The position numbers and the translations under genes were made by a program. The notes beneath the pieces were generated by a model. It saw only the letters and a list, made by a program, of their open reading frames with translations, ran no database searches and was not told where the DNA came from. DNA of 64,000 nucleotides from Squalus acanthias (taxonomy: Eukaryota), in the NCBI GenBank assembly GCA_030390025.1, contig CM059431.1, forward strand, positions 101,186,001 through 101,250,000. Direction: 5' to 3'. Shown here in pieces: positions 1 through 64,000 of this stretch. Within the stretch, counting starts at the first letter, position 1; each line of letters opens with the position of its first letter.

Positions 1-731
1 GAGTTCTGCCCACCGTTTTGGCCAATATTTATCCCACAATCAACATCACTAAAAAAAAAAATCATATTATCTGGTCATTATCACGTTGCTGTTTGTGGGA
101 GCTTGCTGTGTGCAAATTGGCTGCCGTGTTTCCTACATTACAACAGTGACTACACTTCAAAAGTACTTCATTGGCTGTAAAGTGCTTTGGGACATCTGGT
201 GGTCGTGAAAGGCGCTATATAACAGTCTTTCCTTGTTTTTCTTTTTTCAAGGCTACACAAAGCTCACACAGAACAGTGTGACGTTAAAATGTGTGCACCA
301 GACTATAGAAAACCATTCGCTTGTTTTCAATGTGAAACGTGACTGACAAGAGTTAGTGGTTAGCACGGTAACAAAGCTAGTTTTTGGCTGTACTGGTTCA
401 TGAATAATATTATTTCAGTGCTGGGTTCCAAATATTTTCAAAAAATCTGGTTCACGACAGAATGAAACGTAAGGAAAGTTGTTATTAGAATGAGTTCAAT
501 AGCTAGCTGGACCCTATTCCAATTGCAAATACACCCTGTATAATTAAACAATAATGTAGCTGCCACTTTATTGAAGCAGATAAAACATTACAAAATAATA
601 TTGTAGGACAGAGACTAGGAACCATAGGGGGATGGTGCTCAGGAACAGGTTACGAATGAAACAGTAATCAATCGGATGCTCCTTAAATTCCACTTGTTAA
701 TATTTGAAGCATAGGAAGACATAGAGCTGTA

Positions 732-853
732 CAATGTTCACCCAAATTCATTTTTGGGATGCGCAGCCCATTCGAAGTTTCATTTCAGATTGGAAAAGCC
801 GGTCCCGGGACCGCAAGACAGCTGCACGGCCGCACAGCTTAGAGGGAACACTG
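732..853. mobile_element. Small degenerate hAT MITE of the same TIR type
   Basis: caatgttc ... ttagagggaacactg; flanks gagctgta/gagctatg (6/8 match). Confidence 0.6.
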
Positions 854-1750
854 GAGCTATGGGAGGAAAGTGGGAATAGTCTTGGATTGCTCTAGGAGAG
901 AGCCAGCCCAGAAATGATGGGCCAAATAGCCTCCATCTGTCCTGTGAACTTCGATGGTTCCAACAGTTTACATGTGCGAAAGAAAGTTTTTTTTGGTGCA
1001 GAGTTCATCTTATTGCATCGATTTTTTTAAGTTACCACAGAAAGATGTCTGTGCAAAACTCGTTTCGGTCACTCGATACCGCCAGTATTAGCTGAGAATT
1101 TGAAAAGTGTTAACGGCATTTCATAGTAATGAAATGGAATTGCACAAACTTTAAAAAAGAAATATTTGTGAACAAGCTACATGTTGATAGTTAGACATTA
1201 AGAACTCAATTTGCACAACAAGCATCTTTTTCCCACCAAATATGCTTGCAGTATTTTAACACATGAATAGTATCCATAACTATGTAACTTATACAAGAGA
1301 TTTGCATTTGTCAGTTTCTCATGGTGACACACTGGTGTGCCTCAATGTGTGCGCTCCTCCAAGTCTGGCCTCTTGTGCACCCCTGATTTCCATCGCTCCA
1401 CCACTGGCGGCCGCGCCTTCAGCTGCCTGGGCCCTAAACTCTGGAATTCCCTCCCTAAACCTCTCCGCCTCCTTCTCCTCCTTTAAGATGCTCCTTAAAA
1501 CCTACCTCTTTGACCAACCTGTCCTAATATCTCTTTATATGGCTCGGTGTAAAATTTTGTTTGATAACGTTCATGTGAAGCGCCTTGGGACATTTTACTA
1601 TGTTAAAGGTGCTATATAAATGCAAATTATTGTCCCTTCCAAATTAGATGTACTATTGAAGCTGTAAAAAGGTACTGTTTTTAGAATGTATTTTTCAATA
1701 TCACCCTGCGAACAGGGTAAGGTAGTGTAATGGTTATGGTACTAGCTATT

Positions 1751-2020
1751 GGGCTCCAATTTTAACTCCAGCTGGGTTCCCCGCTCAGGCCTGAGTTAAA
1801 ATTACAGTTGGGTCTCAATTACGTCATCGGGCCGCAACTTGCACATGTAAAGAAGGACCCTGTTGGCTCCGGGCGTGTGTCCTTGCTGCCCGCTCAGGAG
1901 AGCAGGTTAAAATTGCAGATGTTGCGATCACGGCAGCTTTCGGACAGGGAAGAGCCAGGGCGATTTTAACCGCCCGCCCGCCAGGTTTCTGCTGAACGAG
2001 TAGGGTAAAAATCCGCCCCC
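1751..2020. mobile_element. Short Harbinger-like MITE inside a SINE
   Basis: gggctccaattttaac ... gtaaaaatccgcccc termini; internal ttaaaatt / attttaac subterminal motifs like those of 18730-22962. Confidence 0.55.
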
Positions 2021-3639
2021 CCCCCACCCCCCACCACGAGTTCAAATCTCACCATGACATGAATTCAATACATTTAGTAATTTGTGAGCAGGCTGCAGAA
2101 AAAAACTGATCATGAAACCCAACTGGTTCACAACGTCTTTCTGGGATGGGAACCTACCCAGTCTGCCCTACTTGTGACACCAGTTCACATAGGAACAGGT
2201 GGAGGCCATTCAGCCCCTCGAGGCTGTTGCGCGATTCAATGAGATCATGGCTGATCTGTATCTTAACTCCATCTATCCGCCTTGGTTCCGTAACCCTTAA
2301 TACCCTTGCCTAACAAAAATCTATCAATCTCAGTTTGGAAATTTTCAATTGACCCCCAGTCTCAACAGCATTTTGGGGGGGAGAGTTCCAGATTCCCACT
2401 ACCCATTGTGTGAAGAAATGCTTCCTGACATCACCCCTGTGGGACCTAGCTCGAATTTTAAGGCTATGCCCACTTGTTCACATTTTATGTGATTGACTCT
2501 TAATGTCCTCTGAAGCTGCTCAGCTGCAAAAACAAATTGCCCGAAGGCCCACCACCAGGTCTCGGGGCAATTAGAGATGTGCAATAAATCCGCCCCCCAC
2601 ACGAACAAATAATCAATAGAAACACAGGGGTCAACGAGACCACAAAGTGTAAAGGTGTGAAAACAACACTGAAATAAACCATCAAGTAGCCTGTCCAGTC
2701 TACATCAATGTTCAGTAAGAGCTACAATCGGGATTTTAGTCAGTAAGTAACTTAACCATACAAAGCTGTAGATTCTAAATTCGAGCCCAGGCTTGTGCTG
2801 AACTTGCTGATCCGAACCAAGGGGACAACAGGAGAAATACTATTTAATCGAGGTGTTCAAAATTATGAGGGGTTTTGATGGAGTAAATCGGGAGAAACTG
2901 TTTCCAGTGGCAGGAGGGTCGGTAACCAGAGGACACAGATTGAAGATAATTGGTACAAGAACCAGAGGGGAGATGAGGAGCAGCGAGTTGTTCTGGTCCG
3001 GAATGCACTGCCTGAAAGGGCGGTGGAAGCAGATTCAATTGTAACTTCAAAAGGGAATTGGATAAATACTTGAAAAGGAGAAATTTGCAGGGCTCTGGGG
3101 AAAGAGCAGGGGGAGTGGGACTAATTGGAGAGCTCGTTCAAAGAGCCGGCACAGGCACGATGGGCTGAATGAGCGAAAAGAGTTAAAATCGCCCCCTCCA
3201 GCTGCTTGTGAATTCTGCGAGCTCAGAGGTGTTTTAGAAACCAGTCCTTAGCATCTCTACCAGCCTAAATGTTAGCAAAGTAACAAGCATATTTTGCTTC
3301 TCTTTCTTCCTTAATATTTTTGGTTGAACCTGGTTTGTTTTTGTGCCTGAAATCTAGCCACAAAAGGCTAAAAAAAATAATTGAGAAACCTACTTGAAAG
3401 GCCAACAGTACGGGACACTACCAAGCGTAAGAGAGAAGATGGGTTAAATCAGGAAAAAGAATTCGGTGAAGCTAGGCTCAAGTTGTCGAAGTATGTTGGA
3501 GAACGGAAGTTACTGGGCTGTGGGACAGATGTGCCAGCATTCAGTGAGGAATGACCATGGATACAAACAATGGCTGAAAAATAGCGATCCTAAACAGAGC
3601 CTTCTTTCTGCACAATGCATTTTGATCACAGATACTATA

Positions 3640-4070
3640 TACTCTATGGGCCTATATACTCTCTGGAGTTTAGAAGAATGAGAGGTGATCTCAGTGAAAC
3701 AAACAAGATTCTGAGGGGGATTGACAGGGTAGATGCTGAGAGGTTGTTTCCCCTGGGCTGGAGAGTCTAGAACTCTAGGGGGCATAGACTCAGGATAAGG
3801 GGTAGGTCATTTAAGACCGAGCTGAGAAGGAATTTCTTCACTCAGAGGGTTGTGAATCTTTGGAATTCTCTGCCCCAGAGGGCTGTGAATGCAGAGTCAT
3901 TGAGTATATTCAAGGCTGAGATAGATAGATCTTTGGACTCTAGGGAATCAAGGGATGTGGGGATCGGGCGGGAAAGTGGAGTTGAGATCGAAGATCAGCC
4001 TTGATCTTACTGAGTGGCAGGGCAGGCTCGAGGGGCCGAGTGGCCTGCTGCTGCTCCTAATTTTTATGAA
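3640..4070 (+). mobile_element. CR1 3' fragment (another at about 2845-3170)
   Basis: ctatatactctctggagtttagaagaatgagaggtgatctc... through the gatcagcc...cctgctgctgctcctaa tail. Confidence 0.88.
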
Positions 4071-5613
4071 ATTTGTTTTCCTTTAATTTATTCCAAGAAT
4101 ATTATCCATGAAACATACATATCCCAATTTCTGTTTCAGACTGCGCTGGAGCAGGAGTCTAAGGGAAGCAATTTCTGCATCAGTCTTTGTTTAGAGCACA
4201 GACATGATGGCCCGAATGGCCTCCTTCTGTGCTATATATTTCTGTGATTCTATGATGCAACACAAAAAAGAAAAAAAAAAGATTTGCCTACTCCTGCTCC
4301 TAATTCTTATATGATTATTTTTTTTTGTCCCCATTGTGAATCTCACAGTATTACAGAATTATTACTTACTTTGAAAGCTGTGACAGCACAAATTGAACAA
4401 TATTCTTTGTGGACTTTTTGTAAAGTTTAATACATTTTATTGAAAATGCTTTCACTGTTTGGATAAACTCACAGTTGGTGTTTCCTCATATTTCTCTTGC
4501 TTTTGTTTTATCGAGAATTATTTTAAAAGATTTTTGTCTTCACGTAGAGTGTAGCAACGATTTAATTATGCGAGTCTTGTTGAACAACACATAATGCAAT
4601 GTGTGGATCCTGGGCCAATAAATTACTCTTGTGTAGAAAATGTTTCCAGTATATCAAGTGATTGGAATGCTCTTGTATGTTTGCCATATTACCCTGACTC
4701 GTAAACAGTTCCCACCATCAAAACAACGATTTCACTGGGAAATATTTCTCCCCCAGTCGGTACAAAGTGATGAAATGATTGATTGCACTGCTTTGTGCAT
4801 TTTACTTGTTAATGTTTTTTTGCCCCCCCCCCCCACCAGTGTTTGGTGGTTTCATTATCACATTAGTTATTGGCAGAACGACTGATGTTCCAAGTATTAA
4901 GTGAAACGTTCACATTTAGCATGCTGCTTTTCATGAGAAGATCAGTGGCCGTTTCGGAGGACTGAAATAGGGACAAATGTAATGCTCAAATGATCCGACA
5001 TTTTTTTCACTTTCTCAAGCCGTATGCCATTCAAAAATAAAACCTGTTCTGCAATTGGAAACATGGTGTTTGCGTTTTGCATGCAACTTTGTGCCAGTTA
5101 CGTTAGTGCACGAAATGTATTAGAGCTGCTGCAGCCGACACCATCCTTCCTGATGTTCGTTTCAGCACTGCACTGCTTTCTGCACCTTGATGTCAGGACC
5201 TGCATGCATACCCATGTTCCATTGTGCGTGCACACAAATCGGAGGATCATGCAATGCACCCCCTTCACCAGGCAGGCAGGAGCATCAATATAATGCTCAA
5301 ATGATGCAGAAGTAAAGTCCTAAGCTGCCTACGTCCTTTTCCAGCCTGTACACACTGCTTCCAAATTTGTGCAGACTCAGCATTGATGTTCACACTCGGT
5401 GCTGTACTTTTCTTTGCACGGATTCAGCACATAATTGAGGCTGGCACTGAGGTGCAGTACTCAGGGAGTGTTGCAATTTTGAAGGTTACTGTCTTTCGGA
5501 TGAGACATTAAATTGAGACCATTGTCTGCCTGATCGGGTCGATGTAGAAAAATACAGTAACTCTATTCGCAAAAGAGCTATGCTAGCAACATTTATCCCT
5601 CAACTAACACCAC

Positions 5614-5828
5614 TGACGTAATAAAGACTCACTACGCACTTGAACATAAAGCAAGGCTTTAATCAACTTGTAACAAAACATGGAGGTCTAGTTAGCAGTC
5701 ACTAGCTTCCTGTTTCCAGATTGTCTCTGCCCAAGGTGGGCCCATTCCTGAGTATTTATACTCCCTGGACGGCGCCCCAGCTGGCCACCCAGTAGTACTT
5801 CCTGAGTTGTTACTTGCGATTTATGACA
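5614..5828 (-). repeat. 3' LTR of the Gypsy element
   Basis: Direct repeat of 9867-10081; carries TATAAA (5760-5755) and ATTAAA on the minus strand. Confidence 0.97.
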
Positions 5829-5840
5829 TTCTTCCTCCCT
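5829..5840 (-). promoter_or_regulatory. Polypurine tract (plus-strand primer)
   Basis: AGGGAGGAAGAA on the minus strand, directly abutting the 3' LTR. Confidence 0.9.
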
Positions 5841-5866
5841 AAAAGGTTTGGAAGTCCAGTCTTCCT

Positions 5867-8800
5867 TTAACGGACTAGGCGGACCAGAAATAGCCGCAGA
5901 CGTTTAGCTCTCTGCTTGTGACTGGAAGGCACGTCTCCCCGGACCGTGTCCTGGTCCCTGGGTCGCTTGGCCCGTACCGGTAAGTCAGTAGAGTCCGCGT
6001 CATCTTGATCATCCTGTGGAGGACTGGGAATATCATGACTCCGGGTGCGGGTCCCCACAGGTGCTGAGCTGGCCTCATCCCGGGTCGTGGCTGGAGATTG
6101 TCCGGCGTCCTGGTTTCGGGTGGCCATCCTACGGGGAGCGTCCAGCTCCCTGAGTTGATCCGGTAGCATTGCCGGCAGATCCCCCGATGTCCCAGGCGGG
6201 GCGTCATTTTCATAGGGGTGCGGAGTGTTGATATCATTGTCGGGGGATCCTTCATCATTCGGGCCCGTGTGACCGGTTGGGCAGGGAGCCAGATCTCGGA
6301 GCGAGACGGTGGTCTCCCGGCCATCAGGGTACCGTACGTGCGCATACGTGGGGTTTACCTCCGTTAACTCCACCTCGTCAACGAGAGGGTCGTTTTTGGC
6401 AGACCGGACGAACCTCCGGAGTAGTACCGGGCCTGGAGCCACCAACCATGACGGTAGAGACGTCCCATGTGTAGAGCGACGCCGGAATTTGAAGAATCGC
6501 TCATGAGGCGTGACATTAGTAGATGTGGAGAGAAGAGACCTGATAGAGTGTAACGCGTCGGGGAGCACCGTTTCCCACTGCTGGTCCGGCAGGTTGCGTG
6601 ACCTTAGTGCCAGATGGACAGCGTTCCAGATGATGGCATTGTATCGTTCAACCTGTCCGTTACCAATTGGGTGATATGGTGTCGTCCTACTTGAGGCGAT
6701 TCCCCGTTGGGAGAGATAACTTTTAAGTTCACTCGACATAAAGGAGGGACCCCGATCAGTGTGGATAAAATTGGCCGTCCCGCAAAGGGAAAAGACCTGA
6801 TCGAGGCATTTAATTACCGTAGAGGTAAGCATATTAGGGCAGGGGAAGGCGAAGGGAAAGCGTGAATACTCGTCCACCATCGTAAGTAGGTAGGTGTTCC
6901 TTGTCGACGAAGGCAATGGCCCTTTAAAGTCTATGCTGAGCCTCTGCATAGGCTGCATTGCATGTATGAGTAAGCCATCTGATGGGCGAAAGAATTGTGG
7001 TTTCAATTCTGCACAAATCCTACAGGAGGAGCATGTTTTCTTTACGTCCTCGGTTGAAAATGGTAGATTTTTGGAGCGCACAAAGTGCAACATGCGGGTC
7101 ACACCAGGATAGCATAAGTCCATATGCAAATCCGCCAGAGTCGACGTTGACATTGAGGAGCAAAATGCCCGTGTGAAGGTATCTGGGGCCACGTTCTGTT
7201 TGCCGGGTCGGTAACAGATAGTATATCCAAAGGCAGCCAGCTCCATCCTCCAGAGTTGAATTTTATTATTTTTGATTTTCGTGCGCCTCCGGTTATCCAA
7301 CATGAAGGCCACAGAGCGCTGGTCAGTTATAAGCGTAAAATGACGCCGAGCAAGAAAATGACCCCATTGGCGTACAGCCTCGATGATGGCCGTAGCCTCC
7401 TTCTCGACGGGGGGGTAATGGAGCTCGCTACCCTGCAAGGTTCTGGATAGGAATGCCACGGGTCGGCCACCTTGATTCAAGGTAGCGGAGATCGCCACCT
7501 CCGATGCATCGCATTCGACCACAAAAGGAAGATTTTCGTCAATGGAGCGAAGCGTGGCTTTCTCCAGCTGTCGTTTGAGGAGGTTGAAGGCAGAAATAGC
7601 CGTAGCTTCCAATGGAAAAGACTTCGCATGGAGCAGGGGCTGTATTTTATCGGAGAAGTGTGGTATCCATTTTGCGTAATAAGCAAACATGCCAAGTGCC
7701 CGACGAAGAGAGCCGAGGTTTGTCGGGGGAGGGAGCTCCTGAAGTGGACGAAGTCGCTCTGGGTCCGGTTTAATAACACCGTTGCCCACCCAGTAGCCAA
7801 GAATGTTCACCGATGGCACCGACTTCACCGATTTGGATTCGTTTAACGTTAAGTGGCGACGGCGGAGTACGTCAAAAAATCTCTGAAGATTGGCGTCATG
7901 CTCCTTTTGATCATGGCCGGCAATAGTGATATTGTCTAAATACGGAAAGGTATCCGTCAAGTTCTCTTGCCGGACTAGGCCATCCATGGCCCGTTGGAAG
8001 ACGGCCACCCCATTGGTGACCCCGAATGGAAGGCAGCGAAACTGGAAAAGCCGACCATTGGCCTCAAAGGCCGTATACTTCTTGTCGGAGTCTTGCAGTG
8101 GCACCTGATGGTACGCGCTTTTTAAATCGAAGGTCGAGAATACCTTGTATTTGGCAAGGTTGTTGACCATGTCATCTATGCGTGGCAGCGGGTAGGCATC
8201 CAGATCGGTATATAGATTAATAGACTGCGAATAATCGATACACAGACGTTTTTTATGTTGTTTTAAGGGATTCCTCACGATGACGACCTGAGCCCGCCAG
8301 GGAGATGAACATGGCTCGATAATACCGTCGACTAAAAGGCGAGAGATTTCCGCCTCAATAAACGCTCGATCATCTTGGCTAAAGCGCCGCGATTTGGTGG
8401 CTATGGGTTTACAGCGGGGGGGAAGATTGGCAAACAGGGAGGGTTCACCGAGTAAGGCCGCCGAGAGTGCACAAAACGGCACCTTAGAAATGGTAAGCTC
8501 CGGCCTTGACCCTCCAAACTCAAAAGTGATCTTCTTGTGCTGCTTCTGGAAGTCCTGTCCCAGAAGCACATCGCTGCATAAGTTTGCGAGTACTCCGAGC
8601 CGGGTGGAGAGATACGTGCGGCCGTTGAGGATGAGGTTGACCAGACAGAAGCCAGAAGAATTGGTGGTCAGAGTCGTCAGAGCCATTGCAATCTCCCTGT
8701 CCGAGGGATAAATGTGCAGTTTTAACCTGTTGACAGCCCGCTTACGAATGAAGCTGTCAGAGCTGCAGGAGTCGATTAGCGCGCTTAGAGTGTGCCCATT

Positions 8801-9766
8801 TACTGAAACCTTCGTGGCTGCATGGGACAAACTTTGGGGAAAAACAGCCGTGATGGGAGGAGGGGCAATTTTCCCTTCGGCAACTGTAGCCTTAACAGTA
8901 GTTCTTGGGGGAGGAGCAGCTCCATAGATAGCAGCTGTGAAGCTAACAGGAGCTCTCGACCGGTATACTTTAGAGGAGCGGCCTTTCTTGTTAGCAAAGG
9001 CCCGTGACTGGCATACCTTGGAAAAGTGTCCTTTCTTGCTGCAATGATTGCAGGTCACATTACGAGCCGGGCAAAATTTTCTGTGATGGCATGCCCCTCC
9101 ACAAAAGAAACACTTTCTTCCTGATTGCCAGGATGCTGCTAGGGCGGGGTCGTCATCAGCGAAGGCCTCTAGGGTAGGGTCGTCGTCTGTTAGAGTAGAG
9201 TCAACATCAGTGGGGGCATCCGCCCGTGCACGTGGTGGGAGATAAGTGTCTGCATTTTTCTTGGCCAAGTCCAAGGAACACGCCTGGTCATAAGCAGCCC
9301 GTAAATTGAGGGTTTTATTTTCCAGCAGGCGCTGACGTATAAAAGGGGACGCGATTCCATTGATAAAGGAATCGCGGATTAGTTCCTCTTGATACTGTTC
9401 AGCTGAAACTGCTTTAAGGTTACAATCCTTGCTGAGCCTGCGAAGTTTCTGGAGAAATTCATCGAGTGATTCCCCAGGCTGCTGCCGAGTTGTGGCCAGT
9501 AGGTGTCGAGCAAAGATTTCATTTGGGGACTTGACATATAGCTGCTGTAAGATTTCGATAGCAGTGTCATAGTCTATACAGTCCTCAATATAATCATACA
9601 CATGAGGAGACACGTAGTTGATAAGCATTCGTAACTTATTAGGGACATCCGCCCCACATTCTTGAAGAAAGTTGCTAAAGGTACGAAACCAATGCTTCCA
9701 TACCTTTGCTGCCGCAGGTGCATTCGGGTCCAGGTCGAGACGAGCGGGTCTAAGGAGTTTTTCCAT
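5867..9766 (-). CDS. Gag-Pol polyprotein, 1299 aa (gag with tandem zinc knuckles, protease, RT, RNase H, integrase)
   Basis: Knuckles CFFCGGACHHRKFC and CNHCSKKGHFSKVC; protease LIDSCSSDSF; RT motifs RLCIDY, FDLKSAYHQ, LPFGV, YLDN; RNase H VECDAS...EKEA...TDQ; integrase SIDFKG / HTDRG / GQVER. PR-RT-RH-IN order is Gypsy type. Confidence 0.96.
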   Translation of the reverse strand: MEKLLRPARLDLDPNAPAAAKVWKHWFRTFSNFLQECGADVPNKLRMLINYVSPHVYDYIEDCIDYDTAIEILQQLYVKSPNEIFARHLLATTRQQPGESLDEFLQKLRRLSKDCNLKAVSAEQYQEELIRDSFINGIASPFIRQRLLENKTLNLRAAYDQACSLDLAKKNADTYLPPRARADAPTDVDSTLTDDDPTLEAFADDDPALAASWQSGRKCFFCGGACHHRKFCPARNVTCNHCSKKGHFSKVCQSRAFANKKGRSSKVYRSRAPVSFTAAIYGAAPPPRTTVKATVAEGKIAPPPITAVFPQSLSHAATKVSVNGHTLSALIDSCSSDSFIRKRAVNRLKLHIYPSDREIAMALTTLTTNSSGFCLVNLILNGRTYLSTRLGVLANLCSDVLLGQDFQKQHKKITFEFGGSRPELTISKVPFCALSAALLGEPSLFANLPPRCKPIATKSRRFSQDDRAFIEAEISRLLVDGIIEPCSSPWRAQVVIVRNPLKQHKKRLCIDYSQSINLYTDLDAYPLPRIDDMVNNLAKYKVFSTFDLKSAYHQVPLQDSDKKYTAFEANGRLFQFRCLPFGVTNGVAVFQRAMDGLVRQENLTDTFPYLDNITIAGHDQKEHDANLQRFFDVLRRRHLTLNESKSVKSVPSVNILGYWVGNGVIKPDPERLRPLQELPPPTNLGSLRRALGMFAYYAKWIPHFSDKIQPLLHAKSFPLEATAISAFNLLKRQLEKATLRSIDENLPFVVECDASEVAISATLNQGGRPVAFLSRTLQGSELHYPPVEKEATAIIEAVRQWGHFLARRHFTLITDQRSVAFMLDNRRRTKIKNNKIQLWRMELAAFGYTICYRPGKQNVAPDTFTRAFCSSMSTSTLADLHMDLCYPGVTRMLHFVRSKNLPFSTEDVKKTCSSCRICAELKPQFFRPSDGLLIHAMQPMQRLSIDFKGPLPSSTRNTYLLTMVDEYSRFPFAFPCPNMLTSTVIKCLDQVFSLCGTANFIHTDRGPSFMSSELKSYLSQRGIASSRTTPYHPIGNGQVERYNAIIWNAVHLALRSRNLPDQQWETVLPDALHSIRSLLSTSTNVTPHERFFKFRRRSTHGTSLPSWLVAPGPVLLRRFVRSAKNDPLVDEVELTEVNPTYAHVRYPDGRETTVSLRDLAPCPTGHTGPNDEGSPDNDINTPHPYENDAPPGTSGDLPAMLPDQLRELDAPRRMATRNQDAGQSPATTRDEASSAPVGTRTRSHDIPSPPQDDQDDADSTDLPVRAKRPRDQDTVRGDVPSSHKQRAKRLRLFLVRLVR

Positions 9767-9852
9767 GATGGATCAGTTTCTTGCCCAAGTTCCCTTCTGT
9801 GGTTCGAGTTGCAGCTGGTTGTTCCGAATCACCCAAAGCGTGGAGACGATAG

Positions 9853-9865
9853 CAAGTTGATTAAA
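9853..9865 (-). promoter_or_regulatory. Non-tRNA primer-binding site, complementary to the element's own LTR
   Basis: TTTAATCAACTTG one base inside the 5' LTR boundary; no TGG start; exact reverse complement of the LTR segment read 9923->9911. Confidence 0.75.
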
Positions 9866-9866
9866 T

Positions 9867-10081
9867 TGACGTAATAAAGACTCACTACGCACTTGAACAT
9901 AAAGCAAGGCTTTAATCAACTTGTAACAAAACATGGAGGTCTAGTTAGCAGTCACTAGCTTCCTGTTTCCAGATTGTCTCTGCCCAAGGTGGGCCCATTC
10001 CTGAGTATTTATTCTCCCTGGACGGCGCCCCAGCTGGCCACCCAGTAGTACTTCCTGAGTTGTTACTTGCGATTTATGACA
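9867..10081 (-). repeat. 5' LTR of the Gypsy element
   Basis: Direct repeat of 5614-5828; termini TGTCA...CGTCA on the minus strand. Confidence 0.97.
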
Positions 10082-10651
10082 ACCACCAAGACAGATTCAT
10101 TGATCATTTATCTCATCTGCGGCTTGTGGAAACCTTGCTCTGTGCAAATTGGCTGCCGTGTTTGCCCATACAACAGTGACCGCAGTAATTAATTGGCCTT
10201 GAAGCGCTGTGGGACATCCCAAGTCCATGAAAAGCGTCATATCAATGCAAATTCTTTTTTCTTGTCTTCTGGAGTTTCCCTTTGCTGAGATCAAGGCTCA
10301 CCACACTGTCTCCTAGTCTCACTCTTTCTCAGGATCTTAAATCTGTGACATTCCGTCCCTCCCTCAGTCCGCTCTTCCTTCTACAAGCTGCAGAACTCTA
10401 AAGGCCAAGCCTGGCATCATCTATTCAATATTGTCTGATTAAGCTCATCTGTCCTTTTATTTCGAAGTGAGCATTGACACCACTGTGTTAGCCAACGAGT
10501 TGGAGGCAGCGCGGGACTGAGGGCAGGACTCATCACAGAAAACAAAATCTATTTACTCAGCAAACAGTCTACAGAGTCTATTTAAAAAAAGAGTCTCTAC
10601 AAACTACAGCAAACAGAACTCATGACTGAAACTACAGCACTGTCTCCCGAT

Positions 10652-12990
10652 AAACATAGAAACATAGAAGATAGGAGCAGGAGTAGGCTATTCGGCCCCT
10701 CGAGCCTGTTCCGCCATTCAATGAGATCATGGCTGATCATCCGAATTCAGTACCCTGTCCCTGCTTTCTCCCCATATCCCTTGATCCCGTTAGCCTTAAG
10801 AAATATATCTAACTCCTTCTTGAATATATTTAATGAATTGGCCTCAACTGCCTTCTGTGGTAGAGAATTCCACAGGTTCACCACTCTCTGGGTGAAGAAA
10901 TTCCTCCTCATCTCAGTCCTAAATGGCTTACCCCTTATCCTTAGACTATGACCCCTGGTTCTGGACTCCCCCACCATCGGGAACATCCTTCCTGCATCTA
11001 GTCTGTCTAGTCCTGTTAGAATTTTATAAGTTTCAATGAGATCCCCTCTCATTCTTCTAAACTCCAGCGAATATAAGCCTAATCGACCCAATCTCTCTTC
11101 ATACGTCATTCCTGCCATCCCAAGTATCAGTCTGGTGAATCTTCGCTGCACTCCCTCCATGGCAAGAACATCCTTCCTCAGATAAGGCGACCAACACTGC
11201 ACACAATACTCAAGGTGTGGTCTCACCAAGGCCCTGTACAACTGCAGCAAGACATCCTTGCTCCTGTACTCGAATCCTCTCGCTATGAAGGCCAACATAT
11301 CATTTGCCTTCTTAACCGCCTGCTGCACCTGCATGTTTACATTCAGCGACTGGTGCACAAGGACACCCAGGTCTCGTTGCACTTCCCCTTTTCCCAATCT
11401 ATTGCCGTTCAGATAATAATCTGTCTTCCTGTTTTTGCCACCAAAGTGGATAACCTCGCATTTATCCCCATTATACTGCATCTGCCATGCATCTGCCCAA
11501 TCACCCAACTTGTCCAAATCATACTGGAGTTTCTCTGCATCCTCCTCACAGCACAGACGCCCACCCAGCTTTGTGTCATCTGCAAACTTGGAGATATTAC
11601 ATCTAGTTCCCTCGTCTAGATCATTAATATATATTGTGAATAGCTGGGGTCCTAGCACCGATCCCTGCGGTACCCCACTAGTCACTGCCTGCCACTCGGA
11701 AAAAGACCCATTTATTCCAACTCTTTGCTTCCTGTCTGCCAACTGGTTCTCTATCCAAGTCAGTACCTTACCCCCAATCCCATGTGCTTTAACTTTGCAC
11801 CTTAATATCTTATGCGGGACCTTATTGAAAGCCTTCTGAAAGTCCAAATACACCACATCCACTGGTTCTCCCTTATCAATCCTACCAGTTACATCCTCAA
11901 AAAATTCCAGTAGATTAGTTAAGCATGATTTACCTTTTGTAAATCCATGTTGACTTTGTCCGATCTTGTCACTGTTTTCCAAGTGCTCTGCTATTACATC
12001 TTTTATAATGGACTCTAGCATTTTCCCCACTACCGATGTCAGGTTTTCTCTCTACCACCTTTTTTAAATAGTGGGGTTACATTAGCTACCCTCCAATCCA
12101 TGGGAACTGTTCCAGAGTCTATAGAATTTTGGAAGATGACCAGCAATGCATCTACTATTTCTAGGGCCACTTCCTTAAGTACCCTAGGATGTAGATTATC
12201 AGGCCCTGGGGATCTATCAGCCTTCAATCCCGTCGATTTCCCTAACACCATTTCCCTACAAATACTGATTTCATTCAATTCCTCCCTCTCATTAGACCCT
12301 ATGTTCCTTGTCATCTCTGGGAGGTTATTTGTGTCCTCCTTTGTGAAGGAGGACACAAATAACCATTTCTTTGTTCCCCATTATAAATTCCCCTGATTCT
12401 GACTGCAAGGGACCCACGCTTGACTTCACCAATCTTTTTCTCTTCACATATCTATAGAAGCTTTTACAGTCAGTTTTTATGTTCCCTGCAAGCTTACTCT
12501 CATATTCTATTTTCCCCCTCTTAATTAATCCCTTTGTCTTCCTTTGCTGAATCCTAAACTGCTCCCAATCCTCAGGTTTGCTGCTTTTTCTGGCCAATTT
12601 ATATGTCCTCTCCTTGGATCTTATGCTATCCCTAATTTCCCTTGTTAGCCACGGTTGAGTCACCTTTTTTGTTTTATTTTTATGCCAAACAGGGATGAAC
12701 AAATTCTGTAGTTCATCCATGCGATCTTTAAATGTTTGCCACCGTCAACCCTTTAACGTCCCCTAATCCATCCTAGCCAACTCGCGCCTCATACCATCGT
12801 AGTTTCCTTTATTTAAATTCAGGACCCTAGTCTCTGAGTCAACTACTTCACTCTCCATCTTAATGAAGCATTCTATCATATTATGATCGCTCCTCCCCAA
12901 GGGGCCTCACACAACAAGATTGCTAATTAATCCTTTCTCATTACATAATACCCAGTCGAAGATGGCCTGATCTCTAGTTGGTTCCTCGAC
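10652..12990 (-). mobile_element. 5'-truncated CR1 LINE (HER1-like), fragmented ORF2
   Basis: ORF pieces 12325-12720, 12039-12356 and 10747-12030 with YLDFQKAF, GVPQGSVLGP, KFADD; 3' tail with a short tttctatg repeat. Confidence 0.95.
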
Positions 12991-14117
12991 AGGATTATTT
13001 CTCCAGCAAAATGCAGTGAGTGGAGGATAGTTACATAATACAAATTCTATGCGTAAAATCGATCCCAGTCACTCGCAGCAGTGCGGTCTCCAGGTGTGAT
13101 TGATGGGGGAATTACCCAATCCTCTTCATTCTGGCCGGAACTTGTGGTGTCACTATACGCAGCCCTTTTTTCCCCAACTGTAGTAGTGTCTTGCAGTATA
13201 CACCATTGTCTTTCACCTAGGTTTTTTATTACTAAAAAAAGTAGAATATTAAATAGAACATTATTGAAGAAAGCCTGCTTATCCCAACAGTTCTTTTTTG
13301 CCCAGCCCTAATTGCCCTTGAGAAGGTGGTGGTGAGCCGCCCTGTTGAAGCGCAGCAGTCCGTGTGGTGAAGGTGCTCTCACAGTGCTGTTAGGGAGGGA
13401 GTTCCAGGATTGTGACCCAGCGACAATGAAGGAACGGCCGATATATTTCCAAGTTTGGATGGTGTGCTACCAGGAAGGGATCAAATACTGAGGCCATTGC
13501 ATCCAAGGTAAGGATAATAAAGTTATAGGCTGGTTTTATTCTGTCTCAATCTTAAATATATACCTGCAGAAGATGTGTGATACTTGTGGCTATATTACAT
13601 TTGATTTATATGGTCTCCTTCAATAATATTCTGTTTTGTTTTCGATGCACTTACTACAATCCTACAGCTTTTACATCTCACAAAGCCACAAATAAAACTT
13701 GAAAAAACTAAAAAGCACCTCCCAACGTACTTAAGGTTTATATTATCATTAAATGCCCTTCAAGCAATGAATAAGCCACTCATTTTTGCAGGCAATTTTG
13801 GCAACTACTGTATCAGTCTAGACATCTGAGGATGAGCTAATGTGAAAACACATGCACAAAACATCGAGTAGGTTTCACACTGCGTGACTGTTGCTATACA
13901 TAAGTGAAATTTGACAAGTCTGAAAGCTTCAGGATTTTATTTTCCATGCAAGGTATGTTTTTTTAATGTTAAAATGCATAGGGTAACTCACACACACCAC
14001 GGAGTGTTAATTCTCCTGTGGTAGCAATCAGTGGTTGCTGTACATTTTGAAATCTCGAAAAACATTTCCTCAGGTAAAGTTGTGCTACAAACTGCACGAT
14101 TAAACAAAAGATACTGT

Positions 14118-16650
14118 TAGGCCTCCAAACAGTAGTGGTAATGTAGGAGATGGCATTAGACAGGAAATTAGAGATGCATATAACAAGGGTACTACAGTAA
14201 TCATGGGAGACTTTAATCGACATATCGACTGGCCAAACCAAATTAGCAATAATACTGTGGAGGATGAATTCCTGGAGTGTGTACAAGATGGTTTTTTAGA
14301 CCAGTACGTTGAGAAGCCAACTAGGGAACAGGCTATCCTAGATTGGGTATTGTGCAATGAGAAGGGGTTAATTAATAATCTTGTTGTGCGGGGTTCTTTA
14401 GGGAAGAGTGACCATAACATGATAGAATTCTTCATTAAGATGGAAAGTGAAGAAGTCCAATCCGAAACTAGGGTCCTAAATCTAAACAAAGGAAACTACA
14501 ATGGTATGAGGAGTGAGTTGGCTATGATAGATAGGGGAGCTTCATTAAAAGGCATGACGGTGGATAGGCAATGGCTATCATTTAAGGAACGAATGCATGA
14601 ATTGCAACAGTTATACATTCCTTCCTGGCGCAAAAACACAAAAGGAAAAGTGGCCCAACCATGGCTAACAAAAGAAATTAAGGAGAGTATTAGATCCAAA
14701 GAGGAGTCATATAAAGTTGCCAGAAAAAGTAGCAAGCCTGAGGATTGAGAGCAGTTTAGAGTTCAGCAAAAAAGGACCAAGAGATTGATTAAGAGGGGAA
14801 AAATAGGGTATGAGAGTAAACTTGCAAGGAACATAAAAGTGGACTGTAAAAGCTTCTACAGGTATATAAAAAGAAAAAGATTAGTGAAGACAAATGTAGG
14901 TCCCTTACAGTCAGAAACGGGAGAATTTATAATGGGGAACAGGGAACTGGCTGGGCAATTAAACAAATACTTTGGTTCTGTCTTCACGGAAGAGGACACA
15001 AATAACTTCCCAGAAATGCGAGGGAACCAAGGGTCTAGTGAGAAGGAGGAATTAAAGGAAATTAGTATTCGTAAAAAATTAGTGCTGGAGAAATTAATGT
15101 GACTGAAAGCTGATAAATCCCCAGGGCCTGATAATCTGCATCCCAGAGTACTAAAAGAGGTAGCCATGGAAATAGTGGATGCATTGGTTGTCATCTTCCA
15201 AAATTTTATAGATTATGGAATAGTTCCGGCAGATTGGAGGGTGGCAAATGTAACCCCACTATTTAAAAAAGGAGGGAGAGAAAAAACTGGGAACTACAGA
15301 CCGGTTAGCCTAACATCAGTAGTAGGGAAAATGCTGGAGTCTATTATAAAGGATGTGATAACAGGACACTTAGAAAATATCAACGGGATTAGACAAAGTC
15401 AACATGGGTTTATGAAAGGGAAATCATGTTTGACAAACCTACTGGAGTTTTTTGAGGATGTAACTGGTAGAATAGCTCAGGGAGAACCAGTGGATGTGGT
15501 GTATTTGGATTTTCAGAAGGCCTTTGATAAAGTCCCACATAAGAGGTTAGTGTGCAAAATTAAAGCACATGGGATTGGAGGTAATATACTGGCATGGATT
15601 GAAAATTGGTTAACAGACAGGAAACAGAGAGTAGGAATAAATGGGTCTTTTTCAGGGTGGCAGGCGGTGACTAGTGGGGTACCGCAGGGATCAGTGCTTG
15701 GGCCCCAGCTATTCACAATATATATCAATGATTTGGATGAGGGAACCAAATGTAATATTGTGAGTAGTGAGGAGGATGCAAAGAGGCTTCATGGCGATTT
15801 AGACAAGTTGAGTGAGTGGGCAAGTACATGGCAGATGCAGTATAACGTGGATAAATGTGAAGTTATCCACTTCGGTAGGAAAACCAGAAAGATAGAGTAT
15901 TATTTAAATGGGGATAGATTGGGAAATGCTGATGTACAAAGGGACCTGGGTGTCCTTATACACCAGTCACTGAAAGCAAACATGCAGGTGCAGCAAGCAG
16001 TTAGGAAGGCAAATGGTATGTTGGCCTTCATTGCAAGAAGATTTGAGTACAGGAGCAAGGATGTCTTACTACAGTTCTACAGGGCCTTGGAGAGAGAACA
16101 CCTGGAGTACTGTGTGCAGTTTTGGTCTCCTTACCGAAGAAAGGATATACTTGCCATAGAGGGAGTGCAGCGAAGGTTCACCAGACTGATTCCTGGGATG
16201 GCAGGACTGTCGTATGAGGAGAGATTGGGTCGACTAGGCCTGTATTCACTAGAGTTTAGAAGAATGAGAGGGGATCTCATTGAAACGTATAAAATTCTGA
16301 CAGGGCTAGACAGACTGGATGCAGGGAGGATGTTTCCCCTGGCTGGGGAGTCCAGAACGAGGGGTCACAGTCTCAGGATACGGGGTAGGACATTTAGGAC
16401 TGAGATGAGGAGAAATATCTTCACTCAGAGGGTGGTGAACCTGTGGAATTCTCTATCACAGAAGGCTGTGGAGGCCAAGTCACTGAATATATTTAAGAAG
16501 GAGATAGATAGATTTCTAGACACAAAAGGTATCAAGGGGTATGGGGAGAGAGCGGGAATATGGTATTGAGATAGAGGATCAGCCATGATCATATTGAATG
16601 GCGGAGCAGGCTCGAAGGGTTCTTAGTTTCTATGTTTTCTATGTTTCTAT
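14118..16650 (+). mobile_element. 5'-truncated CR1 LINE, dead (stops; FADD segment deleted)
   Basis: Endonuclease motifs MGDFN and SDHN; RT in 15166-16569 reads KCNIVSSEED, lacking [11 protein letters not shown]; tttctatg tail. Confidence 0.95.
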
Positions 16651-17514
16651 ATCTTACAATGACTTGGCCTGGAAATTCAGGCGTGCCTATGTGTGTGCAC
16701 GCGGGGAGAGCAGGGTACAATACCTGTGCCTGAATGATGAGGCCCAAGGAGCGCCTGATATTGGGCCTCAGGCTCTATTCGAAGTGGAGCAGGGTGGAGT
16801 TCTTCCTGGTGTCTTGGGCCAATATTTATCCCTCAACCAACATCATTGAAAAAAACAAGATTAACTGGCCAGATAATCTGTATTGACTATCCCCTCCCCC
16901 CCTCCCCCAATTTGGTGTCATCCGCAAATTTAGAAATTGTGTTTTTGATTCCAAAGTCTAAATCGTTAATGTAAATTGTGAACAACAGTGGTCCCAGCAC
17001 TGATCCTCGTGGAACACCACTACCCACCTTCTGCCATTGTGAAGTGGGCGTAAATTTCCATTCTACCACTCGGGGCACAGCTCATTGTGGGGGGTGGGGC
17101 AGGAAACCTGAACACAATTAATGTACGCTGGGATCTAATCTTCTATTTCAAAATTCCGATTGTTCTACATCCTTCTACATCATCTCCCAGGCAAGACGGA
17201 AGTCAGATAATCTGCCCCTGAGCTGCTGCTCACATGGACCTGAACCTGTCAATAGGAAGTGTACTAAACACCCCCGGAATCTCACCCATTGAGATTCCTT
17301 CCCTGGCCATTGCTCAACTATTCCTACTGAGAATCCAGACAAGATTAGGAAGTCAATTTGTGGTGAATTGTAGGCATATCCCAGAGCTCCCTCATGCAGC
17401 ACACTAAGTTACTGATACGAAGCACCGTGTCAAGTACTTTACGATAAGATTACCACAGTAAAAACACTTGCGTTTTGACAACATATCAGTTGGGCTTCAC
17501 ACAAAATTCTACCA

Positions 17515-18622
17515 GCAACAACAATAGCTTGCATTTATATAGTACCGCTGACGTACTCAACGATCCCAAGGCGCTTGACAGGAGCTTTATCAGACAAAAT
17601 TTGACCCCGAGCCACAAATGGAGGTCTTAGGACAGGTGACCAAAAGCTTGGTCAAAGAGGCAGGTTTTAAGGGGCGTCTTAAAGGAAGAAAGAGAGGTTG
17701 AGAGGCGGAGAAGTTTAGGGAGGCAATGCCAGAGCTCAGGGCCCAGGCAGCTGAAGGCACGGCCACCAATGGTGGGGGGGTGAAGGCAATCTGGGTTGCA
17801 CAAGATGCCAGAATTGGAGGAGCGCAGAGGTCTCGGAGGGTTGTAGGGCTGGAGGAGGTTACAGAGTTAGGGAAGTGGGGGGGGGGGGGGGGGGGGGCGA
17901 GGCCGTGAAGGGATTTGAACACACAATGATGAGAATTTTAAATTTGAGTTGTTGCTGGACTGGGAGCCAATGTAGGTTAGCGAGCACAGGGGTGATGGGA
18001 GAACGGGACTTGGTGCAAGTTAGCAAAAAAAGCAACATTCAGCAATGTAATGTAATGCAAAGCTACAGATTAGGATCTCTCAGAAGTTCATGGTAGCTGC
18101 TTGCAAAATTCTAAACTAGTTTTGATGTAGCAATCTAACCATTTGGAAGCACTGCCACCTCTGAATTACAGGTTGTGGGTTTAAGTCGCAGTCCAGGATT
18201 TGTGCATGAAATCCAGGCCGACATTTCAGTGCCTCAATTTTAAAATTCTCATCCTTGTTTTCACATCCCTCCATGGCCTCGCCTCTTCCTATCTCTGCTC
18301 TTCCAGCCCTTCAAGACACCGAGATCTCTGCGCTGCTCCAATTCTGGCCTCTTGCGCATTCCCCAATTTTAATCGCTCCACCACTGGCGGCCGTGCCTTC
18401 AGCCGCCCGGGGCCCTAAGCTCTGGAATTCCCTCCCTAAACCCCTCCGCCTCTCTTTCCTCCGGGGCCTTAAAACCTACCTCTGTGACCAAGCTTTTGGT
18501 CACCTGTCCTAATATCTCCTTATGCGGCTCGGTGCCAAATTTTGTTTGATAATCGCTCCTGTGAAGCGCCTTGGAACGTTTTACTACATTAAAGGTGCTA
18601 TATAAATACAAGTTGTTGTTGC
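17515..18622. mobile_element. Two oppositely oriented L2 3' fragments (17515-18025 minus, 18225-18622 plus)
   Basis: ggaattccctccctaaacc...aaaacctacctctgtgaccaagc...aaaggtgctatataaatacaagttgttgttg tail. Same family at about 1350-1625, 24885-25075, 38937-39285, 40178-40845 and 44365-45770. Confidence 0.85.
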
Positions 18623-19008
18623 TGTAACAGGGAGTGCTGAGCTCTTGAAGGTGCTGTCTTTTGGATGAGGTACTAAACCAAGGTCCCGTCTCTTGTTCCT
18701 GTGGTTTAGCTCAGTGTTAAAGACCCTATGGGCTGGATTTTGATACTGGGGCGGGTTGGGGTCGTGTTATCCGCTTTTCATGTTGCCCACCCGAATCTAG
18801 AGCGATGTGGGAGAGTGATGCGATTTTAACTTAATTGGCCAATTGAGTTCCAACGTGTGGGAACCCATGGCCAATGAGTTATTCCAGTCTGAAAGTCGCC
18901 TCTGATGACGTCATCATTGCTGCTGCATTTAAGGTCTGCAACAAGCCTTGCTTCTTCTGCAGACTGCCAAGCTTCTGGGCTTGTATCTTAGAGGCAACTG
19001 CAGGAGGA

Positions 19009-20928
19009 ATGGCCAGCCAAAGACCCAGGTCTGCTCCCAGGTTCGATGACGTTGCCCTGCAAGCTTTAGTGGAGGGAGCAAGAGCCAACAGAGAGGTGCT
19101 CTTCCCTTCCTCAGGGAGGAAGAAGCCTCCCCAGCAGACCAAGGCTGTGTGGATCCAGGTCGCCCAGGAGGTCAACTCTTTATCCATCACCCGCAGAACC
19201 TGGCTCCAGTGCAGGAAGAGGTTTCATGACCTTCTACGCACTGCAAAAGTGAGTATGACTTTCCCTTCACCCTCAATCTGATCCCCATTGCCTCTCCTCA
19301 CCAACACTCAGCTTTAGCAACCTCTTCCTCTATATCCCACTTGACACTGACATCCATGCACCCTTACCCATTCCCTCTCCCTCTATGGTCACATTCACCT
19401 TACTATTCGATTATGCAGCCCTCACACTCCCTATCGCTGTCATGCTATGAAAACAAATTACAACACACAGGTAGGGCCCTTGGTCTTGCCACCTCACTCC
19501 ATCTTTGTCTCCTTCTAAGCATCTATGCTATGAATTCTCTACACTCACTCCTTCAATCTCACTCAAACTCCACTTGTCTCCCTCATTGCAGGAAAAGAGA
19601 GCTCACAATAAAAGGGAAAGAGCCAGGACAGGAGGAGGGCCACCTTCATTAGCCCAGCTCACCCCCTGGGAGGATGCGGTCCTGGAGATCGTGGGAGTGG
19701 AGGACGATACGCAAGTGGGGGACGGACAGACGGGTGCATCAGAGCAAGCTGGTGACTGAACAGTGTTCCATCTCTCTCATTGAAATTGCATGAGTCGCTG
19801 ATAATGAATCTGAAGCTCTAACAGATGGATTTATGATCATCTGCAATATGCAATATGCAATGTGCATGTAACCTTGGCATCACATCTCTGACTCTTTCCT
19901 TTACTCCCCCACAGGACCATCGCAAGCACCCGTCCCCACTAGCCAGGAGGACCAGCCTGAGCATCCAGACTCCTCAGAGGAAGCTGCAACCTCTGAGGGC
20001 GCAGCGTCAGCAGAATTCAGCACACCCAGCACCAGCACAGAGACTCACACCTCGGGACATAGAGTAGTGTTGTCACCTGGTGTATCACAGCTCACAAGTG
20101 AGCATCAGCAGATGGTGGAGACAGGGACAGCAGTGGAGAGTCCTAGTCGGAGGGCGCAGGACTCTCCTAGCTCGGCTCAGCTGCATGTCGATCCTCTGCC
20201 TCTGGGGCCATCCATAAGATCAGCGGTGCTGGGACTCCAGGAACAGATGCAGGAGTCTCTGACAGGTTTTGTCTCCAGGGTCGCTGCGAGTGTGGAGTGA
20301 ATGGAGGAGTCCATAGCGAACATGAGCAGAGCCTTTGTGGAGTCATTGGCGCATGAACGCATCACCATGGAAAGGATGGCAACCTCCATGCAGGTGATAA
20401 GTCGCCAGAGTGCAGAAAACATGGTGAGTGTCCTGAATAGAGTGACATCTCTGGAGGAGCGATGGACATCTATTGAACAGAGAAACCAGACCTTCATGGA
20501 AGTCCTTCTGAGTAGGACTGCCAGTGCAGATACGGGTCCCCATGGCTCCCCTGATGTGCAGCAAGGTGCTCTCAATCCACTTGCAAGCTGCTGAGGTGGA
20601 CCTGGCCCATGAGAGGGATGTTGGTGGCAGACAACAAGGAGGTGGGGGCTCCTCTCCAAGCGCTCACACTTCCATGCCACTGACAAGTCCTCAGTCAGAG
20701 CCCCACCAGAGTCCGCACCCAACTGAGATCGGCGTCTCAACCCCTGCCCAGCCGCAGGAGCAGCAGACTGTTGCCGAGCCCTCGCAGGTTCGCAACCCCA
20801 GAGGACGCCCGCCAAAGGTGTAGAGACAGGAGCAGCAACAAACTGAGCAGGGGGCCTCCACCTCTGCTGAAGCCACAGGGGAAGCACCACGTAGGAGCAC
20901 GCGTAAGAGAAAGATACTGTACAAATAG
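19009..20928 (+). pseudogene. Harbinger Myb/SANT-like DNA-binding protein gene, 3 exons (19009-19248, 19592-19751, 19915-20928), disrupted
   Basis: Exon 1 MASQRPRSAPRF...WIQVAQEVN...RTWLQCRKRFHDL; donor AAA|gtgagt; acceptor ttgcag|GAA giving EKRAHNKRERARTGGGPP; phase-1 intron G|gtgact...ccacag|GA keeps the frame. Exon 3 has stops at 20298 and 20821, one frameshift near 20550-20590, and ends PRRSTRKRKILYK*. AATAAA at 20996-21001. Confidence 0.88.
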
Positions 20929-21185
20929 TCACAAGGGTAGTCACTTGGGTGAAATTTGATGCTTAATGTAAAAAAGCCATCAGATGTTAAGTGTAAATAA
21001 AAACTCTGATGGCTGCAGCTGCAGTTGTGGCGTCTGTCATTTCACGAATGGGACTTCCACAATGAGGCCTTAGGATAACTTGCAATTGTCAGTATGGTGG
21101 TCAAATTGTAAGGGATCCGCTGGGTCTGGGCCATTGTCGTAGCTCTGGTAAGAAGCTGCGAGGCAAAAGTGCTTGATTGTCTAGG

Positions 21186-22442
21186 CTAAGCAAATCTGGC
21201 CAAGATGAGTGCGTCCCTTGCATTCCGGGCAGCTGTGGTCTCGCGTAATGCTGCCGCTGGTTGATGGGCCTCTGCAAGATGTTCGTTCTCTCTCTCCTCC
21301 TCCTCCTCCACTTCCTCCTCCTCCTCATCTGAGGAGGATATGTGAGGAGCCACTTGGTCCTCCGGCATCTGCAAGCCACGACGCTGTGCCATGTTGTGAA
21401 GTGCACAGCAAACCACGATGATTCTGGAGACCCTGGCTGCTGAGTATTGCAGGGCTCCACCTGATCTATCCAGGCATCTGAAGCGCATCTTCAGCATACC
21501 GATGATTTGCTCGATTATGGCTCTGGTGGAAATGTGGCTGGAGTTGTAGCTCTCCTCAGCTGCGTTGGATGGGCTCCTCAACGGCGTCATTAGCCACGTC
21601 TTCAGGGGATAGCCCTTGTCTCCAAGTAGCCATCTGTTAAGTTGGTCTGGCGGACTGAATAGCGGAGGCACACTAGACTGGCGCAGTATGAAGGAGTCAT
21701 GGCAACTGCCAGGGTACTTGGCACAAACATGCAAAACTTCCTTCTTGTGGTCACACACCAGCTGAACGTTGAGGGAGTGGAAGCCTTTGTGGTTGACAAA
21801 AATACCTGGATTGCGATGGGGTGCCTTAAGGGCCACATGTGTGCAGTCAACGACGCCCTGCACCCTTGGAAAGCCTGCCAGATTAGCTAATCCAACCGCA
21901 CGCGCCGTGACACTTGCTCAATTCTTGGTGAAATGGATGTGATCGTGCACGATGGCAAAGAGGGCATCGGTTACCTGCGTGATGCAGGTGTGTGTGGCCA
22001 CCTGGGAGATGCCGCTGATGTCTGCTGCTGATCCCTGGAATGAGCCTGAGGCAAAAAAGTTGAGTGCGGTGGTGACTTTGACGGCCACTGGTAAGGGGCG
22101 TCCACCTGGTCCTCTGGGCTCCAGGTCTTGTTGCAGCATTGCGCAGATGTCACCCACTACCTCTCGGGAAAGTCGGAGCCGCCTTTGGCACTGCTGCTCA
22201 GACATGTTGAGGTAGCTGACCCTGTGTCTGTAGACCCTGTTTGGGGGGTATCTCCTGCGCCGACAGCCTTCCATGCGCTGGCCCCTTCTGGCCTGTGCAG
22301 CTTCAGGCGGGTGAGCAGCAGCTTGGCGCTCCTGCTGTTGCTGCTGCTGTTGGTGCTGCTGTTGTTCATGGTTCTGCTGGTGCCGCGGCTGGTGTTCATC
22401 CTCATCTGATGCCCAGGAGGGAAGGAAATAAATGGCTCCCAT
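21186..22442 (-). pseudogene. Harbinger (HARBI1-like) DDE transposase with one in-frame stop
   Basis: ORFs 21918-22478 and 21186-21863 are in the same frame, joined across TGA at 21920-21918 ([33 protein letters not shown]). Motifs [38 protein letters not shown] region [11 protein letters not shown]. About 418 codons from ATG 22442. Confidence 0.93.
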
Positions 22443-23694
22443 GCCTCTGGTATATGCCTCAGTTAAGGAAGCGCTCAATGAGGGTGGCGAGAGGGGTTTC
22501 CCAGGAGGTCACACTGGAGATGGGTGTCAGGCTCCAAACTTCCAGAGCTGTGGTGATGCCTTCTAAAAGTTCCCCCAGACCTGTGACAACAAAGTCCTGC
22601 CACCTGCAAATGATGGCTGATCAAATCTCCTATTTAATGGTTGAGCTGCAGCTGAGAGTCAGCAATCCACTGGTGCTCCCGCCAGGTTTCACTGGTGTGT
22701 TTCAGATCAGGCGTGCTTCACGTGGGAAAAGGGTTAAACTAGCAAAAAACTATCAAAATGGCATTACAGAGCCAATTTAGGGCTTGTTAAGGGCATTAAT
22801 GGCCTCTCCCGCCTCTTGGAGGTGGGACGGAGACGGGACCAGTAGACACGATTTCATCAAAATTGCGTGGAGGCGGGATCGGGCCCGCCCGCCAGTTTCT
22901 GCAATTTTAACCCCCCCACATGCCTCCAATCCCGCCTCAACGGCCCGATGAAAATCCAGCCCTGTAGCTCTGTTAAAAGAAGAGAAGTGAGTTCTCCTGA
23001 ATCAATGCCAGCAACAACAGATTAACTGGTAATTTCACCGCGCTGTTGATTGTGGGACCTTACTGGTACAGAATCACTGTTGTATCTGCTGACATAACAG
23101 ACACTGCAATTCATTCTGGGAAAGAGTTTCAGATTTTCAACATAATAAGGTACAATATAAATGCAAGCATTACTGAAGGTGGGCAGGATGACCTCTTTCC
23201 ATGCTGTATCATACTATGATATATCAGGTACCTGGCCAGTGCTTACAAGGCAGTAATCTAATCAAAGGGGCTCAGATAAACTTGATCAGTTCTTAACTGT
23301 CAAACAGCGAGATATGGTTTTGATAGAGTAAATAAGGAGACACTGTTTCCACTGGCAGGAGGGTCGGTAACCAGAGGACACAGATTTAAGGAAATCCGCA
23401 AAAGAACCAGAGGAGGATGATTTTTATTTTACGCAGCGAGTTGTTGTGATCTGGAACGCGCTGCCTGAAAGGGCAGTGGAAGCAGATTCAACAGCAAATT
23501 TCAAAAGGGAATTGGATAAATACTTGAAGGGGAAATAAAAAATTGGCAGGGCTATGGGGAAAGAGCAGGGAGTGAGACTAATTGGTGAGCTCTTTTAAAG
23601 AGCTAGCTTCGACATGATGAGCGGAATGGCCTTCTTCTGTGATGTACAGCTCCATGAATACTGTTTACTGACTAGGGGCTCAACAAAAGATAAT

Positions 23695-24459
23695 GGCCCA
23701 AAAATTCGGCCGTTCTCGGGTGAGTACTCAGTGCGTACTCACCCGTATTCATTCCCGAAGTGCCGGTTTCCTGCATGCACTGCGCATGCGCGGGAAACCG
23801 GCACTTCCGGTATGGTGAAGGGGGTGGTTCTTAGGTGAACCGCGTGCGCGCTAGAGGCTGTGCGCACGCAGCACACTTAGATTTTTTTTCAGGTTTCAAC
23901 GCGAGGGTAAGTATTGAAGATTCTACGCTAGTAAAAAGGAGGCGTAAGACCCCTTTTGAACAAGGTAAGTAGTTAATTAAGTATAATTTTAAATTTTTTT
24001 CAACAGGTTTATCTTTTTTAGAGACTTTAAAGAAAGGTAAGTTTATTTTTATAACTTTTAAAAAGTATTTTAATTTTTTCAAAAATTTAAATTTTTGTTT
24101 AAAGTGGTTAATTTATTTAACTATAGTTATTTTATTAATGTGATGGTTTAAAAAAAAATTTTATTTGAAGTTTAGCTGTTCTTTTGGGGCCGATTTCAAT
24201 TCACAGATTTGACAGGTCTCCTGTCAAATCTATGAATGAAAGATGGTCTGCTGCCATTGGCTCTCCATGGCCCACGTGATCCCAGGGGTCGCATCGCACT
24301 AACTGCGCCCCTGGAACACGCAAACACTGCGCACCAGCTCTTGGGAGAGGCCCGGGACCCGAAGTTCCTGTGGGCCCAAAACACAACGGCAGGCGCGGTG
24401 GGTAAGAGCGCGCGCGATCCTTACCCCCGCGGCAAGCCGGCCACGCGAATTTCTAGGCC
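23695..24459 (+). mobile_element. Non-autonomous Harbinger-like MITE, family A
   Basis: TIRs ggcccaaaaattc / gaatttctaggcc; GC-rich ends and AT-rich core; homologous copies at 55428-56170 (inverted) and 63411-64000. Confidence 0.8.
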
Positions 24460-25467
24460 ATTAAAATCCTTATAGAGCAAAGGCAGTTGGGCAACATTAT
24501 GGATGGATGAACTGTCTACAGTAAATTAACTTGCTTTTCTCTACACAGAAGATAACACACCGCTTGTTATGCAATTCTTGTCTATATCTGCATAAAGCCA
24601 CACCAGAGATTAAATCTTAAAACATTATGGCTACTGTATTTCAATCACTCAATTTTGTTAGGTTTTTGACATCATAGAAACATAGAAGATAGGAGCAGGA
24701 GTAGGCCATTCGGCCCCTCGAGCCTGCTCCGCCATTCGATGAGATCATGGCTGATCATCCAAACTCAGTACCCTGTCCCTGCTTTCTCCCCATATCCCTT
24801 GAAACCTTTAGGACACTTCCTCTAAAGGAGTATAATTTAGGTTACACGCCTGTTTCTGTGTCAATGAATATCTCAGCTCTTAACACAACAACAACTTGCA
24901 TTTATATAGCACCTTTAACGTAGTAAAACATCCCAGGGTGCTTCACAGGAGCGATTATCAGACAAGATTTGACACCGAGCCACATAAGGAGATATTAGGA
25001 CAGGTGACCAATAGCTCGGTCAAAGAGGTAGGTTTGAAGGAGCGTCGTAAAGGAGGAGAGAGGTGCAGAGAGGCTTTTCCAGTGTGGTCCTGTCCTGTTT
25101 AACCCTGTTTCCTTAGCTCCCCCTCACCCCATGGAACTACAGGCCAATAAGCCAAGCATCTGCAGTGAAAATTCACAATCTCAGGAAGTCCCAAAGAGAT
25201 TTACAGGCAGTGAAGTGCTTTTGAAGTGTATTCACTGTTGTAATGTAGAGAAATCCGGCAGCCAGATTTGCGCACAGCAAGATCCCACAAACAGTAGTGG
25301 GAGAACTGACTAGTTAATATGCATTCGTGATTTTGGTTCAGGGATAAATATTGGCCAGGACACTGGGGAGAACTCTCCTGCTCTACTTTTAAATAATGCG
25401 GTGGGATCTTTTACGTCTACCTGAGAGACCAGATGGGGCCTCGGTTTAAAGCCTCATCCAAGAGATG

Positions 25468-25997
25468 GCACCTCCGATAGTGCAGCACTCCCTCAGTACT
25501 GCCCCTCCGACAGTGCAGCGCTCCCTCGGTACTGCCCCTCCGACAGTGCAGCACTCCCTCAGTACTGCCCCTCCGACAGTGCAGCACTCCCTCAGTACCG
25601 CCCCTCCGACAGTGCAGCGCTCCCTCAGTACCGCCCCTCCGACAGTGCAGCACTCCCTCAGTACAGCCCCTCCAACAGTGCAGCACTCCCTCAGTACTGC
25701 CCCTCCGACAGTGCAGCACTCCCTCAGTACTACCCCTCCGACAGTGCGGCGCTCCCTCAGTACTGCCCCTCCGACAGTGCGGCGCTCCCTCAGTACTGCC
25801 CCTCCGACAGTGCGGCGCTCCCTCAGTACTGCCCCTCCAACAGTGCGGCGCTCCCTCAGTACTGACCCTCCAACAGTGTGGCGCTCCCTCAGTACTGCCC
25901 CTCCGACAGTGCGGTGCTCCCTCAGTACTGTCCCTCCGACAGTGCGGTGCTCCCTCAGTACTGCCCCGCCGACAGTGCGGTGCTCCCTCAGTACTGT
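25468..25997. repeat. 33-bp minisatellite, about 16 copies
   Basis: Unit gcccctccgacagtgcagcactccctcagtact; translates as (STAPPTVQHSL)n. Confidence 0.95.
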
Positions 25998-26060
25998 ACT
26001 GGGAGTGTCAGCCTGGATTTATGGGCTCAAGTCTCTGGAGTGGGACTTGAACCTGCAACC

Positions 26061-26876
26061 AGCCGAAAAATGGCAGATGGAATTTAACCCTGATAAGTGC
26101 GAGGTGATTCATTTTGGTAGGGCAAATTTGAATAAGGATTACAGGGTCAACGGCAGGGTTCTGAGGAACGTGGAGGAGCAGAGGGATCTGGGGGTTCATA
26201 TCCACAGATCTCTGAAGGTTGCCACTCAAGTGGATAGAGCAGTAAAGAAGGCCTACTGTGTGTTGGCGTTTATTAACAGAGGGTTTGAGTTTAAGAACCG
26301 TGAGGTTATGCTGCAACTGTACAGGACCTTGGTGAGACCACATTTGGAATATTGTGTGCAGTTCTGGTCACCTCACTATAGGAAGGACGTGGAAGCATTG
26401 GAAAGAGTGCAAAGGAGATTTACCAGGATGCTGCCTGGTTTGGGGGGGAGGTCTTATGAGGAAAGATTGAGGGAGTTGGGGCTTTTCTCTTTAGAGCGGA
26501 GGAGGATGAGAGGCGACTTAATAGAGGTTTATAAGATGATGAGGGGGATAGATAGAGTGGATGTTCAGAGACTATTTCCTCGGGTAGAGGCAGCTGTTAC
26601 AAGGGGGCATAACTATAAGGTGCATGGGGGGAGATATAGAAGGGATGTCCGAGGTAGATTCTTTACTCAGAGAGTGGTTGGGGTGTGGAATGGACTGCCT
26701 GCTGTGATAGTGGAGTCGGACACTTTAGGAACTTTCAAGCGGTTATTGGATAAGCACATGGAGCACACCAGAGTGATAGGGAGTGTGATAGCTTGATCTT
26801 GGTCTCTGACAATGCTCGGCACAACATCGAGGGCCGAAGGGCCTGTACTGTGCTGTACTGTTCTATGTATCTATGT
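26061..26876 (+). mobile_element. 3' fragment of a CR1 LINE (distinct subfamily) inserted in a SINE
   Basis: AEKWQMEFNPDKCEVIHFG...[13 protein letters not shown]...; tail ctatgtatctatgt; short direct repeat aacc at both junctions. Confidence 0.9.
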
Positions 26877-27574
26877 AACCTTCTGACTCAGAGGTGAGAG
26901 CGCTACCCACTTTTATTGGACTAAAAGGGTCACTGTGATGCTTTTATTGTTTTCTTTAAGTAGGGGGCGGGAGAGAAATTGCATTTGAGTAAACATAAAC
27001 TGCAGGAAATATAAAACGAAAACAGAAAATGCTGGAAATACTCAACAATTCAGGCAGCATCTGTGCACATTTCAGACGCCAACCGTTTGTCAGAAATGGA
27101 AGAAATTATTTTTCGAGAAGGGAAATGCGTATTGAATATATTCACCTCCCAGAGCGATATTCTATATTAACAATATTTTCTGAAGGCTGATTGGATATCT
27201 GTTTGTCTTGAAGCCACAGTTAGGTGGAGAAAAATAGAACGATAAGAGAGGTAGATGGAGAGATTGCAGCAATAGACAGTTGCGAGAGATAGAAGTTCAG
27301 ATTAATTGATTGTTGTTTGTAAGTGCGAGTAAGTTTACTTTGCTGTTCAGCTTCTTCTGTCAATGATGTGAGTAGCCACCTCCCTTCCTTTTGTGTCTGT
27401 GGTCCCATTAAACACTCCACAGAATTTTAATCTGTGCAAAATAATATTTAGCTTTATTTACTTGGATCGCTAAATTCAAATTTTCTTTCTTGCCGGCTTG
27501 TTAATGTAATACGTTAAAGTAAAATATTTAGTGCAACCTAATTCATGTAAATTGTCAAGCTTCTTTTTTTCCCA

Positions 27575-28205
27575 TTTGTTCATGGGATGTGGGCGTCGCT
27601 GGCAAGGCCCAGCATTTATTGCCCATCCCTAGTTGCCCTTGAGAAGGTGGTGGTGAGCCGCCTTCTTGAACCGCTGCAGTCCGTGTGGTGAAGGTGCTCC
27701 CACAGTGCTGTTAGGGAGGGAGTTCCAGGATTTTGACCCAGCGACGATGAAGGATCAGCCGATATATTTCCAAGTCAGGCTGGTGTGTGACTTGGAGCTG
27801 GTGGTGTTTCCATGTGCCTGCTGCCCTTGTCCTTCTAGGTGGAAGAGGTCGCGGGTTTGGGAGGTGCTGTCGAAGAAGCCTTGGCGAGTTGCTGCAGTGC
27901 ATCTTGTAGATGGTACACACTGCAGCCACGGTGCGCCGGTGGTGGAGGGAGTGAATGTTTAAGGTGGTGGATGGGGTGCAAATCAAGCGGGCTGCTTTGT
28001 TCTGAATGGTGTCGAGCTTCTTGAGTGTTGTTGGAGCTGCACTCATCCAGGCAAGTGGAGAGTATTCCATCACACTCCTGACTTGTGCCTTGCAGATGGT
28101 AGAAAGGCTTTGGGGAGTCAGTAGGTGAGACACTCGCCCCAGAATACCCAACCTCTGACCTGCTCTTGTACACTGTATTTATGTGACTGGTCCAGTTGAG
28201 TTTCT
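27575..28205 (-). mobile_element. 3' fragment of the LINE family seen at 30771-35000
   Basis: KAQVRSVMEYSPLAWMSAAPTTLKKLDTIQ plus matching 3' tail; a further fragment at about 13300-13480. Confidence 0.85.
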
Positions 28206-28326
28206 GTTGTTGCACCTTACCCCCGATCAAATGCTGTACTATTCTGACTGTTTAAGAAGTATAATTGCAATGTGATGCAGATGATGTCTTACGCTATCAA
28301 TAACGAATATCACGTTGAAACATTAT

Positions 28327-29072
28327 GGCCTATATCTTGGATTGGGACATCTGTGTGCCGTTAGTTAGACTTGTTTCTGCACATTTACGTTTTAACATTC
28401 TTTTGCCCTGTATCTCGCTGGGAGTGCGAGCTGATAACGGCGCAGCGAGGGCAACGGGGCATCCAGGACCTCGGTGAACGACGGGACCAACAGTCTATCT
28501 TCTTAACCAATGAGATTAAAGGATTGAGAAAGAAACAGAGGAACGACGGAGAAGGAAATCGGGTGAATTTGAGTCAAATCAGGTAAAAAAGGGAAATAAA
28601 GAGAGGTAAAGAAAGATTGGATTAAGAGAGAAAAAAAAGAGAAAGGAAAAAGTAAGATTTTTTTGGGCATTTTTAAAATCTCCAACAACAATTCACAACC
28701 TGAAGGAATGAGACTCCACACTTTTTAATTGTTCACTTTCTGGGCTGGAGAGGCTGATTGGCAGTCATCAACAATTATCACGGTGTTAAAAGGGTCCTTA
28801 CGCTGTTAATTACTACACTTCACTTTCCGCGGTGAGTTTAATAGGTAATTAATGCGCAAATGCAGCAATTTCCTGACACTCGCGGGGAGGTTGAGGGCGC
28901 GAGCTGCTGCTTTCGCGAGGCTAACGGCGGAGCGGCGCAAATCGTTCGGCAACTTGTGGCGATTCGCAACTCACGGGGGATCTTTTCCTCGCCACAAGTT
29001 GCTGGACGATTTGCGCATCAATAACGGCGTGCATCATTCTGACCCTGTTATGGTTGCAGCAAAATCTGGGCC
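28327..29072 (+). mobile_element. Non-autonomous Harbinger-like MITE, family B
   Basis: ggcctatatcttg ... caaaatctgggcc termini; homologous copy at about 54505-55236. Confidence 0.72.
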
Positions 29073-29504
29073 TTTATAAAATGTAGTAACAAGGTGGGAG
29101 GGGGGGGGGAGGGGGAGGGGGTGGGTGGCTACCAGCAAAATCAGCAGCGCTGTTGAGAAAGAAAGAAAACTGCAAACTACAACTTCAATTTGCTGTCCAC
29201 CAACGTCTGCTTAAAGTGCACATGGATGATCTTGAGCAAGAACAACATTGGGCTTTGCAATCTTCACTGGGTTAAATAGCCTCCAAACACTTACTGACAA
29301 GGCTGATACCTGAAAAGTGACTATTTGGGTGATGCACCATGCGTGGGAATTATAGCACACCAAGAGTCATCATTCTCAGGACAGGGCTGATAACAGGAGA
29401 AAAATCAACGGGAATCTTTCAGATAAAGAGATGAAACAAAAGTAACATGCAGCTATTTATTTGAGCAATCTCTGTACATATTTAATCTCATACCTAGTCA
29501 GAAG

Positions 29505-29915
29505 GTGGCGGGTTCAAGTCCCTCTCCAGAGACTTGAGCACAAAATCTAGGCCCACACTCCCTGAGGGAGCGCTGCTCTGTCGGAGGTGCCGTCTTTCGG
29601 ATGAGACGTTAAACCGAGGCTCCGTCTGCCCTCTCAGGTGGATGTAAAAGATCCCATGGCACTATGTCGAAGAAGAGCAGGGGAGTTCTCCCCGGCGTCC
29701 TGCCCAATATTTATCCCTCAACCAACGCCTAAAACAGTTTATCTGGTCATTATCGCATTGCTGTTTGCGGGAGCTTGCTGTGCACAAATTGGCTGCCGTG
29801 TTTCCTACATTACAACAGTGACCACACTTCAAAAGTACTTCATTGGTTGTAAAGCGCTTTGGGAGGTCCTGAGGACATGAAAGGCGCTATAGAAATGCAA
29901 GTCTTTCTTTTCTTT
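29505..29915 (+). mobile_element. SacSINE1/DeuSINE-like SINE
   Basis: tRNA-like head (ggttcaagtcc B box), central atttatccctcaacc...tgtgcacaaattggctgcc, L2-like tail aaggcgctatagaaatgcaagtctttc. Further copies at 1-235 and 41570-41979. Confidence 0.82.
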
Positions 29916-30171
29916 CTTTATTTGTGAGCTGGTGCCCGTTTGAAGTGGTGTGGATGACACAAGAGTGCAAGGATGAGCACAGCATTCCCACCGAACTGGG
30001 CTGGCAGTGAAAATCAGCCGCTGTATATTTCCTGAGGGCATTGAACATGTAACGCAGAGTCTGTGATGTGGTAGGTTTTTCTGCTGGGATGCTGAACAAG
30101 GCAGAAGCTTATGAGAGTGGACAATGCTGGGAATGGAATGGTTCTTGGGTAACGCTATCAAGGGATATGGA

Positions 30172-30770
30172 TCATACGAACAATGACGGACAGGTAAAGA
30201 TCCTCTGGTCCATCGAGCCTGCTCCACACAATTGCGATACCTTGCAACACAATATATACACTCTCCACCCCACCCAAAACCATGTGATCTCCTGGGAGAG
30301 GCAAAAAAACAGATCAAAAAACCCAGGCCAATTTGGGGGGAAAAAATCTGGGAAATTCCTCTCCGACTCACATTGGCGATGGAAACTAGTCCAGGAGATC
30401 ACTCTGGCCCTGAATTCCCTGCAGTACCCACCTTCTGCAAGAGGTGATCTCCGCCCCAGCCACAAACAGGTCCAGCTCTCGCTTGAAGGAATTCAGCGAA
30501 TCCGCGTCCACCGCACGAGTCGGCAGCCTGTTCCAGAGGTCCACGATTCTCTGGGAAAAGAACCACCTCCTGACATCTAACCTTGATCCAGCCTTATACA
30601 ACTTAAATTTGTGACCCCTGGTGCTGCCTAAGCTGTTTAATTGAAATAAAGTCAGCTGGAACGCAATCGATTCCCTTCACGATCTTATAAACCTCAATGA
30701 GATCCCCCCCGAAGTCTACGCTTCTCTAAGGTGAAGAGTCCCAACTCTGTTAGCCTATCTTGATAACTAA
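30172..30770 (-). mobile_element. 3' fragment of a divergent CR1 subfamily with a long 3' UTR
   Basis: RLDVRRWFFSQRIVDLWNRLP...SLNSFKRELD C-terminal CR1 motif (30386-30601). Confidence 0.75.
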
Positions 30771-33700
30771 GAGGACACCCTCCGTCGTGTTGTGTGGCAC
30801 TACCACTGTGCTAAATGGGATAGATTCAGAGCAGATCTAGCAGCTCAAAACTGGGCATCCATGAGGCGCTGTAGGCCATCAGCAGCAGCAGAATTGTATT
30901 CCACCACAATCTGTAACCTCATAGCCTGGCATATCCCTCACTCTACCATTACCATCAAGCCAGGGGACCAACCCTGGTTCAATAAGGAGTGTAGAAGAGC
31001 ATGCCAGGAGCAGCACCAGGCATACCTAAAAATGTGGTGCCAATCTGGGGAAGCTGCAACACAGGACTTCATGCATGCTAAAAAGCGGAAGCAGCATGCT
31101 ATAGACAGAGCTAAGCGATCCCACAATCAACGGATCAGATCAAAGCTCTGTCGTCCTGCCATATCCAGTCATGAATGGTGCTGGACCATTAAACAACTAA
31201 CGGGAGGAGGAAGCTCCATGAATATCCCCATCCTCAATGATGGTGGAGCCCAGCACGTGAGTGCAAAAGACAAAGCTGAAGCGTTTGCAACCATCTTCAG
31301 CCAGAAGTGCCGAGTGGATGATCCATATCGGCCTACTCCCGAGGTCCCCACCATCACAGAAGCCAGTCTTCAGCCAATTCGATTCACTCCCCGTGATATC
31401 AAGAAATGGCTGAGCGCACTGGATACAGCAAAAGGTTGTGGGCCCCGACAACATTCCGGTTATCGTGCTGAAGACTTGTGCTCCAGAACTAGCCGCGCCT
31501 CTAGCCAAGCTGTTCCAGTACAGCTATAACACTGGCATCCACCCGATAATGTGGAAAACTGCCCAGGTATGAACTATCCACAAAAATCAGGACAAATCCA
31601 ATCTGACCAATTACCGCCCCATCAGTCTACTCTCACTCATCAGCAAAGTGATGGAAGGTGTCGTCGACAGTGCTATCAAGCGGCACTTACTCACCAATAA
31701 CCTGCTCACTGATGCCCAGTTTGGGTTCCGCCAGGACCACTCGGCTCCAGACCTCATTCCAGCCTTGGTCCAAACATGGACAAAAGTGCTGAATTCCAGA
31801 GGTGAGGTGAGAGTGACTGCCTTGACATCAAGGCAGCATTTGACCGAGTGTTGCATCAAGGAGCCCTAGTAAAACTGAAGTCAATGGGAATCGGGGGGAA
31901 AACTCTCCACTGGCTGGAGTCACACCTAGCACAAAGGAAGATGGTTACATAGATACATAGAAGATAGGAGCAGGAGTAGGCCATCCGGCCCTTCGAGCCT
32001 GCTCCGCCATTTAATGAGATCATGGCTGATCCTTCAATTCAGTATCCCGTCCCCGCCTTCTCTCCGTAACCCTTAACCCCTTTTGCCTGTAGAAATATAT
32101 CTAATTCCCTCTTAAATATATTTAATGAGCTGGCGTACACTGCCCTCTGTGGCAATGAGTTCCACAGGTTCACCACTCTCTGAGTGAAGAAATTCCCCCT
32201 CATTTCTGTCCTAAATGGTTTAGCCCTTATCCTTAAATTATGTCCTCTAGTTCTGTTCTCACCCGCCAAGGGAAACATTCCTTCTGCATCTAATCTGTCT
32301 AGACCTGTCAGAATTTTATACACTTCTATGAGGTCCCCTCTCAATCTTCTAAACTCCAGTGTGTACATCCCTAAACTACATAGTCTCTCCTCATAGGTCA
32401 ATCCCGCCATTCCTGGTATCAGCCTGGTGAATCGCCGCTGCACCCCCTCCATGGCAAGAACATCTTTCCTCAGATGAGGCGACCAAAACTGTACACAGTA
32501 CTCGAGGTGTGGTCTCACCAGTGCCCTGTACAGCTGCAGCAAGGTATCCCTGTTCCTGTATTCCAACCCTTTTGCTATGAAGGCCAGCATACCGTTTGCC
32601 TTCTTGACCGCCTGTTGCACCTGCATGCTCGCCTTCAGTGACTGGTGTACAAGAACACCCAGGTCTCTCTGTACTTCCCCCTCTCCCAATTTATTGCCAT
32701 TTAAATAATAATTTGCCCTCCCGTTCCTGCACCCAAGGTGGATAACTTCGCACTTGTCCCCATTATAGTGCATCTGCCATTTATCCGCCCAATCACCCAG
32801 TCTGTCCAAATCGCTCTGGAGCTTCCTGGTCTCCTCCTCTGAGCCCACCCCCCCTCCTAGTTTAGTGTCGTCTGCAAATTTGGAAATGCTGCATTCGACT
32901 CCCTGATCCAGGTCATTAATATAAATTGTGAACAGCTGGGGACCCAGGACAGATCCCTGTGGTACCCCACTTGTTACTGCCTGCCATTCAGAAAATGAGC
33001 CGTTTATTCCAACTCTCTGTTTTCTATCTGACAGCCAGTTCTCTATCCACGTCAATACTTTCCCCTTTATCCCATGAGCTTCAATTTTCCATGCTAATCT
33101 TTTATGTGGGACCTTATCGAAGGCCTTTTGGAAGTCCAGGTACACCACATCTACTGGCTCTCCCCCATCTATTTTACCAGTTACTCCCTCAAAAAATTCC
33201 AATAGATTAGTCAAGCACGATTTACCCTTTGTAAATCCATGTTGACTCTGTCCTATCCTGTCCCCATTTGCTAAGTGCTCGGCTATTTCATCCTTAATGA
33301 TGGACTCCAGCATTTTGCCCACAACTGATGTAAGGCTTACAGGTCTGTAATTACCTGCTTTTTCCCTACCCCCCTTTTTGAATAGTGGGGTAACGTTAGC
33401 TACCCTCCAATCCATGGGCACTGTTCCCGAGTCTAATGAATTCTGAAAAATCATGCTTAGTGCATCCGCTATCTCTAGGGCCACCTCCTTCAGTACCCTA
33501 GGATGCATGTTATCAGGCCCTGGGGATTTGTCCGCCTTCAATCCCTTTAGCTTCCTTAACACCATATCCTTAGAGATATTGATTTGCGTCAGTTCCTCCT
33601 TTGCCAATGTCCCTATTTTTCCCGATATCCCAGGGAGGTTTTTTGTGTCTTCCTTCGTAAAGACTGACCCAAAGTATGCATTTAGTTGGTCTGCCATTTC

Positions 33701-35000
33701 CTTATTTCCCATTATATATTCCCCCGTATCTGACTGCAATGGACCAACTTTGGTTTTCACCAGTCTTTTCCTCTTGATATACTTATAAAAGCTTTTGGAG
33801 TTAGTTTTTATATTTTCCGCCAGCTTGCTTTCGTAAGCTATTTTGCCCTTCTTGATTAAGCCCTTTGCCCTCCTTTGCTCTATCTTAAACTGTTCCCAAT
33901 CTTCCGCTCTGGCGCGTTTTTTGGCTATTTTATACGCCCTATCTTTGGATTTTATGCTGTCTCTAATTTCCCCTGTTATCCACGGTTGAGGTCAATCATC
34001 ACAGCCCCAGGACATCGCTGCAGGAGTTCCTCAGGGCAGTGTCCTAGGCCCAACCATCTTCAGTTGCTTCATCAATGACCTTCCCTCCATCATAAGGTCA
34101 GAAGTGGGGATGTTCGCCGATGACTGCACAGTGTTCACTTCCATTCGCAACTCCTCAGATAATGAAGCAGTCTATGTCCGCATGCAGCAAGACCTGGACG
34201 ACACTCAGGCTTGGGATGATAAGTGGCAGGTAACATTCGCGCCACACAAGTGCCAGGCAATGACTATCTCCAACAAGCAAGCGTCTAACCACTGCTCCTT
34301 GACATTCAACGGCACTACCATTGCCGAATCCCCCACCATCAATATCCTGGGGGTCACCATTGACCAGAAACTTAACTGGACCAGCCACATAAATACTGTG
34401 GCAACAAGAGCAGGTCAGAGGCTGGGTATTCTGCGGCGAGTGTCTTACCTCCTGACTCCCCAAAGCCTTTCCACCATCTACAAGGCACAAGTCAGGAGTG
34501 TGATGGAATACTCTCCACTTGCCTGGATGAGTACAGCTCCAACAACACTCAAGAAGCTCGACACCATCCAGGACAAAGCAGCCCGCTTGATTGGCACCCC
34601 ATCCACCACCTTAAACATTCACTCCCTCCACGTACCGTGGCTGCAGTGTGTACCATCTACAAGATGCACTGCAGCAACTCGCCAAGGCTTCTTCGGCAGC
34701 ACCTCCCAAACCCGCGACCTCTACCATCTAGAAGGACAAGGGCAGCAGACGCACGGGAATACCACCACCTCCAAGTTCCCCACCATCCTGACTTAGAAGT
34801 ATATCGGCCGATCCTTCATCGTCGCTGGGTCAAAATCCTGGAACTCCCTCCCTAACAGCACTGTGGGAGCACCTTCACCACACGGACCGCAGCGGTTCAA
34901 GAAGGCGGCTCACCACCACCTTCTCGAGGGCAACAAGGATTTGGGCAATAAATGCTGGCCTTGCCAGCGATGCCCACATCCCATGAACGAATAAAAAAAA
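30771..35000 (+). mobile_element. Degenerate non-LTR retrotransposon (CR1-group, poly-A tail family) interrupted by a younger CR1
   Basis: ORF2 pieces 30792-31529, 31648-31869 and 34104-34796 with NYRPISLL, QFGFR, PQGSVLGP, FADD; tail gcccacatcccatgaacgaataaaaaaaa. Confidence 0.88.
31947..33990 (-). mobile_element. Young 5'-truncated CR1 LINE with uninterrupted RT ORF (32039-33760), nested in an older LINE
   Basis: 573-aa ORF with intact YLDFQKAFD, GVPQGSVLGP, KFADD; tail (tatctatg)n; host LINE resumes on both sides. Confidence 0.95.
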
Positions 35001-35427
35001 ATGCTTAGTTTAAAGGCGAGTAAATGGAGTTACGGTACACATCAGCCATGATCTAATGGAATGACGGAACAGGCTTGAGGGGTTGAATGGCCTACACTAG
35101 TTGCTAATACTAGCATCAATGAAAACAGACAATTCATAACAACAAATTCCCAGCAAATGTTACTAACTATGACTGCATTCACACTACACGAGACTCCCAG
35201 CCCGAGACCAGTAGTTTGCATGCAAGCACAAAGTTCAATTTTCCATAATATTGAACAGAGTCAGTACCAAGTTTATAAAGTGCCCCAGTGGACCACCCGA
35301 GTACTATTTAAGCACAGTTTCAAACCGGGCTGAAGTTATACTTCACGGGCGCGCACCCTAAGCGACGCAAGGCAGCCTCTCGGGGAGGGTCGAATGCAGC
35401 TATGGTTCAGTGCTCGCGAGAAGGGAA

Positions 35428-35908
35428 TAAGAACATAAGAACATAAGAAATAGGAGCAGGAGTAGGCCAATCGGCCCCTCGAGCCTGCTCCGCCATTCAA
35501 TAAGATCATGGCTGATCTGATCCTAACCGCCAATCTACTATCTATCACAGAACCATCTCCTGCATCTAACAGAATTGCACACACGAAATAGGAGCAGAAT
35601 CAGGCTACACGGTCCCTGGGCCCGCTCCACTACCCACAGGGCCATGACCGATCCGAACCTAGACTCATGTCCAAATTCCTGCCCGCTCCCCGTAACCCTT
35701 AATGCCCTTTACTTCTAGGAAACTGTCTATTTCTGTTTTAAATTTATTTAATGATGTAGCTTCTACAGCTTTTTGTGGCAGCATATTCCATGGACCTACC
35801 ACCCTCTGAGTGAAGTAGTTCCTCCTCATCTCAGTTTTGAAAGAGCAGCCCCTTATTCTAAGACTATGTCCCCTAGTTCTAGTCTCACCCGTCATCGGGA
35901 ACATCCAA
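35428..35908 (-). mobile_element. 3' 480 bp of the same young CR1 subfamily as 58011-60930
   Basis: Identical C-terminal peptide MFPMTGETRTRG...GERAGIWT and near-identical extended 3' UTR. Confidence 0.95.
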
Positions 35909-36272
35909 TCAGGACCTGGCTTCCGACTTACACTGGCACCCTCTCGCTAATGTACACCTCAAAACACTTTGCAACTCTGCAACCCAGACGGCAACTTCAG
36001 TGTAGCGTATATAGTCCATAGTGTTGAGAATTTAATAATCATGAGATACTTCATTTGCATTTTACCAATGTAAGTTCAACTAGTTACAAATGTGGTCAAG
36101 ACATGTAGATTTTGATCATGCTCCACTTTGCACAAATGTAAAATAATCAGCACTGAAATCTGATGTTCAAATACAAGGACAACTGTTTTGTCAAATGTAA
36201 GGAACGAGACTAGTGCAAGTATGACTGTTGGAAGCGAAATGCTGTTTGCAACTGAAAGAGTCGAGGCACTTA

Positions 36273-36790
36273 AGAACATAAGAAATAGGAGCAGGAGTCG
36301 GCCATACAGCCCCTCGAGCCTGCTCCGCCATTCAATGAGATCATGGCTGATCTTCTACCTCATCTCCACTTTCCTGCACTATCTCCATATCCCTTGATTC
36401 CCTTAATATCCAAAAATCTATCGATCTCTGTCCTGCATATACTCAACGGCTGAGCCGCCACTGCCCTCTGGGGTAGAGAATTCCAAAGATTCACCACCCT
36501 CTGAGTGAAGAAATTTCTCCTCATCTCAGTCCTAAATGGCCGACCCCTTATTCTGAGACTGTGACCCTGGTTCTAGACTCCCCAGCCAGGGGAAACATCC
36601 TCCCTGCATCTACCCTGTCAAGCCCTGTAAGAATTTTGTATGTTTCAATGAGATCACCTCTCATTCTTCTAAACTCTAGAGAATATGGGCCTAGTCTACT
36701 CAATCTCTCCTCATCGGACAATCCCCCCATCCCAGGAATCAGTCTGGTGAACCTCCGTTGCACTCCCTCTATGGCAAGTATGTCCTTCTC
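36273..36790 (-). mobile_element. CR1 3' fragment
   Basis: QRRFTRLIPGMGGLSDEERLSRLG...; standard tail. Confidence 0.9.
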
Positions 36791-36804
36791 TCTATATAAT
36801 TCAA

Positions 36805-38300
36805 CAACAATAACTTACATTTATACAGCGCCTTTAACGCAGTAAAACACCCCAAGGTGCTTCACAGGAGCGATTATCAAACAAAATTTTGACACTGAGC
36901 CACAGAAGGAAATATTAGGAGAGATGACCAAAAGCTTGGTCAGAGAGGCAGGTTTTAAGGAGCGTCTTAAAGGAGGAAAGAGAGGTAGAGAGGCGAAGAG
37001 GTTTAGGGAGGGAATTCCAGAGCTTAGGGCCTACGCAGCTGAAGGCACGGCCACCAACGGTGGAGCGAAGAAAATCGGGGATGTACAAGAGGCCAGAATT
37101 GGAGGAGCGCAGAGATCTCGACAACAACAACTTGTATTTATATAGCGCCTTTAACGTAGTAAAACGTCCCAGGGTGCTTCACAGGAGTGTTAAAAGACAA
37201 AATATTTGACACCGAGTCAAATAAAGAGAAATTAGGGCAGGTGACCAAAGGTTTGGTCAAACAGGTAGGTTTTAAGGAGCGTCTTAAAGGAGTTAAGAGA
37301 GGTAGTGAGACGGAGAGGTTTAGGCAGGGAATTCCAGAGCTTAGGGCCTCGGCAACAGAAGGTACGGCCGCCAATGGTTGAGCGATTATAATCAGGGATG
37401 TTCAAGAGGGCAGAATTAGAGGAGCATAGATATCTCGGGGGTTGGGGGGCTGGACGAGATTACAGCGATAGGGAGGGGTGAGGCCATGGAGGGATTTAAA
37501 AACAAGGATGAGAATTTTGAAATCGAGGTGTTGCTTAATCGGGAGCCAATGTAGGTCAGCGAGCACAGGGGTGATGGGCGAACGGGACTTGGTGCGAGTT
37601 AGGACACGGGCAGCCGAGCTTTGGATCACCTCAAGTTTACGTAGGGTAGAATGTGAGAGGCCAGCCAGGAGTGCGTTGGAATAGTCAAGTCTAGAGGTAA
37701 CAAAGGCATGGATGAGGGTTTCAGCAGCTGATGAGCTGAGGCAAGGGCGGAGACGGGCGATGTTACGGAGGTGGAGATAGGCGGTCTTAGTGATGGCGCG
37801 GATATGTGTTCGGAAGCTCATTTCAGGGTCAGATATGACACCAAGGTTGAGAACAGTGTGGTTCAGCCTCAGACAGATGTTAGGGAGAGGGATGGAGTCA
37901 GTGGCTAGGGAACGGAGTTTGTGGCGGGGCCCGAAGACAATGGCTTCGGTCTTCCCAATATTTTATTGGAGAAAATTTCTGCTCATCGGACAAGCAGTCT
38001 GACAATTTAGAGACAGTGGCGGGGTCCAGAGAAGTGGTGGTCAGGTAGAGCTGGGTGTCAGCAGCGTACATGTGGAAACTGATGCTGTGGAGGGTTGTAG
38101 GGCAGGAGGAGATTACAGAGATAGGGAGGGGGCGAGGCCATGGAGGGATTTGAAAACAAGGGTGAGAATTTTAAAATGGAGGTGTTGCCAGACCGGGAGC
38201 CAATGTAGGTCAGCGAGCAACAGGGGTGCGAGTTAGGAGGCCGGCCAGGAGAGTACTGGAATAGTCGAGTCCAGAGATAACAAAGGCGTGGATGAGGGAT
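36805..38300 (-). mobile_element. Cluster of L2-type LINE 3' fragments
   Basis: ORF 37402-37821 LIHAFVTSRLDYSNALLAG...ITPVLADLHWLPI; (ttg)n tails at about 36805 and 37121. Confidence 0.88.
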
Positions 38301-38736
38301 GATCATGCTGATGTTTACCGTGTGTAAAAATAATGGACTAGAAAGTGTACAAAATGCGGAAACACTGCACCTGTTGTGGATTTTGATCTACGTTCTCTGA
38401 TAACATCTAAGCAGTCTGCAGTGCCAGCTAAAAGCGACAAACTCAGAACAGAGGAAAGCAGCAAGCAAACATCACTCACTCACTCACACAAACAAACAGC
38501 GTGCATTTCTTCAGGTTCCAACCGACGTGATAAAATCCCACCAAGCACCCTCATGAAAATGTTGTGTTTTTAAACCACTGATGATGGGACTCACACTGAA
38601 GAAAATTATAGACAATATTTGAAAGGAAACAATGCCAGAAGCACGAGTGTGCCATTTGTCCAGTGACCTATTTGCCAAAGGATAACTTCCACAGGAAGAA
38701 AAAAAGATTTAACCAATCAATTATAATTGGAAATAA

Positions 38737-38926
38737 CAACAGAAAACAGCTGGAAAAACTCAGCAGGCCAGGCAGCATCCGTGGAGAGAGAAACAGAGTT
38801 AACGTTTCAGGTCGATGACCCTTCGTCAGAACTGGAACTGGAAAAAAAGCAGGAAATGAAATAGATTTAAAGCAAGTATAATGCTGGGAAAAGGGGGGGG
38901 GGATGAAAGAACAAAAGGCAAGGTCC
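38737..38926 (-). mobile_element. Penelope-like element terminal remnant (second family)
   Basis: acagaaaacagctggaaaaactcagcaggccaggcagcatccgtggagagagaaacagagttaacgtttcagg...; contains a hammerhead motif; degenerate sister copy at about 27015-27105. Confidence 0.7.
38797..38833 (-). ncRNA. Minimal type I hammerhead ribozyme motif
   Basis: Minus strand AGUU-CUGACGA-A-GGGUC-AUC-GACCU-GAAA-CG-UU-AACU: stem I AGUU/AACU, intact core, stem II GGGUC/GACCU, palindromic stem III, GUU triplet. Confidence 0.75.
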
Positions 38927-39507
38927 CAGCATTATACAACAACTTGCATTTATATAGCGCCTTTGACCTAGTAAAACATCCCAAGGCGCTTCACAGGAGT
39001 GTTATCAAACAAATTTGACGTCAAGCCACGTAAGGCAATAGTAAGGCAGGCGACCAAAAGCTTGGTCAAAGAGGTAGGTTTTAAGGAGTGTCTTAAAGGA
39101 GGAGAGAGAGGTAGAGAGGCATGGAGAGGGTTTAGGGAGGGAATTCCAGAGCTCAGGGCCCCAGGCAGCTGAAGGCACGGCCGCTGAAGGTGGAGCGATG
39201 AAAATCGGGGATGCACGAGGGACCAGAATCGGAGAAGCGCAGAGATCTCGGAGGGTTGGAGGGCTGGAGGAGGTTACAGAGGTTACCACCATGTGGTTGA
39301 TTCATAATGCCCTCTGAAGTGGCCTCGCAAGCCAAAAAAATTGCTACAAATTTCCAAAGTAAGAAAATTGGATGGACCTGCTGTCAATGGACATTGTATC
39401 AGTACAAAACTAAGGCAATGTCAGCCCAGTTGATCTTGCAGAGTCCTTATCACTGATATCTGGGGACTGGCACCCAAGTTGGGAGACCTATCAGGTATAG
39501 CTTGATA

Positions 39508-39768
39508 CAGTAAACTCTTGTTTAAACGGCACTTAATCATCTGGAATACTTTTAATAACCGGCAAAATAGATAACCGGTAATCTTGCCGAATCCATCCAG
39601 CACTCGTTTTGCCGAGTCCGAGTCTCCCGCGCTGGCCGAGTTAGTCAGTGGTTTTTATTTTTGTTGGTGTTGAAAATTGCCTTGGCGGGGATACCTCTCT
39701 GTTATCCAGAATTTTTCATCAACCGGCACCATCCTGGTCCCATAGGTGCCGGATAAGAAAGAGTTTAC
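39508..39768. mobile_element. Tc1/mariner (pogo/Tigger-like) MITE
   Basis: TA|cagtaaactcttgtttaaacggcac ... gtgccggataagaaagagtttac; right terminus lost into a (CA)n tract. Confidence 0.6.
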
Positions 39769-41454
39769 ACACACACACACCCAACTAAGCGATAAACATT
39801 TTCGATGCACACTCGCGAGTGCAAGGGCGAAGAAAATCCACCCTTAAAGCTAAACATTTGCAAATACCACTTCAGGTTTTTTATTCTGTGGTAGTATTTC
39901 TGATTTAATTATCTAAAGAAGGCCAAATGAGCCATTTCACAATGTTTGAAAGCAAAGTTCTATTTCGTTAGTTATTCTGGGGTTTTATACACATGTACCT
40001 TACCTCGTGTGTACTGTTCTCAGCGCAAACGCCTCAACACCCCTGCACATGGCAGGTTCAAAATAAGAATCGTAAAGATACTGACAATAATCTGAGACCT
40101 TCCAAAATCCTAAATAATGAGGGCCTAGGTCTCCAGCAATGCAGCAATCAATCTGTTAATACGAAGGACGATAAGTCTTCTGCTAAAAACCTCATCCATG
40201 CCTTTGTTACCGCCAGACTCGACTATTCCAACGCTCCCATCTTCCGTAAACTTCAGCTCATCCAAAGCTCTGCTGCCCGTATCCTGACTCGCACCCAGTC
40301 CCGTTCACCCAATATTAAAATTTTCATCCTCGTGTTCAAATCCTTCCATGGCCTCGCCCCTCCCTATCTCTGTAACCTCCTCCAGCTCTACAACCCTCCG
40401 AGATCTCTGCGCTCCTCCAATTCTGGCCTCTTGCGCATCCCCGATTGTCATCACTCCGCCATTGGCGGCCGTTGCAGAGAGCAAAATTAAAGAGACACGC
40501 ACACCAGACCAATAACAACAACTTGCATTTATACAGTGCCTTTAACATAGTAAAACATCCCAAGGCACTTCACAGGTGTATTATCAGGCAAAATTTGACA
40601 CCGAGCCACATCAGGAGATATTAGGACAGGTGACCAAAAGCTTGGTCAAAGAGGTAGGTTTTAAGGAGCGTCTTAAAGGAGGAGAGAGGCGGAGATGTTT
40701 AGGGAGGGAATTCCAGAGCTTAGGGCCCAGGCAGCTGAAGGCACGGCCGCCAATGGTGTAGCGATTAAAATCGGGGATGGACAAAAGGCCAGAATTGGAG
40801 GAGCTTGGAGTGTTGTAGGGCTGGAGGAGGTTACAGAGATAGGGAGTTCATGATAGCATGAACCTCATTGCTTCTCTGAATGTTACATTTTTATACATCA
40901 CGACCAGTATCATAGCACATTCTTTCTCAAGAGATTTCAGTTCCCTTTTTCTGGTTATGATAATCAAGGATGTAACACTGCCCAAATAAAGTGAGCTAGC
41001 AAACTTTGATGTAATCAAAATAGTTTCAGCTATTTTCATTAGCAACTGCATCAAGCTATCATTTGGGATTCGAACACAGAACAATCTCTGTGATGTGTTA
41101 AATCCATTTCTTCTTTATTAGTTTTATTTCTGGTTGAAAGTCTGTTGTCATTCAATAAACCAGCTGGTATGGTATGTTGTCAGGTCTATGAATAGAAAAG
41201 TACCCGACAATTGGCGACTTATTAATATAAATATATTTCCGATTGCATCTGATGGCACAAATGTTTAATATGAATGCATGTTAATGCAAAAAAACACAAA
41301 CAACACACACTAGTGGAAAAACAACTAAAATAGCCATGGTTTAGTAGCGGGTTTCACTGTTTTCTCTATCTAGTTTAGTTTTAAGCACTCTAAAGACAAA
41401 AGGCTGTAGATACAGCACATTCGTCCACCACTTGATATAGAGATTCCGAGGCAT

Positions 41455-41456
<2 letters not shown>

Positions 41457-41502
<46 letters not shown>
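41457..41502. repeat. (CA)n microsatellite
   Basis: About 23 uninterrupted CA units. Confidence 0.95.
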
Positions 41503-41505
<3 letters not shown>

Positions 41506-41979
41506 AGGTATCTCGCACATTGTGTCTTGCTATTGAGTGATAGATGCAATCCTACACATGATGAGTTGTCAGATTTGAGCACATAATCCAGGCCGACACT
41601 CCCAGTGCAGTGCTGAGGGAGTGCTGCACTGTCGGAGGTGCCGTCTTTCGGATGAGATGTTAAATCGAGGCCCCATCTGCTCTCTCAGGTGGACGTAAAT
41701 CTCAGGTGGACGTAAAAGCTCCCATGGCAATATTTCAAAGAAGAGCAGGGGCCTTCTCCCCGCTGTCCTGGCCAATATTTATCCCTCAACCAACATAACT
41801 AAAAACAGATTATCTGGTCATTTATCTCATTGCTGTTTGTGGGAGCTTGCTGTGCGCAAACTGGCTGCCACGTTTCCTACATTACAACAGTGACTACACT
41901 TCAAAAGTACTTCAATAGCTGTAAAGCGCTTTGGGGACGTCCTGAGGTCACAAAAGGCGCTATATAAATGCAAGTCTTT

Positions 41980-42840
41980 GGGGGAAAAATTCAGTTGGTT
42001 TGCGCCTCCCATTAGCGCCGTGCGCGGCGATGTTTGCGCCGCTCACGAAATTAACTAGACATTTTGCGGCGGCGCTAAACACTACCGCCACGATCTCCTG
42101 CGCTGGCAGATCGTGACGTCAGTCGAGTGCGCAATGCCCCGGTAGCGCCCCGGACCGGATATTGAGTGGCGCCCCCTGCCTTACCGCCTGCCGCTAGCAA
42201 CGACAGGTTGAGGGGAGCGTTTTGCAGTCAGGAAGGGACTGGGGTAGCGCTATTTAAAGGCGACCGCTTCCTGGCATTTTTTGTTGGTGACATTTTTGCA
42301 CCACGCATTCTGAGAGAGAGAGAGAGAGAGAGAGACTTCTGGAGAGATTCAACGCTGTGTGAAGGAGTTTTGTGTACTGAGCAGCACTTTGCAGGTTCAT
42401 TTTGATTTGCCCTTCCTTGTATCGATTTAGAAGAGACTGTGGGGGCTGCACTCTGAGCTCTTTCCCTGGGTCTCTCCATTGTTCTTTCCAGCAGATTTGA
42501 TGTACAGATCTCTCCAGGCCGAGATTCAAGGCTGCAATGAGCAGGATGTGGATGGAAAGCAAGATCAACCCTCCCCTTTAAGAACTGGCCGGCGCCATTG
42601 TGTCTGTGTTCCATTGCTGACTGACATCACATGAGCTTCGCCAGCGCTCTGAGTTAGCACCTCGCTCCTCGGCCTTTGCACCTTAAGACAGATGTGAAGC
42701 GCCTGATTTAGCGCTCCAATCACCTCCAGGTGCGATAAAAGCCAAGTTTGCAGTCGGAGGCGATAATTAGCGCCAGGCGCTAATCTTTGCGCCCGGCCGA
42801 TAATTGCTCCCCAAACGGGGCGGTACCGAATTTCTCCCCC
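41980..42840. mobile_element. Non-autonomous Harbinger-like element inserted in a SINE tail
   Basis: TIRs gggggaaaaattc / gaatttctccccc; 3-bp TSD TTT/TTT. Confidence 0.8.
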
Positions 42841-43197
42841 TTTCTGTCTTTCTTGTCTATCTTAGTTTTGCTCAGAGAGTGAGTGAAAAAATAAAATCGC
42901 AGAGCAAGTCAACATATGTCATGCTTTCCGAGCAACCCACCTCGCCAGCAGCTTTGGCAGAAAGCAACGCTGACGGCTTGGCTTCCTACTCTATCGGACA
43001 AAGAGGGCCTTGTGCAACCAAGGGGACGTTAAAGAGGATAAAATAACCCTGAAGAGTGGGGAAGGGAGAAACATTTAAAACGGACGAGAGAAACTGAAAA
43101 GGGAACAGTAATCCGAGTGTTCCCCATTCCAGAAGGACAGAAACTCTTTGAATTATTGGGCCAAGGTAGAAGCAACAATCTGTATTAAGCTAACCAC

Positions 43198-43298
43198 TTT
43201 ATTGAGCAATTTGAATTCAGTTTCATACAGTAACATACTCATTTGTTTTTAAAAATCAGTTGCAGCACACCGTTGAGAACTTAAATACTTTATTTATT
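43198..43298 (-). terminator. Candidate polyadenylation signals of the UBAC2 3' UTR
   Basis: Minus-strand AATAAA hexamers at 43289-43298 (two overlapping) and 43198-43203, about 235-335 nt downstream of the stop, in non-repetitive AT-rich sequence. Confidence 0.5.
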
Positions 43299-43531
43299 GA
43301 CATTATGACGCTCCCAGATCTGTTCCCTTTGGTGACTACCTTTTAGTGATTCTAACAGGAAACACTTACTTGATGCCAAAATATAATCAACTCTTACAAT
43401 TTTAAATCAGGTATTTCTTTTCTCACCGCCCCCAAAAAATCTCTGACCTTTGCGTTGCCCAGTGCCAGCTCAACAGGTGCGTGTTGAATGCTGAGGTCAG
43501 ATACATAGTCCTTGTAAGTCACCTGCTCCTG

Positions 43532-43639
43532 TCAGTGCTGAAGTAGGAAGTTGGTGGCCATGTTAAGGTCATTGTTTGTAGCTCTCAGAGCTTCCAAAGC
43601 GTCTACTCTAGAAAACCCCATCTCCATCAGTCTTGCCAC
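43532..43639 (-). CDS. UBAC2: Last coding exon of UBAC2 (C-terminal UBA domain)
   Basis: Translates VARLMEMGFSRVDALEALRATNNDLNMATNFLLQH*, nearly identical to the vertebrate UBAC2 C-terminus as I recall it (VARLMEMGFSRGDALEALRASNNDLNVATNFLLQH). Preceded on the minus strand by a pyrimidine-rich acceptor (tgtgttttttgtattgcag|GTG), phase 0; TGA stop at 43534-43532. Confidence 0.93.
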   Translation of the reverse strand: MARLMEMGFSRVDALEALRATNNDLNMATNFLLQH

Positions 43640-43922
43640 CTGCAATACAAAAAACACACAATACAAATCAGAAAAACGCAAGTCAACACGTGCAATTCGG
43701 TTACAAGTCCTGCAATACGTGGTTTTCCCTAAATGGCTTTTAGAATCACACAGCACAGAAGGAGGCCATTCGGCCCATGGTGCATGTCCTGGCTCCTTGA
43801 AAGAGCTCTCCAACTAGTTCCACTCCCTGCTCTTTCCCCATAGCCCTGCAAATTTTTCCCCTTCATAGTATTTATCCAATTCACCTTTCGAAAGTTATTG
43901 AATCTGCTTCCATTGCCCTTTC

Positions 43923-44145
43923 GATAGTAGCCATGATGTGGAGATGCCGGTGTTGGACTGGGGTGGACAAATGTGAGAAGTCGCACAACACCAGGTTATA
44001 GTCCAACAGCTTTATTTGAAATCACAAGCTTTCGGAGCGCTGCTCCTTCGTCAGGTGAAGTCAGGTGAAGGAGCAGCAGCTCCGAAAGCTTGTGATTTCA
44101 AATAAAGCTGTTGGACTATAACCTGGTGTTGTGCGACTTCTCACA
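43923..44145. mobile_element. Penelope-like element terminal remnant arranged as an inverted repeat
   Basis: Arms 43972-44049 and 44067-44145 are reverse complements apart from one indel; flanked by an 11-bp direct repeat ATTGCCCTTTC (43912-43922, 44146-44156); contains a hammerhead motif. Confidence 0.8.
44022..44058 (-). ncRNA. Minimal type I hammerhead ribozyme motif
   Basis: Minus strand UCAC-CUGACGA-A-GGAGC-AGC-GCUCC-GAAA-GC-UU-GUGA: stem I UCAC/GUGA, core CUGANGA and GAAA, 5-bp stem II, loop-less palindromic stem III, CUU triplet. Confidence 0.75.
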
Positions 44146-44698
44146 ATTGCCCTTTCAGGCAGTGAATTCCAGCTCGTAACAATAAATTTGCGACACCTTC
44201 CAACTCATTTCACTTGAGATTCTTCCAACATGCAGAGAGGAGACTTGTATTCCAGCAGCTGCATTTGAACACAGGTTCCAGTGAATGAAGTGTTTTAACT
44301 CACACCATCTTCAACTCGTTTTGTTTGTACTTGTACATTCATCATGGCGAGAAACAGGAGGGACAACAACAACTTGCATTTATATAGCATCTTTAACGTA
44401 GTATAGCGTCCCAAGGAATTTCACAGGAGCGATTATCAAACAAAATTTGACACCGAGCCACATAAGGAGATATTTGGTCAGGTGACCCAAGATCCTGGTC
44501 AAAGAGGTCACAGTTGTTGTTGTAGGATTTAAGGAGCGTCTTAAAAGAGGAGAGAGAGACGGAGAGGTTTAGGGAGGGAATTCCAGAGCTTGGGGCCTTG
44601 ACACCTGAAGGCACGGCCGCCAATGGTGGAGCAAAGGAAATCGGCAATGCAAAAGGGGCCAGAATTGGAGGAATGCATAGATCTCAGAGGTTTGTAGG

Positions 44699-45019
44699 CA
44701 ATGTTCCATGTAATTTTGTGTGGCGCCGCTTAAAGGGGCTGCACAGGCAATTCAAAATACCGCGTTTTCGCGTTTTTTCTCATGGAAAAGCCGGCAAGCC
44801 GGTTGCGCGGGGTTCCTGGAATGCTGCACGGATGCACAGTTTACAGGGAACATTGGCTGTAGGCAACGCTCTCTTTAAGTTGTGTGAACTCGCAGCACTC
44901 CAGGGAACCCGCGCAGCCGGCTTTACAATGTAAAAACCGCGCATGCGCGGTGTTTTGACTGTCCCGCGCAGCCCCTTAAAGGGGCCGCGTGGCACTGAAA
45001 AAAATTAGAGGGAGCATTG
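44699..45019. mobile_element. Non-autonomous hAT element inserted in an L2 fragment
   Basis: TIRs caatgttccatgtaatttt / aaaattagagggagcattg; 8-bp TSD tttgtagg/gttgtagg; extra internal TIR copy (ttacagggaacattg) near 44841-44855. Confidence 0.8.
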
Positions 45020-46117
45020 GTTGTAGGGCTGGAGGAGGTTACAGAGATAGGGAGGGGTGAGGCCATGGAGGGACATCGCCCGACTCAGCTCCTGCCTCAG
45101 CTCTTCTGCTGCTGAAATCCTCATCCACGCCTTCCAACGCATTCCTGGCTGGCCTCCCATCTTCCACCCTCCATAAACTTAAGCTCATCCAAAACTCTGC
45201 TACCCGTATCCTAACTCGCACCAAGTCCCGTTCACCCATCATCACTGTGACCTACACTGGCTCCAGGTTAAGCAACGTCTTGATTTCAAAATTATCATCC
45301 TGGTTTTCAAATCCCTCCATAGCCTCGCCTATCTCTGCAACCTCCTCCAGCCCCACAACCCTCAGAGATCTCTGCGCTCCTCCAATTCTGGCCTCTTGCA
45401 CATCCCTGATTTTCATCGCTCCACCATTGGCGGCCGTGCCTTCAGCTGCCTGGGCCCCAAGCTCTGGAATTTCCTGCCTAAACCTCTCCGCCTCTCTTTC
45501 CTCTTTTAAGATGCTCCTTAAAACCTACCTCTTTGACCAAGCTTTTGGTCATCTGCCCTACTAGCCCCTTATGTGGCTCAGTGTCAAATTTTGTTTGATA
45601 ATCGCTTCTGTGAAGCGACTTGGGACGTTTTACAATGTTAAAGGTGCTGTGTAAATGCAAATTGCTGTTGTTGTTGATATGAACACAAAGATAAGAATTT
45701 TAAATTGGAGGCGTTGCCGAACCAGGTGCCAATGCAGGTCAGAGAGCACAGGGGTGATGGGTGAATGGGAAATTCAGGCATAACTTGCCACATGTTAAAA
45801 TATCTTGTGTGTGAATCAAAAGCATTAATAAAAAGTCTGCAAGACCTGTGAGTGAAACCCGAGGGAGGGTAGTACCAGGTAGAAGACATACTCAGTACTA
45901 TGGAACTGCGACCCCAGAATCTACTGGAAGTCCAATAAAGGGACTTTTCAACAAAGTATAAGGCATGTTTCATAATCAGCACGCTCTAGGAGAGGAATGA
46001 GTAATCGTACCTTGACATTTTCGTAACAGTCATTACAGAAGATATTATCAAATGTATCGATGCCTCCTCCCACATTCCCATTTTTGAATGCTCATGTTTG
46101 TCTTTATAACTCACTGC

Positions 46118-46135
46118 TAGCAGCAGAGGGCAGCA
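46118..46135 (+). promoter_or_regulatory. Candidate CTCF-type motif in non-repetitive intronic DNA
   Basis: gcagcagagggcagca resembles the CTCF core CCASYAGRKGGCRS with one mismatch; motif match only. Confidence 0.25.
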
Positions 46136-47405
46136 AGACTGCGACCAGAACACTGCAAGACTGCTCCACCACACACTGCTATGACACACAGCACTCTGCA
46201 CAATATCGTGCTTCTTCCAATGAAGCTTATCTTCTGACTGGCCAAGTGCAGCGTCACAGGCGATGACATTCAAAATAAAATCCCTTCATTCTGCCGGCAA
46301 CATCACAGCTTTGAATTCTGGCAACCCGTTCGTCAGAGGCATCAGTGGGTTGCAAGTGGGTTTAAGTCACCCACCACCCCCCGGGCCATACTGTGAGTGT
46401 CGTTGCCTTATAGGGAAGGACATCACCAACATTATTAATTAGGGAGGCAACATGAGGGGGTTGAGAGCAAAGGTTATCTGTCCAAACTGAAAGGCTTGTC
46501 AAACATAAGCAATGTTTTAAAAACCTTGGTCAAGTTGAGGCTGTGGTTCGATATTCCAGAGTATTGCTGCATTTACCTTTGGGAGGGGAGGGAGAAACTT
46601 GATCGAGGTCATGCGATGAAACCTCCAGGAATAGGTCCAGCCAAAGTTGGCAACCCCACCGCACAAGAACATAAGAAATAGAAGCAGGAGTAGGCCATTC
46701 GATAAGATCATGGCTGACCTTCTACCTCAACTCCACTTTCCCGCACGATCTTCATATCCCTTGATTCCCTTAGTGCCCAAGAATCTATCGATCTGTCTTG
46801 AATATACTCAACATTCCAAAGATTCACAACCCCCTGAGTGAAGAAATTTCTCCTCATCTCAGTCCTAAATGGCTGCCCCCTTATCCTGAGACTGTGACCC
46901 CTGGTTCTAGACTCTCCAGCCAGGGGAAACAGCCTCTCCGCATCTACCCTGTCAAGCCCTCCAAGAATTTTATACGTTTCAATGAGAAATACGTTTATTT
47001 ATACATTTCCAATACGCATCATAGATGCACATAAGGGGAAGCTAGATAAGCACATGAGGGAGAAAGGAATAGTAGGTTATGCCGATAGAGTGAGATGAAG
47101 AAGGGTGGCAGGAGGCTCGTGTGGAGTATAAACACCGGCATGGGCCAAACAGCCTGTTTCTATGCTGTACATTCTATGTAATTCGACAGGCGTGACGATT
47201 ACTTGACCGAGTGGACGGCGTGGGGTCAACATTAACTTGCGTTTATATGGCACAGTCCCCACTGCTTATATCAGGCATGTTCAAATTAATGCTGCTTGGT
47301 CACTGTATAAGGTCGCCAAGCCTCCAGGGTTGCCCTGGAGTCTCCAGGAATTGAAGATTAATCTCCTGCCAGCAAACGCCCGGGAGAAAAATCATTAAAA
47401 ACATT

Positions 47406-48132
47406 GGGCCGTATTTTGCGACCCCCCCCCCCCACGGGTGCGTACGAGCTGCACACGTGCAAGCTCCGGCTTTAGGCACGCGAAGCGCATGCACGAAAAC
47501 CCGGTAATAATTTTCTTGACAGATCCTCAGTATCCCCGGGAAAAGGGCCTCTGCGGGCAGAGAGTTTGCCCAACTTCCGCCCGCTGAATGCCTGTGAAAT
47601 TCTTACGCATGGTAAAAGCAAGCGTCAGGTCTGCTTTTACCAGCATAAGAGTTTTCAAAAATATAAAAATAAAATGTTATCACTCATTTATAAATTAAAA
47701 ACCCTGTCCAATAAGGTAAGTTTATTTTTAGCCCCATTAAAACAGACATTTTTTTCCAAAAAATTAAATTGTTTAAAATATTTAATTAAATGGCATTTTA
47801 ATTCATTTTAAATATGTAATTTAAATTTTTTTTTATTTCATGTGTTGGTGTATTTTTTAAGTGATCCCCATTCATACTTATGGGGATTCTGTACGTACGG
47901 AACTCCCGTAAGTATGAATGGGGATTTTCCCTTCTATTATTGGTTGGGCTGGCCCACGTGATCCCAGGGGCGCTTGCGAACTGCCTGCACCCTGGGATAC
48001 GTGGGCCGCTACCCGCGCGTATCCGGAGAGGTCAAGGAGTGCGAGTCTCCGTACCTCCTGGTAAATTCATAGATTTTTTTACAGGTCGGAAGCATCCGCC
48101 TGCAGGAAGCCTCCGATCGCAGATTTTGGGCC
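47406..48132. mobile_element. MITE related to family A, nested in another element
   Basis: gggccgtatttt ... agattttgggcc termini; same GC-rich/AT-rich/GC-rich layout with aaggtaagtttattttt and ggcccacgtgatcccaggg. Confidence 0.65.
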
Positions 48133-49069
48133 AATGTTTTTAAAATTTTCTTTGAACCCTTTTGCTCATTAATTATAAAAAAATATTGGAGAGGGAGGGG
48201 TGGGGGCGGGAAAGAGGGTTGCGTTTATTTCCAACACCAGATCTCTAATTGGCCACCTTGAAAGCAACACCTGATTTCTGATTGGTCCCCTTAGAGGACA
48301 AGACACATCCAGCAGTTTCTCTGGAATGTGTAATTAGATCCTGACTGCCTAAGTAATCAATTAGTTTGCAAAATGTAATTCAAGCCATTCTGACTGCCAG
48401 GCTCCAGACAGAACAGAGCTCACATAGAACAGGGCTCACCCTCGCGGGTTAAGACCTTCTCCCACCCCCCAAACAAGTTCCTGACCTCCCCCCAAGTTTC
48501 TGACTTCCTCACCTCCCCCAAGTTCTTGACTTCCCCCCGCCCAAGTTCCTGACCTTGCCCCCGCCCAAGTTTCCCCCCACCCCCCGCCAAGTTCCTGACC
48601 TTCTTCCCCCCACCGGGTTCCTGATTTTCTCCCCCTGTCCAAGTTCCTTTCCCCTCCCCCAAGTTCATGACCTTCTCCCCGCCCGCGCCCCAACAGGATC
48701 CTGACCTTCCAACCCCCTCCATAGATGGGGCATTGTGTGTGGGTCACGGATTGTTACAGGTTTATTGGGTATGAAGTGAATAGTGACAGTGTCATGACTT
48801 CCGGATTTCGTCCATTCCAATGATGCCAAACATGCACCGAGCTTTCCGAGAAATCAAGCAGGTCTAGGGGAAAGAGAGGGAGAATGTGGTGCAGGTGTAA
48901 TGGGATGGGGTTGGAAGTACGTGATCCGTCTCACCATCTGGATCACGTTCTCGTTCTCACAACCCCCTTTAGACCTGGATCACATTCTTCACCAATCCCC
49001 ACTGTGCTCTCCGTGCTCTTTACCCCGCTCCCCACCCTCCGAGTTCCTGACCTCCTCTCCTCTCCCCTC

Positions 49070-49900
49070 CCCTCCCCTCCGATCCTTTCTCTTCCCCACT
49101 CGATCCTCTCCCCTCCGATTCTCTCTCTCTGCCCTCCGATCCTCCCTCTCTGCCCCCCTCCGATCCTCCCTCTCCCCCCCTCCGATCCTCCCTCTCCCCC
49201 CCTCCGATCCTCCCTCTCCCCCCCCTCCGATCCTCCCTCTCCCCCCCTCCGATCCTCCCTCTCCCCCCCTCCGATCCTCCCTCTCCCCCCCTCCGATCCT
49301 CCCTCTCCCCCCCTCCGATCCTCCCTCTCCCCCCCTCCGATCCTCCCTCTCCCCCCCTCCGATCCTCCCTCTCCCCCCCCTCCGATCCTCCCTCTCCCCC
49401 CCTCCGATCCTCCCTCTCCCCCCCTCCGATCCTCCCTCTCCCCCCCTCCGATCCTCCCTCTCCCCCCCTCCGATCCTCCCTCTCCCCCCCTCCGATCCTC
49501 CCTCTCCCCCCCTCCGATCCTCCCTCTCCCCCCCTCCGATCCTCCCTCTCCCCCCCTCCGATCCTCCCTCTCCCCCCCTCCGATCCTCCCTCTCCCCCCC
49601 TCCGATCCTCCCTCTCCCCCCCTCCGATCCTCCCTCTCCCCCCCTCCGATCCTCCCTCTCCCCCCCTCCGATCCTCCCTCTCCCCCCCTCCGATCCTCCC
49701 TCTCTCCCCCTCCGATCCTCCCTCTCTCCCCCTCCGATCCTCCCTCTCTCCCCCTCCGATCCTCCCTCTCTCCCCCTCCGATCCTCCCTCTCTCCCCCTC
49801 CGATCCTCCCTCTCTCCCCCTCCGATCCTCTCTCTCTTCCCCCTCCGATCCTCTCTCTTCCCCCTCCAATCCTCTCTCTCCACTCCGATTCTCTCTCTCT
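49070..49900. repeat. About 22-bp polypyrimidine/polypurine minisatellite, roughly 35 copies
   Basis: Unit ccgatcctccctctcccccc(c)t; source of the spurious long Pro/Ser and Gly/Glu/Arg ORFs. Confidence 0.95.
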
Positions 49901-50324
49901 CTCCTACTCCCCTCCGGTTTCTTCTCTTCCCCGCCCCGGCCAGCAAGGATCCAGTGACCTTCTCCCATGGAGCTGAAGAAAGCGTGGCCCACTACAGGCC
50001 GCAACTGTTGGGTACTGCGCATGTGCGGCCTTTGTAAACAGTGCACATGCGCAGAAGGCCACAAAAATGATCGTGCAGATAATCACAGCGGAAAAAGAGG
50101 CAGTTTAATAGGGCTGGGCAGATGGAGATGAGAGGACACGTAATGAAACCTCCAGGAATACGTCCAAATAAAGTTGGCAACCCTACAACTCTATGTAAAG
50201 TAGTACAAATAGCGTTTCTCCAAACACTAGGCTGAGATTTAAAATGCCCTGAAATCACCAGGAAGCAAAGTAAACTAACGCGTCTGTGTGTGTGTGTGGT
50301 TTCACCAACTTTATTGAAGACGTA

Positions 50325-50688
50325 TGGTAGTATAGCGGTTATGTCACTGGAGCAGCAATCCAGAGGCCTGGACTAATGATCCAGGGACTTGAGTTTAAAT
50401 CCCACCACAGCAGCTGGGGAATTTAAATTCAATAAATTTGGAATAAAAAGACTCGTGTCAGATTGTCATAAAAAACAATCTGGTTCACTAATGCCCTTTA
50501 GGGAAGGAAATCTGGTCTGGCCTATAAGTGACTCCAGACCCACAAAAATGCGGTTGACTCTGAAATGGCTGAGCAAGTCACTTATTCAAGGCGGTGTCTC
50601 ACCACTACCTTCTCCAGGGCAATTAGGGACAGGCAATAAATGCTGGCCTTGCCAGTGACGTCCACATCCTGAAAAGGAAAAAAAAAAT
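50325..50688 (+). mobile_element. Second tRNA-derived SINE family with a LINE-derived 3' tail
   Basis: Head ggtagtatagcggtta...gagtttaaatccc; tail gggcaattaggg...caataaatgctggccttgccag matches the LINE tail at 34925-35000. Older interrupted copy at about 1717-2605. Confidence 0.7.
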
Positions 50689-51237
50689 GGAGGAGTCTGA
50701 GAGCTGTTCTTATATACACTTCTTCAGGGTATTCATGCTTCTGAAGGGTAGAGAAAAGTTTGCTGCAATATTACTTTAAATTAATCTGTGGGAGTAGAAC
50801 CAGGGGACACAGGTTCAAACTAGGGGCGAGTACTTTTAGGGTAAATATCAAGAAATTCTTCTTCACACAGAGAGTGATACATGTGGATTAAAACTTCCAG
50901 ATGGAGTAGTGGAGGCAAAAAGCCTGGAATCATTTAAGGAACAATTGGATGCGACAGTGGGGCCTTAGGATCTCCCTGGATGGATGAAACAAGATAGGAC
51001 AAATTACTTCCCTGATCATAATTATCTTGTAAAGTTCTGTACACTTTGCCCCAACTTCAGGAGAGCACCCTCTACTGGACCAGTACGACGTACTACTGTC
51101 GTTCTCACTGGTCAGCCTGTGACCTCGGTATGCCTTATTTAGACCCAGTAAACAGGAAGTTGGGTCGTCGAAGCCGAGCCCATTCACAACTGTGCAAACT
51201 CGTTTTACTCAGAACCGTACACCCAACTGACAGACCA

Positions 51238-53050
51238 CCTGTAAATATTAGCACCGTCTCTGGATCCCTGTAAATATTAGCACCGTCTCTGGATCCCTGT
51301 AAATATTAGCACCGTCTCTGGAGCCCTGTAAATATTAGCACCGTCTCTGGATCCCTGTAAATATTAGCACCGTCCCTGGATCCCTGTAAATATTAGCACC
51401 GTCTCTGGATCCCTGTAAATATTAGCACCGTCTCTGGATCCTGTGTAAATATTAGCACCGTCTCTGGATCCCCTGTAAATATTAGCACCGTCTCTGGAGC
51501 CCTTTAAATATTAGCACCGTCTCTGGAGCCCTGTAAATATTAGCACCGTCTCTGGATCCTGTGTAAATATTAGCACCGTCTCTGGATCCTGTGCAAATAT
51601 TAGCACCGTCTCTGGATCCTGTAAATATTAGCACCGTCTCTGGGTCCCTGTAAATATTAGCACCGTCTCTGGATCCTGTAAATATTAGCACCGTCTCTGG
51701 ATCCCTGTAAATATTAGCACCGTCCCTGGATCCCTGTAAATATTAGCACCGTCTCTGGATCCCTGTAAATATTAGCACCGTCTCTGGGTCCCTGTAAATA
51801 TTAGCACTGTCTCTGGATCCTGTAAATATTAGCACCGTCTCTGGATCCCTGTAAATATTAGCACCGTCTCTGGATCCCTGTAAATATTAGCACCGTCTCT
51901 GGATCCTGTAAATATTAGCACCGTCTCTGGATCCTGTAAATATTAGCACCGTCTCTGGATCCTGTGTAAATATTAGCAACGTCTCTGGATCCTGTGTAAA
52001 TATTAGCACCCTCTCTCGGTCCCTGTAAATATTAGCACCGTCTCTGGATCCTGTAAATATTAGCACCGTCTCTCGGTCCCTGTAAATATTAGCACCGTCT
52101 CTGGATCCTGTAAATATTAGCACCGTCTCTGGATCCTGTAAATATTAGCACCGTCTCTGGGTCCCTGTAAATATTAGCACCGTCTCTGGATCCCTGTAAA
52201 TATTAGCACCGTCTCTGGATCCCTGTAAATATTAGCACCGTCTCTGGATCCTGTAAATATTAGCACCGTCTCTGGATCCTGTGTAAATATTAGCACCGTC
52301 TCTGGATCCTGTGTAAATATTAGCACCGTCTCTGGATCCTGTGTAAATATTAGCACCGTCTCTGGATCCTGTGTAAATATTAGCACCGTCTCTGGATCCT
52401 GTGTAAATATTAGCACCGTCACTGGATCCCTGTAAATATTAGCACCATCACTGGATCCCTGTAAAGATTAGCACTGTCTCTGGATCCCTGTAAATATTAG
52501 CACCGTCACTGGATCCCTGTAAATATTAGCACCATCACTGGATCCCTGTAAATATTAGCACTGTCTCTGGATCCCTGTAAATATTAGCACCGTCTCTGGA
52601 TCCCTGTAAATATTAGCACCGTCTCTGGATCCTGTGTAAATATTAGCACCGTCACTGGATCCCTGTAAATATTAGCACCATCACTGGATCCCTGTAAATA
52701 TTAGCACCGTCTCTGGATCCTGTAAATATTAGCACCGTCACTGGATCCCCTGTAAATATTAGCACCGTCTCTGGATCCTGTGTAAATATTAGCACCGTCA
52801 CTGGATCCCTGTAAATATTAGCACCATCACTGGATCCCCTGTAAATATTAGCACCGTCACTGGATCCCTGTAAATATTAGCACCGTCACTGGATCCCTGT
52901 AAATATTAGCACCGTCACTGGATCCCTGTAAATATTAGCACCGTCACTATATCCCTGTAAATATTAGCACCGTCTCTGGATCCTGTGTAAATATTAGCAC
53001 CGTCTCTGGATCCTGTAAATATTAGCACCGTCTCTGGATCCCCTGTAAAT
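51238..53050. repeat. 28-30-bp minisatellite, about 60 copies
   Basis: Unit ctgtaaatattagcaccgtctctggatcc, head to tail, with no unique spacers. Confidence 0.96.
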
Positions 53051-53289
53051 CTTACAACAGACAGAGAGGGCTTCAATACATCATGGTAAGCTGGACTAGA
53101 TCCCACATCCCAAAAGTGAAAGATCGTTTGTAACCACCCAGTCCACCAGCTTTTAAGGCCATTTTAAAATTGATATTCCATGACTATTAAATATTTACAG
53201 CAATACAATAGACTCCTGTACATTTCCCTCTGTGGTATCAGAATGCATTCAACACCCATACACCCATTGGTCACAGTAAGATCATGCCC

Positions 53290-54265
53290 TAATAGAGGTC
53301 TTCAAAATTATGAAATGTTTTGATAGAGTAGGCACAGAGAGAGTGTTTCCACTTGTAGGGAAGAGCAAAACTAGAGGCAGTCAATATACAGGGCCTGTAC
53401 AACATACAATTGTACAGGGCCTTGGTGAGACCACACCTGGAGTACTGTGCACAGTTTTAGTCTCCTTATCTAAGGAAGGATATACTTGCCTTGGAGACGA
53501 TGCAACAAAGGTTCACTAGATTGATTCCTGGGATGAGAGGGCTGTCCGATGAGGAGAGATTGAGTAGATTGGGCCTATACTCTCTGGAGTTTAGAAGAAT
53601 GAGAGGTGATCTCATTGAAACATACAAGATTCTGAAGGGGATTGACAGGGTAGATGCTGAGAGGTTGTTTTCCCTGGCTGGAGTGTCTAACACTAGGGCG
53701 GATAGTCTCAGGATAAAGGGTAGGCCATTTAAGTCTGAGATAAGGAGGAATTTCTTCACTCAGAGGGTTGTGAATCTTTGGAATTCTCTAGAGGGCTGTG
53801 GATGCTGAGTCTTTGAGTATATTCAAGGCTGAGATAGATAGATTTTTGGACTCTCAGGGAATCAAGGGATATGGAGATCGGGTGGGAAAGTGGAGTTGAG
53901 GTCGATGATCAGCCATGATCTTATTGAATGGCGGAGCAGGCTCGAGGGGCCGTATGGCCTACTCCTGCTCTTATTTCTTATGTTCTTATGAGATAGTCAG
54001 CAAGTAATTCAATGGGGAATTCAGAAGAAAATTCTTTACCCAGAGAGTGGTGAGAATGTGGAACTCGCTACCACAGGGAGTGGTTGAGGTGAATAGTATA
54101 GATGCATTTAAGGGGAGGCTAGATAAGCATATGAGGGAGAAGGGAATAGAAGGATATGCTGATAGAGTGAGATGAGGGACGATGGGGGGAGGCTCGAGTG
54201 GAGCATAAATGCTGGCATGGACTGGTTGGGCCGAATGGCCTGTTTCTGTGCCGTATATCCTATGT
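53290..54265 (+). mobile_element. Nested CR1 3' fragments (one inside another)
   Basis: Inner fragment about 53400-53990 (QQRFTRLIPGMRGLSDEERL); outer subfamily at 53290-53385 resumes at 53990. Confidence 0.85.
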
Positions 54266-54504
54266 AGACACATGTATTTTTTAAGAATGCACGTGGAACT
54301 TGCTTTCTCATTATTTCTACCTATAAGCTCAATACAGCTACTCTTAGTTTCCCCAAAAAAATATAACACGGGACAGCATTGTACAGGACTCCATTGTATT
54401 GTACAGGAGAGGGTGATTGGGTGACAAACCCACGGGAAAAGAGAGGCAAGCGAGCATTCTGATGTTGGAAATGAGATGCTTTGACTTGCTACCTACAACA
54501 GAAA

Positions 54505-55236
54505 GGCCCAGATCTTGCTGGCTTGGGGCATCTCGTAGCATGCCCCGTTAGTTAGACCTTTTCCCTCACCCTTCAGCTCAAAAGTTTTTGCCCTGTAATG
54601 AGCTGATAACAGCGCGGCGAGGGCAGCGGGGCATCTGGGACCTCGGTGAACGACGGGACCAACAGTCTGTCTCCTTAACCCATGAGATTTAAGGATTGAG
54701 AAAGAAACAGAGGAACGACGGAGAAGGAAATCGGGTGAATTAGAGTCAAATCAGGTACAGAAAGGGAAATAAAGAGAGGGAAAAAAAGATTGGATTAAGA
54801 GTGAGAAGAAAAAAGAGACGGAAAGGAAAAGTAAGAAAAAAAATTTCTAAGAAGAATTTACTAGCTGCAGGAATGAAACTCTGCAGTTTACATTGTTCCC
54901 TTTCTGGGCCAGAGAAGGTGGATTGGCATCGCATTAACAATGATCTCGTCAATAAAAAGGTACTTACGCTCTTAATTACCAGCCCTAACTGTCTACGGCG
55001 AGCTGAATGGGCAATTGATGTGCGAATCCAGCAAGTTGTTAAAAATAACGGGGAGGCTGAGGGCGAGATGCCGTTTGTGCGAAGCAAACAGCGGAGCGAC
55101 GTAAATCCACCAGCAAGTTCTGGAGATTCACAACTCGCGGTGTATCTCTCCATTCCCTGAACTCGCTGGCCGATTTACGCATTAATAACGGTGCGCGACG
55201 TGAACACACCGTTACAGCTCCAGCAAGTTTCGGCTT
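54505..55236 (+). mobile_element. MITE family B, second copy
   Basis: Shares gagctgataac...ggacctcggtgaacgacgggaccaacagtct...gagaaggaaatcgggtgaatt with 28428-28570; imperfect TIR ggcccagatcttgctgg / ccagcaagtttcggc. Confidence 0.72.
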
Positions 55237-55427
55237 TTGGCTACACCTAGACATCACAAACTGTCTATAAATACCATCACATCCCACTTTGATCTGCATT
55301 ATTGATACCAAGAATCTTCCCAGTTTAAGTCTGTGAATTCCACATCTTATTTTAATGTGAGGTCACTGGCTGCCTTTCCCTGCTGACTACAAAATGCTCA
55401 CACATTCCCACCAGATGAAAAGATAAT

Positions 55428-56170
55428 GGCCCAGAAATTGATCTCGCTCTGTTCCCGCGGGGGTAAGGCTTCCCCGCGATCTCTCACTCCGCTTGTGCTT
55501 TTTCAGATCCAGCTCGCACGAACTTGATGTTCCAGACATCAGCTGGGCAGTGCTTGCGTATCCCAGCGGCGTAGTGAATTCGTGCGAGCTGTGGGATCAC
55601 GTGACTCAGTTAGAGCCAATGGCAGCACACCATCTTCCATTCATAAGTTTCACATACGTGCTGTGAAATCTATGAATCTTACACACCCCCAAAATAACAG
55701 CTAAACCTCAGTTAAATTTAAAAAAAACCATCACATTAATGAAATAAGTATAGTTAATTAAATTAACCATTTTAAATAAAAAATTAAATTTTTGAAATTT
55801 TTTTAAATCTTTTAAAAAGTTATAAAAATAAACTTACCTGTCTTTAAAGTCTCTAAAAAAGATATACCTGTTAAAAAAAATTCAAAAAAATACTTAATTC
55901 ACTACTTACCTTCTTAAAAGTGGGTCTTACTCCTCCTTTTTCCATTTCTAAAATCTTCCGTACTTACCTGCGCGTCCAAAGCATGAAGTGCACAGCGTGC
56001 GCGCAGCCTGTAGCGCGCACGCGATGCACCGAAGAACCGCCCCCTTTTCAAAAGAGCAATTGCCGGTTTTCAGCGCATGCGCAGGGCATGCAGAAAACCG
56101 GCAATTGGAGTGGGAATACGCGAGAGTACGCAGTGCGTACTCTCGCGTCGCGGGATCAATTTCTGGGCCC
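55428..56170 (-). mobile_element. MITE family A, inverted copy
   Basis: TIRs ggcccagaaattgatc / gatcaatttctgggcc; AT core homologous to 23960-24190. Confidence 0.8.
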
Positions 56171-56267
56171 ATATAAACATATTTTTTTTATCAGTTTACT
56201 AAATGGATGCCATGAGAGTAGTATACATCAATAGGTGGCACTAACAACCCACCACAGACACATGCAC

Positions 56268-57065
56268 TACCGATAAATGAGTGTTACATTTTGGCAGGAA
56301 GAATAAAGAGTCCACATACTGCTTAGAAAATAAGAGTGTAAATGGGGTAGAGGAGCAAAGGGATCTAGAGGTACAGATACACAAATCACTAAAAGTAGCA
56401 ACGCAGGTTAATAAGGACAAAAAAATAAAGCAAAACAATCACTGGGGTTAATTGTTAAAGGGACAGAATTGAAAAGTAGAGAAGTTATGTTAAACTTGTA
56501 TCGAACCTTGGTTCGACCACACCTGGAGTACGGTGCACATTTCTGGTCTCCATATTATGAAAAGGATATAGAGATACTGGAGAAGGTACAAAACAGATTC
56601 ACAAGGATGATACTAGAAATGAGAAGATATACTTAGCAGGAAAGGCTGGGGCTCTTTTTCTCTGGAAAAGCGAAGGCTGAGTGGTGACTCGATAGAGGTC
56701 TTTAAAATTCTGAAGGGGTTTGACAGGGTAGATGTAGAGAAGATGCTTCCATTTGTGGGGAGTCCAAAACTGGGGGCCATAAATATACGATAGTCACTAA
56801 TAAATCCAATAGAGAATTCAGGAGAAAGTTCTTGACCCAGAGAGTGGTGAGAATGTGGATCGCGTTACCACAGGGAGTGGTTGAGGCGAAGAGCATGGAT
56901 GCATTTAAGGGGACGCTGGATCAGCACATGAGGGAGAAAGGAATAGAAGGCTATGCTGATAGGATGAGATGAAGAGGGGTGGGAGGAGGCTGGTGTGGAG
57001 CTTAAACACCGGCATGGACCAGTTAGGCCGAACAGCCTGTTTTTGTGCTGTACGTTCTATGTAAT
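56268..57065 (+). mobile_element. Degenerate CR1 3' fragment
   Basis: accacacctggagtac...ttctggtctcc, acccagagagtggtgagaatgtgg; tail ttctatgtaattc. Confidence 0.8.
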
Positions 57066-58010
57066 TCAATGTAAAGAAGTGGAATTCCGCCCCCCACTCC
57101 TCCAAACTGATCACACCAATAAATTGAACAAAAACCAGGTCGCCTTTGTTACAGGTCTCACAAGCCATAAGCTGCTGCTGTCTGCTTGACACTGAAATTC
57201 TTACTCCTCTTCGGTGACTTTCAAGAAACGATCTATACTTCAGGGAATGGAATGGTATGAATGAAGCAGTCCTCGGTAGGAATATAAAATGAAGAAATAT
57301 TTACAATTTATAATTAATACAATATAAAGTTCATTTTTAAATGGTACCATTTGTAGCAAAACCGTGACTCTGCATATATATCTATCAATTAGATTAACAT
57401 AAGAACGTAAGAAATAGGAGCAGGAGTCGGCCATTTGGCCCTTCGAGCCTGCTCCAACATTCAATAAGATCATGGCTGATCTTCTACCTCATCTCCACTT
57501 TCCTGCACTATCCCCATTTCCCTTGATTCCCTTAATATTCAAAAATCTATCGATCTCTGTCTTGAATATACTCAACGACTGAGCCTCCACAGCCCTCTGG
57601 GGTAGAGAATTCCAAAGATTCACCACCCTCTGAGTGAAGAAATTTCTCCTCATCTCAGTTCTAAATGGACGACCCCTTATTCTGAGACTGTGACCCCTGG
57701 TTCTAGACTCCCCAGCCAGGGGAAACATCCTCCCTGCATCTACCCTGTCAAGTCCTGTCAGAATTTTGTATGTTTCAATGAGATCACATCTCATTCTTCT
57801 AAACGCTAGAGAATATAGGCCTAGTTTACTCAATCTCTCCTCATAGGACAATCCCCCCATCCCAGGAATCAGTCTGGTGAACCTTCGTTGCACTCCCTCA
57901 ATGGCAAAGTATATCCTTCCTTAGATAAGGAGACCAAAACTGTACACAATACTCCAGGTGTGGTCTCACCAGGGCCCTATATAATTGCAGTAAGACATCT
58001 TGACTCTTAT

Positions 58011-60930
58011 TACCAGGTTATTTAACGATCAGGAAGGACAGGCAGGAAGGAAGGGGAGGTGGGGTGGCTATGTTAATAAAGGAAGGAATCACTGTAATAC
58101 AGAGTAATGATATTGGGTCAAAAAATCATGATAATGAAACAGTTTGGGTGGAGATAAGGAATAATAAGGGGAAAAAAACACTAGTGGGCGTAGTCTATAG
58201 GCCTCCGAACAGTTGCAACTCTGTTGGACGGAGTATCAATCAGGAAATAGTTGAGGCATGTAATAAGGGAACATCTATAATTATGGGGGATTTTAACTAT
58301 CATATTAATTGGACAAATCAAATGGGGCAGGGCTGCCTTGAGGATGAGTTCATTGAGTGTATTAGGGATGGGTTTCTTGAGCAGTATGTAACTGAACCGA
58401 CCAGGGGGCAAGCAACCTTAGATCTGGTCCTGTGTAACGAGACAGGATTAATTAAAAATGTCCTAGTAAAGGATCCCCTTGAAATGAGTGACCATAACAT
58501 GGTTGAATTCCATATTCAATTAGAGGGTGAGAAGGTTGGATCTCAAACAAGCGTGCTAAGCTTGAATAAAGGAGACTATGAAGGTATGCGAGCGGAATTG
58601 AGTAGAGTGGATTGGGAAAATAGATTAAAGGGTAAGACGACACATGATCAGTGGTGTACATTCAAGGAGTTATTTTACAACTTCCAAAAAAAATATATTC
58701 CACTGAAAAGAAAAGGGTGTAAAAGAAAGGACAGTCATCCGTGGCTAAGTAAAGAAATTAAGGATAGTATTCGACTAAAAACAAGGGCATATAAGGTAGC
58801 GAAATCTAGTGGGAGGACAGAGGATTGGGAAAACTTTAAAAGGCAGCAAAAAATAACAAAAAGATTGATTAAGAAAGGGAAGATAGATTATGAAAGTAAA
58901 TTAGCAAAAAATATAAAAACAGATAGTAAGAGTTTTTATAGTTATATAAAAAGAAAAAGGGCGGCTAAAGTAAATGTTGGTCCCTTGGAGGATGAGACCG
59001 GGAAATTAATGGTGGGAAATATGGAGATGGCAAAAACACTGAATGAATATTTTGTATCAGTCTTTACAGTAGAGGACACTAAGAATATCCCAACACTGGA
59101 CAAACAGGGGGCAATAGGGGGAGAGGAGCTAAACACGATCAAAATCACTAAGGAAGTGGTACTCGGTAAAATAATGGGACTCAAGGCGGATAAATCACCT
59201 GGACCTGATGGCTTACATCCTAGAGTCTTGAAGGAAGTGGCGGTAGGGATTGTAGATGCATTGGTAATAATTTTTCAAAACTCCCTGGATTCCGCTAAGG
59301 TCCCGGCAGACTGGAAAACTGCTAATGTAACACCCTTATTTAAAAAGGGCAGTAGACAGAAGGCTGGTAACTATAGACCGGTTAGCCTAACATCTGTGGT
59401 AGGTAAAATTTTGGAGTCCATTATTAAGGAAACAGTAACAGGACATTTGGATAATCATAATTTAATAGGACAAAGTCAGCATGGTTTTACGAAGGGGAAG
59501 TCATGTTTGACAAATTTGCTGGAGTTCTTTGAGGAAGTAACATATAGAGTGGATAAAGGGGAACCAGTGGACGTAGTGTATTTAGACATCCAAAAGGCAT
59601 TTGACAAGGTGCCACACAAAAGATTATTGCTTAAGGTAAAAAATCACGGGATTGGGGGTAATATTCTGGCATGGATAGAGGATTGGCTATCTAACAGAAA
59701 GCAAAGAGTTGGGATAAATGGTTCATTCTCAGACTGGCAATCAGTAACTAGTGGTGTTCCACAGGGGTCAGTGCTGGGTCCCCAACTCTTTACAATCTAT
59801 ATTAACGATTTGGAGGAAGGGACCAAGTGTAACATATCAAAATTTGCAGATGATACAAAGATGGGAGGGAAAGTAGTGAGTGAGGAGGACATAAAAAACC
59901 TGCAAGGGGACATAGACAGGCTAAGTAAGTGGGCAGAGATTTGGCAGATGGAATACAACACTGGAAAGTGTGAGGTGATGCACTTTGGCAGGAAAAATCC
60001 TAGAGCAATTTATTATCTTAATGGCAAGAAACTGGAGAGTACTGAAGTGCAAAGGGATCTGGGGGTCCTGGTGCACGAAACTCAAAAGGTTAGTATGCAG
60101 GTGCAGCAAGTGATTAAGAAGGCAAATGGAATGTTGGCTTTCATTGCTAGGGGGATAGAATATAAAAATAGGGAGGTATTGCTTCAGTTGTACAAGGTAT
60201 TGGTGAGACCGCACCTGGAATACTGCATACAGTTTTGGTGTCCTTACTTAAGGAAAGACATCCTTGCTCTCGAGGCAGTGCAAAAAAGGTTCACTTGGTT
60301 AATCCCGGGGATGAGGGGGTGGTCATATGAGGAGAGGTTGGGTAGATTGGGACTCTACTCATTGGAGTTCAGAAGAATGAGAGGCGATCTTATTGAAACA
60401 TATAAGATTGTGAAGGGGTTGGATCGGGTGGATGCGGGGAGGATGTTCCCGATGACGGGTGAGACTAGAACTAGGGGACATAGTCTTAGAATAAGGGGCT
60501 GCTCTTTCAAAACTGAGATGAGGAGGAACTACTTCACTCAGAGGGTGGTAGGTCCATGGAATATGCTGCCACAAAAAGCTGTAGAAGCTACATCATTAAA
60601 TAAATTTAAAACAGAAATAGACAGTTTCCTAGAAGTAAAGGGCATTAAGGGTTACGGGGAGCGGGCAGGAATTTGGACATGAGTCTAGGTTCGGATCGGT
60701 CATGGCCCTGTGGGTAGTGGAGCGGGCCCAGGGACAGTGTAGCCTGATTCTGCTCCTATTTCGTGTGTGCAATTCTGTTAGATGCAGGAGATGGTTCTGT
60801 GATAGATAGTAGATTGGCGGTTAGGATCAGATCAGCCATGATCTTATTGAATGGCGGAGCAGGCTCGAGGGGCCGATTGGCCTACTCCTGCTCCTATTTC
60901 TTATGTTCTTATGTTATGTTCTTATGTTCT
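58011..60930 (+). mobile_element. Very young 5'-truncated CR1 LINE with uninterrupted 872-aa ORF2 portion (58064-60682)
   Basis: Endonuclease motifs VYRPP, MGDFN, LDL, SDHN and a complete RT with KFADD, no stops; extended 3' UTR and (ttcttatg)n tail; inserted antisense within an older CR1. Confidence 0.96.
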
Positions 60931-62039
60931 TATACTCAAATCCTCTTGTAATAAAGGCCAACATACCATTTGCTTTCCTAATTGCTTGCTGTACCTGCAT
61001 GTTAACTTTTAGTGATTCTTGTACAAGGACACCCAGGTCCCTCTGAACACCAACATTTCCCAATCTCTTACCTTTTAAAAAATACTCTGCTTTTCTATTT
61101 TTCCTACCAAAGTGGATAACTTCACATTTCTCCACATTATATTCCATTTGCCATGTTCTTGCCCACTCACTTAGCCTGTCCATATCCCCTTGAAGCCTCC
61201 TTGCATCCTCCTCACAACTTACATTCCCACCCAGCTTTGTATCATCAGCAAATTTGGATAGATTACATTTGGTCCCCTCATCCAAATCATTGATGCAGAT
61301 TGTGAATAGCTGAGGCCCAAGCACTGATCCTTGCGGTACCCCCACTAGTTACAGCCTGCCAATCTGAAAATGACCCGTTTATTCCTACTCTCTGTTTTCT
61401 GTCCGTTAACCAATCCTCAATCCATGCTAGTATATTACCCCCAATCCCATGAGCCCTAATTTTGTTTAATAACCTCTTGTGTGGCACCTTATCGAATGCC
61501 TTCTGAAAATCCAAATACACCACATCCACTGGTTCCCCCTTATCTATTCTGCTAATTACAACCTCATAAAACTCTTAACAGATTCGTCAAACACGATTTC
61601 CCTTTCATAAATCCGTGTCCAATCCTATTATTATTTTCTAAGTGCCCTGTTACCACGTCCTTAATAATAGATTCTAGCATTTTCCCTACTACTGATGTCA
61701 GGCTAACTGGTCTGTAGTTCCCGTTTTCTCTCTCCCTCCTTTCTTAAATAGTGGGATTACATTTGCGACCTTCCAAACCGCGGGAGCCGTTCTAGAATCT
61801 ATGGAATTTTGGAAAATGACAACCAATGCATCCACTATCTCTATAACTACCTCTTTCAAAACCCTAGGATGCAGGCCATCAGGTCCACGAGATTTATCGG
61901 CTTTCAGTCCCATTAATTTCTCCAGTATTATTTTTTTACGAATACTAATTTCTTTCAGTTCCTCATTCTCGTTAGAGCCTTGGTTCTCCACTATTTCCGG
62001 GAAGTTTTTTGCGTCTTCTTCTGTGAAGATAGACACAAA

Positions 62040-62874
62040 GGGCTGGATTTTGCCAATGGGGAGCTTTTGGAGGTGGGACTCCCACTTATCGGGTTTCAGT
62101 CCCGCCTCCATCAACTTCTGGCCAACCCACGCTATTTTCCCTTGATCGACCTTGTTAAGCCCGCCGAGCGGGCTTAGCAGACCAATTAAGGGAAAGCCGG
62201 TTACAGAGAACGTTAGCGTATGACGTTTCATCTGTCAAAAATTTTTGACAGATGAATTGTCATCGTTTGACAGCTCTGTGAAGCTGTCAAACACTGACAT
62301 TCTCTGTAGTTTGATGAGTTCTTGAATTCAAGACCTCATCAAACCTCTTTCTTTTGCAGAAATTAGATGGTTGTTGCACTGGAGAATGCAACGGCCATCT
62401 GTCATCTCTGCCGCGGAGGTGCGAGACTCTCCGCATACCCAACTCTTGAAGCCTGCAGGAAGAAACAAAGGTAAGTAAACTTTTTCTAACACTTTCCACT
62501 TACCTCACATACTCACCTCTCCACACTTGCACCCTTCACTTACCTTCACAGCGCACTTTTGCACCCTTCCGACCCCCGCAGACCCACTACTCCGCTCAGT
62601 GACCCTGGCAGGGTTCGAAGCCTTCGGGAAGCCCGCACTTGTGTGGGCAAAATGGGGATAATCCTCTTATCTGCCTGCTAACTACCTGTTAACAGGCAGA
62701 TAAGTGGCACTAATCCCCTTCCCGCCTCCAAGGAGATGGGACCCAGCGCGGGTTGGCTACCCGCCTCCTGGCAAGATGGCACGGAGGCGGGTTGGGGGAA
62801 GGTTGGGCACCCGCCACCAAATTCTGCCATTTTTCCGGCACTCCCGCCTCCCCAGGGCTGGCAAGATCGCGCCC
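62040..62874. mobile_element. Non-autonomous Harbinger element sharing its left TIR with 18730-22962
   Basis: Left end GGGCTGGATTTT is identical to the full-length element's TIR; right end tggcaagatcgcgccc; TSD AAA/AAA; cleanly interrupts a CR1 ORF. Confidence 0.85.
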
Positions 62875-63410
62875 AAAGTATTTGTTTAATTTCTCTGCCA
62901 TTTCCTTATTCCCCATTATAATTTCTCCTGTCTCAGCCTGTAAGGGACCCACATTTACTTTCGCTAATCTTTTCCTTTTTACATACCTATAGAAGCTTTT
63001 ACAGTCTGTTTTTATGTCTCTTGCTAGTTTACTCTCATATTTGATTTTCCCTTTCTTTATCAATTTCTTGGTCCTCCTTTGCTGAATTCTGAAATCCTCC
63101 CAATCCTCAGGCTTACTACTCTTTTTGGCAACATTATAATCCTCTTCCTTTGATCTAATACTATCTTTAACTTCTCGTTAGCCACGCTTGGACCACTTTT
63201 CCTGTGGGGATTTTGTGCCTTAAAGGAATGTATATTTGTTGTAAATTATGTATTAATTCTTTAAATGCTAGCCATTGCTTCTCTACCGTCATACCTTTTA
63301 ATGTAGTTTCCCAATCTACCTTCGCCAACTCGCCCCTCATACCTACGTAGTTTGCTTTGTTTAGATTTAAGATCCTAGTTTCGGATTTAACTTAATCACT
63401 TTCAAACAGT

Positions 63411-64000
63411 GGGCCAGAAATTCGGGTCTCCACGGGTGAGTACACGCTGTGTACTCACCCGTAGGCCCAACGAAAGTGCCGGTTTCGCGCATGCACTGCG
63501 CATGCGCGGGAAACCGGAACTTCCGTTCCCTTGAAGGAAGGGGTTCACAGGTCAAACGCGTGCGCCGGAGAGGCAGCGCATACGCCTGGAACTTCGGCTT
63601 TTTTTTTTTTTACAGGTTTCTCCGTGCGGGTAAGTCCCTGGCAGCTGCGCGGGGAAAAAGCAGGCGCAAGGCCTGCTTTTAACAAGGTAAGTGGTGAATT
63701 AAGTAAAATTAAAACATTTTTTCCACAGGTTTATTATTTTTAAATACTTTAAAGAACGGTAAGTTTATTTTTAGCCCTGTTAAAAACTGTAATTAATTTT
63801 TTCAAAAATTTAATTATTGTTTAAAATAGTTATTTTATGTAATTTATAGTTATTTAAAAAATGTGATTTCAAAAAAAAATTTATTTGAAGTTTTAGTGAG
63901 GTTTTGGGGCCGATCTCTATTCATAGATTTGACAGGTCTTCCTGTCAAATCTATGAATGGAGATTTCCTGCTCCGATTGGCTCTCCATGGCCCACGTGAT
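63411..64000 (+). mobile_element. MITE family A, cut off by the window end
   Basis: Starts gggccagaaattcgg; collinear with 23695-24280. Confidence 0.8.

Follow-up and report, generated by a model that had tools for sequence, protein, structure and literature searches.

To our knowledge, self-priming of reverse transcription has been demonstrated only in chromoviruses of the Tf1 type, and has been predicted in a few plant and fungal lineages. In Tf1, the 11 bases at the start of the transcript pair with the primer-binding site (PBS); cleavage by RNase H falls between bases 11 and 12 (PMC7175516, PMC4600332). Fungal and vertebrate elements of the Tf1/sushi group are described as self-priming (PMC6317226), and a PBS complementary to the transcript of the element's own LTR is found in Tf1 and Tf2 of Schizosaccharomyces pombe, in Tj1 of S. 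japonicus and in the Tf1/sushi elements (PMC7175516, PMC4600332, PMC6317226).

The element reported here lies in a 64-kb stretch of DNA, referred to throughout as the window, and likewise carries a PBS complementary to its own LTR transcript. As in Tf1/sushi, the fold-back sets the 3' end of the LTR segment beside U5, and a cut 3' of the paired segment would be needed. The paired length is similar as well, with 11 nt in Tf1 and 10-18 nt in the clade to which the window element belongs. Other features differ. The LTRs of the Sushi set measure about 570 nt (PMC3601003), whereas those of the present clade measure 150-250 nt. The Tf1/sushi elements are chromoviruses, which usually carry a single CCHC array, while Mag and Micropia/Mdg3 usually carry two (PMC2577118); the present clade has two arrays and no chromodomain. 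Moreover, its putative primer always ends at a hexamer resembling a poly(A) signal; it may or may not consist of the first bases of the mRNA, as the Tf1 primer does, and in the window family a TATA box lies 90 nt upstream of it.

In plants, a survey predicted self-priming from PBS-LTR complementarity for Tcn1 (Gypsy) and TAR (Copia), and for 12% of plant elements (PMC6317226). These differ from the present elements in lineage and kingdom, and the accessible text of that paper reports no link between the primer end and a poly(A) hexamer. The dictyostelid Skipper similarly has no TGG-type PBS and is thought to use unconventional priming, but it contains a polypyrimidine stretch instead of a complementary LTR segment (PMC5006619).

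In overall architecture, the element resembles Steamer and its Steamer-like kin as well as the Mag lineage (A, B and C clades; SURL). These elements are about 4.5-5 kb long, with one gag-pol ORF and two zinc knuckles; their LTRs measure 177-187 nt and have TGT...ACA ends, and they occur in aquatic animals of different phyla (PMC8905726, PMC11046912, PMC6238403, PMC3601003). In contrast to the present clade, which has no such site, Steamer carries a 12-nt tRNA-Leu PBS, TGGTGTCAGAAG, directly past the LTR, and MchSLE1 carries a tRNA-Asn PBS (PMC8905726, PMC11046912). Within the open-access literature, no paper was found that ties self-priming to Mag, SURL, Steamer or Jule, although older papers may describe a PBS of the SURL or Jule type; nor was any found there that ties a self-primer to a poly(A) hexamer, for which an earlier description is possible.

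Structure of the element and of its putative primer-binding site

The minus strand of the window contains a complete and intact 4.47-kb copy of a Ty3/Gypsy LTR retrotransposon, with the following features.

10082-10086 (no strand): target-site duplication GTGGT (as read on the element strand), upstream copy, from the printed flanks
9867-10081, minus: 5' LTR, 215 nt, with TGT...CA ends; direct repeat with 5614-5828
9911-9923, minus: putative self-primer segment CAAGTTGATTAAA in the 5' LTR, with cutting and priming proposed at its 3' end
9911-9916, minus: ATTAAA hexamer, likely poly(A) signal, at the 3' end of the primer segment
9867-9910, minus: stretch enclosed by the helix (with A9866), comprising the rest of R and U5; two small hairpins predicted
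9866, minus: spacer A, the single base between the LTR end and the PBS, read from the sequence
9853-9865, minus: putative PBS TTTAATCAACTTG, without TGG; exact complement of the LTR segment
5867-9766, minus: gag-pol, a single ORF of 1299 aa, with two CCHC knuckles, aspartic protease, RT, RNase H and integrase
5829-5840, minus: polypurine tract AGGGAGGAAGAA, adjoining the 3' LTR on its upstream side
5754-5760, minus: TATAAAT, located 90 nt upstream of the segment in the 3' LTR; AATAAAT in the 5' LTR (10007-10013)
5658-5670, minus: primer segment as repeated in the 3' LTR, from the pattern search
5614-5828, minus: 3' LTR; LTR position 69 (5760 versus 10013) is its sole difference from the 5' LTR
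5609-5613 (no strand): target-site duplication GTGGT, downstream copy, 5 bp, from the printed flanks

The two LTRs are identical at 214 of 215 positions, and the 5' LTR terminates in ...ACGTCA at 9867 (minus-strand reading). Pfam modules appear in the ORF in the order Asp_protease_2 (residues 319-406), RVT_1 (520-659), RT_RNaseH (744-846), Integrase_H2C2 (875-923) and rve (938-1033), preceded in gag by two CCHC arrays in tandem, CFFCGGACHHRKFC and CNHCSKKGHFSKVC. No match to Chromo was detected in the ORF (Pfam, E up to 0.01). The best solved relatives of the ORF are the Ty3 Gag-Pol (7q5b; E 2.7e-55) and the Ty3 RT (4ol8). The domain order between LTRs, the TG...CA ends, the short target duplication and the polypurine tract are those of Ty3/Gypsy elements (Metaviridae), and the copy is an intact, recently inserted, non-chromoviral member of that group.

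Several details of the coding region deserve mention. Motif C of the RT (residues 609-612; window 7930-7941, minus) reads YLDN, the usual form being YxDD; among 27 aligned family members, 23 have Y-x-D-N and 4 have Y-x-D-D, which is unusual for an apparently active RT. The C-terminus of the ORF (window 5867-6000, minus) is a basic tail rich in Leu and Arg. The relatives share a C-terminal motif, R-R-S-x-R-x-x-K-P-P-x-R-Y-G, and the window copy ends otherwise.

The family was also traced in public sequencing runs. Twenty runs, drawn from 9 studies and bearing at least 6 coded organism labels, contain 71-83% of the 31-mers of the element (window 5500-10200). Contigs were compared from three runs (X1, X2 and X18), in which the depth over the LTR is several-fold that over the internal region and the flanks are many and different; for these reasons, all three look like genomic DNA. 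None of 23 runs is recorded as an RNA source for the element, and the raw RNA-seq run X21 yielded 0 reads of it. In a DNA run, the word depth over the element is very high, which points to a high-copy family, near-identical across the organism labels. Relative to the main family form, the window copy is 14 codons off the majority in gag: at window 9220-9226, the main form has 42 more in-frame bases in all three of the contig runs compared (35 new letters and a 7-nt overlap).

The PBS (9865-9853) and the LTR segment at 9923-9911, both in minus-strand reading, are perfect reverse complements over 13 nt. The two arms are separated by 45 nt, and the PBS begins one base past the LTR end. Pairing ends at 13 nt on both sides, where A9924 stands opposite C9852 and G9910 opposite A9866. 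When the 13-mer was searched for in the whole window with up to one mismatch, only three sites were recovered (the PBS, 9911-9923 and 5658-5670), against a chance expectation of about 0.18 sites. With the PBS held fixed at the LTR end (offset 0-3), a 13-nt complement arose in 1 of 20,000 dinucleotide-preserving shuffles of the LTR. Folding of the RNA from 9930 to 9846 placed the 13-bp stem in both the minimum-energy and the centroid structures (-20.4 kcal/mol; z -3.48), and none of 200 shuffles folded equally well. A scan for bacterial promoters and terminators, a type of scan not relevant to such an element, returned nothing.

The earlier note on this DNA had proposed the exact match between PBS and LTR from the letters of the sequence, and both its coordinates and its description were correct. 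It had also remarked on the tandem knuckles, the apparent lack of a chromodomain, the ATTAAA at the end of the primer and the distance from a TATA motif, all of which were confirmed in the copy as annotated above.

Conservation of the pairing among relatives

The occurrence of the same arrangement was analyzed in 28 regions upstream of gag, namely those of 27 metagenome relatives with at least 120 nt upstream of the gag start, together with the window. In 25 of the 28 (24 of the 27 regions from relatives, and the window), the same layout was present, with an exact stem of 10-18 nt closing a loop of 21-68 nt. In 23 of these 25, none of 100 mononucleotide shuffles attained the observed stem length. 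Two further instances were contributed by another pattern search, in the loci L021 (14 nt) and L061 (11 nt). Three regions, all of them decayed or doubtful copies, had no long exact stem: L068 (8 nt exact, or 14 of 15 when one mismatch is allowed), L059 (7 nt, with LTRs 94% alike) and, in L048, a second site of 7 nt.

The layout runs in a constant order: a segment ending in a poly(A)-type hexamer (then usually GCC or ACC), the LTR end CA, a single spacer base and a PBS beginning TTTA. In the 25 aligned sequences (alignment A2), the spacer column is A in at least 90%, and the PBS opens with TTT one base past the CA of the LTR in 24. None of the 25 has a PBS of the TGG type. In several lineages, the distance from the PBS to the gag ATG is only 0-6 nt, which leaves no room for another PBS.

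The sequences themselves vary by lineage. Those on the primer side include TTTAGCTAGTTAAA, TAAGCTGTTAAAA, ATTTCTAGTCGAATAAA, CTTTTGTTTGTTAAA, ATTATGTTGCTGATTAAA and GAATAAGTTTAATAAA, each fitting its own PBS, and the PBS sequences fall into at least 12 distinct classes, each matched to its own LTR. The same holds at close range: between L020 and L022, two members of one family, a G to T change in the LTR segment is accompanied by a C to A change in the PBS, and one change per arm is what separates L020 from L022 and L023, both closely related to it.

Sixteen pairs were counted in A2, giving 400 cells, of which 90.8% were paired, as compared to 27.5-48.3% when the partners were slid by 1-3 columns. 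The rows were anchored by their own complementarity, so that the tested register is favoured over the slid versions in this comparison; the anchors coincide, however, with the LTR end and with the hexamer, both of them independent landmarks, and where both LTRs are present the LTR boundary is fixed independently by the repeat. Changes on both sides were observed in 12 of the 16 pairs. Doubly changed cells numbered 75, versus 21.4 in shuffles, and the covariation score was attained by none of 500 shuffles. RNAalifold, without a supplied structure, returned the same 13-bp helix, with 9 pairs compensatory. One pair (column 11 with column 98) is an invariant G-C in all 25 sequences, ten positions from the 3' end of the primer, while its neighbours covary.

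Copies whose LTRs are 99% identical or more and whose target duplications are clean (L007, L018, L020, L022, L023, L024, L057 and the window) carry the layout, which indicates that elements with this layout transpose. A possible additional hairpin directly after the cut, RCCT...AGGY, was visible by eye in about half of the sequences, with a mean stem of 4.24 versus 3.61 in shuffles, and did not beat the shuffles.

The earlier note had suggested a geometry for self-priming without a tRNA, and had looked to the relatives for any failure to keep the PBS-LTR complementarity. The complementarity is clearly kept, and the layout is retained with compensatory changes. Since the relatives preserve the pairing in this manner, self-priming of the Tf1 kind is strongly supported, from comparative sequence, as a prediction for a whole metazoan clade outside the chromoviruses.

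A model for priming and its alternatives

The best explanation of these observations is that the element primes its own reverse transcription by means of the LTR segment, a reading to which we assign a probability of about three in four. The pairing is located where a tRNA pairs in other elements, adjoining U5 but for a spacer of one base. The LTR segment CAAGUUGAUUAAA (9923-9911) of the genomic RNA would fold back onto 9865-9853, just past the 5' LTR. A cut after the final AAA (between 9911 and 9910) by the element's RNase H, as in Tf1, would leave a 3'-OH one base from U5, and from this end the RT would extend through the spacer A and U5, from 9866 to 9910, to yield about 45 nt of strong-stop DNA. 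The short minus-strand DNA would then jump to the 3' copy of R, with the stretch from the hexamer to the poly(A) site (about 17 nt in the window) providing the homology for this first jump. Under the known scheme, plus-strand synthesis would copy the primer into the new PBS, such that a change in the LTR segment would pass to the PBS at the next cycle; the two arms would thereby stay complementary despite drift. The cut, the enzyme, the role of the hexamer in polyadenylation and the 5' end of the primer are the parts of this scheme that we infer.

The last six bases of the segment in the 25 sequences of A2 are ATTAAA in 9, AATAAA in 5, GTTAAA in 5, TTTAAA in 1 and TTAAAA or TTAATA in 2; the hexamer is mutated in 3 decayed copies, in which the PBS still reads TTTAAT. 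The ATTAAA that the earlier note had seen at the primer end, or its AATAAA counterpart, thus occupies the equivalent spot in 14 of the 25. In the window, the hexamer is followed 16-17 nt downstream by CA (9895-9894) and then by a GT-rich run. Hexamer, CA and GT-rich run in succession form the textbook arrangement for poly(A) cleavage, and on this pattern the hexamer is likely a poly(A) signal and the CA at 9895-9894 the presumed cleavage site. The contig of L021, the only one with A-rich ends among those checked, was considered as a poly(A)-tailed transcript and rejected, its sequence being permuted.

The hexamer also bears on an alternative, according to which the helix would be selected for a job other than priming, either the hiding of the 5' poly(A) hexamer or packaging and dimerisation, with something else as the true primer. 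The hexamer always stands at the 3' end of the helix. It would be hidden in the 5' copy alone, as the PBS exists only there, and the copy of the segment in the 3' LTR (5658-5670), having no downstream partner, would remain unpaired. HIV-1 is known to conceal its 5' poly(A) signal in a hairpin. Occlusion, however, needs no one-base spacing from the LTR end, and yet such spacing is found in 24 of the 25 sequences; nor is there another PBS in the clade, where TGG is absent and the space ahead of the ATG is often shorter than 7 nt. A structural role of the RNA other than priming could maintain part of the covariation. Occlusion and priming are compatible, so that occlusion is more likely an added function than a replacement, and the hiding of the 5' hexamer is likely a second function of the helix and not a rival to priming. 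As a substitute for self-priming, this explanation is considered improbable.

Alternatively, the primer could derive from the 3' copy of the segment, if transcription started downstream of the hexamer, so that the segment belonged to U3 alone, and the 3' region of the same or a co-packaged RNA paired with the 5' PBS and was cut there. Poly(A) signals in U3, combined with a very short R, are known from some retroviruses, and in L021 a TATA-like run lies, by eye, only about 10 nt before the segment. In L077 and L001, by contrast, the loops measure 21-24 nt, and the start, R, the poly(A) site and U5 would have to share about 20 nt. The cut would, furthermore, strip the R and tail needed for the first jump on that RNA. 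This arrangement is accordingly judged quite unlikely.

Priming by a host tRNA, a tRNA half or another small RNA that matches TTTAATCAACTTG, with the LTR match as an incidental feature, is close to refuted, since changes in the LTR that are particular to a lineage cannot be followed by a conserved host RNA, and the PBS occurs in at least 12 lineage-specific classes, each fitting its own LTR. The CCA end of a tRNA requires a PBS starting with TGG, and no PBS of the clade opens in this way. No Rfam match was found in 5500-10200. tRNA genes with which to compare the PBS were detected neither in the window nor in 34 loci. Finally, chance complementarity in an AT-rich stretch, notwithstanding the one shuffle in 20,000 that attained 13 nt, is refuted by the comparative data, the same layout occurring in 26 independent relatives with different sequences.

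For self-priming from the LTR segment, the 5' end of the primer can be placed in two ways. The TATAAAT of the window family lies 90 nt upstream of the segment, the TATA distance to which the earlier note had pointed, and a start is therefore predicted about 58 nt before the segment, such that the primer may be internal. The form AATAAAT in the 5' LTR results from the single mismatch between the LTRs. No variant at 5760 is listed in the runs, and the TATAAAT of the 3' LTR is apparently the common form, although an absent entry is no proof of it. The motif TATAWAW was found upstream of the segment in the LTRs of none of 26 relatives' regions, so the TATA box is private to the window family. Around the start of the helix, on the other hand, the A2 sequences have a T-rich run followed by W-A-G-T with an invariant G, whose resemblance to an initiator (YWAGT) is suggestive only. 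An internal primer would differ from that of Tf1 and would pose the problem of how plus-strand strong-stop synthesis stops. A terminal primer is favoured because, with an internal one, this synthesis could pass the copy of the PBS. On these sequence features, the primer probably begins at or near the transcription start, as in Tf1, and is the less likely to be an internal piece.

The sequence evidence extends self-priming to a large clade of still-active animal Gypsy elements, which annotation tools that search for a tRNA PBS would mislabel as lacking one. The fixed overlap between the primer end and a hexamer of the poly(A) type represents a new feature of design, with a compact and testable model RNA of about 85 nt. 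An internal cut, if true, would be a new variant of self-priming. 3' tRNA fragments are reported to repress tRNA-primed elements (PMC7472051); elements that are not primed by tRNA offer such fragments no target.

More speculatively, a clade extending from cnidarians to vertebrates may have fused its primer with its poly(A) signal, such that one 13-bp helix would do two jobs, supplying the primer (possibly through internal cleavage of a TATA-driven transcript, some 70 nt from its start) and hiding the 5' signal, while tRNA independence would free the clade from silencing by tRNA fragments and from host-specific primers. This combined proposal is tentative and, taken as a whole, rather doubtful.

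Relationships and distribution of the clade

A protein search recovered 1237 relatives, and a second search among shorter proteins recovered 3208; the best 120 of each were examined for hosts and modules. Among the matches listed, the hosts include shrimp, copepod, tunicate, mussel, gastropod, cephalopod, fluke, whipworm, spider, catshark, stingray, Hydra, Nematostella and corals. The chromodomain (PF00385) was annotated on none of these 240 relatives (the best 120 of 1237 and 120 of 3208), in agreement with its absence from the window ORF. A scan of metagenome contigs provided 80 loci, whose relatives show 42-70% protein identity, and no relative was found in IMG/VR.

The domain order, the lack of a chromodomain and the two CCHC arrays identify the element as a non-chromoviral Ty3/Gypsy with Mag-like architecture. 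In a pol tree of 41 rows, carriers of the signature appear in every major branch; the tree is composed of loci and of database proteins named by host. The assignment of the clade to Mag is thus provisional and based on architecture. The LTR pairs measure 144-248 nt, a length that agrees with the short LTRs of the Mag C training set, whose mean is 174 nt (PMC3601003). By eye, the start of the window LTR, TGTCATAA, fits 7 of the 8 positions of the Mag C consensus TGTNATRT, while its end, TTACGTCA, fits AYANAACA poorly; the LTR ends of L004 and L007 fit the Mag C ends at 7 of 8 positions (by eye, against the table in PMC3601003).

The pol of the window is 70-78% identical to proteins of Gigantopelta (a gastropod), Nematostella (a sea anemone), Xenia (a soft coral), Palaemon (a shrimp) and others, and groups with these proteins in the pol tree (SH-aLRT 99, 12 rows). 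The catshark and stingray copies are about 60% identical to the window pol and are located on another branch. This pattern of pol similarity looks like horizontal spread between aquatic phyla. Independence from the host's tRNA set fits a clade with very similar copies across phyla and, if true, tRNA-free priming could help to explain the 70-78% protein identity between copies in different phyla.

Two minor observations concern repeats found in the course of the analysis. The window contains two unrelated interspersed repeat families, at 1551-1633 and 18537-18619 and at 3657-3938 and 16243-16521, with copies about 80% identical. In L079, an extra element of the L007 type (4789-9203) is oriented opposite to the matched gene next to it; its 183-nt LTRs show 100% identity.
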